Source of the DNA: Psilocybe cubensis
Lineage: Eukaryota
DNA length: 64,000 nucleotides
Direction of reading: 5' to 3'
Assembly (NCBI GenBank): GCA_017499595.2
Contig: CM039000.1
Coordinates: 3,968,001-4,032,000, forward strand
Part shown: positions 1-64,000 of the stretch, piece after piece
How the letters are laid out: the number at the start of each line of letters is the position of its first letter
How positions within the stretch are numbered: the stretch's first letter is position 1
Made by a program: the position numbers and the translations under genes
The notes under the pieces: model-generated
The model's input: the letters and a program-made list of their open reading frames with translations, nothing else
What the model was told of the DNA's origin: nothing
The model's database searches: none

Positions 1-703
1 CAATCGTACACAGATGCGAGTGATTGTGCGGCACATCATTTACAAAGAGAATTTAGATACTGATTAAATTTCTATCAGTTTCGTATACTCAAAGGCAAAA
101 CGTAACGGAATAATGCGCATACATCGGGTCCAAGTTGAACCATCATCATACAAAGATCGCATATAAACAACCTCAAAATATATTCACCTTAGCAGAATTG
201 AGATTAGAAGCTATTCACACAAGCCTAGAGATTGTAACCATGAATCATACCATCTGAATCTTCGCGATCTCTCCGCAATCATATAACTCATGAGCTCCAA
301 TCAAGCCCCCAATCCGACCAGCATTGAAAGAGGGCTGCTCTGAGGGGATTAATGTAAGGTTTTGGAGGTGTTTCAAAGAAAAAGTAGGATCATTGGGTAG
401 ATAAAGGGAAGGAAGAAAGAGAAAAAGTCCAGATCACTCTCGATGGTCGCGACTGGACTCTGATAATCGGAGTTCCAATCTCGCGACGCGCCTCATCACG
501 TGCCTTAATTAGACACGACGCAGCGCGTCGCGATGTTCCAGGCGTGTATATTGATCCGTGGGTTAGAAAACAAACATCAGTCGGTGCGTGAAGATCGATT
601 GCATTGCCACAATGCCTGCAGCGCAGGGTAAATAATAAATTTAAGACGGTAAAAACTACAAATACATTTTAAAACTGATTTCCTGTTAATACACTGCTTC
701 GTC

Positions 704-1901
704 TTACCCTACTGCCTCTACCCTATTCATAGGGATGTGATATGTAAGTCTATCATTGCCACTGGGATGGGTCGATATGGCCATCTCTGCAGCTCTGTAT
801 ACGTAGAAAGTTGTCAAGACAATCAAGAATGTTATGAATACAGCGCTTGCTGTAAATGCACCCCGGGACTGCTGGTCGTCCTCGCTGCTTTGTATCCAAG
901 CTATACAAACAACCGTAATCACGCAGGTCACAGTCCCCCTAATTTATAAGCACGACGATTATTATACACTGCAGGAACCTCGACAGGTACAGTACACACC
1001 ATACCATAGCTGCCACAGGCACTGCCAAGCACGTCCAGAACTCAATGGATTGCATTCGATACGAGCTGTCTTCATGAGAGGCCTATCGGGAGCAAAGCTC
1101 AATCAATAACGGATCCCATCTATCATACGTCTAAGAGCACACCTTTATCCATCTATTCTTGTTTTGGCTAACGATAAACCGATTCCTCATGAATAGAAAT
1201 ATACCACTGCATATTAGCCCAGCTGCTGAAAAGACCGCGGTACAAATCGTGCATGTACGAGCTATAACACAGCTGAGGACACCGTCAATCTGCAGCAAAG
1301 TAATTGAGAGCCTGCGTTGTCGTTGAGACGCACCAGTCAGATTGATTTTATTAATAGACAGATGACTCGGAATTTGACGCACGGTAAAAGCACCGCACAC
1401 CCCAGACGTGCTAGTCTCCATATTGCAACCATCTTTCTGACAACCTTCAGCCATTGGGCGTGATCTGAGTCAAAGTATCCAGTACTCCGCCTCGTGTATT
1501 CACCACTGCCTTTGAAGCACAAGTGGACGTAAAATATGCGATAAATCCCCAACGTGTATGCCATACAGAGGGCGCTAAACAAATATTGTCCGACGCTGAC
1601 TATCCACGTCTCGCGTGTAGCATCTAGGTCCTCACTGTTTTCTCCAAATTTACAATAAGCGTAAATTCAACAATCAAACAGGAAACACTTACGGTGGATA
1701 TGTGTGTGCAATCTGTGTCGATGTTGATGGCATTCCAGACTCCATATCGGACAAAAGAACGGGTTCTCTATGTATTGTAGTGGATTCACTGGCGACAATA
1801 GCCCTCTGAGGGGGAGGTAATTGAATATCTGATGATAAAGGATGGATATCAGTGTAGGCTCTAGTCAATAATGACCTCGGTCGGTGAATGCTCTGTGGCA
1901 T
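704..1901 (-). CDS. Multi-exon hypothetical membrane protein (about 4 TM, basidiomycete family)
   Basis: ORF pieces 1689-1901, 1337-1582, 1131-1454 (part) and 704-931 join via GT-AG introns. Hydrophobic segments include TAVFSAAGLICSGIFLF and AVFITFLIVLTTFYVY. Start uncertain. Confidence 0.55.
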
Positions 1902-2593
1902 TCCATGCGTTCATACACGGTGCTTGCTACCATGCCCATACTGGGCGCTTTTATAGTTCATCTGAGGTGCCTACTCGCAAGATATGCAATCATCTTCCAG
2001 CCAAATCCGGAGAAAATCTAAATGTGTTCTGACAGTAAAAGTAATCCGTATAGCATTGTCAATGGATTGGCATGGTAATCTGCGCTCATAAACAAAACTA
2101 GCAAATTCACTGACAGCTGATCCTGCAGTGGTTTTCTAAGAAGTTCGTGATACAACAGGATACGGACGTCACCTGCGGAATTTGTGACACCATCACGGAT
2201 ATACCGCTGGCCAGTTCAAATATCCATTTACTTTGAAATTAGACGTTTTCCCTACCACTTTCGGATACATCCAATAAAGGTTACACACGAATTCACGCCT
2301 TCTATGACAGTGAGCCAGTAATCTAGTCCATAATTTAGGGAGAAGATGAAGTGATGAGATAGTTTGTACTGGGCACAAACCAATACACCTATAACTTGCC
2401 GTTGCCAGGTAGCACGCCCTCTTTCCTGCTTATGTTTATAAAAAGGAAGTGTTGCTTGCCACATTATTAATATTTTTGGTCGTCCGAATGGGCAATGTCT
2501 TCTGCCTCTACATCGTCATGTTCGCTTTTCAGCCTGTGCTCTGCGTTTCCATCGTCCGCGTAGGCATATTCATACCGTAAGCTTCGTGCATTT

Positions 2594-4344
2594 CTAATTA
2601 CGCTTGGCCCCATTTAGCACGGACTTCTTCAGCTGGTTGACAAGAGCGTCAATATCAACCAGGTGTTCCCCCTCCTTGGTAGTGCCGTTGTGATGACAAA
2701 CATTTCCTTCCCCAGAGACACGTTGAAGCACAGATATCTCTGTACCCCATATTTCTTTGGCTTGCTCAAAGCTTGGGGTCTCTAATATCAAGGGGATATT
2801 TTGGGTCCGTGGGTCATTTAAGATATGAACGAATGAGAGAAGACCAAGATGTCCCCTAACAATTACGTGTCAGCACTAGAATGAAAAGTGGTTCGAGAGA
2901 AACTGACAGTCCGATGTTTTCGTGTCGATCCTTCTTACTGTTGTATTCCGTCTTGGAATCGTTTAGGTGCATTCCGCAAAGGTATTTCAGGCCGATTTGT
3001 TCATCGAACTTTGTTACTATCAAATGCAATGAGCAACATCAACATCATGCGAGGCAGGAAAAGGCTAACAAGTCATACTAGTAATGTTTTCAAAAAAGGG
3101 TGTGCATCAGAGATTCCCACTTGTTCAATATTGGCAAATGCCTCACTTACTTCCAGCCATCTTTCGTTCGAATATCATAACCCTAAATAGAAAGAATGTC
3201 AACTTACAGAAGGGCGGTGTAGGCGATAACCTACCGCAGCGAATGCATGACCTGTGACCCTATAAATATAATAGCATGCGGATTTAAATTTCACTACTCA
3301 CAAGTATCGAGACACACGCCAACCCGCAATTTATCTTTGACAAGCTTGATAATTCCAGCGAGATGACCGAAGTCCGAGCCAATGATATTCCCGGCACCCG
3401 CCTGTCATTCAGTGTTGTTGGCAAAGGTAAACATTGCATTCACATATCCAGTCCACCTACCATGTTTTCTAGGACAACCGTGACTCGGCTTGTTTCTACA
3501 TGTGCGCGATTGATACAATCTGCGATGAGACTGAGTGACGTCTCTACAGACGTTTCCCCAACGGTTGACCCTGGACTAAAGAAAGCTTGAGTCCCAGGTC
3601 GCCGCCGACTTAAGAACCAATACTCACTGAAAATTATATAGCTCAAGGCCAAGAGCTTCGCATCGTTTCAAGTCGTCCAAAAAGCACGCAAATGATTTTT
3701 CCCGTTTCGCGCTAAGTGAGAGAAAGCGCATCAGTGCCACACATTGCTGGCGTCAATGGAGCGCGTACGCGTCGGGGTTTCCAAGATTAATTAGATAACT
3801 TCCGTGAGGTAGCACCATTCTGCTTTCATATCCGAGCTCTTTCATGAGCCTCTTGAATTCGGTTATGGATTCGTTGCTTAGAGGTGGGGATTCCCATTTG
3901 CGCTGCGACTTTAAAAATAGAGCAAACGAGTTTGCACTGGTTTAGGGTGGATGTCAAGCAAGAGACGCATTGTACTGTATACGCCTGATAGAACGCACCC
4001 AATTGAAGCGGCATTGAGGACCGCATTTTCCACACCCCCAGCCGCTGATACATGTGCTCCAACTTTCCACTGACTCTGCGCTCTGGGTAGAAACTCAGAT
4101 TTGTCGACCTCAGGCTTTAACTTTCGTGCTCTTTTAGGTTTTGAGGAACTTGTGGTCTATTATGTCGGTAAGTAGTCCCCGTGTGAGACGATACTGCAAA
4201 ACTGACTTCCTGCGATTCATCCTCAGAGACTTTTGTCCTCTTTTTCCGTGGTTTACATGTAGATCCCGTCGAAGTTTCAACGGTGATAGCTTGAAGTTGA
4301 GATGCCATCGAACTCGCGCGCGTCGATTGCCGAGTGAGAACCAT
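2594..4344 (-). CDS. APN1: AP endonuclease family 2 (Apn1/endonuclease IV), multi-exon
   Basis: Spliced motifs [55 protein letters not shown], with a basic N-terminal extension (KPRKKRTK). 3' end approximate. Confidence 0.9.
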
Positions 4345-4799
4345 TTTCGCTACAGAAGCAAGTCCTAGATTTGTGAATTTTCTGAGCATATAAGTGGCAC
4401 TTGCAGTGGCAGTGGCAGTGGTCCGCTGTATGAACGGAGAACTGTGCACGACGTTCATCGGAGCCTCTATTTGCCATCGGCGATAAAATCAAACAACCTC
4501 GGCACCGTCATTATGAAGGATGATGAAAGAACGCTCAACAACGGCGACGAGCTCCAATCCAATCATCGTTGATAAAAATTGTCCAAACAGATCAACATCT
4601 ACGACTACGGCTTCACATGCCTCCTGGGCTCAGTGAGAGGCTATAATCTCCAAGCCATGCGCTCAGCGATCTTTAGAAGACATTTCTTTCTCAGGGAGAT
4701 AACCTCAATGGCGCTATCAAATTCTCAAATTCACATACTAAGATAGTAGCATGATGGGAAGGGTCATATTCTACATTGCCTCCTTAACCTCAAACGGTC

Positions 4800-7700
4800 A
4801 TGGAGAAACTATCGTCAGACTATCAACATCCAGTCCCGAGAAAACGCGGTTCTAAAGGTCCACGACGTCTTCTAGGGTTTGTTATTGTGGCATGCATTAC
4901 CCAGGGAATATATGTTCTGTCACAGGGACTTTTCGGTACATCGGTATCACATTCTACTCCTTCTCCAGAAGTACAGGCCCACCGCGCTTCGCTGGTCGCC
5001 AAATGCAAGGATATCCACACACCCGCAGGACCACCATCGACATTTAGCACTGCCGAGCGTGTCAAGAGCGGGAGTGATCGCTGGGTTCCAGGTACTCCAC
5101 CCACACTCTTGAAGAACGCGAAGATTTGGACTGGAGCACGCAACGGGACGGAAGTTGTTTTTGGGGATGTCTTGCTCGACAAAGGGGTTATCGTCGCTGT
5201 CGGATACATACCACCAAACTTGTTGGAAACCACCAAGATACAGAACGTTGGCGAGGACATCAGGGTTTTGGACGTCGGTGGGAAATGGATTACACCTGGC
5301 CTGGTTGATTTGCATTCACACATCGGAGTGTACAGCTCACCTGAACTCAGCGGTGCGACGCGTCTTTATTGCTCCGCTATAGAAAACTAATGTTTTATTG
5401 TAGGAGCGTCTGACGGGAATTCCCTCAAGGCTCCTATTCTTCCCTGGCTTCGCAGTATCGACGGTTTGAATACCCACGACGAATCATATCAGCTCGCAAT
5501 GGCGGGTGGTGTGACGACAGCTCAGATTCTTCCTGGAAGCGCAAACAACATCGGTAAGGTCACGAATACTCGCGTCTCTATTGATATTTGACTGTGTGTA
5601 GGAGGACAGGCTTTTGTCATCAAGTTAAGACCGACAGAGGAACGCTCAGCAACGTCCAAAGTTCTGGAACCACCTTTATCGCTCACTCACTCCCCTAATG
5701 GGACCGACTACATCCGATGGAGGCATATGAAGTTTGTCTGAATGTCACGTCGCTTTTTTACTATGTTAATCTATCATCACAGGCATGCCTGCGGCGAAAA
5801 TCCCAACCGGTTATATGGGCAAACCCGAATGGATGGCCAATGGAATTTCAGACACGCCTACGACGAAGCGCGGAAGATTCGTGACGCTCAAGACGCGTTC
5901 TGCGCAAAAGTAGAGGCAAGAGACTGGGCGTCATTATCAGAACAAGAAGACTTCCCAGAAGATCTCCAATGGGAATCTTTGGTAGATGTTCTTAGAGGAA
6001 GAGTTAAGGTATCTACATCTTGCTGACTACAAATTTTGGAGCTGAGTGTCACGGTTCGCTTTGAGCTCTCCATCCACTGTTATGAGGTAACTACATTTTA
6101 CTCGTTTTTGCATCTGAAAATGAATAATTGTTATATACCAGGCAGTTGATCTCGATGGAATTGTTCGTCTTTCAAACGAATTCAAGTTTCCTGTAGCCTC
6201 ATTTCACCACGCTGGTGAAACATACCTCGTTCCAGACCTCCTCAAGAAAACATGGGTACATTATTTCAATATATTTCATTCGGACTTTTTTCATTAGCTA
6301 CTTTAAAGGGAGGAGCACCGTCCATCGCACTCTTTGCAAGCAACTTTAGGTACGATTATTCCCTTTACCTTGGACGACTTTACTGACCCCCAGATTTTCA
6401 ATGCAATTGCAGGAAGAAGCGAGAAGCATATCGAGGCTCCGAATTTGCACCCAGAGTTCTAGCAGGCCATGGAATACCCGTTGTCATGAAAGTTAGTTTT
6501 TCTTTTTCTTTTTACTTCATGTGGTAATTATTACCTACTTACGGAACGTGGTGGAACCTGATAGTCAGATCACCCTGTTGTCAATAGTCGCTATCTTCTT
6601 TTTGAAGCACAGCAGGCCCATTATTACGGGCTCAATCCAGCTCTTGCGCTTGCTTCTGTTACATCTGTTCCTGCCCAAGCTGCAGGGCTCGGTCATCGAG
6701 TCGGCACAATAGCTGAAGGCATGCTAGATTTGTATTCATTGTTTGTCAACCTTTCTCATCCCACTCTTTACAGGTTTCGATGCAGGTAAAGGTTTATGTC
6801 ACCTCATTTTGCAGGCGTCAATAATGTATTCCCTCAAGATATCGTTGTCTGGGATTCGCACCCTTTGTCGTTAGGCGCTACACCGGAACAGGTTTACGTT
6901 GATGGGATCCCACAGATATCTGATCCACAACCTTTATATAAGCCCGCCGCTTTTCAGGACCTCCCCGTGGTACCCAATTGGGATATTGAAGCAAACGAAG
7001 CAGTCAAATGGGAAGGACTTCCTCCCTTACGTGCCTCGCAACTCACAGGAAAGGTTGTCATCTCCGGAATAAACAGTCTAGTAGGGTTCAACGATGGCGG
7101 TATGGAAGATGGCGAACAAATTGAAACCGTGTTCGAGGACGAAGAGGGGTCCGGACGCACCATCGTTGTCGACGGTGGAAAGATCGTCTGCATTCAGCAT
7201 TCCGCCGATGACTGTACTGCTGAAATAAACGACGACGCGGCCAAATACATTGATCTTGAGGGTGGAACCATCGCACCAGGTTTGACCACTTACGGGTCAC
7301 CGCTGGGTTTGGTGGAGATTCAGCTTGAGCCTTCAACAAATGACGGAAATGTACGTGATCCACTGGTTGATGGCGATCCGCCGTCCTTGTTGGCAGGGAA
7401 AGCAGGTGTTATCCGGGCTGTGGATGGACTTGCATTCGAAGGAAGAAATCTCTTGTTAGTATATCTCTCTTCTCCCCAAGCGTTTTACGATGCTGAACCA
7501 TATTACTTTTAGGCTGGCTCATAGAAGCGGTGTTAGCACCTCCGTTACACCTCCCTCTGGAAGTGGCTTCCTAAAAGGTCTTTCTGCTACTTTCAGAACA
7601 GGAGCACAGCACGCGCTTTCCAGGGGTGCTATAATTCAGTCAGAGACCGCGCTTCACATCACTATCAGTTATGCCCTCCCTGTAAGCGTAAGCACGCAGA

Positions 7701-8512
7701 TCTCCGCTTTACGAACCTTGCTCTTCGGGTCAGCCAGGTCGTACGTTGGTCAAGACTCCGAACAGGCTGAGCAGTGGATGCAAGTCCGCAAGGTACGTGC
7801 ACAATTCGCCTATCTATTTACTATGGAGATAAGCTGATCCCAAAATGTCTGAATAGGGCCAAATACCGTTGGTTATATCTGTTGAAAATGCGGATATCAT
7901 AAGTACTCTCCTGAGCCTTAAACGCGATTACGAAGACTTCAGTGGACATCAACTCAAGTTAACAATATCTGGCGGCTCGGAAGCGCATCTCCTGGCCAAA
8001 GAAATCGCCTCTGCTGATGTAAGCGTTATTCTCACCTCGTCTAGACCTTATCCCGGTACTTGGGAAAGCCGAAGAATGTACGTATCTTGCTATGAAAATA
8101 ATTTATATTACTGATTTTACGAAGACTTCCCGGCCCACCTCTCTCGCGCAAGAGCTCGATAACTACGCTGCTGGATGCCGGTGTAAACGTGGCCATTGGA
8201 ACGGTCAACGAATCAGCCGCACGTAACACGAGATTCGAAATAGCTTGGGTGGGTTCTTACTTTGTGTGTGACATCAAACCTCTTTTCCTTATGCTTGTGG
8301 TTTGACAGGCTGCTCTCGAGTCAAATGGTACTATCAGCAAATCTCAAGCAATTGCGCTGGCTTCAACCAATCTTCACAAAGCATTAGGTGTCAGACATCA
8401 TAAATTGTCGATCCCCGACCTAATATTGTATTCCGGAGGAAGTCCCTTTGACTTAGAGAGCAAGGTCACTGGCGTTCTGTCTGCAGAAAGGGGTATCGTC
8501 GAGACTTTTTGA
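4800..8512 (+). CDS. Membrane-anchored amidohydrolase with two tandem amidohydrolase-like domains, multi-exon
   Basis: N-terminal TM (LLGFVIVACITQGIYVL). LLKNAKIWTG and GGKWITPGLVDLHSHIG (HxH), GGVTTAQILPGSAN, ACGENP. A second domain (DLEGGTIAPGLTTYGSPLG) lacks HxH. Confidence 0.85.
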
Positions 8513-8870
8513 TAAGTGTAATCGCGAATTTATTGCACATCTACTGAAGATTGTGTTCCTTTTATCCCTGTATATGTGAAAATACTTTTTATCCGGGGTC
8601 GACGCACAGCAACGTTTACCCAACCCTAAAGCTGTGCCGTGGCATAAGTATATATCAATCAAAATTTTATTTTTGGTACTCAGGGACAATGCAAGTACTT
8701 GGCAGGCACCCAACAACAGCTTTAAAAGGCCGAAATTTAGCATTTCAGGATCCTGGGCCTTTTTGCACCACTACCAGTCAACACCTATCGTTTGGAACGC
8801 TTTGGTGGACCCTTTTTTGCTCTTCAGCTTGTTGACAGACACATTTTAGTACCTCCTAGTTGCATCGGAT

Positions 8871-10522
8871 ATGCACTTCTTGCTCGTCCTGACTGCTGCC
8901 ATTTCTCGTCTATCGCTGATCAGAGGGAGCCCCGTTATGCCCTTGAAAGCTAATGATCCAGGTTTGGATTTACTGAGCTTGCATCTGGACCTTCCTCGAA
9001 ATGAACTCTCCCAACATCAAAATCTCCGCACATTACCGGAAATTATTTGGATGTGTCTTATTACGGTGTTTGCTTGCAGTTGGGTCTCTGTACATCCTAA
9101 CATACCCTCGCCACGAGACTCCGACTTTACCATCTTTCGCCGTCGTATTGGGCTAATGTTCTGGGCAATCATAGCGCCGGAGCTGCTGATGATATGGGCC
9201 ATGCGGCAATGGCTTCAGGCAACAAATTTGGCAAAGCTTTATCAAGGTGTGTTATCGTCATCGTCATCGATTGGATATCTGACACAGTTTCAGAACGTGG
9301 ATGGACAAAGACGCATGGGCACTTTCTTGTAATGGGTGGATTCATGCTATATCGGAACGGAGTCCCAGTACAAACACTATCAATTGAGAAGTTTCACAGG
9401 CACCTCGAAGCCGGTTCCATTGATTTCCCAAATATCACTGAAGAGGACATCCTCGACCGCAGTAAATCAGACTTCCTCCAAAGGACAATCGTCATTGTCC
9501 AAGTGGTGTGGTTTGCTCTTCAATGCATTGCACGACGCGCTCTGGGGCTGACAATAACCGAGCTTGAGGTGGTCACTCTAGCGTTCACGACGTTGAATGG
9601 GGCAATGTTCGCATTTTGGTGGAACAAGCCGCTTGACGTCCGACGACCCTTCCGAATTGATTTCAAACCCGTACCGGTATCTGCGCCTCCAGAACCTCCC
9701 ATAGAGATTACGACAGTGGCTAAAGCCGAGTCAGATTCTCCGCCGACATTGGAGCCTGCTGCACCCGTGAATCGGTATGCACGAATTGCAGATGAAGAGG
9801 ATTGGCTGTATATGACTTTGCTGAGAAAGTCGGAAGCAAAAAGGATGCAATCTTACTCAGACTCGGGTGGCATCCCCCTACGGTCACGGCTGCGGGATCA
9901 AGCTTCCAAGATGGTGTCTTCTTCCAGCAATGTGGTCGTCCAATTTTTCAAATCCATCGTGGACTACGTACAAAAAGAAGGGTTGGTTTCAGCAGTATTT
10001 CATGTCTTTGTTGTCTGGCCTATAGAACGCGTACTCAATGGACTAGGAGATATAGTAGAGTCGGATGACTCGAAAAAGGTTCGCAAAGGCGCTTTGCGAG
10101 TTCCCACTTTCTACGCACCTATGATGGTGCCGGATGCCGTGGCGTGGGTTCGAGCAGGAGCTGCAGCTCTTGGGGTTGTATTCGGAAGTATACATATGGC
10201 CGCCTGGTCAGGAACCTTTCCAAGTCACGGAGAACAGACTACATGGAGGGTTGCCTCGGTGATAATCACAGTGCTGCCTGGTGTCATCTTGCTGGCGAAT
10301 GTAGTAAATTTCTGGCTTGAACGCGACGAGGATAGATGTTGTGGATGCTTTGAAGATTGTGTGGCCTACATAGAGTATGTTGTAGGGGCGGGTGGAATTC
10401 TGGTGTATGTAGCTTCGCGATTCACACTTTTTATCATTGCATTTGCATGCCTGTGGAATATTCCTCTCGATGGGTTACAAAAAGTTGATTGGACGTCGTT
10501 TATTCCCCATATTTCTGTATAG
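8871..10522 (+). CDS. Fungal multi-pass membrane protein of unknown function (one intron near 9247-9293)
   Basis: Family motifs RTLPEIIWMCLITVFACSWVSVHPNIP, IIAPEL, WTKTHGHFLVMGGF, EEDILDRSKSD, WWNKPLDV, FGSIHMAAW, VDWTSFIPHI. Confidence 0.8.
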
Positions 10523-11670
10523 GTCCGGGAAGCTCTACTACTTTGTCCTTTTGGTAAATATCCCAAATCCCGATCCATTTCTCGTACACAGTTAAGCTCC
10601 AACATTGCTGGAATTGGGTGTCAAAATTGTCTCAAAGTCAAAAATGAGCATATAAAATATGATCTTTCGAAAAGAAAAGAGAAATCATCAGTAAAATTAC
10701 AACCCCGCTTTCGGGCACTTTCATCGTTTTCTGAAGTGACGAAAGTGCGAAGAGGCCCCGGGAAGCTCCCCTAGGGACTTGTCCGGATTCTCGCGGATTT
10801 GACGCCAAAAATTTGGCATTTGGCCCTTTGGAATGCGGTCCAGAATCATCAAATATTTTCACTTATATATTTTTAGCTCCAGAATCTTCATGTCAGATGT
10901 TTCCTGTGCTGTCATTCACGGAGAAATTAGTGCTGGTGGACACTGGACTCGTATTTTTGTTGTCCTATAAGCTTCTGATACCACTTTAGAACGACGAGCT
11001 GGAAGTCAAACCGAAGGATCGGCGGGTCTGGCCGTTAGCTGTTTGAGGATTTAATACAGAAATGTCGAAGACAAACACCAACTATTTTTGTCTTCTACGT
11101 ATATTCAAAAACTCATCTCTACCTTCCAAAACGTTTGGAGATTCTTGCAGAAGGGGAAGGCGGTTAAAATGTGCTACACAATGCAGATATTGGACTGAAT
11201 ATCCCAAAGGACAAACAATGATGCGTTCGCCGCTGATAGCAATCGGAGAGTCGGAGGAACGTCAACGTTTATTCACTGGCTCTTTATTTGATTAATTATA
11301 GACAAGCTTGAAGCTATAAACTTTCAGACCACGTCCATCGAGAAGGCACAATGGTTCTAGCCATGGCACTCTGCATCGGTCTATCACACGGACTACTTCG
11401 AATAACAACCATTCTCTCTATATATTTTCAGGTCCCTTTACCCCCACTATCTTCATTTCTAGGCGATATAAATCTAGCCCGCGACTATGAAACCTTTCCA
11501 AAGTTTCAAAAATAGGTCCGCTTGAATGAAGCGGGTGGCGGGTCAACCGGAGGAACAACCTAACCTAGCTTTGGCCTCCAGGATTCTTAGTTGAAATACC
11601 TTCCCCACTGCCCAATGTGCTCTCCAGCCCGCATCCGATAATTGGTAACGGAAGCAGAGTGTGGAAGCAG

Positions 11671-11677
11671 TATATAA
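11671..11677 (+). promoter_or_regulatory. Putative TATA box of the small secreted peptide gene
   Basis: TATATAA about 70 nt upstream of ATG 11742, followed by a CA-rich leader. Confidence 0.45.
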
Positions 11678-11741
11678 CCCACTTTCCACACCCTCAATTG
11701 AACCAGACACCATCACACCCAGCAAACACAAAGAATCGAGA

Positions 11742-12053
11742 ATGGTTTCTTTCCGCACCAACGTCATTGTTTCCATCACCGCAGCGACAATGCTCGCCCT
11801 TGTCCAAATGACCACCGCGTCCCCACTCGTCGTGGAGCGCACACTCACAAACCCAATGGGTCTCGTCTCGCGCCAGACCTGCGAATGCACGTCGCCATCT
11901 GGATGCCCCGGACAATGCGTCGTCAAAGAAGGCGTCTCTATGTGTTCCAACTATTGTGGAACAGGCACCCTCCTCCCTTGTGCTGCTTGTGGCACGGAGC
12001 CGCATGGATGCATCATCAACTTTAGTGATGGCAGTTGCTTCACTGAATTTTAA
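11742..12053 (+). CDS. Small secreted cysteine-rich prepropeptide (103 aa, 10 Cys), intronless
   Basis: Signal peptide MVSFRTNVIVSITAATMLALVQMTTA-SP, propeptide ending LVSR, then a 59-aa region starting with Q and containing 10 Cys. Confidence 0.8.
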   Translation: MVSFRTNVIVSITAATMLALVQMTTASPLVVERTLTNPMGLVSRQTCECTSPSGCPGQCVVKEGVSMCSNYCGTGTLLPCAACGTEPHGCIINFSDGSCFTEF

Positions 12054-13706
12054 ACGCGTCAGGTATGTCCACTGCGCAAGGTCGATACATGACATCGGAC
12101 TTATATGTCAATCTCGTGCAGAGCTATATTTCACGGACAAATTATCAGATGGACAACGTGTATTAGTCGAGTTGTGTATAATAAACGGGACATCGTTGAT
12201 TAGTATGCCAAACTTGATTCATCTGCACATTCGTTTGGAATGTAGCAGAAACTCTTTGCTTAGACCGGCAAGTTGATATGAACTAAAACTCTGCGTCAGG
12301 AACATGTTTACTTTACCTTAAAAAAATCGATTTCAATTTTTTGAGGTCAGAATCACCAAAGTAAGTGGACAAAGTACCAACCCCACGTGGTTCGGCGGTT
12401 TCGATTCAAATTCCAAGTTCCCAAATGTGACAAGCGTAGCAGGACACATAAAAGGATAAGATAACGATTAGCGATTGAAATCAGGAGTCTGGTACTGTAC
12501 AGTCAACTATAGGCTTTAGATTATAAGATGCACAAACAAGTTGACTGCACCCAGTAAGATATCATCAAAGATCTCTGGTTATCTTTGCGTGATTCTCTGA
12601 TTCAATCGCAGGCCGCGCTTTAGCTCTTTTGTTTTTTGACCCACCCACCGCTCCCTTTTCTTCAGCACCTGGTATAGCAGGTTGGATTGGGCTCAGCCTC
12701 GCCTCAATCACTTTGTTACTAACCAGATGCTCTGGTCTTACCCAGCTCTCCTTCAATTTCAGACTTTGCTGAAAGTTTTGGATCTTCAAATGGGGACCAT
12801 CGGGTCTAAACCTCAACGTGCATTGTATCCTCACCGGATAATGCTTCGGCGTGTCTGTCTCTCGACCCAGTCGCGTTGGACGCGTTTCCATCACATGACC
12901 GATCACGCCGATCACGTTGGAGATCCAAACTGACTGGGCAAGCCCAAGGCACCACAGCACAAAATTGTAAAATGTGACGACCGGCATATTCCCGTCGTAT
13001 TGTCACAATCCCTGGCAATATGACGGGAATGTACTTGAAATGTGCACGTTTAGACATTGTAGGACCTTTCCTCAATTTAGACGGCAATGTGCTCAGAATG
13101 TACTCAGAATATACTCAGAATGTATGTAGTTTTGGTCGGAACATTTTACTTGAGGTAAAAATAAATCGAGGGTACAGTCAGGGTCCACTGGCAGTAGCGG
13201 GATATACATTCCTTGGGGTCCCTTCGAGCAGAATACTACGGTTTTGTCCAGTAGAATACAACAGGTTTTATAAAAAATTATAGTGGTAAAGACATATACA
13301 AGTAATAATCTAGAGAGAAAGAGTACAATGTATGCGAACTGCCCGCATTGGCAGTACCGTCTAAAGGCTTCACAACCGTGAACCGATAAACACCCCGCCG
13401 TTAGAATGTCCAACCCAATTCCACCTTGCTTTATACATGAGTGTTAAATTACTTGGTAAGATTCTTTAACACACCTTATGCTTGTGATAGTGTTAAAGTC
13501 GGTTAGGTTAGGGGTTGGTCTGCAAGGTGGCGGTCATACAGATTCATTGAAGTTAATACGCACCAGCTTATACTAATAGTGCCCGCCTACTACCCGCTAA
13601 TTTTTTCCCTACTTCTTGAGATCATAGCATATCTCCGGTTCGCTCGCTGAATCGAAAGAAATGATGAGTGATTGGCGGGGAGATATAATGTGTCATGAGT
13701 AGGTGT

Positions 13707-13826
13707 AATGGCAAGTAGGTGACAATGGCAAGTTAGTGGCAATGGCGAGTAAGTAATAATGGCGAGTAGTGTGGCAATGGCAAGTAGGTAACAATGGCGA
13801 GTAAGTGGCAAGGACGAGTAGGTGAT
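13707..13826. repeat. Degenerate tandem repeat, about 7 x 17 bp (AATGGCRAGTAGGTGRC)
   Basis: Units: aatggcaagtaggtgac, aatggcaagttagtggc, aatggcgagtaagtaat, aatggcgagtagtgtggc, aatggcaagtaggtaac, aatggcgagtaagtggc, aaggacgagtaggtgat. Confidence 0.75.
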
Positions 13827-14760
13827 GGATGCAACAAAGGCAAAAGAGAAGGAACAGCGCAAGACCTGGTGATTCAGGCTCCGTGCTAAATTGAGTGGCA
13901 GAAGCATGTGATACCCTTGATTGAAAAATTCACTAAGTTGTTTTCCAGAGCAGGACATTTTGAATGAATTTTCGTCACATTCTCGGCTTCCAAAATCTGT
14001 CAAAATCTTGTAGAATGCAACGTTTTTACATTTTCGGCAGTCACATTTTCGGCACATTCCCAGATCTTTTCATAATCTCCCACAATTTGCGCCTTTCACA
14101 TTTTACAATTTTGTGCTGTGCACCCCAAGTATTCTGTGAACAACGGTTTACTTGAACTTATTCAGCTCGTTACAGAAACAGCTTACATTTAGCTTCCCGG
14201 AAATATTTCCAATATTTCGTAGTCTGCAACTTCTGCCACAAGAGCCAGTTATCTTATCAGCGTATTTGTAGCTGAAGTTTAATCGGGGTTGGGATTCAGA
14301 GTATTCAGATAGGATTCTCTTATCCAATCTGAGATAGCCAATAACAATAACCTCTTGCCATACACCATGTCAACCACTTCCGCCCCACCACCATACTACA
14401 AAACTATATACGATGAAACATTTCAATACGTGAGATATGAAGATCCCTCAATATCTAGCATGGGAAATCGGCCCAACCTCGCTGGGCAACTGGAATATCA
14501 TGCGCCGACGACTAATGGTTCATTTTCCATATGTTTAGCTGAAGGTATGGGTGTTTTTATTAGCAAGGTATGTCTCCATACTTCCAAAAGAGAACGGTTC
14601 ATATAACATTTCTTCATGAAAGGAACTACTGGATTCAATTCCGGCTGAACACAGACCTGCACTCGATACAACCCATGCTGGAGAGCCCGTCGGGACATTG
14701 TTTGGAGGCCCCAGCTTGAGATCCATTGGAACAACACTATTTCCTATTATTCTCAGGAAC

Positions 14761-16281
14761 GGGTAAACATCCGCGAGAGGATGTTCTCACGCACTAACCA
14801 CCACCATCAACATGGTCAGCGTGCCAGCTCACTGGCCCCCCTGCTGGGTACACGGCGACAGCGCTCTCCAGACTCAACCCCAGGCCCAACAGAGTCAGAG
14901 AGCGATGGCCGAAAGCTGCTACAGACCAAGAGGTCACCCCACACAAAGCACCTTATAAAGAAAGGCAGAACTCACCCCCGGAAATCAGTGGATGCCTCTC
15001 CGGATCCCTCTCCACAGCACTCTGTCAACACACCCATACCATTGGCGGACCCACACAGTGTCCCAAACACCAATGCTGCACCCCCATCCACTCTGCCCCC
15101 GCCAGCTGTGTCTTCGGACATTGTTGCCGGATAGGTTGCTCACCTCAAGACCCTGCTGGACTCCATTCTGGCAACGGTTGCGATTATACAGAGCATTTCT
15201 CACAGTACCATCACACTCAGTGACCGAACGATGCACGCCGCTCTGCTGCTACACTCAACCTTATTCCCGGCAGACCCGGAATATCATCCCCAAAACCCTG
15301 AAAGGATTACTAAGCCCTGTTCATACGCTACGGTGGCCAAAACTACACCAGTGGCTCAGCCAGCTCACACGCCGCAGAGGACATCCCCAGCCCCAACTGC
15401 TGGAGGCCCTATTAAGACCCGCCCTCACGTCACTCGTCCAACCCGCCATTATTCCTCAAATAATCGCCTTATTGCATCCTGGGATGACTTTCCACTTACA
15501 CAGCCATCTGGTCCACTCACTGATTTTGTGGAGCGACTCAATAGCAAGCTCTTGCCAATGTCACGGGACCCCCCTCATCATGTTCTCGGAGCTAATGTCT
15601 CAAAATCAGGAAGGCTCATTATCCACACCGCAAACGACACTGGAACTGCTAGAATAAAAGCTTGCCCGATGACCATTCTTCAAGCAGCTCAGGCCTCCGA
15701 TTGCTTTCCTAATTTTGATTCAACTATTGGTGACCCACCCACAGTTCATTCGGATGTGCCATGGCATAGTATAGTGGTCCATGATCTCCCAGCCAATTCA
15801 CTTCGTGACTCTTTTGACTCTGCCACTCCAAAAAACAGCATATGGTCATTACTTGAAAATGAGGCAGGGGTATCTAGGCAGGATATCCGAGGGCAAATAC
15901 GGGCTCTTTGTCGCGACGGGGAGGAGTTCCAGAAGGACCGACTTTCTATCCTCATTAGGTTTGAAGACAAGAATATCACAGAACGGCTCTATCACTCTGG
16001 CATTTTTCTCTTTGGCTCCTGGTGTCGAGTCTCTCGATATTGGGAGAGGAAGAGGAAACCTCAACCTTCAACTCCAACTCCAGCACCCCACGCAGAAAAC
16101 ACCACGCCGCAATAAATGTTCATAATCTCTCATAAGCAACACTTCTTATCCCTTTACATAGTACACATGGAACAGTAGGATTACAACCTATATAGAGAAA
16201 CTGTAATGGTAGTACTAAGCCAAGGGAGGGGCCCACCCCTCAGAGGCTATAACATAAAACAAAAAAAAAAAAAAAAAAAAA
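14761..16281 (+). mobile_element. Non-autonomous non-LTR retroposon, ORF1-only (HAL1-like), poly(A)-tailed, with 10-bp TSD
   Basis: TCTCAGGAAC at 14751-14760 and 16282-16291. A21 tail at 16261-16281. One long frame with LINE ORF1-like motifs; no RT or endonuclease. Confidence 0.88.
14781..16115 (+). pseudogene. LINE ORF1/gag-like protein (about 444 codons) with one in-frame TAG at 15132-15134
   Basis: ORFs 14781-15134 and 15231-16115 are in the same frame and open between them. Motifs SYATVA, VSKSGRLIIHT, PWHSIVVHDLP, SILIRFED, GIFLFGSWCRVSRY resemble fungal Tad1-type ORF1. No CCHC knuckle. Confidence 0.7.
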
Positions 16282-17039
16282 TCTCAGGAACACGGACACA
16301 AACAAAAAGTTTCGAATTGTTTTGCACGTCATAGTCCTTCCCAAACTACTCATTCCCATGTTTTTCGGCGCCAGCAGTGGTAATTTGATTCGAAGCCGCG
16401 CATACACACCAGAAGGCATATTTTTCGAATTCCAGTTTAACGATGAGATTGTCAGGGTCAAGGGATTCTCAGAGTTGAAGAAATGGACAACCTTGACGGA
16501 TTTGGTTGACCTTGAAACTTTGACATGGTATTAAGTGTAGCATCTCATTCTTTATCAGATATTTCCGTCAAGGTGGAACGTCAGCAACGAGTCATTGACC
16601 CCGTCTTACACAGTCAACGGCTCATTTACCAAGGTCCTTAAATTGACCTGTATTTCATGATGTAGTATATCGTCCATGATTTCCGCATGGCAACTGAAAT
16701 AACGATTCTTCAATCCTAGAGGTTGAATTGAAGTTATGCTCATCGTTGTACGCATGGAGACATTTTCCTCCCCTCCCCTTGTTGTCTATTCATATTCAAA
16801 ATGGCCTTATCCTGGACATGGTAAGCAAACCAGAATCTTGCTACTAAGTGGACGCTGCGGTATCAGTACAAATTACATTGTTAGATGAACTTATGACATG
16901 ACGTGCAAGGGTAGATTGTCCAGAAACCTCGGTAAACATACACATTATCTAAGGGACGCAGTTGGCGAGTCTGTCATCCAATTGTGATAATTAAAAATAA
17001 AAATAGGTGACGGAATATCATCCAGGAAGAATTAGTCGG

Positions 17040-17562
17040 TCAGTCGTCACGTCCGTCCAGAGAATGTGGAGCTGGCTGGCCAAAAGAGTTTTTGGAAGCT
17101 GCCTGAGGTGTTAAAAGTGGCGGGACTCTTGAGGCATCAGATACATCACTGAGCTCTGTGATGCGACCGTGAAGTTCCTGAATCTTTGCTTGGTTATCGG
17201 AACTGGTAGGTTGTCTTTCCATGTCGTGGATTTGAAGCATAAGTCGTTGCACCTCTCGCATTCGGTCCATAAGACTCGTGGGCTCTACTGAAGCGATAAC
17301 CTCAATGGGACTCAAAGCCATCGAATTCTCCTCCGGAGGCACGAGATATGATTGAGTATGCAGTAGGGGAGATGCCACATCATTCTGACGACGGTGTGCA
17401 GCTATGCCTAGGAACCATTGAGAATTCAGTAGAGGAATACTAAATCCTAACAGCATCATACGTACGCATCCTTCTGACTTCCATAACCCAGAGTACAATC
17501 CCCAACATCGATACAACGGCCACGACAATAAGTGGAACAACAGCGGCGGGGATTTTTGCCAT
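17040..17562 (-). CDS. Short single-pass membrane protein, paralog of 22879-23820
   Basis: MAKIPAAVVPLIVVAVVSMLGIVLWVMEVRRM, 58-nt intron 17408-17465, C-terminus SLMDRMREVQRLMLQIH...LDGRDD shared with the paralog. Confidence 0.75.
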
Positions 17563-17918
17563 ATATTTTTTTGCTGTAGTAGGTTTTTGGGAAAGCGAAA
17601 GGGAGTTTGGAAAAGTTTCAACCTTGATATTGAAGGCTATGTCTGTAGGAAATCGTCAGGAAATCAAAAAGGTTGCTTGGTTTCTTGATATAATAATTGA
17701 ATCTGAATTTGGCTTCACAACTGATTAGGTTTTATCACCCTTCATGTTTACCGTTTCTTTTCAAACTTGGATACAAGATCTATTTTTGTAGACCAACGTT
17801 AGTTCAGACGGACCTCTAATTGTTGAATCGGAGAATGTAAATGCATGTTATGAATATTCGCGACGTCGCGTGCAAGTCTCCATAATTAAACACTTGACCA
17901 CTAACAGGCAATACCGTC

Positions 17919-18531
17919 ATGTCCAAGACAAAACCCCAACGTCAAGCTCAAAACTCATCCAAGCAGTCTCATTATAACACCATCTATGATGAGACCTTTC
18001 GTTCTGTTCATTATGACAATCCCGCCATTGCCAGCATGGCTAATCATCCCAATTTAGTGGGAAAGTTGGAGCATCACGCCCCAACGACTGATGGGTCTTT
18101 TTCTATTTGCATCGCGAACGGTAGGGGAGTCTTCATCAGTCGGGTATGTTCCCAGGATATGCATCAACGTTGCCATAAGTTAATATATGCTGCAATCGCA
18201 TCAGGCTCTTCTCGAATCGATACCATCGGAACATCGTCCTACTCTCGACACCACCTTTGCAGGGCAGGAAGTTGAGAGTTTTGCTGGAGTCCTGCGATCG
18301 CTTGGTACAACGCTTTTCCCGCTAATCCTCAAAAACGCCAAAACAGGGGAGAGCTTCCGCGTCGTCCTACACGCCATAGTACTTCCAAAATTATACATTC
18401 ACATGTTCATTGGTGGCCAGGGCAGTCCCATTCTCCGAACAACCGCGTACACCAACGGAGTTCCAGTCCACGGGTTTTCCTTTGACGGAAGTGAGAACGC
18501 GAAAGATTTTACCATGGTGCAGGGAGTGTAA
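17919..18531 (+). CDS. Hypothetical protein, possible retropepsin-like fold lacking the catalytic Asp (intron 18144-18204)
   Basis: Two exons join in frame (...GVFISR|ALLESIP...). Strong similarity to the 14367 paralog, with the same intron position. Confidence 0.8.
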
Positions 18532-18730
18532 AATAAGGTAGTGAATCATCACATCCGGTATGTCCGGTTTTATCGTTCAATGATTTACAACTACGTTCAC
18601 TGATGTTCATCTTGATCTAGCAATGAACCGGCGTGTAATAATTGACAACCAAGGCTTTTAAATTCTGTGTAGTTGTATTTTACGAAGATAAACTTTATAA
18701 TATGAGCCAGGCTGGGGAACGCCCAACGTT

Positions 18731-18989
18731 CCGGGAAGGCTCCCATATATGCATGTCCGGATTTATGTCGGATTCTGGTCCAAAAAGTCAAACGTTGCGA
18801 TTTTATTTCTTGTTTTGGGTGATTGACGTCAGAATTCTGATTGAAATTGGGTGAAAGTGAGTAAATTTGCCCAATTGGGAAGTCACACTCTGATGTGCAT
18901 TGCCGGCTTGCTGATTTCATACCCCAACACGCGAATTTGAGGTCAAAATTGGGGACCCAGGCGGACAAGTTTATAGGGGAGCTTCCCGG
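18731..18989. mobile_element. Putative MITE relic, about 259 bp, with imperfect ~29-bp terminal inverted repeats
   Basis: Left end ccgggaaggctcccatatatgcatgtccg; reverse complement of right end ccgggaagctcccctataaacttgtccg. Related copy at 10758-10786. No TSD seen. Confidence 0.5.
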
Positions 18990-19649
18990 TGCTTAGTATT
19001 GAATCGATTCTCTTTTATTGCTTGTGGAGGACACGAGGGCTCTGAAAGCACAACTTTTCCCGTGTTTGTAGATTTGAAAAGTGATCACGCGTCTTAGACG
19101 CGCTGATTAGATTAGATTAGACGGTCATGTTGTCATAATGTACGCTCTTAGGGGAACTTCCAGTACATCTTAAATTTTGGACATTGCGTCGGTAGCAATC
19201 ATCATTGATTTTATCTCTCTTGATGGTGTGTCTCACTACGTTGATGAGTTGTGTAGCTACCAGATGAGGAGACAGCTCATGTCAGATAATAGACCAGCAG
19301 GATACATCAAATGTCAACATTGCGTAAGTTACATCTTGACAGGTATCAGAAAAAAAGTCGGTGACCAAAGCACATTTGTGAAGGGAAGAAGATGTGAACG
19401 AAATGATAAAAATGAATTGAAGTAGAATTTCGGTATGTATCCCAATGTCATTTCACGGTGAATGGGGAGCGACGCACTGCGCTATATGAGGAAGATTGGA
19501 GGGATGGAGATAACCGTGAAGCTGTTGATACACGGCTCAAAGAAAGGTACTGGTCGTGTATGAGTCCAAGTTAGAAGTAAAGACAGGATGCAGTAAGTAA
19601 TGACGAGTTTCGGGCCGACTTGGACCAAACATAACTTAATGGATAAATG

Positions 19650-21082
19650 TTAAGAACCATTGGGTATTGGAGGAGTATTCTTTTCATCACGATGTGGAAA
19701 GGAGCGCCGCGTTGCGCTCCCAGGGGGCCTTGCGCTCTGGTATGATGGTGGTCTGTTGCTTGATTCCGGCGGAGCATAGATAGTCGTTGCATACATAGAG
19801 CTGCTTGACTGATGGTCGAGTATATCGCCGTACTGTGCTTGTAGGCGGTTCCGCGCGTATGTGTCAAGGCTTACGGGTGACTGCACCGTGTTACTGCCAT
19901 AATATGCCGGATTCTTCTCAGGGAAGCGCCTAACAACGGTACCGTTGTCGTGATGGTCTGAAGTACTCGAGGCAGGTGCAACCTCGCTCATTTCAGGGTC
20001 TTGCTGCTCAGGAGGTTGCTCGAGTTGACTTGCGCGTTGGAACGGAGTAACATCTGTCATCCTACGAGGAACAACTAAAAATATTCAATCATCGTTTGAC
20101 GATTGAAAAAAGAGTCGAATGAGCATACCTGATGTGTTGCTTCTGTTCAATTGCATAAATGGAGCGCCACAACTGCGTCGACGGCGCCTGAGGCATAGGA
20201 GGAAGAGCATAAAGGCAATAATCAATACAATGCCTGCAATCACACCCCCTGCAATGGCGCCCACGTTGGTAGAAGAACTACCTGTGGCATCCTCCTGAGC
20301 TGGGTTGACCGACTGAGTGGCTACATTTCCATCGGCGGCGGTTGTTACAAATTGTATGGAGGTAACCGTTTTGTCAGCGGAGCTTCCTATACCAGTTGTA
20401 GACGACGATTGAGATGTAGAAGTTCCCGTTAAATTTGTTGAGACTGAAGACGAGGAAGAAGTGGAAGAAGACTTTCGTGAGGATGCGATAGATGATATTG
20501 AAGAAGAGCTATGTCGAACAGTGGTTGTGACGACAGAAACGGAAACAGAGAGCGACGTGAGCCTCAAGGTTTGGGGTGCAACAGTCGGACTCGGAGGCGG
20601 GGCGGGTGCAACTGGCGTACTATTGAGGATAGTATCTCCTTCAACATGAAAGCGGTCAAACATCAACGGGCTGTCTGAAGACGATCCGCCGTTTGCAATG
20701 GTAATGGTATGTTGGATGTTGGCTATTTGACCTGAATCAAACCACATATCGGCATAGACGGCGCTGGGGCCAGTCTGGCGCGTTACAGTGGTTGCTTGTC
20801 CATCCAATGTGATAATTCCAATAGCGTTCGTACCACTCCCAGGTGGGACAGTGCAGTAAATCACAACACGAGAACCTGTTCGGGTACGCGTTAAGAGAGA
20901 TAGACAGAGAGAAACCAAAATAACATGCCAGTGAAGCTTATAGTGGCAGACGCGCCATTTTGACTGGTGGAATGAATGGATCCTTGCCACTGTCGGGTTG
21001 ACTGGGACCCTCCTGCAAACGCATCCCAAGAGCCATAGTATGCTATTTGGTTACTGGTGTCGTCGACTTCAATGATAGTCAT
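19650..21082 (-). CDS. Single-pass cell-surface protein: beta-sandwich N-domain, Ser/Thr-rich stalk, TM, cytoplasmic tail with PPSY (Mid2/sensor-like)
   Basis: EVDDTSNQIAYYGSW...GASATISFTG, HTITI...FDRF, S/T tract, VGAIAGGVIAGIVLIIAFMLFLLCLRRRRR. Two introns. Confidence 0.8.
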
Positions 21083-22878
21083 TCAAAAGAGTGTGGTGGC
21101 GAGCGGCCGACTGTAGGTAGCTATGAGGTGAGCGTAGAGAGAGAACCTTGCCAGGGTAGGGCGGCCAGGGGCTCTCAAAGGTTTTCCCCACATATCCATC
21201 AAGTTTTGATGGTGGTGTTCTCAAAGAAAAACGTCAGCATAAGTGTGCTTACATGCAACAGACGCACATCCTGATGGTGGGAACTTCAAATAATTGAGGG
21301 ATAAAGTCGCCGACTAGGTCGGAAAATCTCCTGAGGTTCCGCAACCAGGTTTCTAAAGCCAGCTCTTGTATCAAGAGGAGAGGATTACTTCCCCTCTTTG
21401 ATTGACCTTGGGTTTTAGTAAGTTGGCCTCCTCTTGATACGTTAAAACTAGTTCTCGTTTTTGGTAACAATTATTTGGACACGTAGTAGGTTTTGGGTGC
21501 TGAAGAAAGAGACAGCTAGGAGGTCGCCTCCTCTTCACGGCATAGGTGCGAAGGATGATCGATGACCCCTGATGCACTCATAGGCTTCTACTGTACAAGC
21601 TTAATCCTACATAGTTGAAATGAATAAAAACGACAAGGCCTATGTTAGCCACATTGCATGTCCTAACATGGACGCGGCAAAGTAGAACGCCAAATTGACT
21701 ACAACTTGAAGGCGATGAGGGATGGGAAAGTCCAACTTGGATTAAGGCGACGTAAGCTAGTGGCCAATATTTATCCTATCGTACGTCTCCCCTTCCCTCT
21801 GGACGCTTGTATCTGCCGGGATTGATACCTTTGAAAGAATCTACTTTCGTGTTCCTACGTGATGCTACCCTATCTGCACTCCCGGGAATGCTCTTCCATT
21901 CAGAGCGGAAGGAGCGCCGAAGTGGATATCGTATCATCTACCTTGTCTTACTACTTCGTGCTAACCTTCCACAGTCACGCCAACACAGCGTATGATGCTC
22001 AAACAACCACATATTTCTGAGGCATATTGCTGTCTCCCAGGCAGCTTTACTCATTCGCACTTTTAAACGCCTACCCACCCATTAGTGAGCTTGTGATTTC
22101 CTCTATGTATATATAATGTTATTTTCCATATTGTTACTATCTTTTTAACCCCTCCAGTATTAGCATTAAATTGGAAACCTCAAGTAGATGAGACGTGCTC
22201 AGAAATTACGGCTGAAATCCGCAAAGATCCTGACATGTATATAAGAGAACACCAGGCCTAGCGCCTCTTTCCGCACGACGCACAATAGGCCGTACGCTTA
22301 TCAAGGAATCTTCAGGTAAGTAGGCTATATCCGTGATCCATAGGTGACCAGCACATATCATGATACGAAGCAGATTTTTAGTTAACTCGATCGGTGTGTA
22401 GTTTTGCAAGTGGTATCTTGGGTTCTAACTAAATAAGTTTAAATTAAACTAGTTGGGCGCTTCTTTTGCTAGCACTATCTTTTGGGCGCTTACAATTGTA
22501 TATCGCATATACCTGTTGTCGACAGCCCTTCTTGAGATGCCACGCTTTAATGCTTAGCACATCCCAAACATCCCCTCTTTTGTCCACAACCTTTTGACCT
22601 TTTGGGACAAGCTATATTTTTGATGGCTCTGCCACCAAATTCCCACACTGCCTTGATTAGCCGACATGGTGCCTTGGCATGCGGTAAATGAAATCAAGTG
22701 ACGAGCACTGCTTCAACCCTGTGCATCCAGGTACTGTTCGACAGTCCGCGACACGTCCACCATTCTCTCTTCACCACACAGTTGGCATCGTCCAACATCG
22801 TCTTGGAACAAGGTTTAAACTTCTTTGAACACCTTTTGACGCCGAAACCCTGGACCAGTGCCCGCGACGAAGAGAGAA

Positions 22879-23820
22879 ATGTCGGAAAGTAGCCGAAGCC
22901 CAACCTCTATCTATGTGGGTGCAATCATTGCTGTGGTCGCGCTATCAACAGTTGGGATCATCCTTAGGGTTATGGCAGTCAGAAGGATGCGTGAGTATTG
23001 TGCTGTTTGGACTTATATTCCTTCACTGATGCCTTAATTCATGCTAGGAATGGCTGCACTTCAGCCTCAGAATGCGTTGGCTTCTCCCCTGGTATATCCT
23101 CAGTCATCACAAGGCCCCAGCACATTAGGAAGATTCAGCTATTATAACCCTCCCACACAGCCGCCTCGAAGTTATACGGGAAACTCTACACAGGGATGGA
23201 ACAACTTTCCTGAGCCTGCTCCTCCATATCAGCCTCCTTCGTCACCTCCTTTGTCACCTCGAATAAACAGTTCTGGGTCATATCCGAGGACTAGCACTGT
23301 ATTTTCTCCTCCTGAAGGACCTCCTCCGTCACAGCCTTCAGTTCCCATTATCCCTCCGAGCTTTCCTGTCCCCAATACATCCCCTCCTCGTACCCCGCAA
23401 GTTCCTCGTGCCCCACAAACTCCTAGAACCCCACAGACACCCCGTGAACCCCAAGCCCCTTCAACCCATTCGTATCCACAAGCATCTTCACATCCACCCT
23501 CGCAGGAACCTACAGTTCCTGACCCACCCCAAGAGTCATCAGTTCCTTTAACTCCCGCGGACACCGGCACTTCAGTGCATGCCATGAGTCTTATGGACCG
23601 AATGCGAGAGGTGCAAAGTCTTATGCTACAAATCCATAACCTAGAGAAAGAACCCGCCAATTCCGATAACCGAGCGAAAATTCAAGCGCTTCAGAGTCGC
23701 GTTACGGAGCTGAGCGATGTATCCGAAGCGCCACCAGTCCCAACTTCAACAACACATGTAGCCTCCGATAATCCTCCTCGACAGCCTCCACCTTATGCCC
23801 TAGACGGACGTGACGACTGA
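22879..23820 (+). CDS. Single-pass membrane protein with Pro-rich tail, helical C-domain and PPPY motif
   Basis: MSESSRSPTSIYVGAIIAVVALSTVGIILRVMAVRRM, 58-nt intron 22991-23048, then ORF 23041-23820 with PRxPQ repeats and QPPPYALDGRDD. Confidence 0.8.
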
Positions 23821-24248
23821 TTGACTGCCTCTAGTCCCTGGATAGGCTCATGTCCGCAGATGATGTATTAATAACACTTAGGACTATGCATACCCCCTGG
23901 ATTTTATGACAGCCAGACTCTTTCATGACCATCGATAGCCTTTAAGTTTCGATATTATAAATGGATCTCAGAAAACACGTGTATCCTGATGGATTTGCAT
24001 CCCTAGTCTTGAACTTTGACTCTGAATTAAGGTTTTATGATGATGTCTGCCTTCTGTATTTTCCATATTGTGCGCTGCAGTTCATCCATGAACTTTCTTT
24101 CACCAGCCACCAGGTACAAGTTCGGCATTTAAAGGCCGGTTATTCGATGTCAGCGCGTGCCGAACACTGCCGAGCATTGCAAACCGTCAGTAAGGGCGCG
24201 GGTGGTCTCTTAACCCCAACATTATAATCTTTTTCTACCTCAGAACAA

Positions 24249-27206
24249 ATGGACCCCGAGCACCAACACCCCAACGCGGAACTCCTACAAAGCGCGACGA
24301 AAGGGTTCGATTATCTGTTCTCAAACGACATCGTTTCAGCAAGACAACATTTCGAGCGTCGCGATGACCCGTTCCATCTGATGGGATTGGGAGTGTGTGC
24401 ATTTCTAGAGGCAGCGCTTGGGATGGAGGTATGTATTTCTATCATACGTATGTTAGAATATGTTTTCTGAGTCCAGTTTACAGACAGGCTTAATGACTGA
24501 AGCGTCAAGATGCCTCTCTCTGTCAGAAGCAGGAGCTCGGAAACAGATGCGCGTCCCCAAACCTCGAGATATGTCCTATGAAAGCAAGTTTTCGTATGGT
24601 TTGGAATGGGAGATCTTGAATGCAGACGCGATTGTGTTACTTGGGTTGACTCACGCATTGAGGTGTGTTTTCATCTGGAATGAGGGGATGGGTTCCGTAT
24701 TCATTCACCGTCAGCGAGTCGTATATGGGTTATCTTCAATGCATGTGAGTACTCGCTACTTTCAATTGAGTACGTACTCAAATTGTCCCAGGTATTCATT
24801 GAATAGGTGAGAACATATCGAAATTACCTACTCGCACCCTGACAACATCGAAGCGCCCATTCTAAATTTACCAAGTGAGTAGTTCTAATAGCTATGGGTG
24901 CATTCGATCCAAACGATTTCGCAGACTGTACAAGACCGTGTTTCCTGTTGGACTACCTCACATCCCATCTTCCCGAGGGGACATCTCCATTTCACCATCC
25001 CTACCCGCCGTGCTCAAACATAAGCCATCCATGGCGTCGCTCGCGTCGGAGTCGTCGACGACTTCTGCCAGCAGTGCAGCGACGATTCCTACACCGGCGC
25101 CCGCAATAAAGTCCAGTTTCTTTTCCAAGTGGGTCGGGGCGTCATCCACACAGTCGTTACCCATTACGTCAGGCACCGGACACACCGTTCCCGACGGCCC
25201 AGTGGAGGATTTGATCATCGCGGGGACTGCATTTGGGTTTGGGCTGTTCAATCTCGTGTTTTCTCTCTTGCCGAAGAAGATCCAAGGCGTTGTCGGATTT
25301 TTGGGGTTCAAACACGATCGCAAGTTAGCGTTACAGGCGTTATCGTTGGCCGCCTCAAAGTATGACGTGCATGGCGTATTTGCTGGGTACGTTTACATTC
25401 TATATCGACTCCTGTCTACTCATGTCGCACAGGCTAGTATTGATGACTTATCATGGGGCCGTTCTTTTGTTCTCGGGATACCAAGCAAACGAAAATAAAA
25501 TTTTGGCGGAGTACAAAGATATAGTTGACAGGTTCACACAACCCCATTCGTGGAATACTCGTATTATAACTCACCTCACCGTTTCAGGATCGAGTCTCGA
25601 TACCCAGAAGGTGCTTTATGGGTTCTCAATCGTGTGAGTGGGATTTTCCAGCCGAAACCAACCGCTGTTGAACAATAGCGAAAGGCCAAAATCTTGCGTA
25701 TGTCATACGATCCACAAAGTGCGATCAAGGTATTGCAGGATGGGCTCAAACCGGACCGGACACATTCATTTGTACAAGCAGATATGCTGGTGAGTTTAAC
25801 GCTCTTCGAATTTTCAACTCTAAAACTTGCGCACATGGAAGTTAATTTTTGAGCTCGCTTGGACGTTGCTTGGACAAAGAAGATATCAAGAAGCTAGTGA
25901 CGCGTTCATGAAAATTACCGAGCTCAATTCATGGTTGGAAAAATCGAGTTCTCTCGTATGTAATAAGTATTTACTGACATACATTGCAGGAGTCATGGAA
26001 CATACTATTTTATCGCGGCTGGTGAGTTTTCGCTCCACCCCCTATTTCAGCCAGCCTAATTGATGCCCATTGTAGGATGCCAGCTCGCTTTGGGAAACAA
26101 GGAAAAGGCCCAGTCCATGCTCGACGCCATTCTTGATCTCATTGAGAAAAAGAAAATTAGCGGCAAGGACCTCCCCACAGAAGTATTCATCAAGAAGAAG
26201 TGTAAATTCTCCGTGACGGATTTTTTCCTTGCTTCAGCGACTGATTGTTTGCCTTCATGTCCCTCATAGTGGCCTTCTACAAAGAAAAGCAAGCGCGCAG
26301 AGGTGGTGCGCCAGAGCACTATGTTGATTCTGTAAAAATTAATCCAGCCGAAGGTTAGCTCCCGTCTTAGATTATATTGCTACCCACTAATCCTTCATCT
26401 GTCTAGAAATTGGAATCTGTGAGTTTGTATAGTACGTTCCATGTTTGATTTGATCTCATGGAGATTTTGTTATAGTCTGGAATAACCACTCCCGCGTTGG
26501 AGAATCTATTGCTCGGGCTCACATCAACGCCTTGAAAGAACTTTCCCCACATGTTCATATAAGCAAAATAACCCTGGAAGCGTCATCACCTACCACTAAC
26601 TCCCTTCGCACACCAAGATCTGCACAGTCCTCAGGGTCAAAGGTGTCTCTTGTATCTCCCGCAGACGTGGATCTCGATACGTCAGACGAACTTGCTATTC
26701 GTGCGCTCATGCTTGGGATCAACTATCGGACGATTAAGGAGTTTGAAATCTCTCGTGGATTCCTTAACGAAGCTTATGGCTACCAAAATTCCATAAAAGT
26801 AAGCACATGGGTGGGAGGCGTAGCTGCCTTTGAGCTCGCCGTGCTCGATCTGAAGGAGGCAGAGGACCGGGATAGCGCCAGCCCCGTGGTATCGTCAAGT
26901 GAACCGCCGACACCTGCCAGTGGGAATGGGGATGTACCTGCTGTTGTTGCTGACGCCGGTGCTGTAGCTGAGAAGATTGACAATCTTCGTCTGGACTCTT
27001 CTGCCGAAGGTCGCCCAAGTGTCCTTTCACCGGAAGCTAGGAAGAAGATGTGGATAGAGACGTTGAAGAGCGCTAGCACGAAGCTTGACCTTGCTTTAAA
27101 TCTTGCTGGGAGTTCGATTGATCTTTCATCGCGTTTAGACAGTCGTATTGCGATGCTACGAGACGAAATTGCGGCGAAGACCGCTATCATAGGCGTTAGC
27201 ATATGA
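24249..27206 (+). CDS. IML2: Iml2/TTC39-family TPR protein, multi-exon
   Basis: [80 protein letters not shown]. Confidence 0.85.
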
Positions 27207-27415
27207 CGTTCGGGATACGCATAAGACTTATATCGGTTATAATGTGCTTGCTTGACTAATGTGCCTGATGCTAGATGCGATTAATTGTAACCCCCATTGG
27301 ACCTGGATAGTTCAACGTATCATACAGTAGGTATCTGGAGATACCAAGTGATTGATTCATGATGTATTCGTAGCTAAAAAACATTACATATCTAAGAATC
27401 GTTAATGACTTCATC

Positions 27416-30002
27416 CTAAGTCTGGACTGGAGATCTGCAACCAAATGACGTTGCGGCACCCGCCTGCGCGAAAGTGGCCTTGATTGCTTTACCTGCACCC
27501 CACATACCCAAACAAGCCATGGCCAGCCCCCCTAATGCAATGATTAAGTTAAACAACTTGAACAGGACATGTCCACTGAACAAGCCCTATAAAGTAAACA
27601 ATTAGTTATTTCTGGTGCTCGGTGCATATATGTACTACCAGAACTTACTCGTTTCCAGCGGGACCAGTCTTTCCAGGTGTCCTTCCTTCCTGCGGCACCA
27701 TTGCCGGGAACGAAAGCTTTATCCTCGACCATAGCGTCGGTGATCACGTCGTACCCAAGACGGAGAAGTGGTGGGAAACTGTATGTAAATTGCATAATAG
27801 CGATGGCGGCAATTAGACCTGTAATAGTCTGCACTTGGGGAATGGCAGATCCGACGATGAAGGCTGGAACGAAAATATGCAGTTAGTTCGAAGGCATATA
27901 TCTGTAGATTGCAAATTGATCCTACCCAGAACCCAGTAGATGCAGACCAAGACTAGTGTGCTTCATTTTAGCATCATTTCCAACAGTATATAATTAAACT
28001 GGCGACTCACTCGTCCAGATTACACGACCTTTGGGGGTCATAAGTCTAGGTCCTTTGAACCAATCCTCAATAATATTGATATATACAACCTCTGTACGGC
28101 ACTTCAGTGCCTAACTTGCTAGAAGAGAGGGGGGACACATACTGATACCAATATTTCCGTACAATCCAGCTGCGATAATGCCACTTATGAGAGCCAACAC
28201 ATTTCCTGCCAACGAGGGTTGAATTCTGGATTCTCAAAGAAAATAGTATAAGTTTATATACCCAATGTCTGCCAAGAGTGCTTGCTGACTCCTTGGAATG
28301 CCAGAGGGAGAGAGAACTGTCCTTGGAAAGCCTATGATCGTAATGGGGGTATGTTAGCGTAACGTTCGAGAGTGAAGTTGAGTTGGAGACATAGGCTCAC
28401 GTATACGTATGCTCCATACATGACATAAGCGACAAAAATCAAAGACTGGGCTAAAACCATTCCTTTCCAGAAGTCCATTGGACGGCGCATCTCAGCCATC
28501 TGTGTTCGTAATTAATTGAGCCTTTGACGTTCGTATAAGCAACCACAACAATTACCATTTCGGGGAAAATCATAGCTCCTCCATAGGCAAAAACCTTTAT
28601 AATATAAAGACTTAGTTATTAGTAAATATGGGGTACGTTATTTGATGACTTGCCATGTTCATGATACCATTGACCTGACGTGAGTATGTTAGTCATACAC
28701 TAGCAAAGAGGCAGCGATGAACCCTTGCTAACCTTGTCGAATAATGGAATTGATGTGAACTTGGCAGTTTGAACGGGCAGTGTTGGATCAACACCCAATG
28801 ACGTAGCGGCAGCCCCAACGTTGGGGGGACTGTGAGCCACGAAACCCATAGAAGTAAAAATGATAAGCAAATTGATCCTAAAAAAGGAGTACAATTTGTG
28901 TAAATTATTTAACAGATCACTAGGTATTCTGTTTTGACTCACCAAACGGCACTGTTAGCTAGCCATCCGTAGTTCTGAAATAAAATAATATAAGTGGCCT
29001 TTTACAAAGTCAGGGGATTCAATTCACCTTCAGAGTACGAATTTGGCCAATAACTATTCCGACAATAATCCATATGACGATGCACACGGAAAAACATAGC
29101 TGTTGTAATAAACAAACTTAGTTGTCTGACAACAGCAACGTTGCAAAAAGGACGGACCACATACCTTAAAATTAGCTACTTGGGACAGTGCTTGACCGTT
29201 AGAAAGACAAATGGTAGCAACCTATTGTGCGAAATGTGCATGGGTTACTGATGATCGAGAACGAGATATCTTAAACACAGCACATACGTTGACTAGAAGT
29301 TGAACACTTTGCAAAACATTACAAATATGACGAGCCGTTCTTCCGAAAATACGCTCGGCGATGTCCGCATATGTCTTCAGAGGATACCGAACGGAGTCGA
29401 GACGCACGAACAGCCTCCAGAGAATCAGACCAGTGTAGAGGGCCATAGCTCCCACTTCGCGAACGCAAGTCAGAATACCCATCACGATTGTCTAATTTTA
29501 GTTGTTTACGTACTAACGAAGTAGAGGATCAGACCTGAGTTATACCTGTTAGATTGATAATATGATGAGATAAAGGAACCGTGGACGCACCTGGGACCCA
29601 ACCCACTTGGGATATGGCGAAAGGCGCGTTGAATGGTCCAAGAATGTCGGTAGTAATCAAGTAAAAGATCGACAGCCACGATGCCAAACGCAGCGCACGA
29701 GAAGCCCTAGCAGTCTCCTCTTGCTCCGGGGTCATGGGGGGCGGCGAAGCAGAGGAGACATCTACATTGACATTCCTGCCTTTGTAGTCGGACAGTTTGT
29801 AGAACCATCCTTTCTCTCCTTCAGATCTCGATGGCCGGTCGCCTTCTTCCTCCAATCTCTGTATGGCGGCGTAGTAGAGATATTCCTCGAACACCACGTC
29901 CTTCGATGAAGAGGATCGCGTGGATACTGAATCACGCTCTCCCTTTTCATTGGGATGGGTGATAAGTTCGGTCATCGCGACATTGGCAGGAGATGCCGCC
30001 AT
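27416..30002 (-). CDS. Amino-acid/auxin permease (Aa_trans, Mtr-like neutral amino acid transporter), multi-exon
   Basis: ARASRALRLASWLSIFYLITTDILGPFNAPFAISQVGWVPG, YPLKTYADIAERIFG, AYGGAMIFPE, AEMRRPMDFWKG, C-terminal ATSFGCRSPVQT. Confidence 0.88.
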
Positions 30003-30729
30003 GGTTGCACCTGAAGGAAGGATGTGAGAAAAAGGTATAGCTCGGCGGAGCACGACTTTATACGAGGGGCATACACCTAATAGAATGTATTCTTACTGCT
30101 AGGCATGTGGAAAGATGTTGCTATGAATAGCATAGTTTATTCTTACATACCCCCAAACCCACATCCGTGATTTTTTGATGATGGAGCCCCTGATGTCTAT
30201 CTTTCCTAGCTCTACCTCTCACGTATTGGAACCTTTTTCCATAAGTAGATAAGGAAAAACGCAAACCCTCAGCAACGACGCCCCCGACGTCAAAGGAAAA
30301 TGAGTGGATCAAGTTACATTATTCAAATTCGAAAAATCATTCTATTTATAGTTCTCGTAAAATCATTGCAAAAGTGATTTCAGTCATACTAACTGCGCAA
30401 TCTCATGGACAACTATAGATTGCTTGTTCAACATCAATGCATTCGGCGAAGGGATTCAGTTTCAAATTAAGGAGCACTATTTATACATTTGTGCCATATT
30501 GTATCAAGAAGAAGCTGTATCCGGGTCCAAAATCGTGGAAAAAATACCTTGGAACAATCTAGAAATAAGCGTGTGTCTAAGAAAGTAAGTTTATGTATCT
30601 CTATAAGTGTCTGGCTCCTGAATATGTAATTAATAGGCGTCTAATTGCGAAGGAGTGATATCTTCTAATAAAGACCAGCTTTCCGCACAAATACGAAACT
30701 TTGAAGCAACTCCTCATGTCACTGGTACC

Positions 30730-32409
30730 TCACTCAGGGCGCCATATATCTATTGACATCTTCTTCCGGAGAGAGACTAGACAGGGCTCTCGTCGTAACT
30801 TTGTGTCTACCACCGCAAAGCCTGTTTGATTGTCACCGGAGAAAGCAAGCTGGCCCAGGAAGCACCAACGCAGAGACAGGAAAGCCTGGGAGTATTGATT
30901 GGCAAACGTTAGCATACAATCTGCATGCCACCGTTCCCAGGCCTGTTCTCGCATCTGTGCCTGTTGTGATATGCCTGTCTCGTAGTCGACGTTGTGCCCT
31001 TCATAAAGTAAATTTTCAGGCGATGTCAGATATGCGGCGATATCAACGCCAACGGGTAATGCTTTGCTTGCGTAGTAGTCGATGCGTGGGGAGAGAACGT
31101 GAGGATTCGGCGTGATATAGGTGTCTTGAGAAAATGCAAGGGTTTCAATACCGGTGAGCGGTTTGAGATATTTTAAGATATCGTGGTGGCGAATTACCCA
31201 TGTGCTCCGGAAGCCTTGGTTACCGGCCGATAGCCAAAGTTGTTTGAGGGTGGTTATGGAGGAAATGGTTTGTAACGATTGTTGAGATATGTCTATATCG
31301 TCAAACACGAGCCTGAGAGAGGTAAGGGCGCCAAAATATTGATTTAGAATGGGGAGAAGTCGTAGGTCCATATCCGTGGGAGGGATAGGATGGGCTATAT
31401 GGACAGTTTCCAAATGATCGTTGTGTTCAAGGAAGGTTAGGAGGTCCTGATAGAGGCAGTCACTCCATGCATCGTGAATGGCTGAAAAATGTTGGAGTGT
31501 AGGAAGGCTTCCACACGTGCGCAGAAACGCTCTATTGGCAGGGCTGGCGGTATCGACCGACAAGGAGTCAATACATGTTTTATTCCCGAAAAGGTGATAC
31601 AGTGCGTCTTCGCTATGAAGGAGGACAGAGTCCAACACCAAAGACCTTAGTCTGGGGAAGGAGGGTAAATGTCTCGTAAAGGTGTCGTTATAGCGTGTCT
31701 GACGCCCCTTCCATATTAACTGTCGTAGGTGTGGTGAAAATGCACGGAGGAGATGTTCGGTAAGCAACACGTTTCCTTGGCTGCTGTCACCGTCGGACCA
31801 GTCAATATCCAAACTCAGAGTTTCGAGGGGGCATGGTGTCGAAATAAGCGGGAGAGTCGTTGATAATGACTTCACCACAGCCCCGCGTATACGCAGATGT
31901 TGGACAGAGCTAGTACGCATGCATTCTAAGATTGTGTCGGCGGTAAAAGAGGGGCCATCCCAATTCAGAATAGAAAGATTAGGAAGGAACAGGGAGGTGC
32001 CTGTGTGACACGGAGGGCGTCCTAGGCTCGGTACTGCGCTATCTTTTCCCCAAGGCGGTGGAATGACATTCAGCCTGCGCACACATTGTCCATGGCTGAA
32101 TGCATAAGCTCCAGGAGCTTGTATACGAGCTTCTATTTGCAATGTCCTGTACTGGCTCAGTGCGGCGAGTTTGTAGCAGTCTCGGTCGACTAATGCAAGC
32201 GCCTTGAGGTCTTTTATCGACAGGTATTTAGTGACGTGACCAAATAACTCGACAGGCAACTTGAATAGGGGGAACGCAGACGAGGCGATATGTCCTTGGT
32301 GAACGCGATCAAATGTAAGGGGAACAGTGTCAAACATTTGTCGGTATTTCGAGTCTGTTGCGAAATGTGGGACTGTCGAATCGAAGAAAAATGCGGGATG
32401 TGTGCTCAT
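30730..32409 (-). CDS. F-box protein with LRR-like repeats (559 aa), intronless
   Basis: LFKLPVELFGHVTKYLSIKDLKALALVDRDCYKLA (F-box), followed by LxxLxL repeats (LETLSLDI, LRSLVLDS, LTSLRLVF, LKQLWLS). Confidence 0.85.
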   Translation of the reverse strand: MSTHPAFFFDSTVPHFATDSKYRQMFDTVPLTFDRVHQGHIASSAFPLFKLPVELFGHVTKYLSIKDLKALALVDRDCYKLAALSQYRTLQIEARIQAPGAYAFSHGQCVRRLNVIPPPWGKDSAVPSLGRPPCHTGTSLFLPNLSILNWDGPSFTADTILECMRTSSVQHLRIRGAVVKSLSTTLPLISTPCPLETLSLDIDWSDGDSSQGNVLLTEHLLRAFSPHLRQLIWKGRQTRYNDTFTRHLPSFPRLRSLVLDSVLLHSEDALYHLFGNKTCIDSLSVDTASPANRAFLRTCGSLPTLQHFSAIHDAWSDCLYQDLLTFLEHNDHLETVHIAHPIPPTDMDLRLLPILNQYFGALTSLRLVFDDIDISQQSLQTISSITTLKQLWLSAGNQGFRSTWVIRHHDILKYLKPLTGIETLAFSQDTYITPNPHVLSPRIDYYASKALPVGVDIAAYLTSPENLLYEGHNVDYETGISQQAQMREQAWERWHADCMLTFANQYSQAFLSLRWCFLGQLAFSGDNQTGFAVVDTKLRREPCLVSLRKKMSIDIWRPE

Positions 32410-33378
32410 GGCGGAAGCGATCGAGGAAAAGTAAATTCGGATGCATCGTTTTTAAACTTTGGGCCGTTTAGGGTTGTCTACGATTTGGAAAAAATCATTG
32501 TTCGAATTGGCCTCGTGGGCGCCACCGTTTACGACAAGGAGAGTGTTGCGTCAAACTGAGGACGCCAGACGAGACACGAGACATTTTACAGGTAGAAAAA
32601 CAATGTCGCACCTTCAATCCAGACTACCCTGGGCATCGATCAAGGCTGCTTGAATCATAATCCACGTTGAATATGCTCTTCATAGGTTTTCGTCAAGGGA
32701 CTGATTTATTGCACGGTAGACTAAAATGATACTACGTACCAATTGTCTTTCGGGACTCTAGAATGCCGCCATTTATCCCCAGGGTCCAAAGCAGAGATGA
32801 CACGAGGTATAATGACAGCTATGCAGACGCGATATTGGCTCTCATTTAATGGCGGTATGAAATATTTCCAAATTATGTGAATACAACCGACACCAACTGT
32901 TCAGAGTAGTCTATAAAAATTGGATCAAGTCGACGCGAAAAAGTAAAAGAAAAAGAATGGTGTGATTACTATGGGGTTGTTCGGTTTGGACGTTGATTCG
33001 GTTTCTCAAGATCCCGTGCTCCGTTCGTCCTAAAACTTGGTGAGGCAACATCACACCGATGTGTGTGAGAAATGATTGTTTGATGGCCTAACCGACGGCC
33101 GATAACTTGCAAACAAGATAACGAGGCTTCACCGACTCCGGAGCGTGAAACGAGGCGTCTGCTGAGATGGGGCGGAGGAAGGCTTCTCGATAACTAAAAA
33201 GAATAGAAATGTTGCTCCGAGTTACTTGTTCTTCAGCGCTCCGCCATTATATAACACCCCTTCTAAAATATTTAGCTACCGGTAAAAACATTGGTTGTAT
33301 TGCCGAAAACCCGAATAGCGGAGGAAAGATCGACAAGACGAAAATTTAGGGGCTTCTTTCAAAGCTTCACACATTACC

Positions 33379-34570
33379 ATGATGGAAACACCCCGTTCAT
33401 ATACGATCGCTGTCCTTCCTGGAGATGGAATAGGCACTGAAGTCATGCCTCCAGCTCTACGGTGCTTAGAATCGGCTGCAAAAGTGTTTGGGTTCAAGTT
33501 GATATTTCAACACTATACATGGGCATCGTGCACCTACTATCTTCAGCACGGAAAAATGCTTCCAGACGATTGGAAAGAGCTGTTACAGGCATGCGATGCT
33601 ATATATTTTGGAGCAGGTATGCAGTACGAGTTTTCGATCGTTGTTGAGATGATATGACCATGCAATAGTCGGTGACCCTTCTACGGTGCCAGACCACATT
33701 TCATTGTGGGGAAGCTTGCTTTTGTTCAGACGGGAATTTGACCAGTATATCAACCTGAGACCATGTCGTCTTATTCCTGGAGTAAAATCCCCCTTAGCTA
33801 ATCGAGACAATAAGCCTATTGACTTTGTCACCGTTCGGGAGAACACCGAGGGCGAGTACAGCTCTATTGGAGGAAGGATCTTCGAGGGTACCGACCGTGA
33901 GACCGTCATCCAAAACACGGTGTTTACCAGGACCGGTGTGGACCGAGTCGTACGATACGCTTTTGAACTGGCACGCAGTAGGCCTGCTAAAAAGCTTACC
34001 TCTGCAACAAAATCAAATGGGATATCGATCACAATGCCTTACTGGGACGAGCGGGTCGAGGCAATAGGAAAGGAATACCCGGATGTTACGGTAGAGAAAT
34101 ATCATATTGACATCCTCTGTGCCCACTTCGTCCAGCGTCCTCATACCTTTGATGTCGTTGTTGGATCCAACCTTTTCGGAGATATTTTATCAGATCTTGG
34201 GCCTGCATGTACTGGAACCATCGGGATCGCACCCTCAGCAAACTTAAACCCCGCAGCCAAACGAGGAGATAAAAATTGGATGCCAAGTTTGTTCGAGCCC
34301 GTGCATGGAAGTGCCCCTGATATCGCAGGAAAAGGAATCGCCAACCCAATTGGCATGATCTGGGCAGGACAAATGATGCTCGAGCACCTCGGAGAGAAGG
34401 ATGCAGCCAATGCGGTAATGAGGGCAATTGAAGTAGTTCTCAGTGGAGCCAAGGAAGCGCAGCTCAGAGGAGAACAAGACGTCCTGACACCGGATATGCA
34501 TGGGAAGGGAACAACTGAAGGACTTGGGAGTGCCATTGAAAGAGAGATTCTCAAGTCAGCAAAGAACTAA
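33379..34570 (+). CDS. Tartrate dehydrogenase/decarboxylase (D-malate dehydrogenase), beta-decarboxylating dehydrogenase family; one intron near 33617-33668
   Basis: IAVLPGDGIGTEV, AIYFGA|VG.P..VPDHISLWGSLLLFRREFDQYINLRP, RENTEGEY, TKSNGISITMPYWD, NLFGDILSDLGPACTGTIGIAPSANLNP, FEPVHGSAPDIAGKGIANP. Confidence 0.92.
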
Positions 34571-34624
34571 ATTCAGTAACTAGCACTCGAAATTCTATTA
34601 ACAAATATGTTCATGCTGAAAATA

Positions 34625-35876
34625 TCATTTTGACTTTTGAACTGGAATGGGTTTCTCTGCCATGGCACAGAGACGGAATATATGTCTAGCAGCGGCACCA
34701 CTATCTTCGCTAACATAGTCGACGACAGCAGTGTCTACAGAAAAATACAAAATTTCGATCAGCTTCCACTCGACAGAATACAGTCCAAGCAGAAAATATT
34801 TACGGAGTGTACTGCGGTTATCAAATAGTACAATTGTTTTAGGCTTCCACTTGACTCTGGCTTGGAAATCATGACCAGTAATGATGTGCTGGAGAAGGAA
34901 GTCGAGGAGAACTTTCGCTTCCGCGTCCTTGAGTCCATGAATTCTTGTGATGAATTCTCCATTTACAAACAAGCATTTTTCACCTGTGACTGGGTGGATA
35001 CGAACAAGAGGGTGGACATTGTCAACAGGATCTTTCCGGACAAGTCCCCCCGCCCGTCGTGTATGAGCGATCATGTTACTCGAGGAGTGAGTGGCAAATA
35101 AACCATCCAAAAATGACCGTAAGACCGGAGAGATAAGCCTAGTTACATGAATGAGAATATATCAAGACAAATGGATTATTAACTTACTTGTATGCTGCCG
35201 CCGTATCCGCAAATACAGTATCACCGCCTACTTCCGGGCCCTGGAGTAAACCAAGCATTACATATCCAGGAGGCTGGCGCTCGTAGCTAACGTCTTGATG
35301 CCATAGCGTCGTTGTTGACTTCCTCTCTAAAAAGTTTGTGATCTCCTCCACATTTCCACTCCGGTGAATAATGTGGAAACCCGGAAATCCAGGTATCGTT
35401 CCCGAAACAGGCTGATAGTTTGGTTTTCCAAAATATTTCATGAATTCTTGTTGGAATGCGGGTCCGTCGTCGATCATATCCTGATCTGGAAATGCAACTA
35501 CCTTTCTTTGCGATATGAGCAATGCTAGCTCGTCTTTTCCGGCATCAGACAGCTTGTTCAGCTGCACCCCGTGGACTATACTACCGAATCCTGGTTGTAT
35601 GTGTGTAATCTGGGCCGACGGCGACAGAAGATTAGGCATAGACGGATTTTTGGCTCTTAGGGCAGGGTCGTGAAATTCGAAAGGCGGTAACGGATCGAAC
35701 CAGATAGGATCCCATGAAGGCATATACTGGGGATAGTTTGTGGTCCTGTTGGTTTCTTCAGTAAGCCCGATGTAAGGGACATTGATATCGTAGACAATGA
35801 AATCGTCTGTTCGAGATTCGTGGCCATCGTTCTCAATGGGTGGTTCGGATTCCGGAGACATATTGTTAGGAGGCAT
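34625..35876 (-). CDS. TauD/TfdA-family Fe(II)/2-oxoglutarate dioxygenase (sulfonate dioxygenase-like), 2 introns
   Basis: WHQDVSYERQPPG (HxD), GGDTVFAD, VHPLVRIHPVTGEKCLFVN, FDNRSTLH (His codon split by an intron), distal R in RHIFR. Confidence 0.92.
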
Positions 35877-36425
35877 AGTACAGCATGAGTGATGGAACAA
35901 CATTGAATTTATACTTTCAATTTTCTTTGCGCAGCTGGCTTGAGGTCAATATACGTGCGGTAATTTCATTATGATTTAGTTCTTCAAGGAGATAATCGTA
36001 TTATCGCTAGGTCGGCAAGCAGGCGTGTACTAACTGGAACCATACCAATATATTACAATCTCCTACCTGTGAATTTTCGCGTCCTGGAGAAGCCAAAAAA
36101 CAGATATCAATTCTGTTTATAGGCATTTGAAACACCGAGCTCTCCACATTTGAGCGCCTATCATTACATCACAGCACAAGAATCGATATCATACCTCAAA
36201 GCGTGACATATCTCACTAATCATCCTACATTACGTGAAGGAAATGGTTGACACGTTGTGTTGAAAAATCATCCTTTTGTTCCTTCATCAGAACCGGGAAC
36301 TTCCAGATGCCAAGCAGAGTAAGTGTCAAGTACCAAGTGTTCATTGTGACTGCTGACAGTATTTCACTATAAGAAATCGCTCTTCTTTGTTGCCAACCAC
36401 CACAGTTCTCATCCTCAATAACAAC

Positions 36426-37406
36426 ATGAGCAGAAAATACAATATTTTTATTATAGGTAAATGGTCATCATTCCAATTACTTCACGACTGAATCAATGAT
36501 TCAGGGGCAAACAGGGGTATAGGTTATGAACTGGCCACGAGGCTTCTTGACAGAGGGCATAAGGTCTACGGAAGCTATCGCCCACAGTCTCGGAGTGACC
36601 CTTCTACTGCAGAGGCAAGTACTTACAATGACTTTGTATGCAATCTCCCTGACAATAGGACAGCTTCAACGACGAGGCGTGCTAACCACTGAAGTAGATT
36701 TTATTGATGAGGCATCGATCAACAACGCCTCAAAGATCTTCGATAACGAGGACGTTGATATTTTGATCAACTCTGCCGGTATTTATTTTTGCTACACTCA
36801 ATTAGTGGGGCTTTCTGAGATTGTCGTTGATTCAAAGGAATATACAATATGTGGGATGATAAGGCCTTTAATGAACTCTCGGCAGACGATATCCTTAATC
36901 ATTTCAAAGTAAACACTCTTGTGAGTCGTATAAATTTTCGATGCTATTCCAACCTTATGCACAAATAAAAAGGGTCCGTTCCTCTCTTCAAAGTATTTCC
37001 TTCCCTACCTCTCTCGGTCTGCTCAGGGAAAGATCATAAACATATCGTCGGATTTTGCAAGCATTGCCGGTATTTATGTTTTCCATCTTTAACATGACAT
37101 GCTAATGTTATATATGTAGATAACATCGGAGGAAATGCCTGCTACAGAATTTCTAAATGCGCCCTCAATCAATTAACAAAAAATATTGCAATGGACTGTC
37201 AGAAAACTGCCCCGAACGTTATAGCACTCGCTATTCATCCTGGATATGTTCCAACAAAGATGACCAATTATGTTGGAGAAGATGATATGGATGTGTGCAT
37301 GAGTTCGTTGGTGAATATCATTGAGACGTTTGGCACTCCCGAGGCATCCCTCAATCTGCCAAATGGAGGATACGTAAGGTGGAATGGTGATATAATGGAC
37401 TATTAG
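36426..37406 (+). CDS. Short-chain dehydrogenase/reductase, CsgA/C-factor-like, multi-exon
   Basis: IIGANRGIG, DILINSAG, KIINISSDFASI, YRISK (YxxxK), AIHPGYVPTKMT. Confidence 0.9.
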
Positions 37407-37920
37407 AGCAGTTCTATAGGCTTCTAACATTTGTTTTCACCACACCTTCGGTCTACCCTCCTTCGCGTGGTTCGATTCCCTTTACAATTAGAATATGGGC
37501 TTTAATGTGTTATATGCACATATCCATATGAATGCATTCAGTCAGACCATCACACCGACTGACTAGTGAACCGAACGTCTGGTTGATTATAGTACTCAAA
37601 ATTAATATTTGGTCTCTACATATCCATCTTCTACGTAACAACCACTAGGTATGCGGGCGAGTAACTGCGTGATTATGTGTGACGACTGAACGTTGAACAC
37701 TTCATGGCACACTTCACTGCAGAACTAATCTGACTTTAAGGTTTAAAGTCAGATTAGGCTCAGATCAATATTTATTTATTAAACTTATCACAATATTATT
37801 GTTAATAATGATTTGTTTGTCATCGCTGTGGCTCGCCGAAGCCGACATCAGCCTCCCGCTAATCACCACAACGACAACGTCAGCGACGCCGTCGACGCCG
37901 TCGACGACCTAGGCTGAAAA

Positions 37921-40900
37921 ATGACCATCCCCTCCCTCACCGTCACCAACTTAAAGAAGGCAAAAAACGTCGTTATCGGGAATCCTCTGGCCAAAGTACA
38001 GCTTGTGAGAGACACCCATTTTATATCGACGTGAGTGGACTGGATGTTCATTTCTATGAATCTTACAGCTGTCTTCAGGCTCATTGACTGTTTGAATGCT
38101 CCATATTCTTCTGAGAAATCCACAAATGATGCTTTGCGGATCGAGGCAGCACATATAATCGCATCGTTATCATACGGTATGCAGCGAACTAAAGGAAGTG
38201 GTCTGTATTCATGATTGATATATTACAGGTTCTGAAGAAGCGCTTGGAACACTTTTGAGGGCCAACGCTCACCATGCCTTTGTCTATGCTATCTCATACT
38301 TCACACCATCCGAGCCTCTTTCTGTACGAGCAGCGTTTTCACGAGCTCTTCGAACGCTTGCAGCTTCAATCGCTGATGTCGTCGGACCGTCAATGTGGGG
38401 TTTAAGGCCAGACAGATCTATGATACGCAATGAAGCGCGGCATGCACTCGAATATCTTTTTCAGGTACGGTTCATGCTATTATCTATACGCATTCACTCT
38501 CACATACGCAGACCGAAACACTAGACATTTATCTACCATTGTTGCTCCCCCCCTCTCCTTCCATCCCCGCCGCGTACGCTGTCTCGACATCTATTGCACA
38601 GATGTTATCGACTACCATTCGCTCTGATGTGAATCGTCGTGCAGTGACAGAGTGGCTCCCTCCTGCCGAGCGACAGCGCGAGGTAAAGTCCCGCCGCGGG
38701 TGGGAAAAAACCGCTTTATCAGCGAGCCACACATCGCCATGGGTGGCAAGACAGCTTATAGCACTGCTTGGAGAGTACCGGCGAGAATACGACTGTAAGC
38801 TAGTAGAGGCCTGTTTGTCCGCGTTGGCCGCTCTTGCCAAAGAAAACCCAATTATAGCCACTTTTCTAACCAAACCTTTGGTTGGTGAGTAGTATTAACG
38901 ATTAGTGTGCTTATACTAATAATTTGTCCATAAAGACGCTCCTCCCCTTGAAACTATTCTAAAATTCACCAAATCCCGAACAGTGGATGTCCAGCTGGCT
39001 GCTTGTATATGTATCACCCATATTTTGCGAGCTCTTCCCCCCTCTCCCTCTTCAATTCCACCGCCGCATTCTATGACCTCTCCCACCTCCGCAACGACAT
39101 CCCACAGTCTTGCACACACTCCTGCTCCCCATAAACCATCTCTTGAAGAAGATTGTAAACGCACTGTGATCAACGTCGTCAATGGGATGATTTCCTCTCC
39201 ACCCTCAACCGACTCTCACAAAAGCCAGACGAAAGCCTGTTATATTTTGCGTGAGCTAAATTACACCCACCAATTATGGCTAATCTAATCAGCTCCTATC
39301 AGACCATTTGGTGTCAGATAATGATACCTTTTGTCATGACGCTTCTAAAAGAGGATGCCTTGACAACTTGGGCGAGTTAGTTCGTTCGATCAATCCTACA
39401 GAATCAGATCCAAATGAGTGGGAAGAAGGAGAGCCAGAGAGCTTGGCCGCCTTGCGAGAGGCTGCCCTTATAGCACTCGCATCATTGGCATTATCCTCGG
39501 ACGACATCCGGAGAAGAATAACGGACGAACTTAGTCTTCTGCCCTGCATATCGCGAGCTTTGCGTGCAAAGAGACACACGGGAACCCGCTACGCTGCATG
39601 CCAGTGTGTAAGAGCTATATCACGTGCGGTTTCGGTCCTGCGGACGAGTATAGTCGACAGCGGCCTCGGAATGGATGTACTGCGAATTGTACTTGGTCAA
39701 GACCTTGGGGATCGCTATGGAGGTAGTAGTTCAAACCCTGGAACCGTGGGGAACGCTACTGGTAAAGCTAAAGAAGGGGGGACAAAAAAATCCAAAGACG
39801 AAAGTTCGTCTATGGATACATCAGTTACAGGCACACGCGATGGATTGGGCGAAGATCGTCGAGTGCTCGGCGCTGCACTCTCTGCCGTTTGCAACATTGT
39901 CAACGACTTTTCCCCGCTGAGACCCGTATGTTATTTTCGTCTCACTGTTGTGCTATACTTATAATTTTCTGTTCAGATTTACCTGGAGGAGAAATTGATG
40001 CCACGCTTGGTTTACATTCTCAGAGAATCAGGCGATCCACCCCTCAGACTTAATGCCCTATGGGCTGTTAAAAATCTGGTGAAGAAAACTAGCACTGAAA
40101 CAAAGAGGGATATTATGAGCCATATCGGCTGGACACAGCTTTCCGAGTCAGTTGTACAATTGGATATAGTGTACTGTCCACACGGTACTAAATTTATTTT
40201 TTCCAGTTTCCTCAGCGACGCAGATGAAGATATACAGGAACAAGGTTTCTACACCCTTCGGAACCTTGCAGAAAATGAAGAGGGTATTGCCATGATCTTT
40301 AGAGAGCTCGGCCCTCAGGTCCTTGAGAAGATTGTCGCTGGACTGCGATCCTCTTGCACAGACGTTGTTCTCCAAGCTGCTTTCGCGATCGCCAATTTAG
40401 CAAACGGATCACACGATCAACAGGACATGATTCTTCGATTCCCTGGGATGCTCACCTCCCTACAATCATGCTTAGCAGAATCCACATCTGACATAAGACG
40501 TCCTGCCGTCTCTTGTATTTTGACCCTTGCACAGAGTAACCCAAGAAGGCGGAAAGAAATGATGGACGCTGGGATCATCAGCACTCTTAGACGGCTATGC
40601 GAATGGTCAGGCCATAGTACCCATGGACTCGGACATGGTCACAACCACCCTCCTGCCATCGGTGTCAGTCTTAGTCCAACTTCGGGAGGAGCTGGACATT
40701 GGGGTGGCCGCAGCCCACTAAGATCCCCGCCTAGTCATGCTCCAGTGCCAGTCACTGGCGTATATGGTAGCTGGGGTGGCAGCGGATCTATGCATCATCA
40801 TTCCCATTCACTGGCCCATCATGTCCCCGCCAGCGGACGAATTCAGCCCTACGGACATACCAGTCATCACAGCTGGTCATCTCCTATGGCACTCGAGGAC

Positions 40901-40972
40901 GATCGGGATGTCATTCAGAGGGCACGGACGGCTCTAGAATGGTTGGAACGCGGTGAGACGTACCTCACATGA
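37921..40972 (+). CDS. Armadillo-repeat protein ARMC8/Vid28 (GID complex subunit), multi-exon
   Basis: LKKAKNVVIGNPLAK, RIEAAHIIASLSYG, RYAACQCVRAISRAVSVLRTSIVD, VCNIVNDFSPLR, LRLNALWAVKNL, IQEQGFYTLRNLA. Confidence 0.85.
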
Positions 40973-41285
40973 TTCCTGTGCTCTGTTGTTCCTAGATTTG
41001 GCATTGGTTTGATATGTCGGTTCTTGTAGGTTATTTTGTATCGAATCTGGGGATGTACTCTTCTATTAAATTACAGGTTTAACCGTTTATACCCGAAATT
41101 TAGATCATTGATGAATCAGAAGACTCAGTGATGGGTCGAAGGCTGTTATCATCAACAGAGTTTCAACCTCCTATGGGCACTGAGATGAAACGGTGGTCCT
41201 TGACTAATCTCAATCAGTATAAAGCAGTATTTTCAGGTGAACCTTGCGAATGCGTCCCGTCCTCCCTCCCCCGTCCCCTGCCAAC

Positions 41286-42786
41286 ATGGAGCTCAACACT
41301 GTCTCTTTCCCCGATATCCATTCCACTTTGGGCGCACTGTCAATAGGTTCGCTGGTCTCTGTGTTTCTTTTTGGAATATGCACCTTGCAAGTATACATGT
41401 ACTTCGTGAATTTCCCTGACGACCGACGCACTTTTAAGTTTCTGGTAAGTTATCTACATGATTGCATGACGGACTTGAAAACTCAGGTTGCACAGGTATC
41501 CTTCATATGGTATGACATATTTGTTACGGTGCAGATCTCAATGTTTAACCCCGGTGCGCTACTGTCAGGCTTATCGAACTTGCACATTGTGCTTGCGTGT
41601 GCAATTTCATCTACCTGTGGACGATCTCCAATTATGGAAATTTTTTCGCCATTTTGGATCGTCCACCTGTGTCTTTGCCAACAACTCTTCTATTAGGAGC
41701 TTTCATAGGACCAGTTGTACAGGTAATATACATACCCATGAGCATCCTGTCTCATCATCGTTCTCATTTTGAATATCAATCAGGTTTTTTTTGCAGAACG
41801 TTTACGCATGGTCAGCGAAGGCCGTCTCCTTGTACCGATAATGTGTTGGCTTGCTACTGGAGCAGCATTCGGCCTGGAGATGTTCCTTTACTTTAAAGCG
41901 CTTTACTCATCGACAGTGCTGGATTTTGAGAACAAATGCCGCTGGAAGATCATCATTGTTCTCAGTTTGAGTACGGCGGTCGACCTTGTTGAGGCGTTTT
42001 CACTTTTCTACTATCTCAATAAACTCAGAGTTCGGACGATGGGAAGGTATGAATGTCATTTCCCACAACCGCGTTCTCCTCAGTAAAAATACGCCTTGTC
42101 CTTCACATCACAGCACATCCGCAAATATACATTCAATCATGAAACTTATACTAGGTTAGTGAAAATATTGGCTACAATCACACCTCTTATCTTAAATTAT
42201 CACAGAGACTGGGCTTTTGAAGAGCATCAGTGAACTCTCGGTTCTAGTCTGTGTAAGTCAAAATTGACATTTCATTTCTTGCGTGTGTGATATATCTGAA
42301 CGTTTATAGTTTCTTTTGATGCCAGGAAATTGTACGCATAAACTCCATTTTCTCGTCGCGATATTGTTACTTATCACTGGGGCCTACTGCTCAGTTATAT
42401 GGCTGGCGCTGTTTATTTGTTTAGCGAGATGTGAGAATACCCTCATACCATGCAGATAGTCATTGCTGACCAAGAAATTCACAATACAGGGCACTCGAAC
42501 TCATTGCTTGCATCGTAAGTGAACTACCTCTGTACGCACAGAGACACCCTTAATCCTCTCTTTCAGACTCAACTCGCGAACGATCCTCCGTCAGAATACG
42601 GCGCAAGATATTGAGAGACCGCCTGTAGGTCCCAGTTCACTTATTCAGTGACTACTAATTAACATCATTCAGATGTCTAATGACTGTGTGGAATGGCAGT
42701 TCTCCGTACCAAAACCGCTAACGAGTCAAATTGAAAGTTCCCCATCATCAACAACACTGGTGGCAGACCGGCGCTCCAAGGTTTAG
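41286..42786 (+). CDS. Basidiomycete integral membrane protein (DUF6534-like), many short exons
   Basis: TLGALSIGSLVSVFLFGICTLQVYMYFVNFPDDRRTFKFLV, VQVFFAERL, ETGLL, NSLLASLNSR. Confidence 0.8.
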
Positions 42787-43124
42787 AATGTATTTGGTCG
42801 TATATCTGTATCCAAGTAAGTCCCAGACTTCAGTGGTGAACTGGCGAAAAACTGAACCGCGATATGCAGCCCGTTAAATGGTTTCTCTTCAATTCATTCT
42901 GTAGAATATATTCAACCAGCATACCAATTTGCATCTTTCATCATCGATTCGTTCATTTCACAGGTCACATTCATTTGTATATACTACATACAATTTTTGT
43001 ATTCATGTACCCGTGGTTCCTTCGCTTTCATTCAATTTTTTTAGGTAATTGCACGTCTACAATAATATTTGCCGACAGGTGCTCGTGCGGGAGTACAAAT
43101 CATTTATACACCTTTGTGTCTGTA

Positions 43125-45058
43125 TCAATTTATCGATGTAAAAAACTATGTAGGCCGCATTCACCTCGATGGGCACATTTATGCCGGTGCCTGTGTCACT
43201 AGTTGATTGGGGGAGTCATAGCTAGAAGAACGTCGGAACAAGGTTCTGATGTAGCATTCTTAAGGTACGTTAGCCCCGCAGCGCAGAATGCCCACACATC
43301 AGAGCGAAGGTTGACCGCTAGAACTGGGGGTCCTATATAGGTTGACGCAGTGAATGGGTTGGGCTAAGTAAAGCTAACATCAACACTCCTTTTAACAAGT
43401 CGAGACACAACTCTATCGTACCTGTGCGCAATAATTGAAGCCAGTGACGAAGTTGTCAAATGTACCGACATCGAAGAATTGCTGACCTCCTGGGACTAGC
43501 TGTACTGCTTCACCCAGCCCATTCCCCTGAAGATCGTTGACAAGCAGAGCTTCAGGTGCACCGACCGTTTCTATGGGTAATGTGTAGACGTGAGGTTGAG
43601 TAGCAGATCTTCCCTGATGTACGTCGTGTTTTAGTGGGGACATTGGAGAGTGGTGAATTTTTTACCGTGAGGATTTGCAAATGGAGACCATTTGACCCAA
43701 CTGGCACCGGAGAGTTTCCCAGGAGACCTGGGACACTCACCGGAGCGCCAGGAAACGCAGGTACATATCGACCTTCCAAAGTAAATTTGAACTGCGGTAC
43801 ATTACCGCCTTGAAGTTGTGCATTGTTTAAACATGTGTTGAGATCTAGAGCAGGCGCTGTGGAGTCGACATATACAGCTAGACGATTTCCTGCACCACAG
43901 AGTTGGGTGTTGTCGGCATTGCAAACCATGTTACAATCCGAATCTGCTACTGGTAACGCCAAGGGCATATATGAATCGCACCCTTGGGAAGAGAAAAGCA
44001 AAGAACATTTATGATCTAATCAAAAGGCAGAAGAAACGATACTTACAACATTCTTGTCCAAATTCTAAACCTGCTATAACGAATCCAGCGGCTGTACAGG
44101 CAGCTACGCAATTCTCTGCAGATGCGCCTTGTGGTAGGTTTTGTTGATGTAATAAGGAGCGCGGTAATCCGCTGACACCATCCCTGATACACCATTGTAG
44201 TCAAGAAGCAGTGATCGGGACACGGTGTACAAATCTTACTCGTAACAACCTTTGTATTGAAAGAGAGGATTCCCTGCAGATTGCTTGATTGTCGGAGTGG
44301 GTGAGGCGATGATAGATGTTGTGCTTGTGGGCGTGGACGTGGACGTGGTAGTTGCCGTCGTTGCCGTCGAAGTAGTACCTGCCGCTGAGCTAGAGGATGA
44401 TAAGGTCAAAAATATCGATCATAGGTTGATTGGATGCTTAACCGCACTTTTGGAATATGTTGATACCCCCTGCACCACCGCATATTTCGGCTGCATTACC
44501 AGTACATGCCATATTGCAAGTACTGGAATCAATTGGAACGCCTGGAGATTCAATCACGTTGTCACAGTCTGTGGCGTACAAGTAAGCATACAATTAACCA
44601 AAGTCAGGTAAACGAAATACAGCATTCCTAGCAACAGAAACTGAGTTTGCGATCCTTATTGTGTATTGTGTGCACTTACTCGAGAGAATTCGACTCCTGC
44701 AAATTTATACCCAGCGGGAGTACAGAAGGAGAGGCATGATTCAATAGTCATTCCCGTTACATCCGTGAAAGAGGCTACTTTGAGGGTACGCGACGATGGA
44801 ACATCACTGTGTGTTTATGTTAAGCCACGGTCTTTCATGCATTAATATTCGCACCTATAACAACCAATAGATGTCCATCCAACAGGCAAATTGTTGCTCT
44901 GACGCGTCAGTAAACTGGGCCACGCGTGTACCGACAGCTGGTTAGATAGAAACAACGCGTATTAGCATGTGGCAATTGGTGGTTACACAAAGAAAATCTC
45001 TACTTACAGCGTAAAGCGTTGCGCTAATGAACAGCCTGGGCAATTTGCTCACAGTCAT
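43125..45058 (-). CDS. Secreted protein with two WSC domains and a C-terminal domain, multi-exon
   Basis: Signal MTVSKLPRLFISATLYA|LSVHA, LPVGWTSIGCYS, MTIESCLSFC...FAGVEF.REC, CNMVCNADNTQLCGAGNRLAVY, Thr-rich linker. 3' end approximate. Confidence 0.85.
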
Positions 45059-45884
45059 TTCGTCTGAAGAGATCGCTCCTGTCTGCTCGCAATTATATCG
45101 TTTGCAAAGAGCTACGTCCGAGAGCCGCGTAAGTTCCTTGTGGACAAATCTCGTACGCATGTCAAAACGACCAGTCAAAAGTCATTTGATGGCTGATTTC
45201 CAGCGAATTCCATGCGTAAGAACCATCCGGATGTGCCTGAAAGATTGAAAATAGAGCGTAATTCAGTATCAGGCAAACGCGCATTCATGTTCTCCTTCAC
45301 GAGCTCATAGACCACTCTGGATCGCGTCGTCGATGTCGCCCAATAGGCGTCGCATTACGATTTCGATACTGACAGGGCCGCAAAAGAAGGGGAACTCCAG
45401 TGTGGATTCGAATAAGCGCGCATGAGATAGAAATCCTCTGTTCTCCGGTATAATCAAACCAGATTCCCCGACGGTGGTTCCGGCCCAATGGAAGAGGCTT
45501 TATTGTTTGTTGATTGCCAGCCTCGTAGAAGTCAGCTGAGGATGTTGTCAAGAAAAGAAAGACAAGAGCTCACCTAAGCCTGATATCTCTTGGAGATATC
45601 TTGAAGTCCCGATACTTAGCGCAATCCTTATACACGCGTCTTGACAACAAAACAAGGAGATAGGGGCCTAATAGGACGCGTCCGGGATGTCGCTTGATCG
45701 TGGGAATATATCATACTCCGTGCCGAACCGTGCCGGCGTTCCACATAGCAAAGTGCCACCAGCACCGCCGCCAGGAACATGCTATTGCTAATCAAGCGAT
45801 GTATTCGGCCATTCCCACAGGACAGATGACGACAACTTGACGACAACCATACAGACTCTCATGCCTCTTTAAAGACCGTAATAC

Positions 45885-47834
45885 ATGATGGAACAGGAAG
45901 AAGAGTGAGTCGTTTTGCAAGTAATGAGAACGCTATGGTTCTAAGCATCACGATTGTGCCTTGTAGGCCATGGCACCTTACAAGTAAGCCCCCGCCCTGT
46001 ACCTGTGGTCGATTGAATAACCTCACTGACTAAACCTGACGTTGAAAGTTGTACTACTTGAAGGATTACGCTTGATGCGCCCAGAAAAGGGATGGCGACC
46101 TATTGTAACTGTAGAAATCGACAAACATGATGTTCACGAAACCACTCTGGGAGTGGATGGCCAAAACGTCAATCAGAAAGATGTTTTCAAATTGTGCGTA
46201 TGGTGAAGTTGCATGGCGTTTCTCGTTCTCTGACCATTTTCGTAGCCACGGTGCTGGCCACTTGTCAAAGGTCGATGTTAACGTTTGGCATCGATCACAG
46301 AGCAAAAAGAAGAAGAAGAAAATTCTGGTGGCGTCGGCATCGCATTCCTTAGGAGAGCTATTGAAGAAGCAGGAACTGGAGCATAGTACGCTCAAATCGT
46401 CCTAAATCATATATTGCATCCTTACTTACCACCATAGCGTTTGCAGAACTGGATCTTTCCCTCCAATGCCGAACCTCAACACGTCATGCAGGGGGTTCGA
46501 GCAAAGGAAGATCCCAGAAGAAAGCCTTCCTTCGTCTGAAGATAAAGCCTCCGCCCACCCAACGTCACTTCAAATATTCGAGCGACATAGATTCAGAACC
46601 ATCTATATGCAGTTCTCGTCAGTGGAGGGGTTCGGCATGTGCGTTTGCCTGCATCTTTCTTGTAAACGCTCATGCTAACTGTTTTTTGTTGCTTCAGCTT
46701 CCACAGACGATTCATGCTCCATTGCCACAGACGATTGCCTAGACGAAATTCCCAAACCTTCTACATCTGCCCAACAAACTCTTCGACGGCGGATCAGAGG
46801 ATATATCATCGACACAGACGACGAAAACTTCGATAACAGTGATGGAGATTATCTGCCTGACGTACCATCATATTCTGATGATCAAAACGGTCGCATCATT
46901 GGAGACAGAGACGAATATGCAAAAGCGACAGACCTTCATCCTACTCTAGTATCGAATGGAGAGATTATCTCGTTCGAGTCAACCGAGCAAACCTTTGTGG
47001 CATTTTCTGATATCCCTCTTCCTCTGTACACAGAGAAGGTGGTTTTCACTCCCGAACGGAATTTAGTTCAAAGACTGCTTGCATCTCTGACTATGTATGG
47101 GGATTTGAGTACAGCTGCAAATGAGGATCAATTTGCTGCCGTATTTGTTCGGTTGCAACATGAGTGGACGTTTATTGGTGGACTTGTGCGTACTCAATCT
47201 TCCGTTGTTCATGTTAATGACTAACTTTCTTTACAGCTGGTAGCCTTGGCCGCGTATGTCGTTCATTCTTTACTTGAATAACCTTTCTTCTGATGCCTTT
47301 TGCAGAGTTGACACCGCTGTTTTTTCCATATCCCCAGACTCAATGTTCAACGTGGATTCGTATGCAAGGGCGGCTATTGCCACGAGCAGTGTTGCATCCG
47401 GACTTGGAATTGCCTGCGATGCGTGGTTTCTTCTCCGATACAATTGGGCAGATTTACGGACGTTCATCGTGAGGCTTCCGCAACAATTTAATTTCCCAAC
47501 TTAAATCGTACTCATACCAGTTTTTACGCAGACACGTGCCAAGGATCTTTATGATTCTTACTTCTTCTTTTCGCTTTCTGCTCGGGTCCCCGCTTTTTGC
47601 ATGTTCATCTCAGCTGTTTCGCTTATGGGCTTCCTTGCCCTCGTAGCATTTGATGCCTGGCCTCAGGGTGTAATTGGCGTCTCTTTCCTAGTCGGAATCG
47701 TTATGTCAATGCAGTTCCTCGTATATGGTGCTCATTGGTTTGCAAACCGAGTTGTTGATGGGGGACGAGCTGGGAGCCGAAGTGTTGTTACGGTGGTTCG
47801 AGTGGTCAAAAGATCCATGACTCGGTCAACGTGA
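45885..47834 (+). CDS. Hypothetical protein: C2-like N-terminal region, acidic linker, C-terminal multi-TM region
   Basis: Spliced GLRLMRPEKGWRPIVTVEID, VDVNVWHRSQSKKKKKKILVASASHSLGELL; then LQHEWTFIGGLLVALAAVDTAVF and further TM helices. Start uncertain. Confidence 0.65.
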
Positions 47835-48205
47835 TGGGCTCTTTGAGGGATGTCGTCGGGAAGGTTGTTTCTGCTACCTTCAGTCTGCACTACCAACTCG
47901 AAGCGTAGAAACTCAAGAGATGCAGATCAAAATCGGAGCGTAGCTACGTGGATACTATGCTATCATAGTGCTCTCGGAGTGGAGGAGGGGAGCACAATAC
48001 CGAGCCAAGCCACTCTGTACGGACAATTGCTCGGCGGGTGTGAAGCTGTCAATCAGTCAGGGATATGGAGATCGTATGTACTTTATTTATCCTCTAAACA
48101 TATAAAATTATATACCCATCATCATCCAACGGAATTTAATATATTGCACAGTATGACATCTCAAAATTAATATCTGTCTGTCCGTTGATTCTGTGGTTGT
48201 GCGTT

Positions 48206-48860
48206 TCATTGGACAGCTACGAATGCTGATTTCCCAAGATCTCCAACGTTATCCGAAATTTGGATCTGAATGACAGTTCCTGATTTTCGCGTTCAGGGCG
48301 CTAGACAATGAGGGTGATTGGGAAATTGTTCCGTTACCTGAGTTGACGCTGGGGTTGTAAAAAAACGAGTTTCCAAATACATTGCTTTGAAGAATCTGGG
48401 GAGCTGAGGTACCGGCTACAAGTCTGTTTTTTGTATCAAATGATTCAATGACTAGGGACCATGATGGAAGTGTGTAAAATTACTGACGACTGAAATGAGA
48501 TACAAGCCCAGCGACAAACATTCGTCAGAGTCGGCAAGTTCAAGATATTTAGAACGCAGCGAAGAGGAACGTACGACTGTGTATGGACCTGATGGGAGCC
48601 TTTGTTAGATGTTCCGTTTCGGTCTATGCCTTCAAAAAGACTTACTAGACCCCCCACTCCATGTAAAAAAGCTTCCTTGGCCATGAATAACGCTTGCTCT
48701 ATGATCGAAGTAGAAGCGTTAGCGCTTGAAGGGCAATTATATGTAGTTATATGTGCTTGTCAAGTTCAGATGCTCACGGTGTGGTGACAGTAATGGATGC
48801 TGCTATCGCATTGCCAGCAAGCAGAACAGCTGCGACGACGGAGGTCAGGGAATATAACAT
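48206..48860 (-). CDS. Small secreted beta-sandwich protein (basidiomycete 'TP..TWSGG.PY' family), multi-exon; not captured correctly by the ORF track
   Basis: MLYSLTSVVAAVLLAGNAIAASITVTTP|ASVIHGQGSFFTWSGG...GPYTV...NSFFYNPSVNSG|TVIQIQISDNVGDLGKSAFVAVQ*. Confidence 0.7.
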
Positions 48861-49138
48861 TCTGGGCAGTATGATTTGGTAGAAGCTTGAGGCTTGAAGG
48901 TTTGAATTGACTAGGTGCTTTTGAACTTATAGATAGGTTAAGAGCTATTGCGATACCATTCCTTTATACTGAACATACATCCGTCCAGAACGGTTCTTCA
49001 CAAATTCGGGGTCGATTCGTTCGTGTTATGCTTTGCGGAATGAAAGCTTCTCATGTCAAATAGCTGGGTAGGCCTGACTCTTGGATTAGATTATGGTATG
49101 AAGCCTCAGTAGACGGAGCGAGAAGTTCGCAGCGTCTA

Positions 49139-50909
49139 TTAATAACGAGACAAATTTTGCCTTTGATAACTTCTTTCATACTTATTACTTCCTTGTGTGT
49201 TAAAATTAACCATGTCTCGTCTGACTAAAGAAATAAAAGGCAGAACCGCGATACTTTGATGCATGTTCCCCGCAGCATTGTCAGACTTCCACTTGACTTT
49301 CAATCGAAACGCTACTGTGCTCTTCCCGCTCAAATACCAGAGATGAGACATTAGTCGTATGGGTGTGATGCAACCTAGGCTTGCGTAGGTTGAGTAAGAG
49401 CCTCGATGCCACCGTGGAAGATAGACTTGTTCTATTAGCCTTCTCAAAAAATAGGGAAATTTTGCGGCACCTACACGTTGGTGAGAGTTGAAGTCATCCC
49501 TCGTAAATATGGGGGGAATGTCTAAGCAAAATTTTATTATTATTCCTATAGGGCACACAAAGATGTACTGGAACGCACGTAGAATGAAACTATCACGGAA
49601 ACTGATGCGAGAACTATGATTCTGTTATACAGTGAGAGTTAAATACGCAATAAGTGGGGTTAAATTTGCAAGCACAGCAGTGCACGACGATGGCATAAAC
49701 AAGAGAAACATACCCAAAATACATGGAACCTATTATGAAGCCACTTTCAGTGTCAATTTATGGTTTATAACAGTCATTCTTACCGTCTCGAATTAAAATA
49801 TACATAATTGTGACCTCCTGGAAGGCTGACCATGATATCACGGACTTATACAAAGTCAAGCCAAATATCACGCTTTCAAAAACCAGAAGGGCAATATAGG
49901 TTCTTGCCAAAGCTGTATGGAATCAGCACACCTGTCAGTTTTCCAAGAAAATCTTGTGAACTCATATAAAAAAACCTTCTGACCTGTCCAAGGTCCAGTT
50001 TTAGAATCACAATGAATATGAATAATCAGGCCACTTACGAAGCGTCGTCCACCGGAAGAATGCATCCACTTGGAGGTAAATCAGAAGCATTGAAGTCATA
50101 ACGGACCCGCAGGCGGGTCATTGAAAACTGTAATTTGTAAGCGATTTATGATTTGAAAAAGTTGGAGAGAAATACCATTGTATATGCAATGCATAAAATG
50201 CCGATAGTCCAAAGAAACGTCAAGATTCGACGACTATGACCATACATAGCGTATGTTCGAAGTATAGAGATGACTAAACGAACACTCTCAGCAGATTGAT
50301 CACAAATTGGCTTATATGGCAGATATCTATACCTCCTACAAGTGTTTGTGATATTATTAAGAGATAATCGTTATAGGTATAGACCCAAATACAGCTGTTA
50401 AAGGTAGTCCTTGATAAGCAACAGCCTGTTCCTGAGGACAAAAAAATTGAGGACGCACGTCTATAAACACCAATAAGCACCCATTTGCACAAATATATTT
50501 TTTGCCTTTGGCTCACCTCCATCCTGTTGCCATACGACCACGATCCATCACCAACAATAAGGGTAGGAATATGTCCCAGCACTGAAATGTAGCGATTAAG
50601 GTAAAATAATGCGCCGGCGAACGCGAACTCCTTATTGGAGGTCCAGTAGAGGCGATACTCATCGCCGATGGTAAGCACATAGTCATAGTAGAGTATTACT
50701 ACCATTATATGTCAATACTGCATACATATTAATGGAAAGAGGTCAATTGCCCAAACCATAAGAAATGCATGAAAAGCAGTTATAAATAAACCTATTTTGC
50801 AATACATCGAAGTGCGCCAAAGTGTCAGTACCAGTCTAGTCAACATTAAAGAGAGATTTACGAACAGCTGCCACTCCTCGTTGTCTACGTTTGCCGGAAA
50901 CTGGGACAT
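49139..50909 (-). CDS. Basidiomycete membrane protein (DUF6533-like), multi-exon; 3' end uncertain
   Basis: ILYYDYVLTIGDEYRLYWT...ALFYLNRYISVLG, LRTYAMYGHSR, followed by TM segments. Confidence 0.7.
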
Positions 50910-53555
50910 CGCTATATAGTCGTGACCTGCGCGACCAAAGGAATGACTGACTGGAAAGGCGAATGAAAAGATGATTCAGAAAGGATGTTCACATCTATCT
51001 GACAGGCTTCTTTAAATCGTGTCGATGAGTAGCATATCTGGAAAGAAGTTGGAAGAGTAGGTTTAGCTGGGATCCGTCAACGGCCTGTCAAGTGTCTAGA
51101 TGGACTGCCAGATGGAGACCTACTAGTTACTGTCACGACGCAATGTTTTTTTGATAATGGAAGGCCTTCAAAGAAATAATAGCTGTTTAACTATACTGGA
51201 AGTAACTCAACACTGGGCGCCACATTTTCAAAGAGATTTACTTATGCTGGAAGAGAGGTATCGGTTTCTTGGAGTACTAACTCCTTCAAATAGCAGTTAA
51301 GCTTCGTAGGATCAATATCACATATCAGAAGATGGGAAACATATATTCCGCTTAGAGCTGTGCATCAAGTCACAGCACGAAGATTAGGAAGCATTCATAC
51401 CTACCGGTAACCTTTACTCAGATGGAGATCAGAATGTTCTCTTCTAGATCGTATGAGCCTAAGTTGAAATGAGTATCATTGATAAATCAGGCCATATGTT
51501 TCTTACTTTCTGATCATCTACACTACACCGATGAAATGATTGCCTACGACGAGTGGACGAGCAGAAACGACAATGTGAGCTTCATCTTCAGTTCGGAGGT
51601 ATTGAAAACTTTGATATATTACGGTTATTGAGCTTGAGTCAGGGCCATTGGTGTTGAATATTGACGCGCGGCTGGTAGATGGAGATAGCTTTTAGCGCGC
51701 ATGTTGATCTTTGATGCTTCCAAACATGTATACTCCTTTCTCTTTGTATTGATATACCTTCAGTCTATAGAATATCGTGGAGCAAGTGAACGAAGACGTT
51801 TCAAGCTATTGTAGAGATTGAATAGAAATATCCCAGGAACCGGAATCATTCCAGGTAGCATACCTTATTGTTCTTGTGTTTTCACCCTCCAATAACCTCC
51901 TGGGGAGAAATGGTAAGATGATACCGGGTATGGTGGCTAGCAAAGCTTAAATCTGAAGCATGACAGACCTTCAAGATTATTTTTAAGTAAGAATATGATA
52001 CGTTAATTCATGACATTTAGGTTACGTTTAATCGTATATCAGGATTTTAGCGCTGGTGTATGGTAGAGTATGATAGATGCTCGCCTACTCTCGCCTACAT
52101 ATGATACATCTCAGTTCAGTCTAGGGGACTGTTCAGAGACAACCGGAATTGTTCTTTTGATCTTGATTGGTGTAAATTTGCTTTAAGCTTGCCTTCGGGA
52201 ATGGCCCGCCTCCGATGGAAAGTTGTAATTTGAGGAGGCTCCAGTGGGAATACGGCGTGTGGTTTGGATCTGGAGAGTTACTTTCGCCAGGGACTCGGAA
52301 GATCACTGATCATATGATATTTTTCAAACCTTCTAATTGTAGGATCCGCAGTCGCTGCGCCTTACATGAGTATTGGCTGATGATTTATGCATCATGGCGT
52401 TGACGCCCCGCCCCCTGCTAATGAAAGGTTGCATCCCATTCCTGACCATCCAACATATAAGCAACTTTCGATTCATCAGTACTGCAGATCACTCGCAGAT
52501 GTTCAAATTAATCATCATAAAACATTGATCTGTCAGATGATATAGCGATGCAAGGAGTACTGAGAGAATTTCGCGAGAGTATGCTTTACCTCGTCAGAAC
52601 TTAAATGGGTATTACTGGTATGTAGTTAGCTTGTCATCTAACAACGCCAGCAACAAGGTTACAGAGCATAGTAGAGAAATATACAATCGTCAAGCACTTG
52701 CTTAACTCTTTGTAGATGCCAGTTATATATGCCCCCGCGCCGGTATGCCCGAATTAAACAGTAGGAGGTGTACACCAGTGTAAACCGTGTAATTGCCTCC
52801 TGGATGGGTTTCAGAAGTAGGGTATTCTCTCCGTTGGCATATATTGGATATATTGTATACATTTGCTGCGCTGTAAGTGTTTCTAATGGCTGGATGGCTC
52901 GTTGGTGCAACACTGTGGCGCGACTTGCTTTCAAGGGCAGTCCACCTGCAACTAAGCCATGCTATATTATTACCTGCAGCTATGTAAAACATGTGACCGA
53001 CGTACTGTGAGGCCCCTATTTGTAACATGCACAGTCAAGTAATGTTACCACTCCTGTATGTTTGCGTAAAGACCAATGGCGGTATTTCGTTATGTTAGGG
53101 GGATTTGGAACATTTATGGCAGTTCAGAAGAACGATTACACGCTAGTATCATCTCCTAGAATTGAAATTTAATGTTGAAATGAACATTCCGCCATACCCA
53201 CTGATTGCCGACACAACTTCCAGACTCTAGTAGGCGAGTAGGGGTTCTCCGTTAACCATGATGGTGATTCGTAGCATACGAAGCCCAGTAGTATCATAAG
53301 AATTAGAGAAAATTTCCTCAACTCAATATCATGGACAGCGCTGCTGGTATGCTAGAAGCTCATGCCGCCGTGGTTGTTGTTGATAGGCGGCTTTTGGAGA
53401 CCGCGTCAGAGTGGTACGACACGTTCTATTAATAGACACGCCGCATTGCCATGTTTATTTTTGGCACAGGGGCGTCTTGGTCAGCAGAGCTGGGAGGTTG
53501 AAATTGGAGTGGCTGGGAAAATGGGAATCCTCACGCTCTTTCCTTCTCAACCACC

Positions 53556-55042
53556 ATGTTTTCGAGTTCTCTGCTTTTCGCCGTTGCCCTTGCTGGCGTC
53601 CACTCTTTCTCTTTTGTCGCTGCTGCAGAGGACCCCGTAATTACACCCAAGCCCACCCCCACTCTTGCCAAGCGCCAACAGGCCGGGGCTCCAGGGACAC
53701 CTATTTTATCGACTCTTAGCTTCGCCTTTACAGACCTCCCTGAGCAAGTATACCCCTTCCCAGTTCTTCGTGGCCCCCAGTCTGGCTTCAACATTTGCAA
53801 CTCCACCACATTGGGCCCAAATTCGCTTTGCCAGACTTTGGTGTTCAACGATCCTGTACGTTTTTTCCAATGATGCATCCGTATCCACGTGGCAACTAAA
53901 CGAAAATTTCTTGGCGGGTTTCTTAACATAGACCGACTTCTGCTTGTGGGGTTCGCCAGACACTGCAGGAGAGATTGGCAATGTTGAGGCTCGCGTTGTT
54001 GCTTACTGCACTAAGCCTTACCACGGAACCCGTCTCATCCCCCCCGATGCCATCACTGGTCTCCAGGTGGGTTACTGTCATTGGCCAGCGCTGGCCGCCG
54101 TGTTTGACATATTTATTAATGTACTTTATGCAGTGGGTGAAAACGTCTGCCTACATTCAAGTCACTGGCTTCATCAAAAACTCTGGTCTCGGTCTCGACG
54201 ACAACCCCGGAAACGGTGGTGAACTTGACCCTCACGGTGCCGATTTGCAAGGCAACCCTCTCGGAGGTGTTGTTTTCTCTAATGGAACTGCTGATTCCGA
54301 TGGACACACTCTCACCCAAGTCCTGAACTGGAACAAGTAAGTCTTGTTTAACGTCTTCCGTGCTCGGTATTAATGCGCTTTTCTTCTGCGCAGCTTTGTC
54401 GGCAATGGTCAATTCTGCTTCAAAGCCTGCTTCAACTCCGTCAAGAGCCCCGACTACTGCGAGAACAGATACGATCTCGTTGGTTGCCAGTACAACATGC
54501 CATCTAACGTCAAGGATGGAGAGTTCACTGAGTGCGACAGTGACCTCCAGGACGTTGTCGGTACCTACACCGGCGCTGATGGAAAGAGTAAGCTGGCAAC
54601 CTTATTTATGGTTTATGATGGCAAAATCTAACTTGCTGCTTCTAGCCTCTGTCTGGTCGATGCCTGACCCTCTCACCACTACCCCACCATACACCCCACG
54701 AGTGCCTGCCTCGCGCAATTGCAAGACCTTCGCTGCTACTGACCTCTTCTTGCCCGTTACCCAGTCATCATCGTCTGGCGCTGTACGTTATACTTTTGCT
54801 TAATATTTAATTGTGCCTAACGAGTGTCTTAGGCTGGAACCACCCCCACTGGCCAATCAGGCTCTGGCTCTGGTTCTGGTGCTCCTGGTGCCACCAACAA
54901 GGCATCATCAGGGTCTGGCAGCTCAAGCGGTGCGCCACCAAAGAACAGCAGCCCTGCTGCCAGGGGTGTCTCTGTCGGTGTTCCCTCTGCCCTGTTCGCT
55001 ATGGTTCTCGCTGCTGCTGGCGGTGCTGCTATGGTGCTATAA
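53556..55042 (+). CDS. Secreted, probably GPI-anchored mannoprotein (MP88/macrophage-activating glycoprotein-like), multi-exon
   Basis: Signal peptide, RGPQSGFNICNSTT, DFCLWGSP, VAYCTKPYHGTRLIP, GGELDPHGADLQGNPLGG, Ser/Gly tail and hydrophobic C-terminus. Confidence 0.85.
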
Positions 55043-55552
55043 ATAGACTTCATTTGATGTCTGTTTAATATGCCATAACAGCTCGCGTTTTACGGGTTCA
55101 CGACAAAAGGGTTGCAAGGGGTGTAGTGCCCAGATTGATTGACTACGATACATTTTGTTTGAGACGCTCACAGGACTGTTATTTCTTTCTTTCATTATTT
55201 CCCTTGACTATTTTCTTTAATACGTACGCTTCTGATCATAGTCTGGATTTTTACGACGTCGGCTATGTAATTACGGTCGTTACATCAATCATTCGAGATA
55301 TTCACACTATGAAGTCTCGTAAATCCCATATTGTGGTGGTTTCGGAAATAGCCCTTGATGGCATCAAAGTATTTCAAAGCCAGTTTGTCACGAGGCTAGC
55401 ATATTTACACGGATCTTTTCGGACTATCAACAATTGAAAAAGCGACCTATCAGAGTCAGCCGCGAAGCGCGTTGACTTGCTTGCTTGCCCACAGTCCTCA
55501 CGAAGAGTTAAAGTGAACTAAAGTTTTCTGTCGAATATTCACCTACTTCCGG

Positions 55553-56474
55553 ATGCTCTACTCATGTTTCTTTTGCGACTCCAAGTTACCGCGAGAGAAA
55601 GTCAAACGGTGTTCTAGATGCCTGTAAGATCTGCCACATTACTCGTTGGAAAGGGAAGACATTGATTACTACCAGATTAGCTGTGTACTGCGTGCGTCTA
55701 TCACAGAGTTGATATACCGAGTCGTTCTCTGAAGCCTGATAACGCGATCTAGTCGAAGGAGTGTCAAGCTTCGTCCTGGAAAACCAGCCACAAACGCAGT
55801 TGTGTTATACATCCGTGTTTGGTTGCCAATCAGGATCAAAGTCAAGCGACGTCAGTTATCAACATGCCAAAGCCACACAGCCCTGAATGGCAGGAGGTTC
55901 AATTGGACAAGAAGCTTTCGCGGTGGTTACACGTTTGGAACACTTGTTTTCAGAGATTTGGCGTGTACGTTTTAGACCTCCCGAATAACCCGCCAGACAG
56001 GGTGATAACACACTGGTACGTGGCTTTAATCGTGCTTCACAAGCAAGATACTTAACCTATTCGAGTATGAAATTAACTATACAGCCCCGCCTTGATTATG
56101 AAAATGAGTCGCAGCAATATGAGGTATGAGCGAGAGTGTCTCTTCAGGTGGAGCACGCTGATTCCCTCATTGTACAGATCGTCGAAGCTTCGGTGGATCG
56201 TTTTGCTAATATTCAAGCTGCCTATCCCACCCTAGATCCACATATCGACCCAAATGATCTATCTCGTCTTCGATATGTCGTCCTTATGATGGATAGACAA
56301 GGAAGAATGCAAAGGGTCCGCCTTATGCAGTGGACTGTTATAGGTCTCGATATTATTCGGAATATAGATAAGAAAAAAAGCTCCGTCCTTACTGCGCCGA
56401 ACTCACCTTGGAATATTATGTTGATGCATTATGTTCGTGTGGGTAACCCTGGGGGCCTGGAAAATCTATTGTAA
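55553..56474 (+). CDS. MYND zinc-finger protein, multi-exon
   Basis: Spliced MLYSCFFCDSKLPREKVKRCSRCL|LAVYC|SKECQASSWKTSHKRSC (CxxC..CxxC..YC...CQ...W..H...C), continuing into ORFs 55819-56055 and 56136-56474. Confidence 0.8.
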
Positions 56475-56808
56475 CATCCAATCTGTACTGTGTATGGTCG
56501 ACAAATGTATTTGTAGTGACTCAACCTTTTTGAAAATGTACATTTATTATGGAGGACATTCGTAACGTTTATAAATACTGACAAGCGTCCGTGAAAAGCA
56601 ACTGATCTACGCACAGGGTTAATGGTGGGTCAACTACTTTGACGATAAGATGAGATCATCATCACATTCAGCCTTATCATCGAACTTCGTGCCAGAGCCA
56701 TCATTGTATGAATAAATTCCGAGTTCAATATCAAGTGTATACATACACTAAAAATCCAATAACAATAGGACACACGATTCAAAAATTGGTTGAAGACTCG
56801 GAAAAGTC

Positions 56809-59800
56809 TTAATTTTGTAACTGAACAGGCTCATCGAAGTGAACTGTGTTCGTCCGTGATCCCATCTCAACCCCACCACCACCACCTGCTCTACCGACGC
56901 TCATGGGCATTGGTGCTCGCACGAAGCCTACACCATGTATATGATACTGTTCACCCACAATTTCCTTGACTGCAATCATCAAACGGTCCAAGCGATTTAT
57001 TATACCGAAGGCGGTAGAAATTCCAACGGAAAACATCCTATATATTATGAATATTCAGTCTTGTATGAGAATTGGTGTTTAAACGTACAGGTATTGTTCG
57101 TCTTTGAGCGTCTCGATTGACAATGATCGCGGTAACCCATAGTCTTCTTCGGCGTCCTTATGAATGACGTCGAGGCCATGGTATTTGAGCAAGAATCTAT
57201 CGATAAGTGGACAAGGTGTGATTTGGGGAAGAGGATTTCCGGTACGCAGAGATGACGATATCATTGCTATTTGTAACCAAGAATATTTGTCAGAGACCCA
57301 ACCAAAAAGATAATCTGAAGAATGCATACAAATTACAGCAAGTACGTCTCCTTGGAACCCGGGGTCCATGAATCGCGTTCTCCTGAGGAATGCGCGAGAC
57401 CATGCAGGTTCAAGATGCTCCAAGACAGACATCAGGTGGGACAGACAATACGATATTCCTCTGAAAATGGGGCGTCAACTTAAAGTCATCTTCCAAGACG
57501 AAGAACGTACACTTGTAAATCGGCAATCTTTTGATACCTATCTGCAGGCCATCGACCTTTCAAAGAGAACTGGAGTCGAATGGAACCTTTGAATCAGTGC
57601 ACAAACGACGGATGCTCGAGTCGAGCTGACCTCGTAAACGACATTTCCTCTGAGTCCGGCTGACTTGGCGAGTTTATTACGCACTGCCAGTAAGCTTGAG
57701 ACAATCTCTTGGATTTCGGGTTCGTGCTTCGTGTTGGCAAACGATATGATCGCGCAGTAGATAGTACCGAGTTCTGAAGACGTAGTGGACAAAAGTCTAC
57801 GCTGGTATAACCTGATGGTGGTTGATGGAGGGAAGAATGATGCAACGCTTTTATGCAGACGGTCAGATTGGTTTCTGGGCTTCTAAAAAGCGGACATACA
57901 ACGCAGCAACGACACCCGCCGTTACGAGAGTAAATCGTTTCTGACAAGGAATGAATAACTGGCAACAAATATCATTTATCGAACGCACCCATGCCACTGG
58001 CCATCCAACTCCAGGAGACCCTGGCACGTTAATATGCTCGTCTTGATAGGAATATCCAATAACCTGTATTCAATTCAAAAATGAGTCACATTGAAGGAGA
58101 TACCCAACTACGCCTCATAGCAATAACTGAACGGACTCACCAAAATAATCGTCACAAAAAAGACGATATTGCGCATAGGGGGTATAGGCCAGTATATCCT
58201 TCCAAAGAAGAAGAATGGGAAAACCACAGCGCAGACTGCTGCCAGTCCATAAGGGTTCCCATTTCCACTACCGCAGGATATATACCTATACGACGCAACT
58301 GTTCAGTCAAGCAAAATATTAGGAATCACATATAGAACGTACCAAATGACCATGCCCACAATAGCGCCGAAGAAGGTGCTGATGATCCTCGCAGAGATAC
58401 CAAAGATAGTATCTCCTCGAAACCTTGCAATAGTCAACTGTCCCATGAATCTACGTATATTAATTGATCAACACAACATCATTGGGTGAGTGTTGAGAAT
58501 TGAATTTACATTCCCCAAACGAATCGATTATCTGCCCCAGTTTCGTGAACAAGGAATGCCAGATTATTGTTCGACGACACGGAACTCACCATACGCAAAG
58601 CCAGCGGAATTTTTAAAAAGACTGGGCAGGCTGAGGGCGACACTCAAGAGTCCGGCCTTGATTCCGAACAAGACACCGTCTGTGCCCAAAGCAGCAAATA
58701 ATTTATAGCTCAAGTACATGAGCGATTCTGCGAGGTTTCTCGGGGGTAGCGCGTCAGGGTCACGTCGTCTGGGAAGGCCTAAGTCCTGATCTGAATCTAG
58801 TGGAAATGCTGGGCCGGTGCATTTAGATGGTATGTCAGGATGAGGCGATGAATGAGCGTGGTGGTGTGGATGGGAAGGGTACGCATGACCCATTGGACGT
58901 GGTTGGGTTTGAGATTCTACCTTGGAAACATCGTGAATTTCGGGGTTGTTTCTGTTTATTCCTTGAATAATGTCTGTGAAATGGATGTTAAGCTGCAGTG
59001 AGCAAAGTTTCTGTGAGGTAATATAAAAGAATTCGATTACCAGGATCATCGTCTTCAGATAGATGCTCCACGGTGTTTGCAATATTCCAGGGCTTCCAGC
59101 TAAAAACTCGCTTCGCCGGCGTCCACAATGTGCACTCTGTTCGTTCTGCCTCTAATCGCAATATCTCATCGAGCTGATAGGTGATCAGCATGCATCATTT
59201 TTCAGGCAATGAGGAAAAGCTGGCGCACCATTTCGAGAACGATTGACGCAATCTGCAGTAGATTATATTGATACACGAAGCAGTTGAATAGATACCTATG
59301 CGCTGGTGTTTTGTGGCCTCCGTGATGGTGATGATGATGATCGCTCTCATGGTCCTTGTCCCTCTCCTTCTCATGATCTCCTTTAACAGGAGGACTTTCA
59401 TCGTAGGAACTGTAAGCGAAAATGTTCCCATTCCCTATGTCAGTGCTGTCTGAAGAGTCATGTTGGAGAGGAGAAGTGGGCAATGTTTCGCTATTGCGAT
59501 GCGAGTCGGATTGTTGGTGCTCGAAAGCTTTTCTATACGGTTCCAGCACTTTGTGTCTATGACAATTATATTTTGTTTGAGTTTAGATTATTGTGAAGCG
59601 AAACTAAACTTACCGATGAACTTGGCGAAATTCTTGTAACACCTTCTCGACCTCCCGTCTAATCTTTCTGATCTTCTCAATTCTTTCCTCCCTCCGCTTT
59701 TCGAAATCTTTTTGAGTTCCGGGCCTTTTATCATTAACACTGATACCCTCCTTTTCCACCTTCCCATTTTCTGTATGGCCTCTCCACGAATGAAGGAGCT

Positions 59801-61776
59801 GTTTAATCCTGGAGTCTCTCACAGTCGACAACCATTCCTTTACCATACTCAAGCCGGTTCCACACGATTCCAGGAGTGGCGTACAACTACCATTCTGTCA
59901 GAAGTTTTACGAAGACAATACGAAGAATTCTCGCACCTCTCCTTCAACAGCACTCCAATCTTTGCGTTCCATTCTTCTTCATTTGGATCCCAGAGCGTAG
60001 TGGCTTCCAGGTTCAGATACCGCTGACTTTCAAAAGTGCCCACAGCATGCTCTGGCCTCTTAGCTCTCGCCTTAGCAAGACTGAGTAACGATGAATGCAA
60101 CAAGGCGTGATGGTGATGAGTATGACTGTGTGAATGCGAGTGCGAATGCGAATGCGAATGTGAGTGGGCATGAAGATGAGAATGAGCAGATGCAGCATAA
60201 GAATGCGAGTGCTTGATAGTCGGTGAAACCAGAGCGTTAGACGAAGGCGAAGATATTGTTGGGTGGGTGTGAGATGATGGCAGCGGCTGGGATTTAATGC
60301 TCCTGCGCGACGTTGCGACAGGAGAAAGCGGTGCACCTAACGTGGTTAATCCATCATGGCTCGTCGTAACTTCCACAACGCCATCCCTATTGGTGTCTCT
60401 CTCCAAGGACGGCGCTCTGGTAGTCACTCGAGATAAACCAACGCGCGGCGTTCCAGGAACAGTAACAGGCGTTACCCCGCCTGTACCCGGGAACCTCTCT
60501 CTCGCTGGATCCACTAAAGAAAAGAAGACGCCCAGACCATCGGCGCGTCCGGCAAAGCGACGGAGCATTCCATGAAACGCTGTAAAGTCCGCAGGTGCGA
60601 ATCTGCCGTAGATAATATCGTTCGGAAGCAGCCTTCGCGCCGCGGCAAGCGGGACGAGCGATGCTTCCACTTTCTTTGTTTCGCCGCGCATGGCGGCCAG
60701 AAGCGGGGGAAATGTCGGCGAAGTCATTGGGGCGGCCTGTAACAGGGTGATGTGTGTGGATAGCATGGATATAGCAGGCGTTAGTGTATCTGATAAGAGC
60801 GTGGTAAATTGCGCTGAGATGGTGCATGGGAAGACGAGAACTGAAGCAAGGAGGGAGAGACCACTGTGAATGGCAAGAGGGACGACAATGGTTCGTCCGA
60901 TGAGGTAAAATGGGAAGGGAAAGAGCGCCCCTGTTGTTAAACATATATCTGGAGTAGAAACCAAATGAGTGATTTGTTTAATGGGGAGAAGGTGGACGTA
61001 CTTATACAGAGACATGCTAGAATGCAAGGGAAAACAAACGGCCCCGGGCCCTGCTTCGCTCTGAAGGCAAGGATTGTAGAGCATCCGATAAAGATAAATA
61101 CCCCGATAATAACAGACGGCCCAGCTTCGATATATTTTCCATCTGCAACATCGAAAATCGTGGCCGTTGGAACTTTAACAGTACGTGCAAGGTCTGCCAA
61201 AAAGAGTCCCAGGCATGACCACCTATCGTTGCAACAAAATGAGTGCCTTTGTACCTCTGAAGATATCGGACTTACGCCCATGTGAGGCACACAAAGACGA
61301 GAATGAGGATCTCGCGTTCGAGAACGGACAAAAATGGATCTGATGGTGGGGAGAGCACCACCCCTGATATGCAACGTTTCGATCATTTTGCATTGTACAA
61401 CAGAAAGCGTGAGCGTACCAATGAGAATAAGAAAGCTCGCTTGGCCAAGAACCAGCTCAACGGCTGGAATGACAAACAATACGAGGGACAACCATGCTAC
61501 GAGGGCACATCGGATCACAGGTTTGAGCTTGCTCCATGCCGTATTTTGGAAAACCCATGCAAGATGGGTTCTTAGGTATGTTGAGACGAATTTGATCCAG
61601 GGATGTAAAGGTTTTGTCGGCGGAAGATTGCTATTTGACGAGGAGGATGATGATGAAGATGATGTAGAATAGGGTCTATCGCTGTCGACAGGTTTTGGCT
61701 CGTTGTTGAACCCGGACTCCCTTTCGCGTCTTCCTCTAACTGGTTCGGCATTATCTGCCTTCGACGAGGCATCCAT
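56809..61776 (-). CDS. Large membrane protein, ArAE_2/BRE4/FUSC-like putative transporter, multi-exon
   Basis: WSKLKPVIRCALVAWLSLVLFVIP...LGQASFLILI, RRRDPDALPPRN, FGIKAGLLSVALSLP, GQLTIARFRGDTIFG, LRTGNPLPQITP, DRLMIAVKEIVGEQY. Confidence 0.82.
60110..60188 (-). repeat. His/Ser-coding hexanucleotide repeat within the transporter gene
   Basis: (tgcgaa)n on the + strand encodes HSHLHAHSHSHSHSHSHSHTHHHH on the - strand. Confidence 0.7.
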
Positions 61777-62092
61777 GAAGCCTAGCTGGCAAAAGATAAA
61801 GAGGGAAACGGAAGTCGAACATTTGTCGCATGACAAAAATAAAAGACTGACATCATGACAACCCTATGGGAGATGATTTTCAAATTCACGCTTTTTTTTT
61901 CACACAGCGTGACCTCTAATGTCACCGTGTGTCGCCGAGATTACAAAGGGATCCCGGTTAGGAATTAGGAGGACTACTTATGGCAACAGGAATTAGGTGA
62001 ATGTGAGGACTAAACAGATGCATTCCATAGTCAATATTTAGGTACATGTTGTTGATATACTATTTTAGCGTTGTCCGAATGGACATACAGTG

Positions 62093-63316
62093 TCACGTCT
62101 CGCCTGACTCTGCATTCTTTTCCAGGTCGGTTCTGAGCACGTTGCAATTACTTTGTGTACTTTGAACTGCTTCGGGGACTGTGGAGATCCCTTCAAAAAC
62201 AATCACTGTAGACTGATGTACTACTGCCTTGTTCGTGGAGCTTTGAAGGACAATCCTTGCAACCATACATGTAGGGGCGGCTCCCTATATAGGCAATTAG
62301 GCAAGTATAAAGGACCTCAGCTTGAAACATACGTTTAAAAAAGAGAAGATAAGGCCGGTGTAAGTCCGAGCGGCGCTCAGGCTGGAATTCTGGCTCTCAT
62401 CCAAAGGCAATACGCATGCAATGGCGGCAGCCAATGCGGATATGGAATAAAGAGCGGACGACTGAGTCAAAATATCTAAAATATGGTTGAGGCGCTCGGT
62501 TGTTCCTTTGAAGCTGTTCTGTTGGCGCATGACGGGCAAAATACGCATGATGATAAAGAGTGTTGATGTTACCGTGCAGGCAAATGTGGAAAACATGTCA
62601 AGGCCAATTAAGCTATCAAGCACCAGTGCTTGAGGTCGCGATGGCTCCAAACGCTCGACGCTTGCTGTTATAATCACAGCAAGATACACGCCTGGCATAC
62701 TAGTTTAACATACAAGCTTAAGCATGGTGTGCTACTCCCGCTTACCAGCTTCGACTGCAAGGAAGAAGAGGGGCAGGAGAATGACACGGATAGATTTATT
62801 CCACACATGATAGCATCTCCAAATCTAATGAAATTGGATTATCAATTAGCCTCACAATAAATTCTAGATGAAAAACATGAGAACCATACTCACCAATAAC
62901 GTGTCGGCGATAGAAGTCATTAAAAAAGAGCTAATATCAGCCAGTAGAGTGTCTGGACCATCAACCACATCAGAGCCAGATAAAAGCGCCTTTATGGATC
63001 TCTTCATGAAATATGTCGGTGGTAAGGCGTCGAAGATGTAGGACAGATACAGAGCAGTGATGAAGGAGACGATGGTTCTTTTATTGTTGACTGTCTTTTT
63101 GCCTATATCAGACGCCATGGAATTACAGCCAACAATGGTCATTAAACAACTATGTAACTTACAGTATAAGTACATCGTTCCAAAATAAATGGAAGTATAA
63201 ATCCCTGTTTGAAAGTGTAAGTGGTAATGCCTCGTATAAGCAAAAAAAAAACTAAAACCTGTCAGGATATTGCTTAATATCATTGTATCAATGTATGCCT
63301 CTAGGGCTGGGTCCAT
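62093..63316 (-). CDS. Basidiomycete multi-pass (about 7 TM) membrane protein, multi-exon
   Basis: GIYTSIYFGTMYLY, TSIADTLL|IWRCYHVW, ILDILTQSSALYSI, APTCMVARIVL. Confidence 0.78.
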
Positions 63317-64000
63317 ACTTCGACCTGCGATTGGGACTGATTGTCGAGAAGAATCATAGTGTGTAATGTGTTTGTTTTATTCCTTCAAAATGGGATTTAT
63401 AGTATCATGAGTTGCCGGGTATCCTGTTAGCAGTCACATCGCACATTCTAATCACAAAATCCTTGTACTCAATGCGCAACTTGGCTGTGTAGACATGAGA
63501 TATTTTAACTTCAGCACGCGGTGGATATTACATGTAAAGCACTGAACTTCACTGTCAACTTAGAGTATTTACCTTATACTTGCATCCTTGTACTAGATAA
63601 AAATATAATGAAGGCTGGCCACACGAGGCTCCGAAAATTGGAGTCAAAGGTGACACGCTCAATTGATCAACGGTTTACACGACAGCAGCAAAGGAAGTAA
63701 ATGAAATAAGATTTGATACACATGTGCCCCACCGGTATTTTAACAGAGCCTGACTGGCCATACATCTTCACTGCCTGATTGGTTCTTCATTCTTTTCAAC
63801 GTCCATTGCAATCACTTGCTCATTGACTGGTGAACTGTTGGTGAGTTCTGGCCTTGTCGACCCCGGTTGAAATACAATCGTTGAATGATGGACCATGTTG
63901 TCATTTGATTCGGTTGATAGGACGATTCGTGCAATCATGCAGGTGGGAGCGGCGCCCTACTCACGACTTGGTCAAACTGCGGTAACGACGAAAACATAAC

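Follow-up and report, generated by a model that had tools for sequence, protein, structure and literature searches.

The window, a stretch of 64,000 nucleotides from Psilocybe cubensis, contains a host gene whose exon is split by a 1521-bp insert (14761-16281). The insert ends in A21, one of only two A/T runs of at least 10 within the 64-kb window, and a perfect 10-bp repeat lies on either side of it. Direct reading of the sequence bears out the size, the duplication, the A21 end and the 3′ UTR of about 145 nt that an earlier sequence-only reading had described. The features of the locus are collected in Table 1.

Table 1. Features of the insert and of the interrupted host gene, in window coordinates
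Feature	Position	Strand	Basis or remark
Host exon, segment 5′ of the insertion	14626..14760	+	Joined to 16292-16534 gives an open frame colinear with the paralogue
Target-site duplication, upstream copy TCTCAGGAAC	14751..14760	.	Identical to 16282-16291; single copy kept in the X5 empty-site contig
20 extra 5′ nt, G-initial, absent from other copies	14761..14780	+	Starts GGG; other copies diverge at 14778-14780
Single ORF, 444 codons + stop, ORF1p-like, interrupted in this copy	14781..16115	+	ATG 14781, stop 16113-16115
Conserved 5′-terminal element starting at ATG	14781..14825	+	Conservation at nucleotide level, 16 copies compared
Helical segment (predicted), possibly for multimerisation, codons 112-139 and 148-161	15114..15263	+	AlphaFold2, 10-residue block mean pLDDT ~79-88
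In-frame TAG, codon 118	15132..15134	+	Private to this copy
RRM-like domain 1 (predicted), codons 225-325	15453..15755	+	Block mean pLDDT mostly 90-96
RRM-like domain 2 (predicted), codons 326-425	15756..16055	+	Many single RRMs, Z ~7-7.5, residues 326-424
3′ UTR, 145 nt	16116..16260	+	MFE -33.4 kcal/mol
Conserved 3′ tail module common to the family	16187..16267	+	Covariance model R1, 65.3 bits, E 6.5e-10
G+C-rich hairpin, 6 bp, 4-nt loop, ~20 nt before poly(A)	16226..16241	+	In MFE fold
Poly(A) tail, 21 A	16261..16281	+	Read from sequence
Target-site duplication, downstream copy TCTCAGGAAC	16282..16291	.	Read from sequence
Host exon, segment 3′ of the insertion, ending at host stop codon	16292..16534	+	Frame joined to 14626-14760
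Uninterrupted tandem paralogue of host gene	17898..18528	+	58% identity spanning the insertion point

With the insert and one repeat copy removed, the host frame is restored, as had been claimed. The resulting exon is open and colinear with the paralogue at about 18.2 kb across the junction, with 49 of 84 positions identical (E 3e-29). The exon matches no Pfam family. Mapping of other strains, which had been proposed as a check, reveals the empty site. A contig of another strain (run X5) aligns to 14300-14760 and 16310-16721, and 18 letters lie between the aligned pieces. Because this gap equals the length of 16292-16309, which is masked so that the junction is judged by length, the contig is an exact empty site that joins 14760 to 16292 by length and holds one repeat copy. 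The duplication, the 3′ poly(A) and the precise empty site identify a target-primed insertion of the non-LTR type. The insertion destroys the host gene and is polymorphic between strains.

The ORF of the insert has the length of about 444 codons ascribed to it, but it is not open: the TAG within it had been missed. Position 15132 is C, giving CAG, in all 243 reads of run X13 (124 + 119), so the TAG is found in this copy alone. The same C appears in every contig of X5, X8 and X10, and intact relatives have Q at codon 118. Downstream of the TAG, the ORF is 95% identical to an intact 444-aa protein of Psilocybe cubensis.

The encoded protein matches no known domain family. Pfam searches of the ORF, 34 relatives and 45 family members returned nothing above threshold and no recurring weak family, and none of the 45 members matches Transposase_22 (PF02994), RRM_1, PRE_C2HC or zf-CCHC at E<=1. 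The intact 444-aa copy contains only three Cys, which are widely spaced, and no knuckle. The absence of reverse transcriptase (RT), endonuclease and CCHC knuckle noted in the sequence-only reading agrees with these searches, which found no such domain. A profile search of PDB sequences gave nothing meaningful (best E 0.039, to an unrelated photosystem subunit), and a profile search at near lengths gave 15 matches, all annotated as 'hypothetical'.

The predicted structure is composed of a disordered basic N-terminus, helices and two RRM-like domains. The helices include the N-terminal motif that the family conserves best and are a possible multimerisation region. The first RRM-like domain is closest to U2AF65 RRM1 in a structure search (Z 8.7, rmsd 2.9, 80 aligned residues), and the top Foldseek matches are tandem-RRM proteins, with E down to 3e-6. 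The central domain of human L1 ORF1p (2w7a_B) is found at rank 47, with Z 6.4 and an rmsd of 3.4 over 86 aligned residues, as compared to Z 7-8.7 for many cellular RRMs. The structure comparison that had been suggested thus recovers a predicted tandem RRM fold. Because the L1 ORF1p RRM ranks beneath many cellular RRMs, the predicted fold does not point specifically to LINE ancestry and neither supports nor excludes such descent. The nearest named clusters in the ESM Atlas are arthropod DUF4780 (0.89, 0.89 and 0.87) and PRE_C2HC (0.84), all below 0.9 and therefore leads only; both domains occur in insect retrotransposon ORF1 or gag-like proteins.

ORF1 proteins generally combine one or two RRMs with a coiled coil, as outlined in PMC3905857. 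Type I and type II ORF1ps resemble the insert protein in that one or two RRMs are combined with a helical region for multimerisation and with an N-terminus that is disordered, by the accounts in PMC4120745 and PMC3905857. The ORF1-like character assigned to the frame is thereby upheld for the predicted build, but not by a match specific to any known ORF1p. By the account in PMC4120745, a type I protein requires a CCHC knuckle right after the RRM and a type II protein requires the L1 RRM together with a C-terminal domain (CTD; Transposase_22), and the insert protein has neither. Assignment to type I (Jockey/I/Tad1-like) was rejected on the missing post-RRM knuckle despite the predicted RRMs, and assignment to type II (L1-like) on the PF02994 result. 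In this scheme, the protein would fall under 'type V, unclassified'.

The same data bear on the possibility that the element, as a non-autonomous retroposon, took its protein from a host RRM gene, which would make it a half-LINE in function but of other origin. Such a capture would fit the lack of detectable homology to any ORF1p family, the cellular RRMs among the top fold matches, and the absence of both the CCHC knuckle and the L1-type CTD, the features by which PMC4120745 defines types I and II. It is opposed by the order of disordered basic N-terminus, helices and RRMs, the build described for ORF1ps in PMC3905857, and by the ESM Atlas leads, weak as they are. In addition, ORF1 proteins evolve fast, as stated in PMC4641428. 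We consider the capture unlikely and infer RNA binding by the protein and an origin of the ORF from a LINE ORF1.

The insert belongs to a multi-copy family. In the raw reads of run X13, at a likeness of at least 90%, the insert is covered about 265x and its flanks about 25x; since the depth differs about 10-fold, the haploid genome contains about 10 near-identical copies. None of the others lies in the window, where blastn and tblastn self-searches found no second copy in 64 kb. Public gene models for this protein in Psilocybe cubensis reside on contigs of at least five different lengths (2.6-4.2 Mb), and the intact 444-aa protein belongs to a cluster of 8 members at 90% identity, on contigs of 5 different lengths. 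The depth and the gene models exclude a lone retrocopy of an intron-containing parent gene without other copies, which the sequence-only reading had named as fatal to its proposal. In run X10, whose RNA nature is only guessed, one 2804-nt contig spans 14795-16245, and the host flanks have zero depth. Elsewhere, copies form fusions with unrelated host genes, of DUF6533, NmrA-like and F-box type.

In all, 102 cluster representatives are found at E<=1e-3, with named members from Psilocybe, Cyclocybe, Flammula, Pholiota, Mycena, Armillaria and Schizopora. Metagenomes contribute 34 loci, 25 of which are informative in extending more than 180 nt past the stop codon. The plan of one ORF, a short 3′ UTR, a conserved tail and poly(A) is present in 22 of the 25, at 29-47% protein identity, with the tail module 145-410 nt past the stop (2 cut by contig ends). 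The remaining three form one subfamily that runs off the contig; past the ORF, every frame is closed by stops in L010 and L023, and one frame stays open in L009 (183 nt). Related loci show A runs of 9-36 (16 loci) and their own 9-13-bp duplications (8 loci). This recurrence excludes a one-off internal deletion of a LINE, the other outcome named as fatal. No LINE-type RT or endonuclease is encoded by the 20 other long ORFs in the metagenome loci, two of which are Copia RVT_2, and no RT by the 12 longest ORFs of the window. The proposed ORF1-only, HAL1-like nature of the element is thus supported by its multiple copies, its single ORF and the lack of RT and endonuclease.

The 5′ end of the family coincides with the start codon. 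In 21-22 copies, the common sequence starts exactly at the ATG and the upstream flanks are unrelated; related full-length loci have 0-6 nt between duplication and ATG. When 16 copies are compared in pairs, their nucleotide identity averages 0.24-0.29 at -30 to -1, 0.83-0.88 at +1 to +30, and 0.63 at +31 to +45. One subfamily keeps the 5′ nucleotides but has one extra G, which places them in a different reading frame. The 45-nt element is a candidate internal promoter or 5′ RNA signal. The 20-nt leader that had been taken for part of the element is present in this copy but is not a family feature: in X13, 56, 42 and 46 reads of other copies have loose ends at 14778-14780. The leader is unique in the window, with no chance match in 100 shuffles.

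The 3′ UTR folds with a z of -1.88, and 9 of 200 shuffles fold equally well. Rfam gave no match at E<=1 on 14700-16350; on this ground, and by its 444-codon ORF under purifying selection, the insert was rejected as a SINE. The covariance model R1 of the tail has 23 matches in 250,308 nt, every one directly 3′ of a family ORF, and no orphan tail lacking such an ORF upstream occurs in the same sequence. Statistical support for the hairpin in the tail is modest. When 22 distinct tails are compared, pairing holds in 79% of cells, and three of the five pairs have changes on both sides; the observed values are reached by 2/500 shuffles for pairing and 6/500 for covariation. These statistics were obtained from tails re-aligned with the covariance model. 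In a plain MAFFT alignment, the stems are shifted out of register by loops that vary between 3 and 4 nt, so that RNAalifold recovered no more than 3 pairs, and a strict IUPAC pattern of the tail matched 1 locus.

Both ends, along with the copy number, argue against ordinary processed retrocopies of a cellular RRM-protein gene, made by LINE machinery without element-specific signals. A poly(A) and a target duplication are equally expected of processed pseudogenes, and RRM folds of cellular type without any known transposon domain would also suit such an origin. However, retrocopies would not account for some 10 near-identical copies per haploid genome, for the exactly matching 5′ and 3′ termini of 22 copies that come from different fungi and share 29-47% protein identity, or for a 5′ terminus kept at the nucleotide level even in a differing frame. 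None of the 34 metagenome loci is an intron-bearing version, and an mRNA practically without a 5′ UTR would be odd for a cellular gene. We regard this explanation as highly improbable. Classification as a processed pseudogene was likewise rejected on the conserved termini in 22 copies and the multi-copy state.

The last ~37 nt of the insert are joined to at least four different upstream sequences in X5, X8, X10 and X13, so the tail is common to other repeats of the same species; these repeats could instead be diverged subfamilies of the same element. A shared tail would be expected if the insert were a recent internal-deletion derivative of a resident autonomous LINE with the same ORF1, as in the classic origin of a HAL1, here within a single species; in mammals, L1 gave rise to HAL1s repeatedly by the account in PMC5753468. 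The ORF-only plan, however, recurs in 22 of the 25 informative loci, across several diverged subfamilies, and none of the 25 has an ORF2. At the same ≥90% likeness, X13 depth is roughly even along the insert, and among the loose ends listed none lies just past the stop of the ORF, the point at which a parent LINE would enter ORF2. A profile search of proteins of 836-2385 aa found no fused form, which is weak evidence in the same direction. A recent deletion derivative has, in our judgement, only a slight chance of being correct.

The ORF is maintained by selection. Of the 11 pairs for which dN/dS was computed, 10 give values of 0.17-0.31 and the other gives 0.53, demonstrating purifying selection at a dN/dS of about 0.3. 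Among 18 fully covered loci, the ORF is open over at least 400 codons in 11 and broken in 7. Selection and the many open ORFs would also be expected of a domesticated gene family that serves the host and spreads by retroposition. Co-option of ORF1 has precedents in the EKA effectors and in L1TD1, as described in PMC4641428 and PMC4161310. Against a host function, the present insertion destroys a gene and is polymorphic, copies sit fused within unrelated host genes, 7/18 fully covered copies are broken, and the conservation of cis elements at the termini suggests that mobility is selected for. A host-serving family is accordingly a very improbable explanation.

Taken with its poly(A), duplication and conserved ends, the insert is probably a stop-bearing copy of a multi-copy, non-autonomous retroposon family of the non-LTR type, which encodes an ORF1p-like protein and is mobilised in trans. 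Members span ~1.5-1.7 kb, are widespread in mushroom-forming fungi and encode neither reverse transcriptase nor endonuclease. In the cycle we propose, Pol II would transcribe the element from an internal promoter in the first 30-45 bp, with the RNA starting at or a few bases from the AUG, and the transcript would be polyadenylated 3′ of the AATAAA-like box. The protein, with its disordered N-terminus, helical segment and two RRMs, would coat its own RNA in cis. The resulting RNP would borrow the endonuclease and RT of an autonomous LINE, whose machinery may recognise the conserved 3′ hairpin tail, the poly(A) or both. Target-primed reverse transcription at an A/T-rich nick would then produce the 9-13-bp duplication, and a few untemplated G-rich bases would often be added at the 5′ junction. 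Points against this scheme are that no autonomous partner was found, all tail matches in the 250,308 nt lying behind family ORFs, and that an RNA starting directly with its AUG lends itself poorly to cap-dependent translation.

A broader proposal, which we hold to be evenly balanced between true and false, is that the family is an old, still active half-LINE lineage of mushroom-forming fungi (Agaricales, reaching Hymenochaetales) that never had its own ORF2. Its members would be hyperparasites of LINEs that keep a tandem-RRM coat protein, start their RNA at their own start codon, carry a 5′ signal in the first ~30 coding nt and offer a 3′ hairpin as a handle to the borrowed RT.

To our knowledge, ORF1-only non-LTR elements have been documented mainly as mammalian HAL1s, short-lived offshoots of L1. 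HAL1 and the insert family are alike in their multiple copies, poly(A) and target duplication, and both keep only an ORF1p-type gene; HAL1 depends on a LINE for RT and endonuclease, as PMC5753468 describes, and the insert family presumably does so too. They differ in that HAL1 ORF1 is demonstrably L1 ORF1 and HAL1s arose repeatedly and briefly, whereas the ORF1p likeness of the insert family lies in its predicted build only and its ORF-only plan has lasted over subfamilies (29-47% protein identity) and fungal orders. The insert family also has two predicted RRMs without an L1-type CTD, and the element begins at its own ATG.

A search of article texts for fungal or agaric LINE families that are ORF1-only or non-autonomous found a single remark, that on MarorLINE-6 of Marasmius oreades (Inkcap group). 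PMC9674265 describes it as a non-LTR element of an agaric that has made new insertions but lacks an RT, with 'no protein domains' found; the authors suggest that it uses the RT of the related MarorLINE-5. Compared by that description only, MarorLINE-6 differs from the insert family in being similar to an RT-bearing LINE and single-copy, with 5′-truncated insertions, and the description includes no ORF1-only coding plan. EKA/AVRk1-AVRa10 of Blumeria graminis is likewise fungal and present in many copies, EKA being derived from a LINE ORF1 by the account in PMC4641428; unlike the insert family, EKA consists of truncated ORF1s of I-superfamily LINEs with a zinc-finger-like domain and is interpreted as a set of co-opted effectors rather than as an ORF1-only element that spreads by itself and has ends of its own. 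SINEs with LINE-derived 3′ tails share with the insert family a non-autonomous life and a conserved 3′ stem-loop that is presumably read by the partner RT. A SINE is a short Pol III element that codes for no protein and has a head derived from a small RNA (tRNA, 7SL or 5S RNA), whereas the insert has a 444-codon ORF and an AATAAA-type box.

If the proposed lineage is real, the ORF1-only element would be a stable, long-lived strategy in fungi, with ends of its own, a selected protein and current activity. Its 1.5 kb would provide a compact system in which to study what an ORF1p-type protein contributes in cis, how a LINE RT chooses its template, by hairpin tail or by poly(A), and how an RNA starting at AUG is transcribed and translated. 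The strain-polymorphic insertions could serve as markers. Copies are publicly annotated as 'hypothetical proteins' or as host-gene fusions, and recognition of the family would clean agaric gene sets.

The element is flanked by a perfect 10-nt direct repeat, TCTCAGGAAC, at 14751–14760 and 16282–16291, as read from the sequence over 14400–16700. The 1521-bp insert between the repeats (14761–16281) begins with GGG and ends in 21 A residues, as the sequence-only reading had described. The 64-kb window has just one other A/T run of at least 10 nt. The G+C content is 50.5% in the insert versus 43.3% in the flanks. The claim that removal of the insert restores the host frame also holds. The host exon is open once the insert and one repeat copy are excised by script, and the rejoined exon aligns continuously across the junction to a tandem paralogue ~3.5 kb downstream (49 of 84 residues identical, E 3e-29). 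Neither the disrupted gene nor the paralogue matches a Pfam family. The empty site is present in another strain. A 2638-nt contig from the sequencing run of that strain, X5, aligns to 14300–14760 and 16310–16721 with 18 letters in between. This is the exact length of 16292–16309, a segment masked in the comparison, so the contig represents an unoccupied site carrying one copy of the repeat. The insertion into the gene is real, recent, and polymorphic.

The neighborhood is ordinary gene-rich DNA and encodes an isocitrate/isopropylmalate dehydrogenase (33653–34567), a TauD-type dioxygenase (35187–35945), an armadillo/HEAT-repeat protein (39965–40969), and an ArAE_2_N transporter (59852–61863). 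No other transposon and no reverse transcriptase (RT) are found among the 12 longest other ORFs of the window.

Features of the window copy, its predicted protein, and related loci
Feature	Position	Strand	Basis and remarks
ORF start ATG	14781	+	sequence read
In-frame TAG, codon 118	15132–15134	+	translation of 444-codon frame
ORF stop	16113–16115	+	sequence read
3′ UTR, 145 nt	behind stop	+	sequence read
Short G+C hairpin	16226–16241	+	tail comparison
Uninterrupted tandem paralogue of host gene	17898–18528	+	58% identity over exon spanning insertion point
Disordered, basic N-terminus	residues 1–110		AlphaFold2 model
Helices	residues 112–139, 148–161		AlphaFold2; most conserved N-terminal motif of the family
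Linker with conserved S-Y-A motif	between helices and domains		AlphaFold2, low confidence
Two α/β domains	residues 225–325, 326–425		AlphaFold2, pLDDT block means mostly 90–96
Extra-G subfamily sites	L014:1250, L015:25, L019:9686, L020:638, L021:9677		metagenome loci

The start, stop, and 3′ UTR of the ORF are as previously described, but the frame is not open, since the TAG at codon 118 had been missed. All 243 raw reads covering 15132 in another sequencing run, X13, carry C there, which makes the TAG a private feature of the window copy. This copy is probably absent from X13. The public annotation splits the disrupted locus into two 'hypothetical proteins' (14364–15134 and 15234–16115). The first model, of 226 aa, fuses host exon 1 to element codons 1–117 and terminates at the private TAG. 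The second, of 294 aa, begins at Met152 of the element.

A search of the window against itself finds no second copy. In X13, the raw-read depth at ≥90% likeness is ~25× over the flanks and ~265× over the insert, indicating roughly 10 copies per haploid genome. Reads of the other copies leave the reference at 14778–14780 (56, 42, and 46 reads) with low-agreement continuations, a pattern expected if the copies occupy many different sites. In addition, the 90%-identity cluster of the intact 444-aa protein has eight members on at least five different P. cubensis contigs, two of the eight being fusions with a DUF6533 host protein. X13 reads also leave the element for unrelated sequence at 15619 (21 reads) and 15754 (17 reads), where some copies in that strain have been truncated, rearranged, or broken up by other sequence.

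The protein matches no Pfam family, and none of 45 members matches RRM_1, Transposase_22, PRE_C2HC, or zf-CCHC at E≤1. It has no relative in the PDB by sequence. An AlphaFold2 model was built on 45 sequences. The top Foldseek matches of the model are all tandem-RRM proteins, led by IMP3 RRM12 (E 3e-6) and followed by UP1, U2AF65, and HuR. With an independent aligner, domain 1 matches U2AF65 RRM1 with a Z score of 8.7 and domain 2 matches many RRMs with Z scores of ~7–7.5; human L1 ORF1p ranks 47th, with a Z score of 6.4. The intact copy contains only three cysteines, which are widely spaced and thus form no CCHC knuckle. The reported lack of RT, endonuclease, and CCHC knuckle agrees with these data. 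ORF1 proteins are generally built from one or two RRMs and a multimerizing helix, according to a published account (PMC3905857), and the family protein, with two predicted RRMs and helices, shares this build. It falls outside type I (which needs CCHC) and type II (L1 RRM plus CTD) of the scheme outlined in PMC4120745.

The element belongs to a family that is widespread, conserved, and currently active, extending well beyond the single insert. A phmmer search of the full library returns 102 cluster representatives at E≤1e-3, mostly of 320–450 aa. Named members, all 'hypothetical', come from Psilocybe cyanescens, Cyclocybe aegerita, Pholiota molesta, several Mycena species, Armillaria borealis, Flammula alnicola (at least four loci), and Schizopora paradoxa (Hymenochaetales). 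Of the four longer representatives, three (P0079, P0083, and P0095) have a host domain unrelated to the family on the N-terminal side of the family region (NmrA-like, F-box, NB-ARC-like), and P0021 (885 aa) matches no Pfam family. None contains an RT. Annotations from several species make the family ORF the C-terminal portion of host proteins (P0007, P0011, P0079, P0083, and P0095), whose own parts are DUF6533, NmrA-like or thioester reductase, F-box, or NB-ARC-like. These fusions likely reflect further insertions into genes, merged into host gene models.

When an alignment of close members was used to scan metagenome contigs, 34 loci of 29–47% identity emerged, of which 25 have >180 nt beyond the ORF stop and are informative. 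A covariance model places the 3′ tail module directly behind the ORF in 22 of the 25, two of them cut by contig ends. The other three form one subfamily and reach the contig end 183–252 nt past the stop; in L010 and L023 each of the three frames behind the ORF contains stops, and in L009 one frame stays open throughout the 183 nt. Over the 250,308 nt of the window and the loci together, the model has 23 matches, all behind a family ORF. The 3′ UTRs of the 22 loci measure 145–410 nt and precede the poly(A). Both a one-off deletion of a LINE and a lone retrocopy, the alternatives named earlier, are ruled out by this conserved plan. No LINE-type RT or endonuclease is found among 20 other long ORFs in the loci, which comprise two Copia RVT_2 and otherwise host genes.

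Behind the hairpin comes an AATAAA-type box, with about 8–15 nt between the box and the poly(A). In a model-guided alignment, 79% of the hairpin cells pair and three of five pairs change on both sides; shuffles equal or exceed these values in 2/500 and 6/500 cases, respectively. The fold of the window 3′ UTR has a z of −1.88. The evidence for the hairpin is genuine, though modest. In P. cubensis runs, at least four other upstream sequences also lead into the last ~37 nt before the poly(A), and the tail is thus common to other repeats. These may represent a LINE partner or sister subfamilies that have diverged.

Eight of the loci are each flanked by a separate 9–13-bp duplication. The base 5′ of the upstream repeat is A in eight of nine elements (window, L012, L014, L017–L021, and L028), with TAA in five. 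This agrees with poly(A) RNA being primed at a T-rich nick and hints that nicks at A/T-rich sites are preferred; the actual duplication could extend 1–2 A beyond the scored length.

In 22 copies, the common sequence starts exactly at the ATG (ATGTTCTCACG....AACCACCACCAT), and the sequence upstream is unrelated. Mean pairwise identity among 16 copies is 0.24–0.29 just upstream, 0.83–0.88 over the first 30 nt, 0.63 over the next 15, and mostly far lower beyond. Seven full-length loci have 0–6 extra bases, often G-rich, between the upstream repeat and the ATG; the eighth locus with a duplication, L018, is 5′-truncated. The 20 bases in the window copy, previously taken as a leader, are thus junction filler outside the element. 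Five loci (L014, L015, and L019–L021) have an extra G after the ATG, and the conserved first ~30 nt are read in another frame. Their protein begins with MVLTVEPP... rather than MFSRSNHHH... and regains the family frame later. The 5′ constraint therefore acts on the nucleic acid, not the protein, and the conserved terminus is a candidate internal promoter or 5′ RNA signal.

Of 11 pairs of open copies with a computed dN/dS ratio, 10 give 0.17–0.31 and one gives 0.53; a further pair showed saturation, and another was left out. Among 21 metagenome loci starting at the family ATG, 11 are open for ≥400 codons, seven are interrupted, and three reach the contig end. The low ratios and open ORFs indicate that the protein is needed along the lineages yielding new copies, as predicted for a cis-acting ORF1p.

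As a whole, these features are best explained, with good probability, by a non-autonomous, protein-coding non-LTR retroposon that forms its own RNP and is moved by LINE machinery. The element would be transcribed from the putative internal promoter and polyadenylated at its own signal. The predicted tandem-RRM protein would coat the RNA, and the endonuclease and RT of a putative LINE partner, reading the hairpin tail and/or the poly(A), would copy it into A/T-rich nicks. An RNA whose first nucleotides are its own AUG fits poorly with ordinary scanning.

The ORF1-only, HAL1-like assignment was essentially right. Mammalian HAL1 encodes only ORF1p, is non-autonomous, and arose several times, as stated in PMC5753468. 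The element may work similarly; the observed likeness is one of plan, and LINE-ORF1 homology and a LINE-shared 3′ end, two defining points of HAL1, are putative here. A full-text literature search, with Repbase outside its scope, found no ORF1-only family described in fungi. The nearest agaric report found, likened by description only, is MarorLINE-6 of Marasmius oreades, which PMC9674265 describes as an Inkcap-type element with new insertions and without RT or recognized domains, thought to use the RT of MarorLINE-5. The Blumeria EKA genes, which consist of truncated ORF1 fragments from I-type LINEs and are interpreted as effectors (PMC4641428), differ in kind.

In X10, which is presumed rather than known to be an RNA run, one 2804-nt contig spans 14795–16245 at a depth of 128, with zero depth on the host-gene flanks, and extends 1346 nt past the 5′ side of the element. 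If the presumption is right, the contig may stem from another copy, as a transcript formed by read-through or as a chimera.

Over 14781–16260, X13 reads distinguish the window copy from other copies at 132 transition versus 12 transversion places. Among 16 near-fixed private differences, the window has T or A where other copies have C or G in 13, with six of these at CpG and four at CpA/TpG. This pattern suggests cytosine deamination of the repeat (methylation or a RIP-like process).
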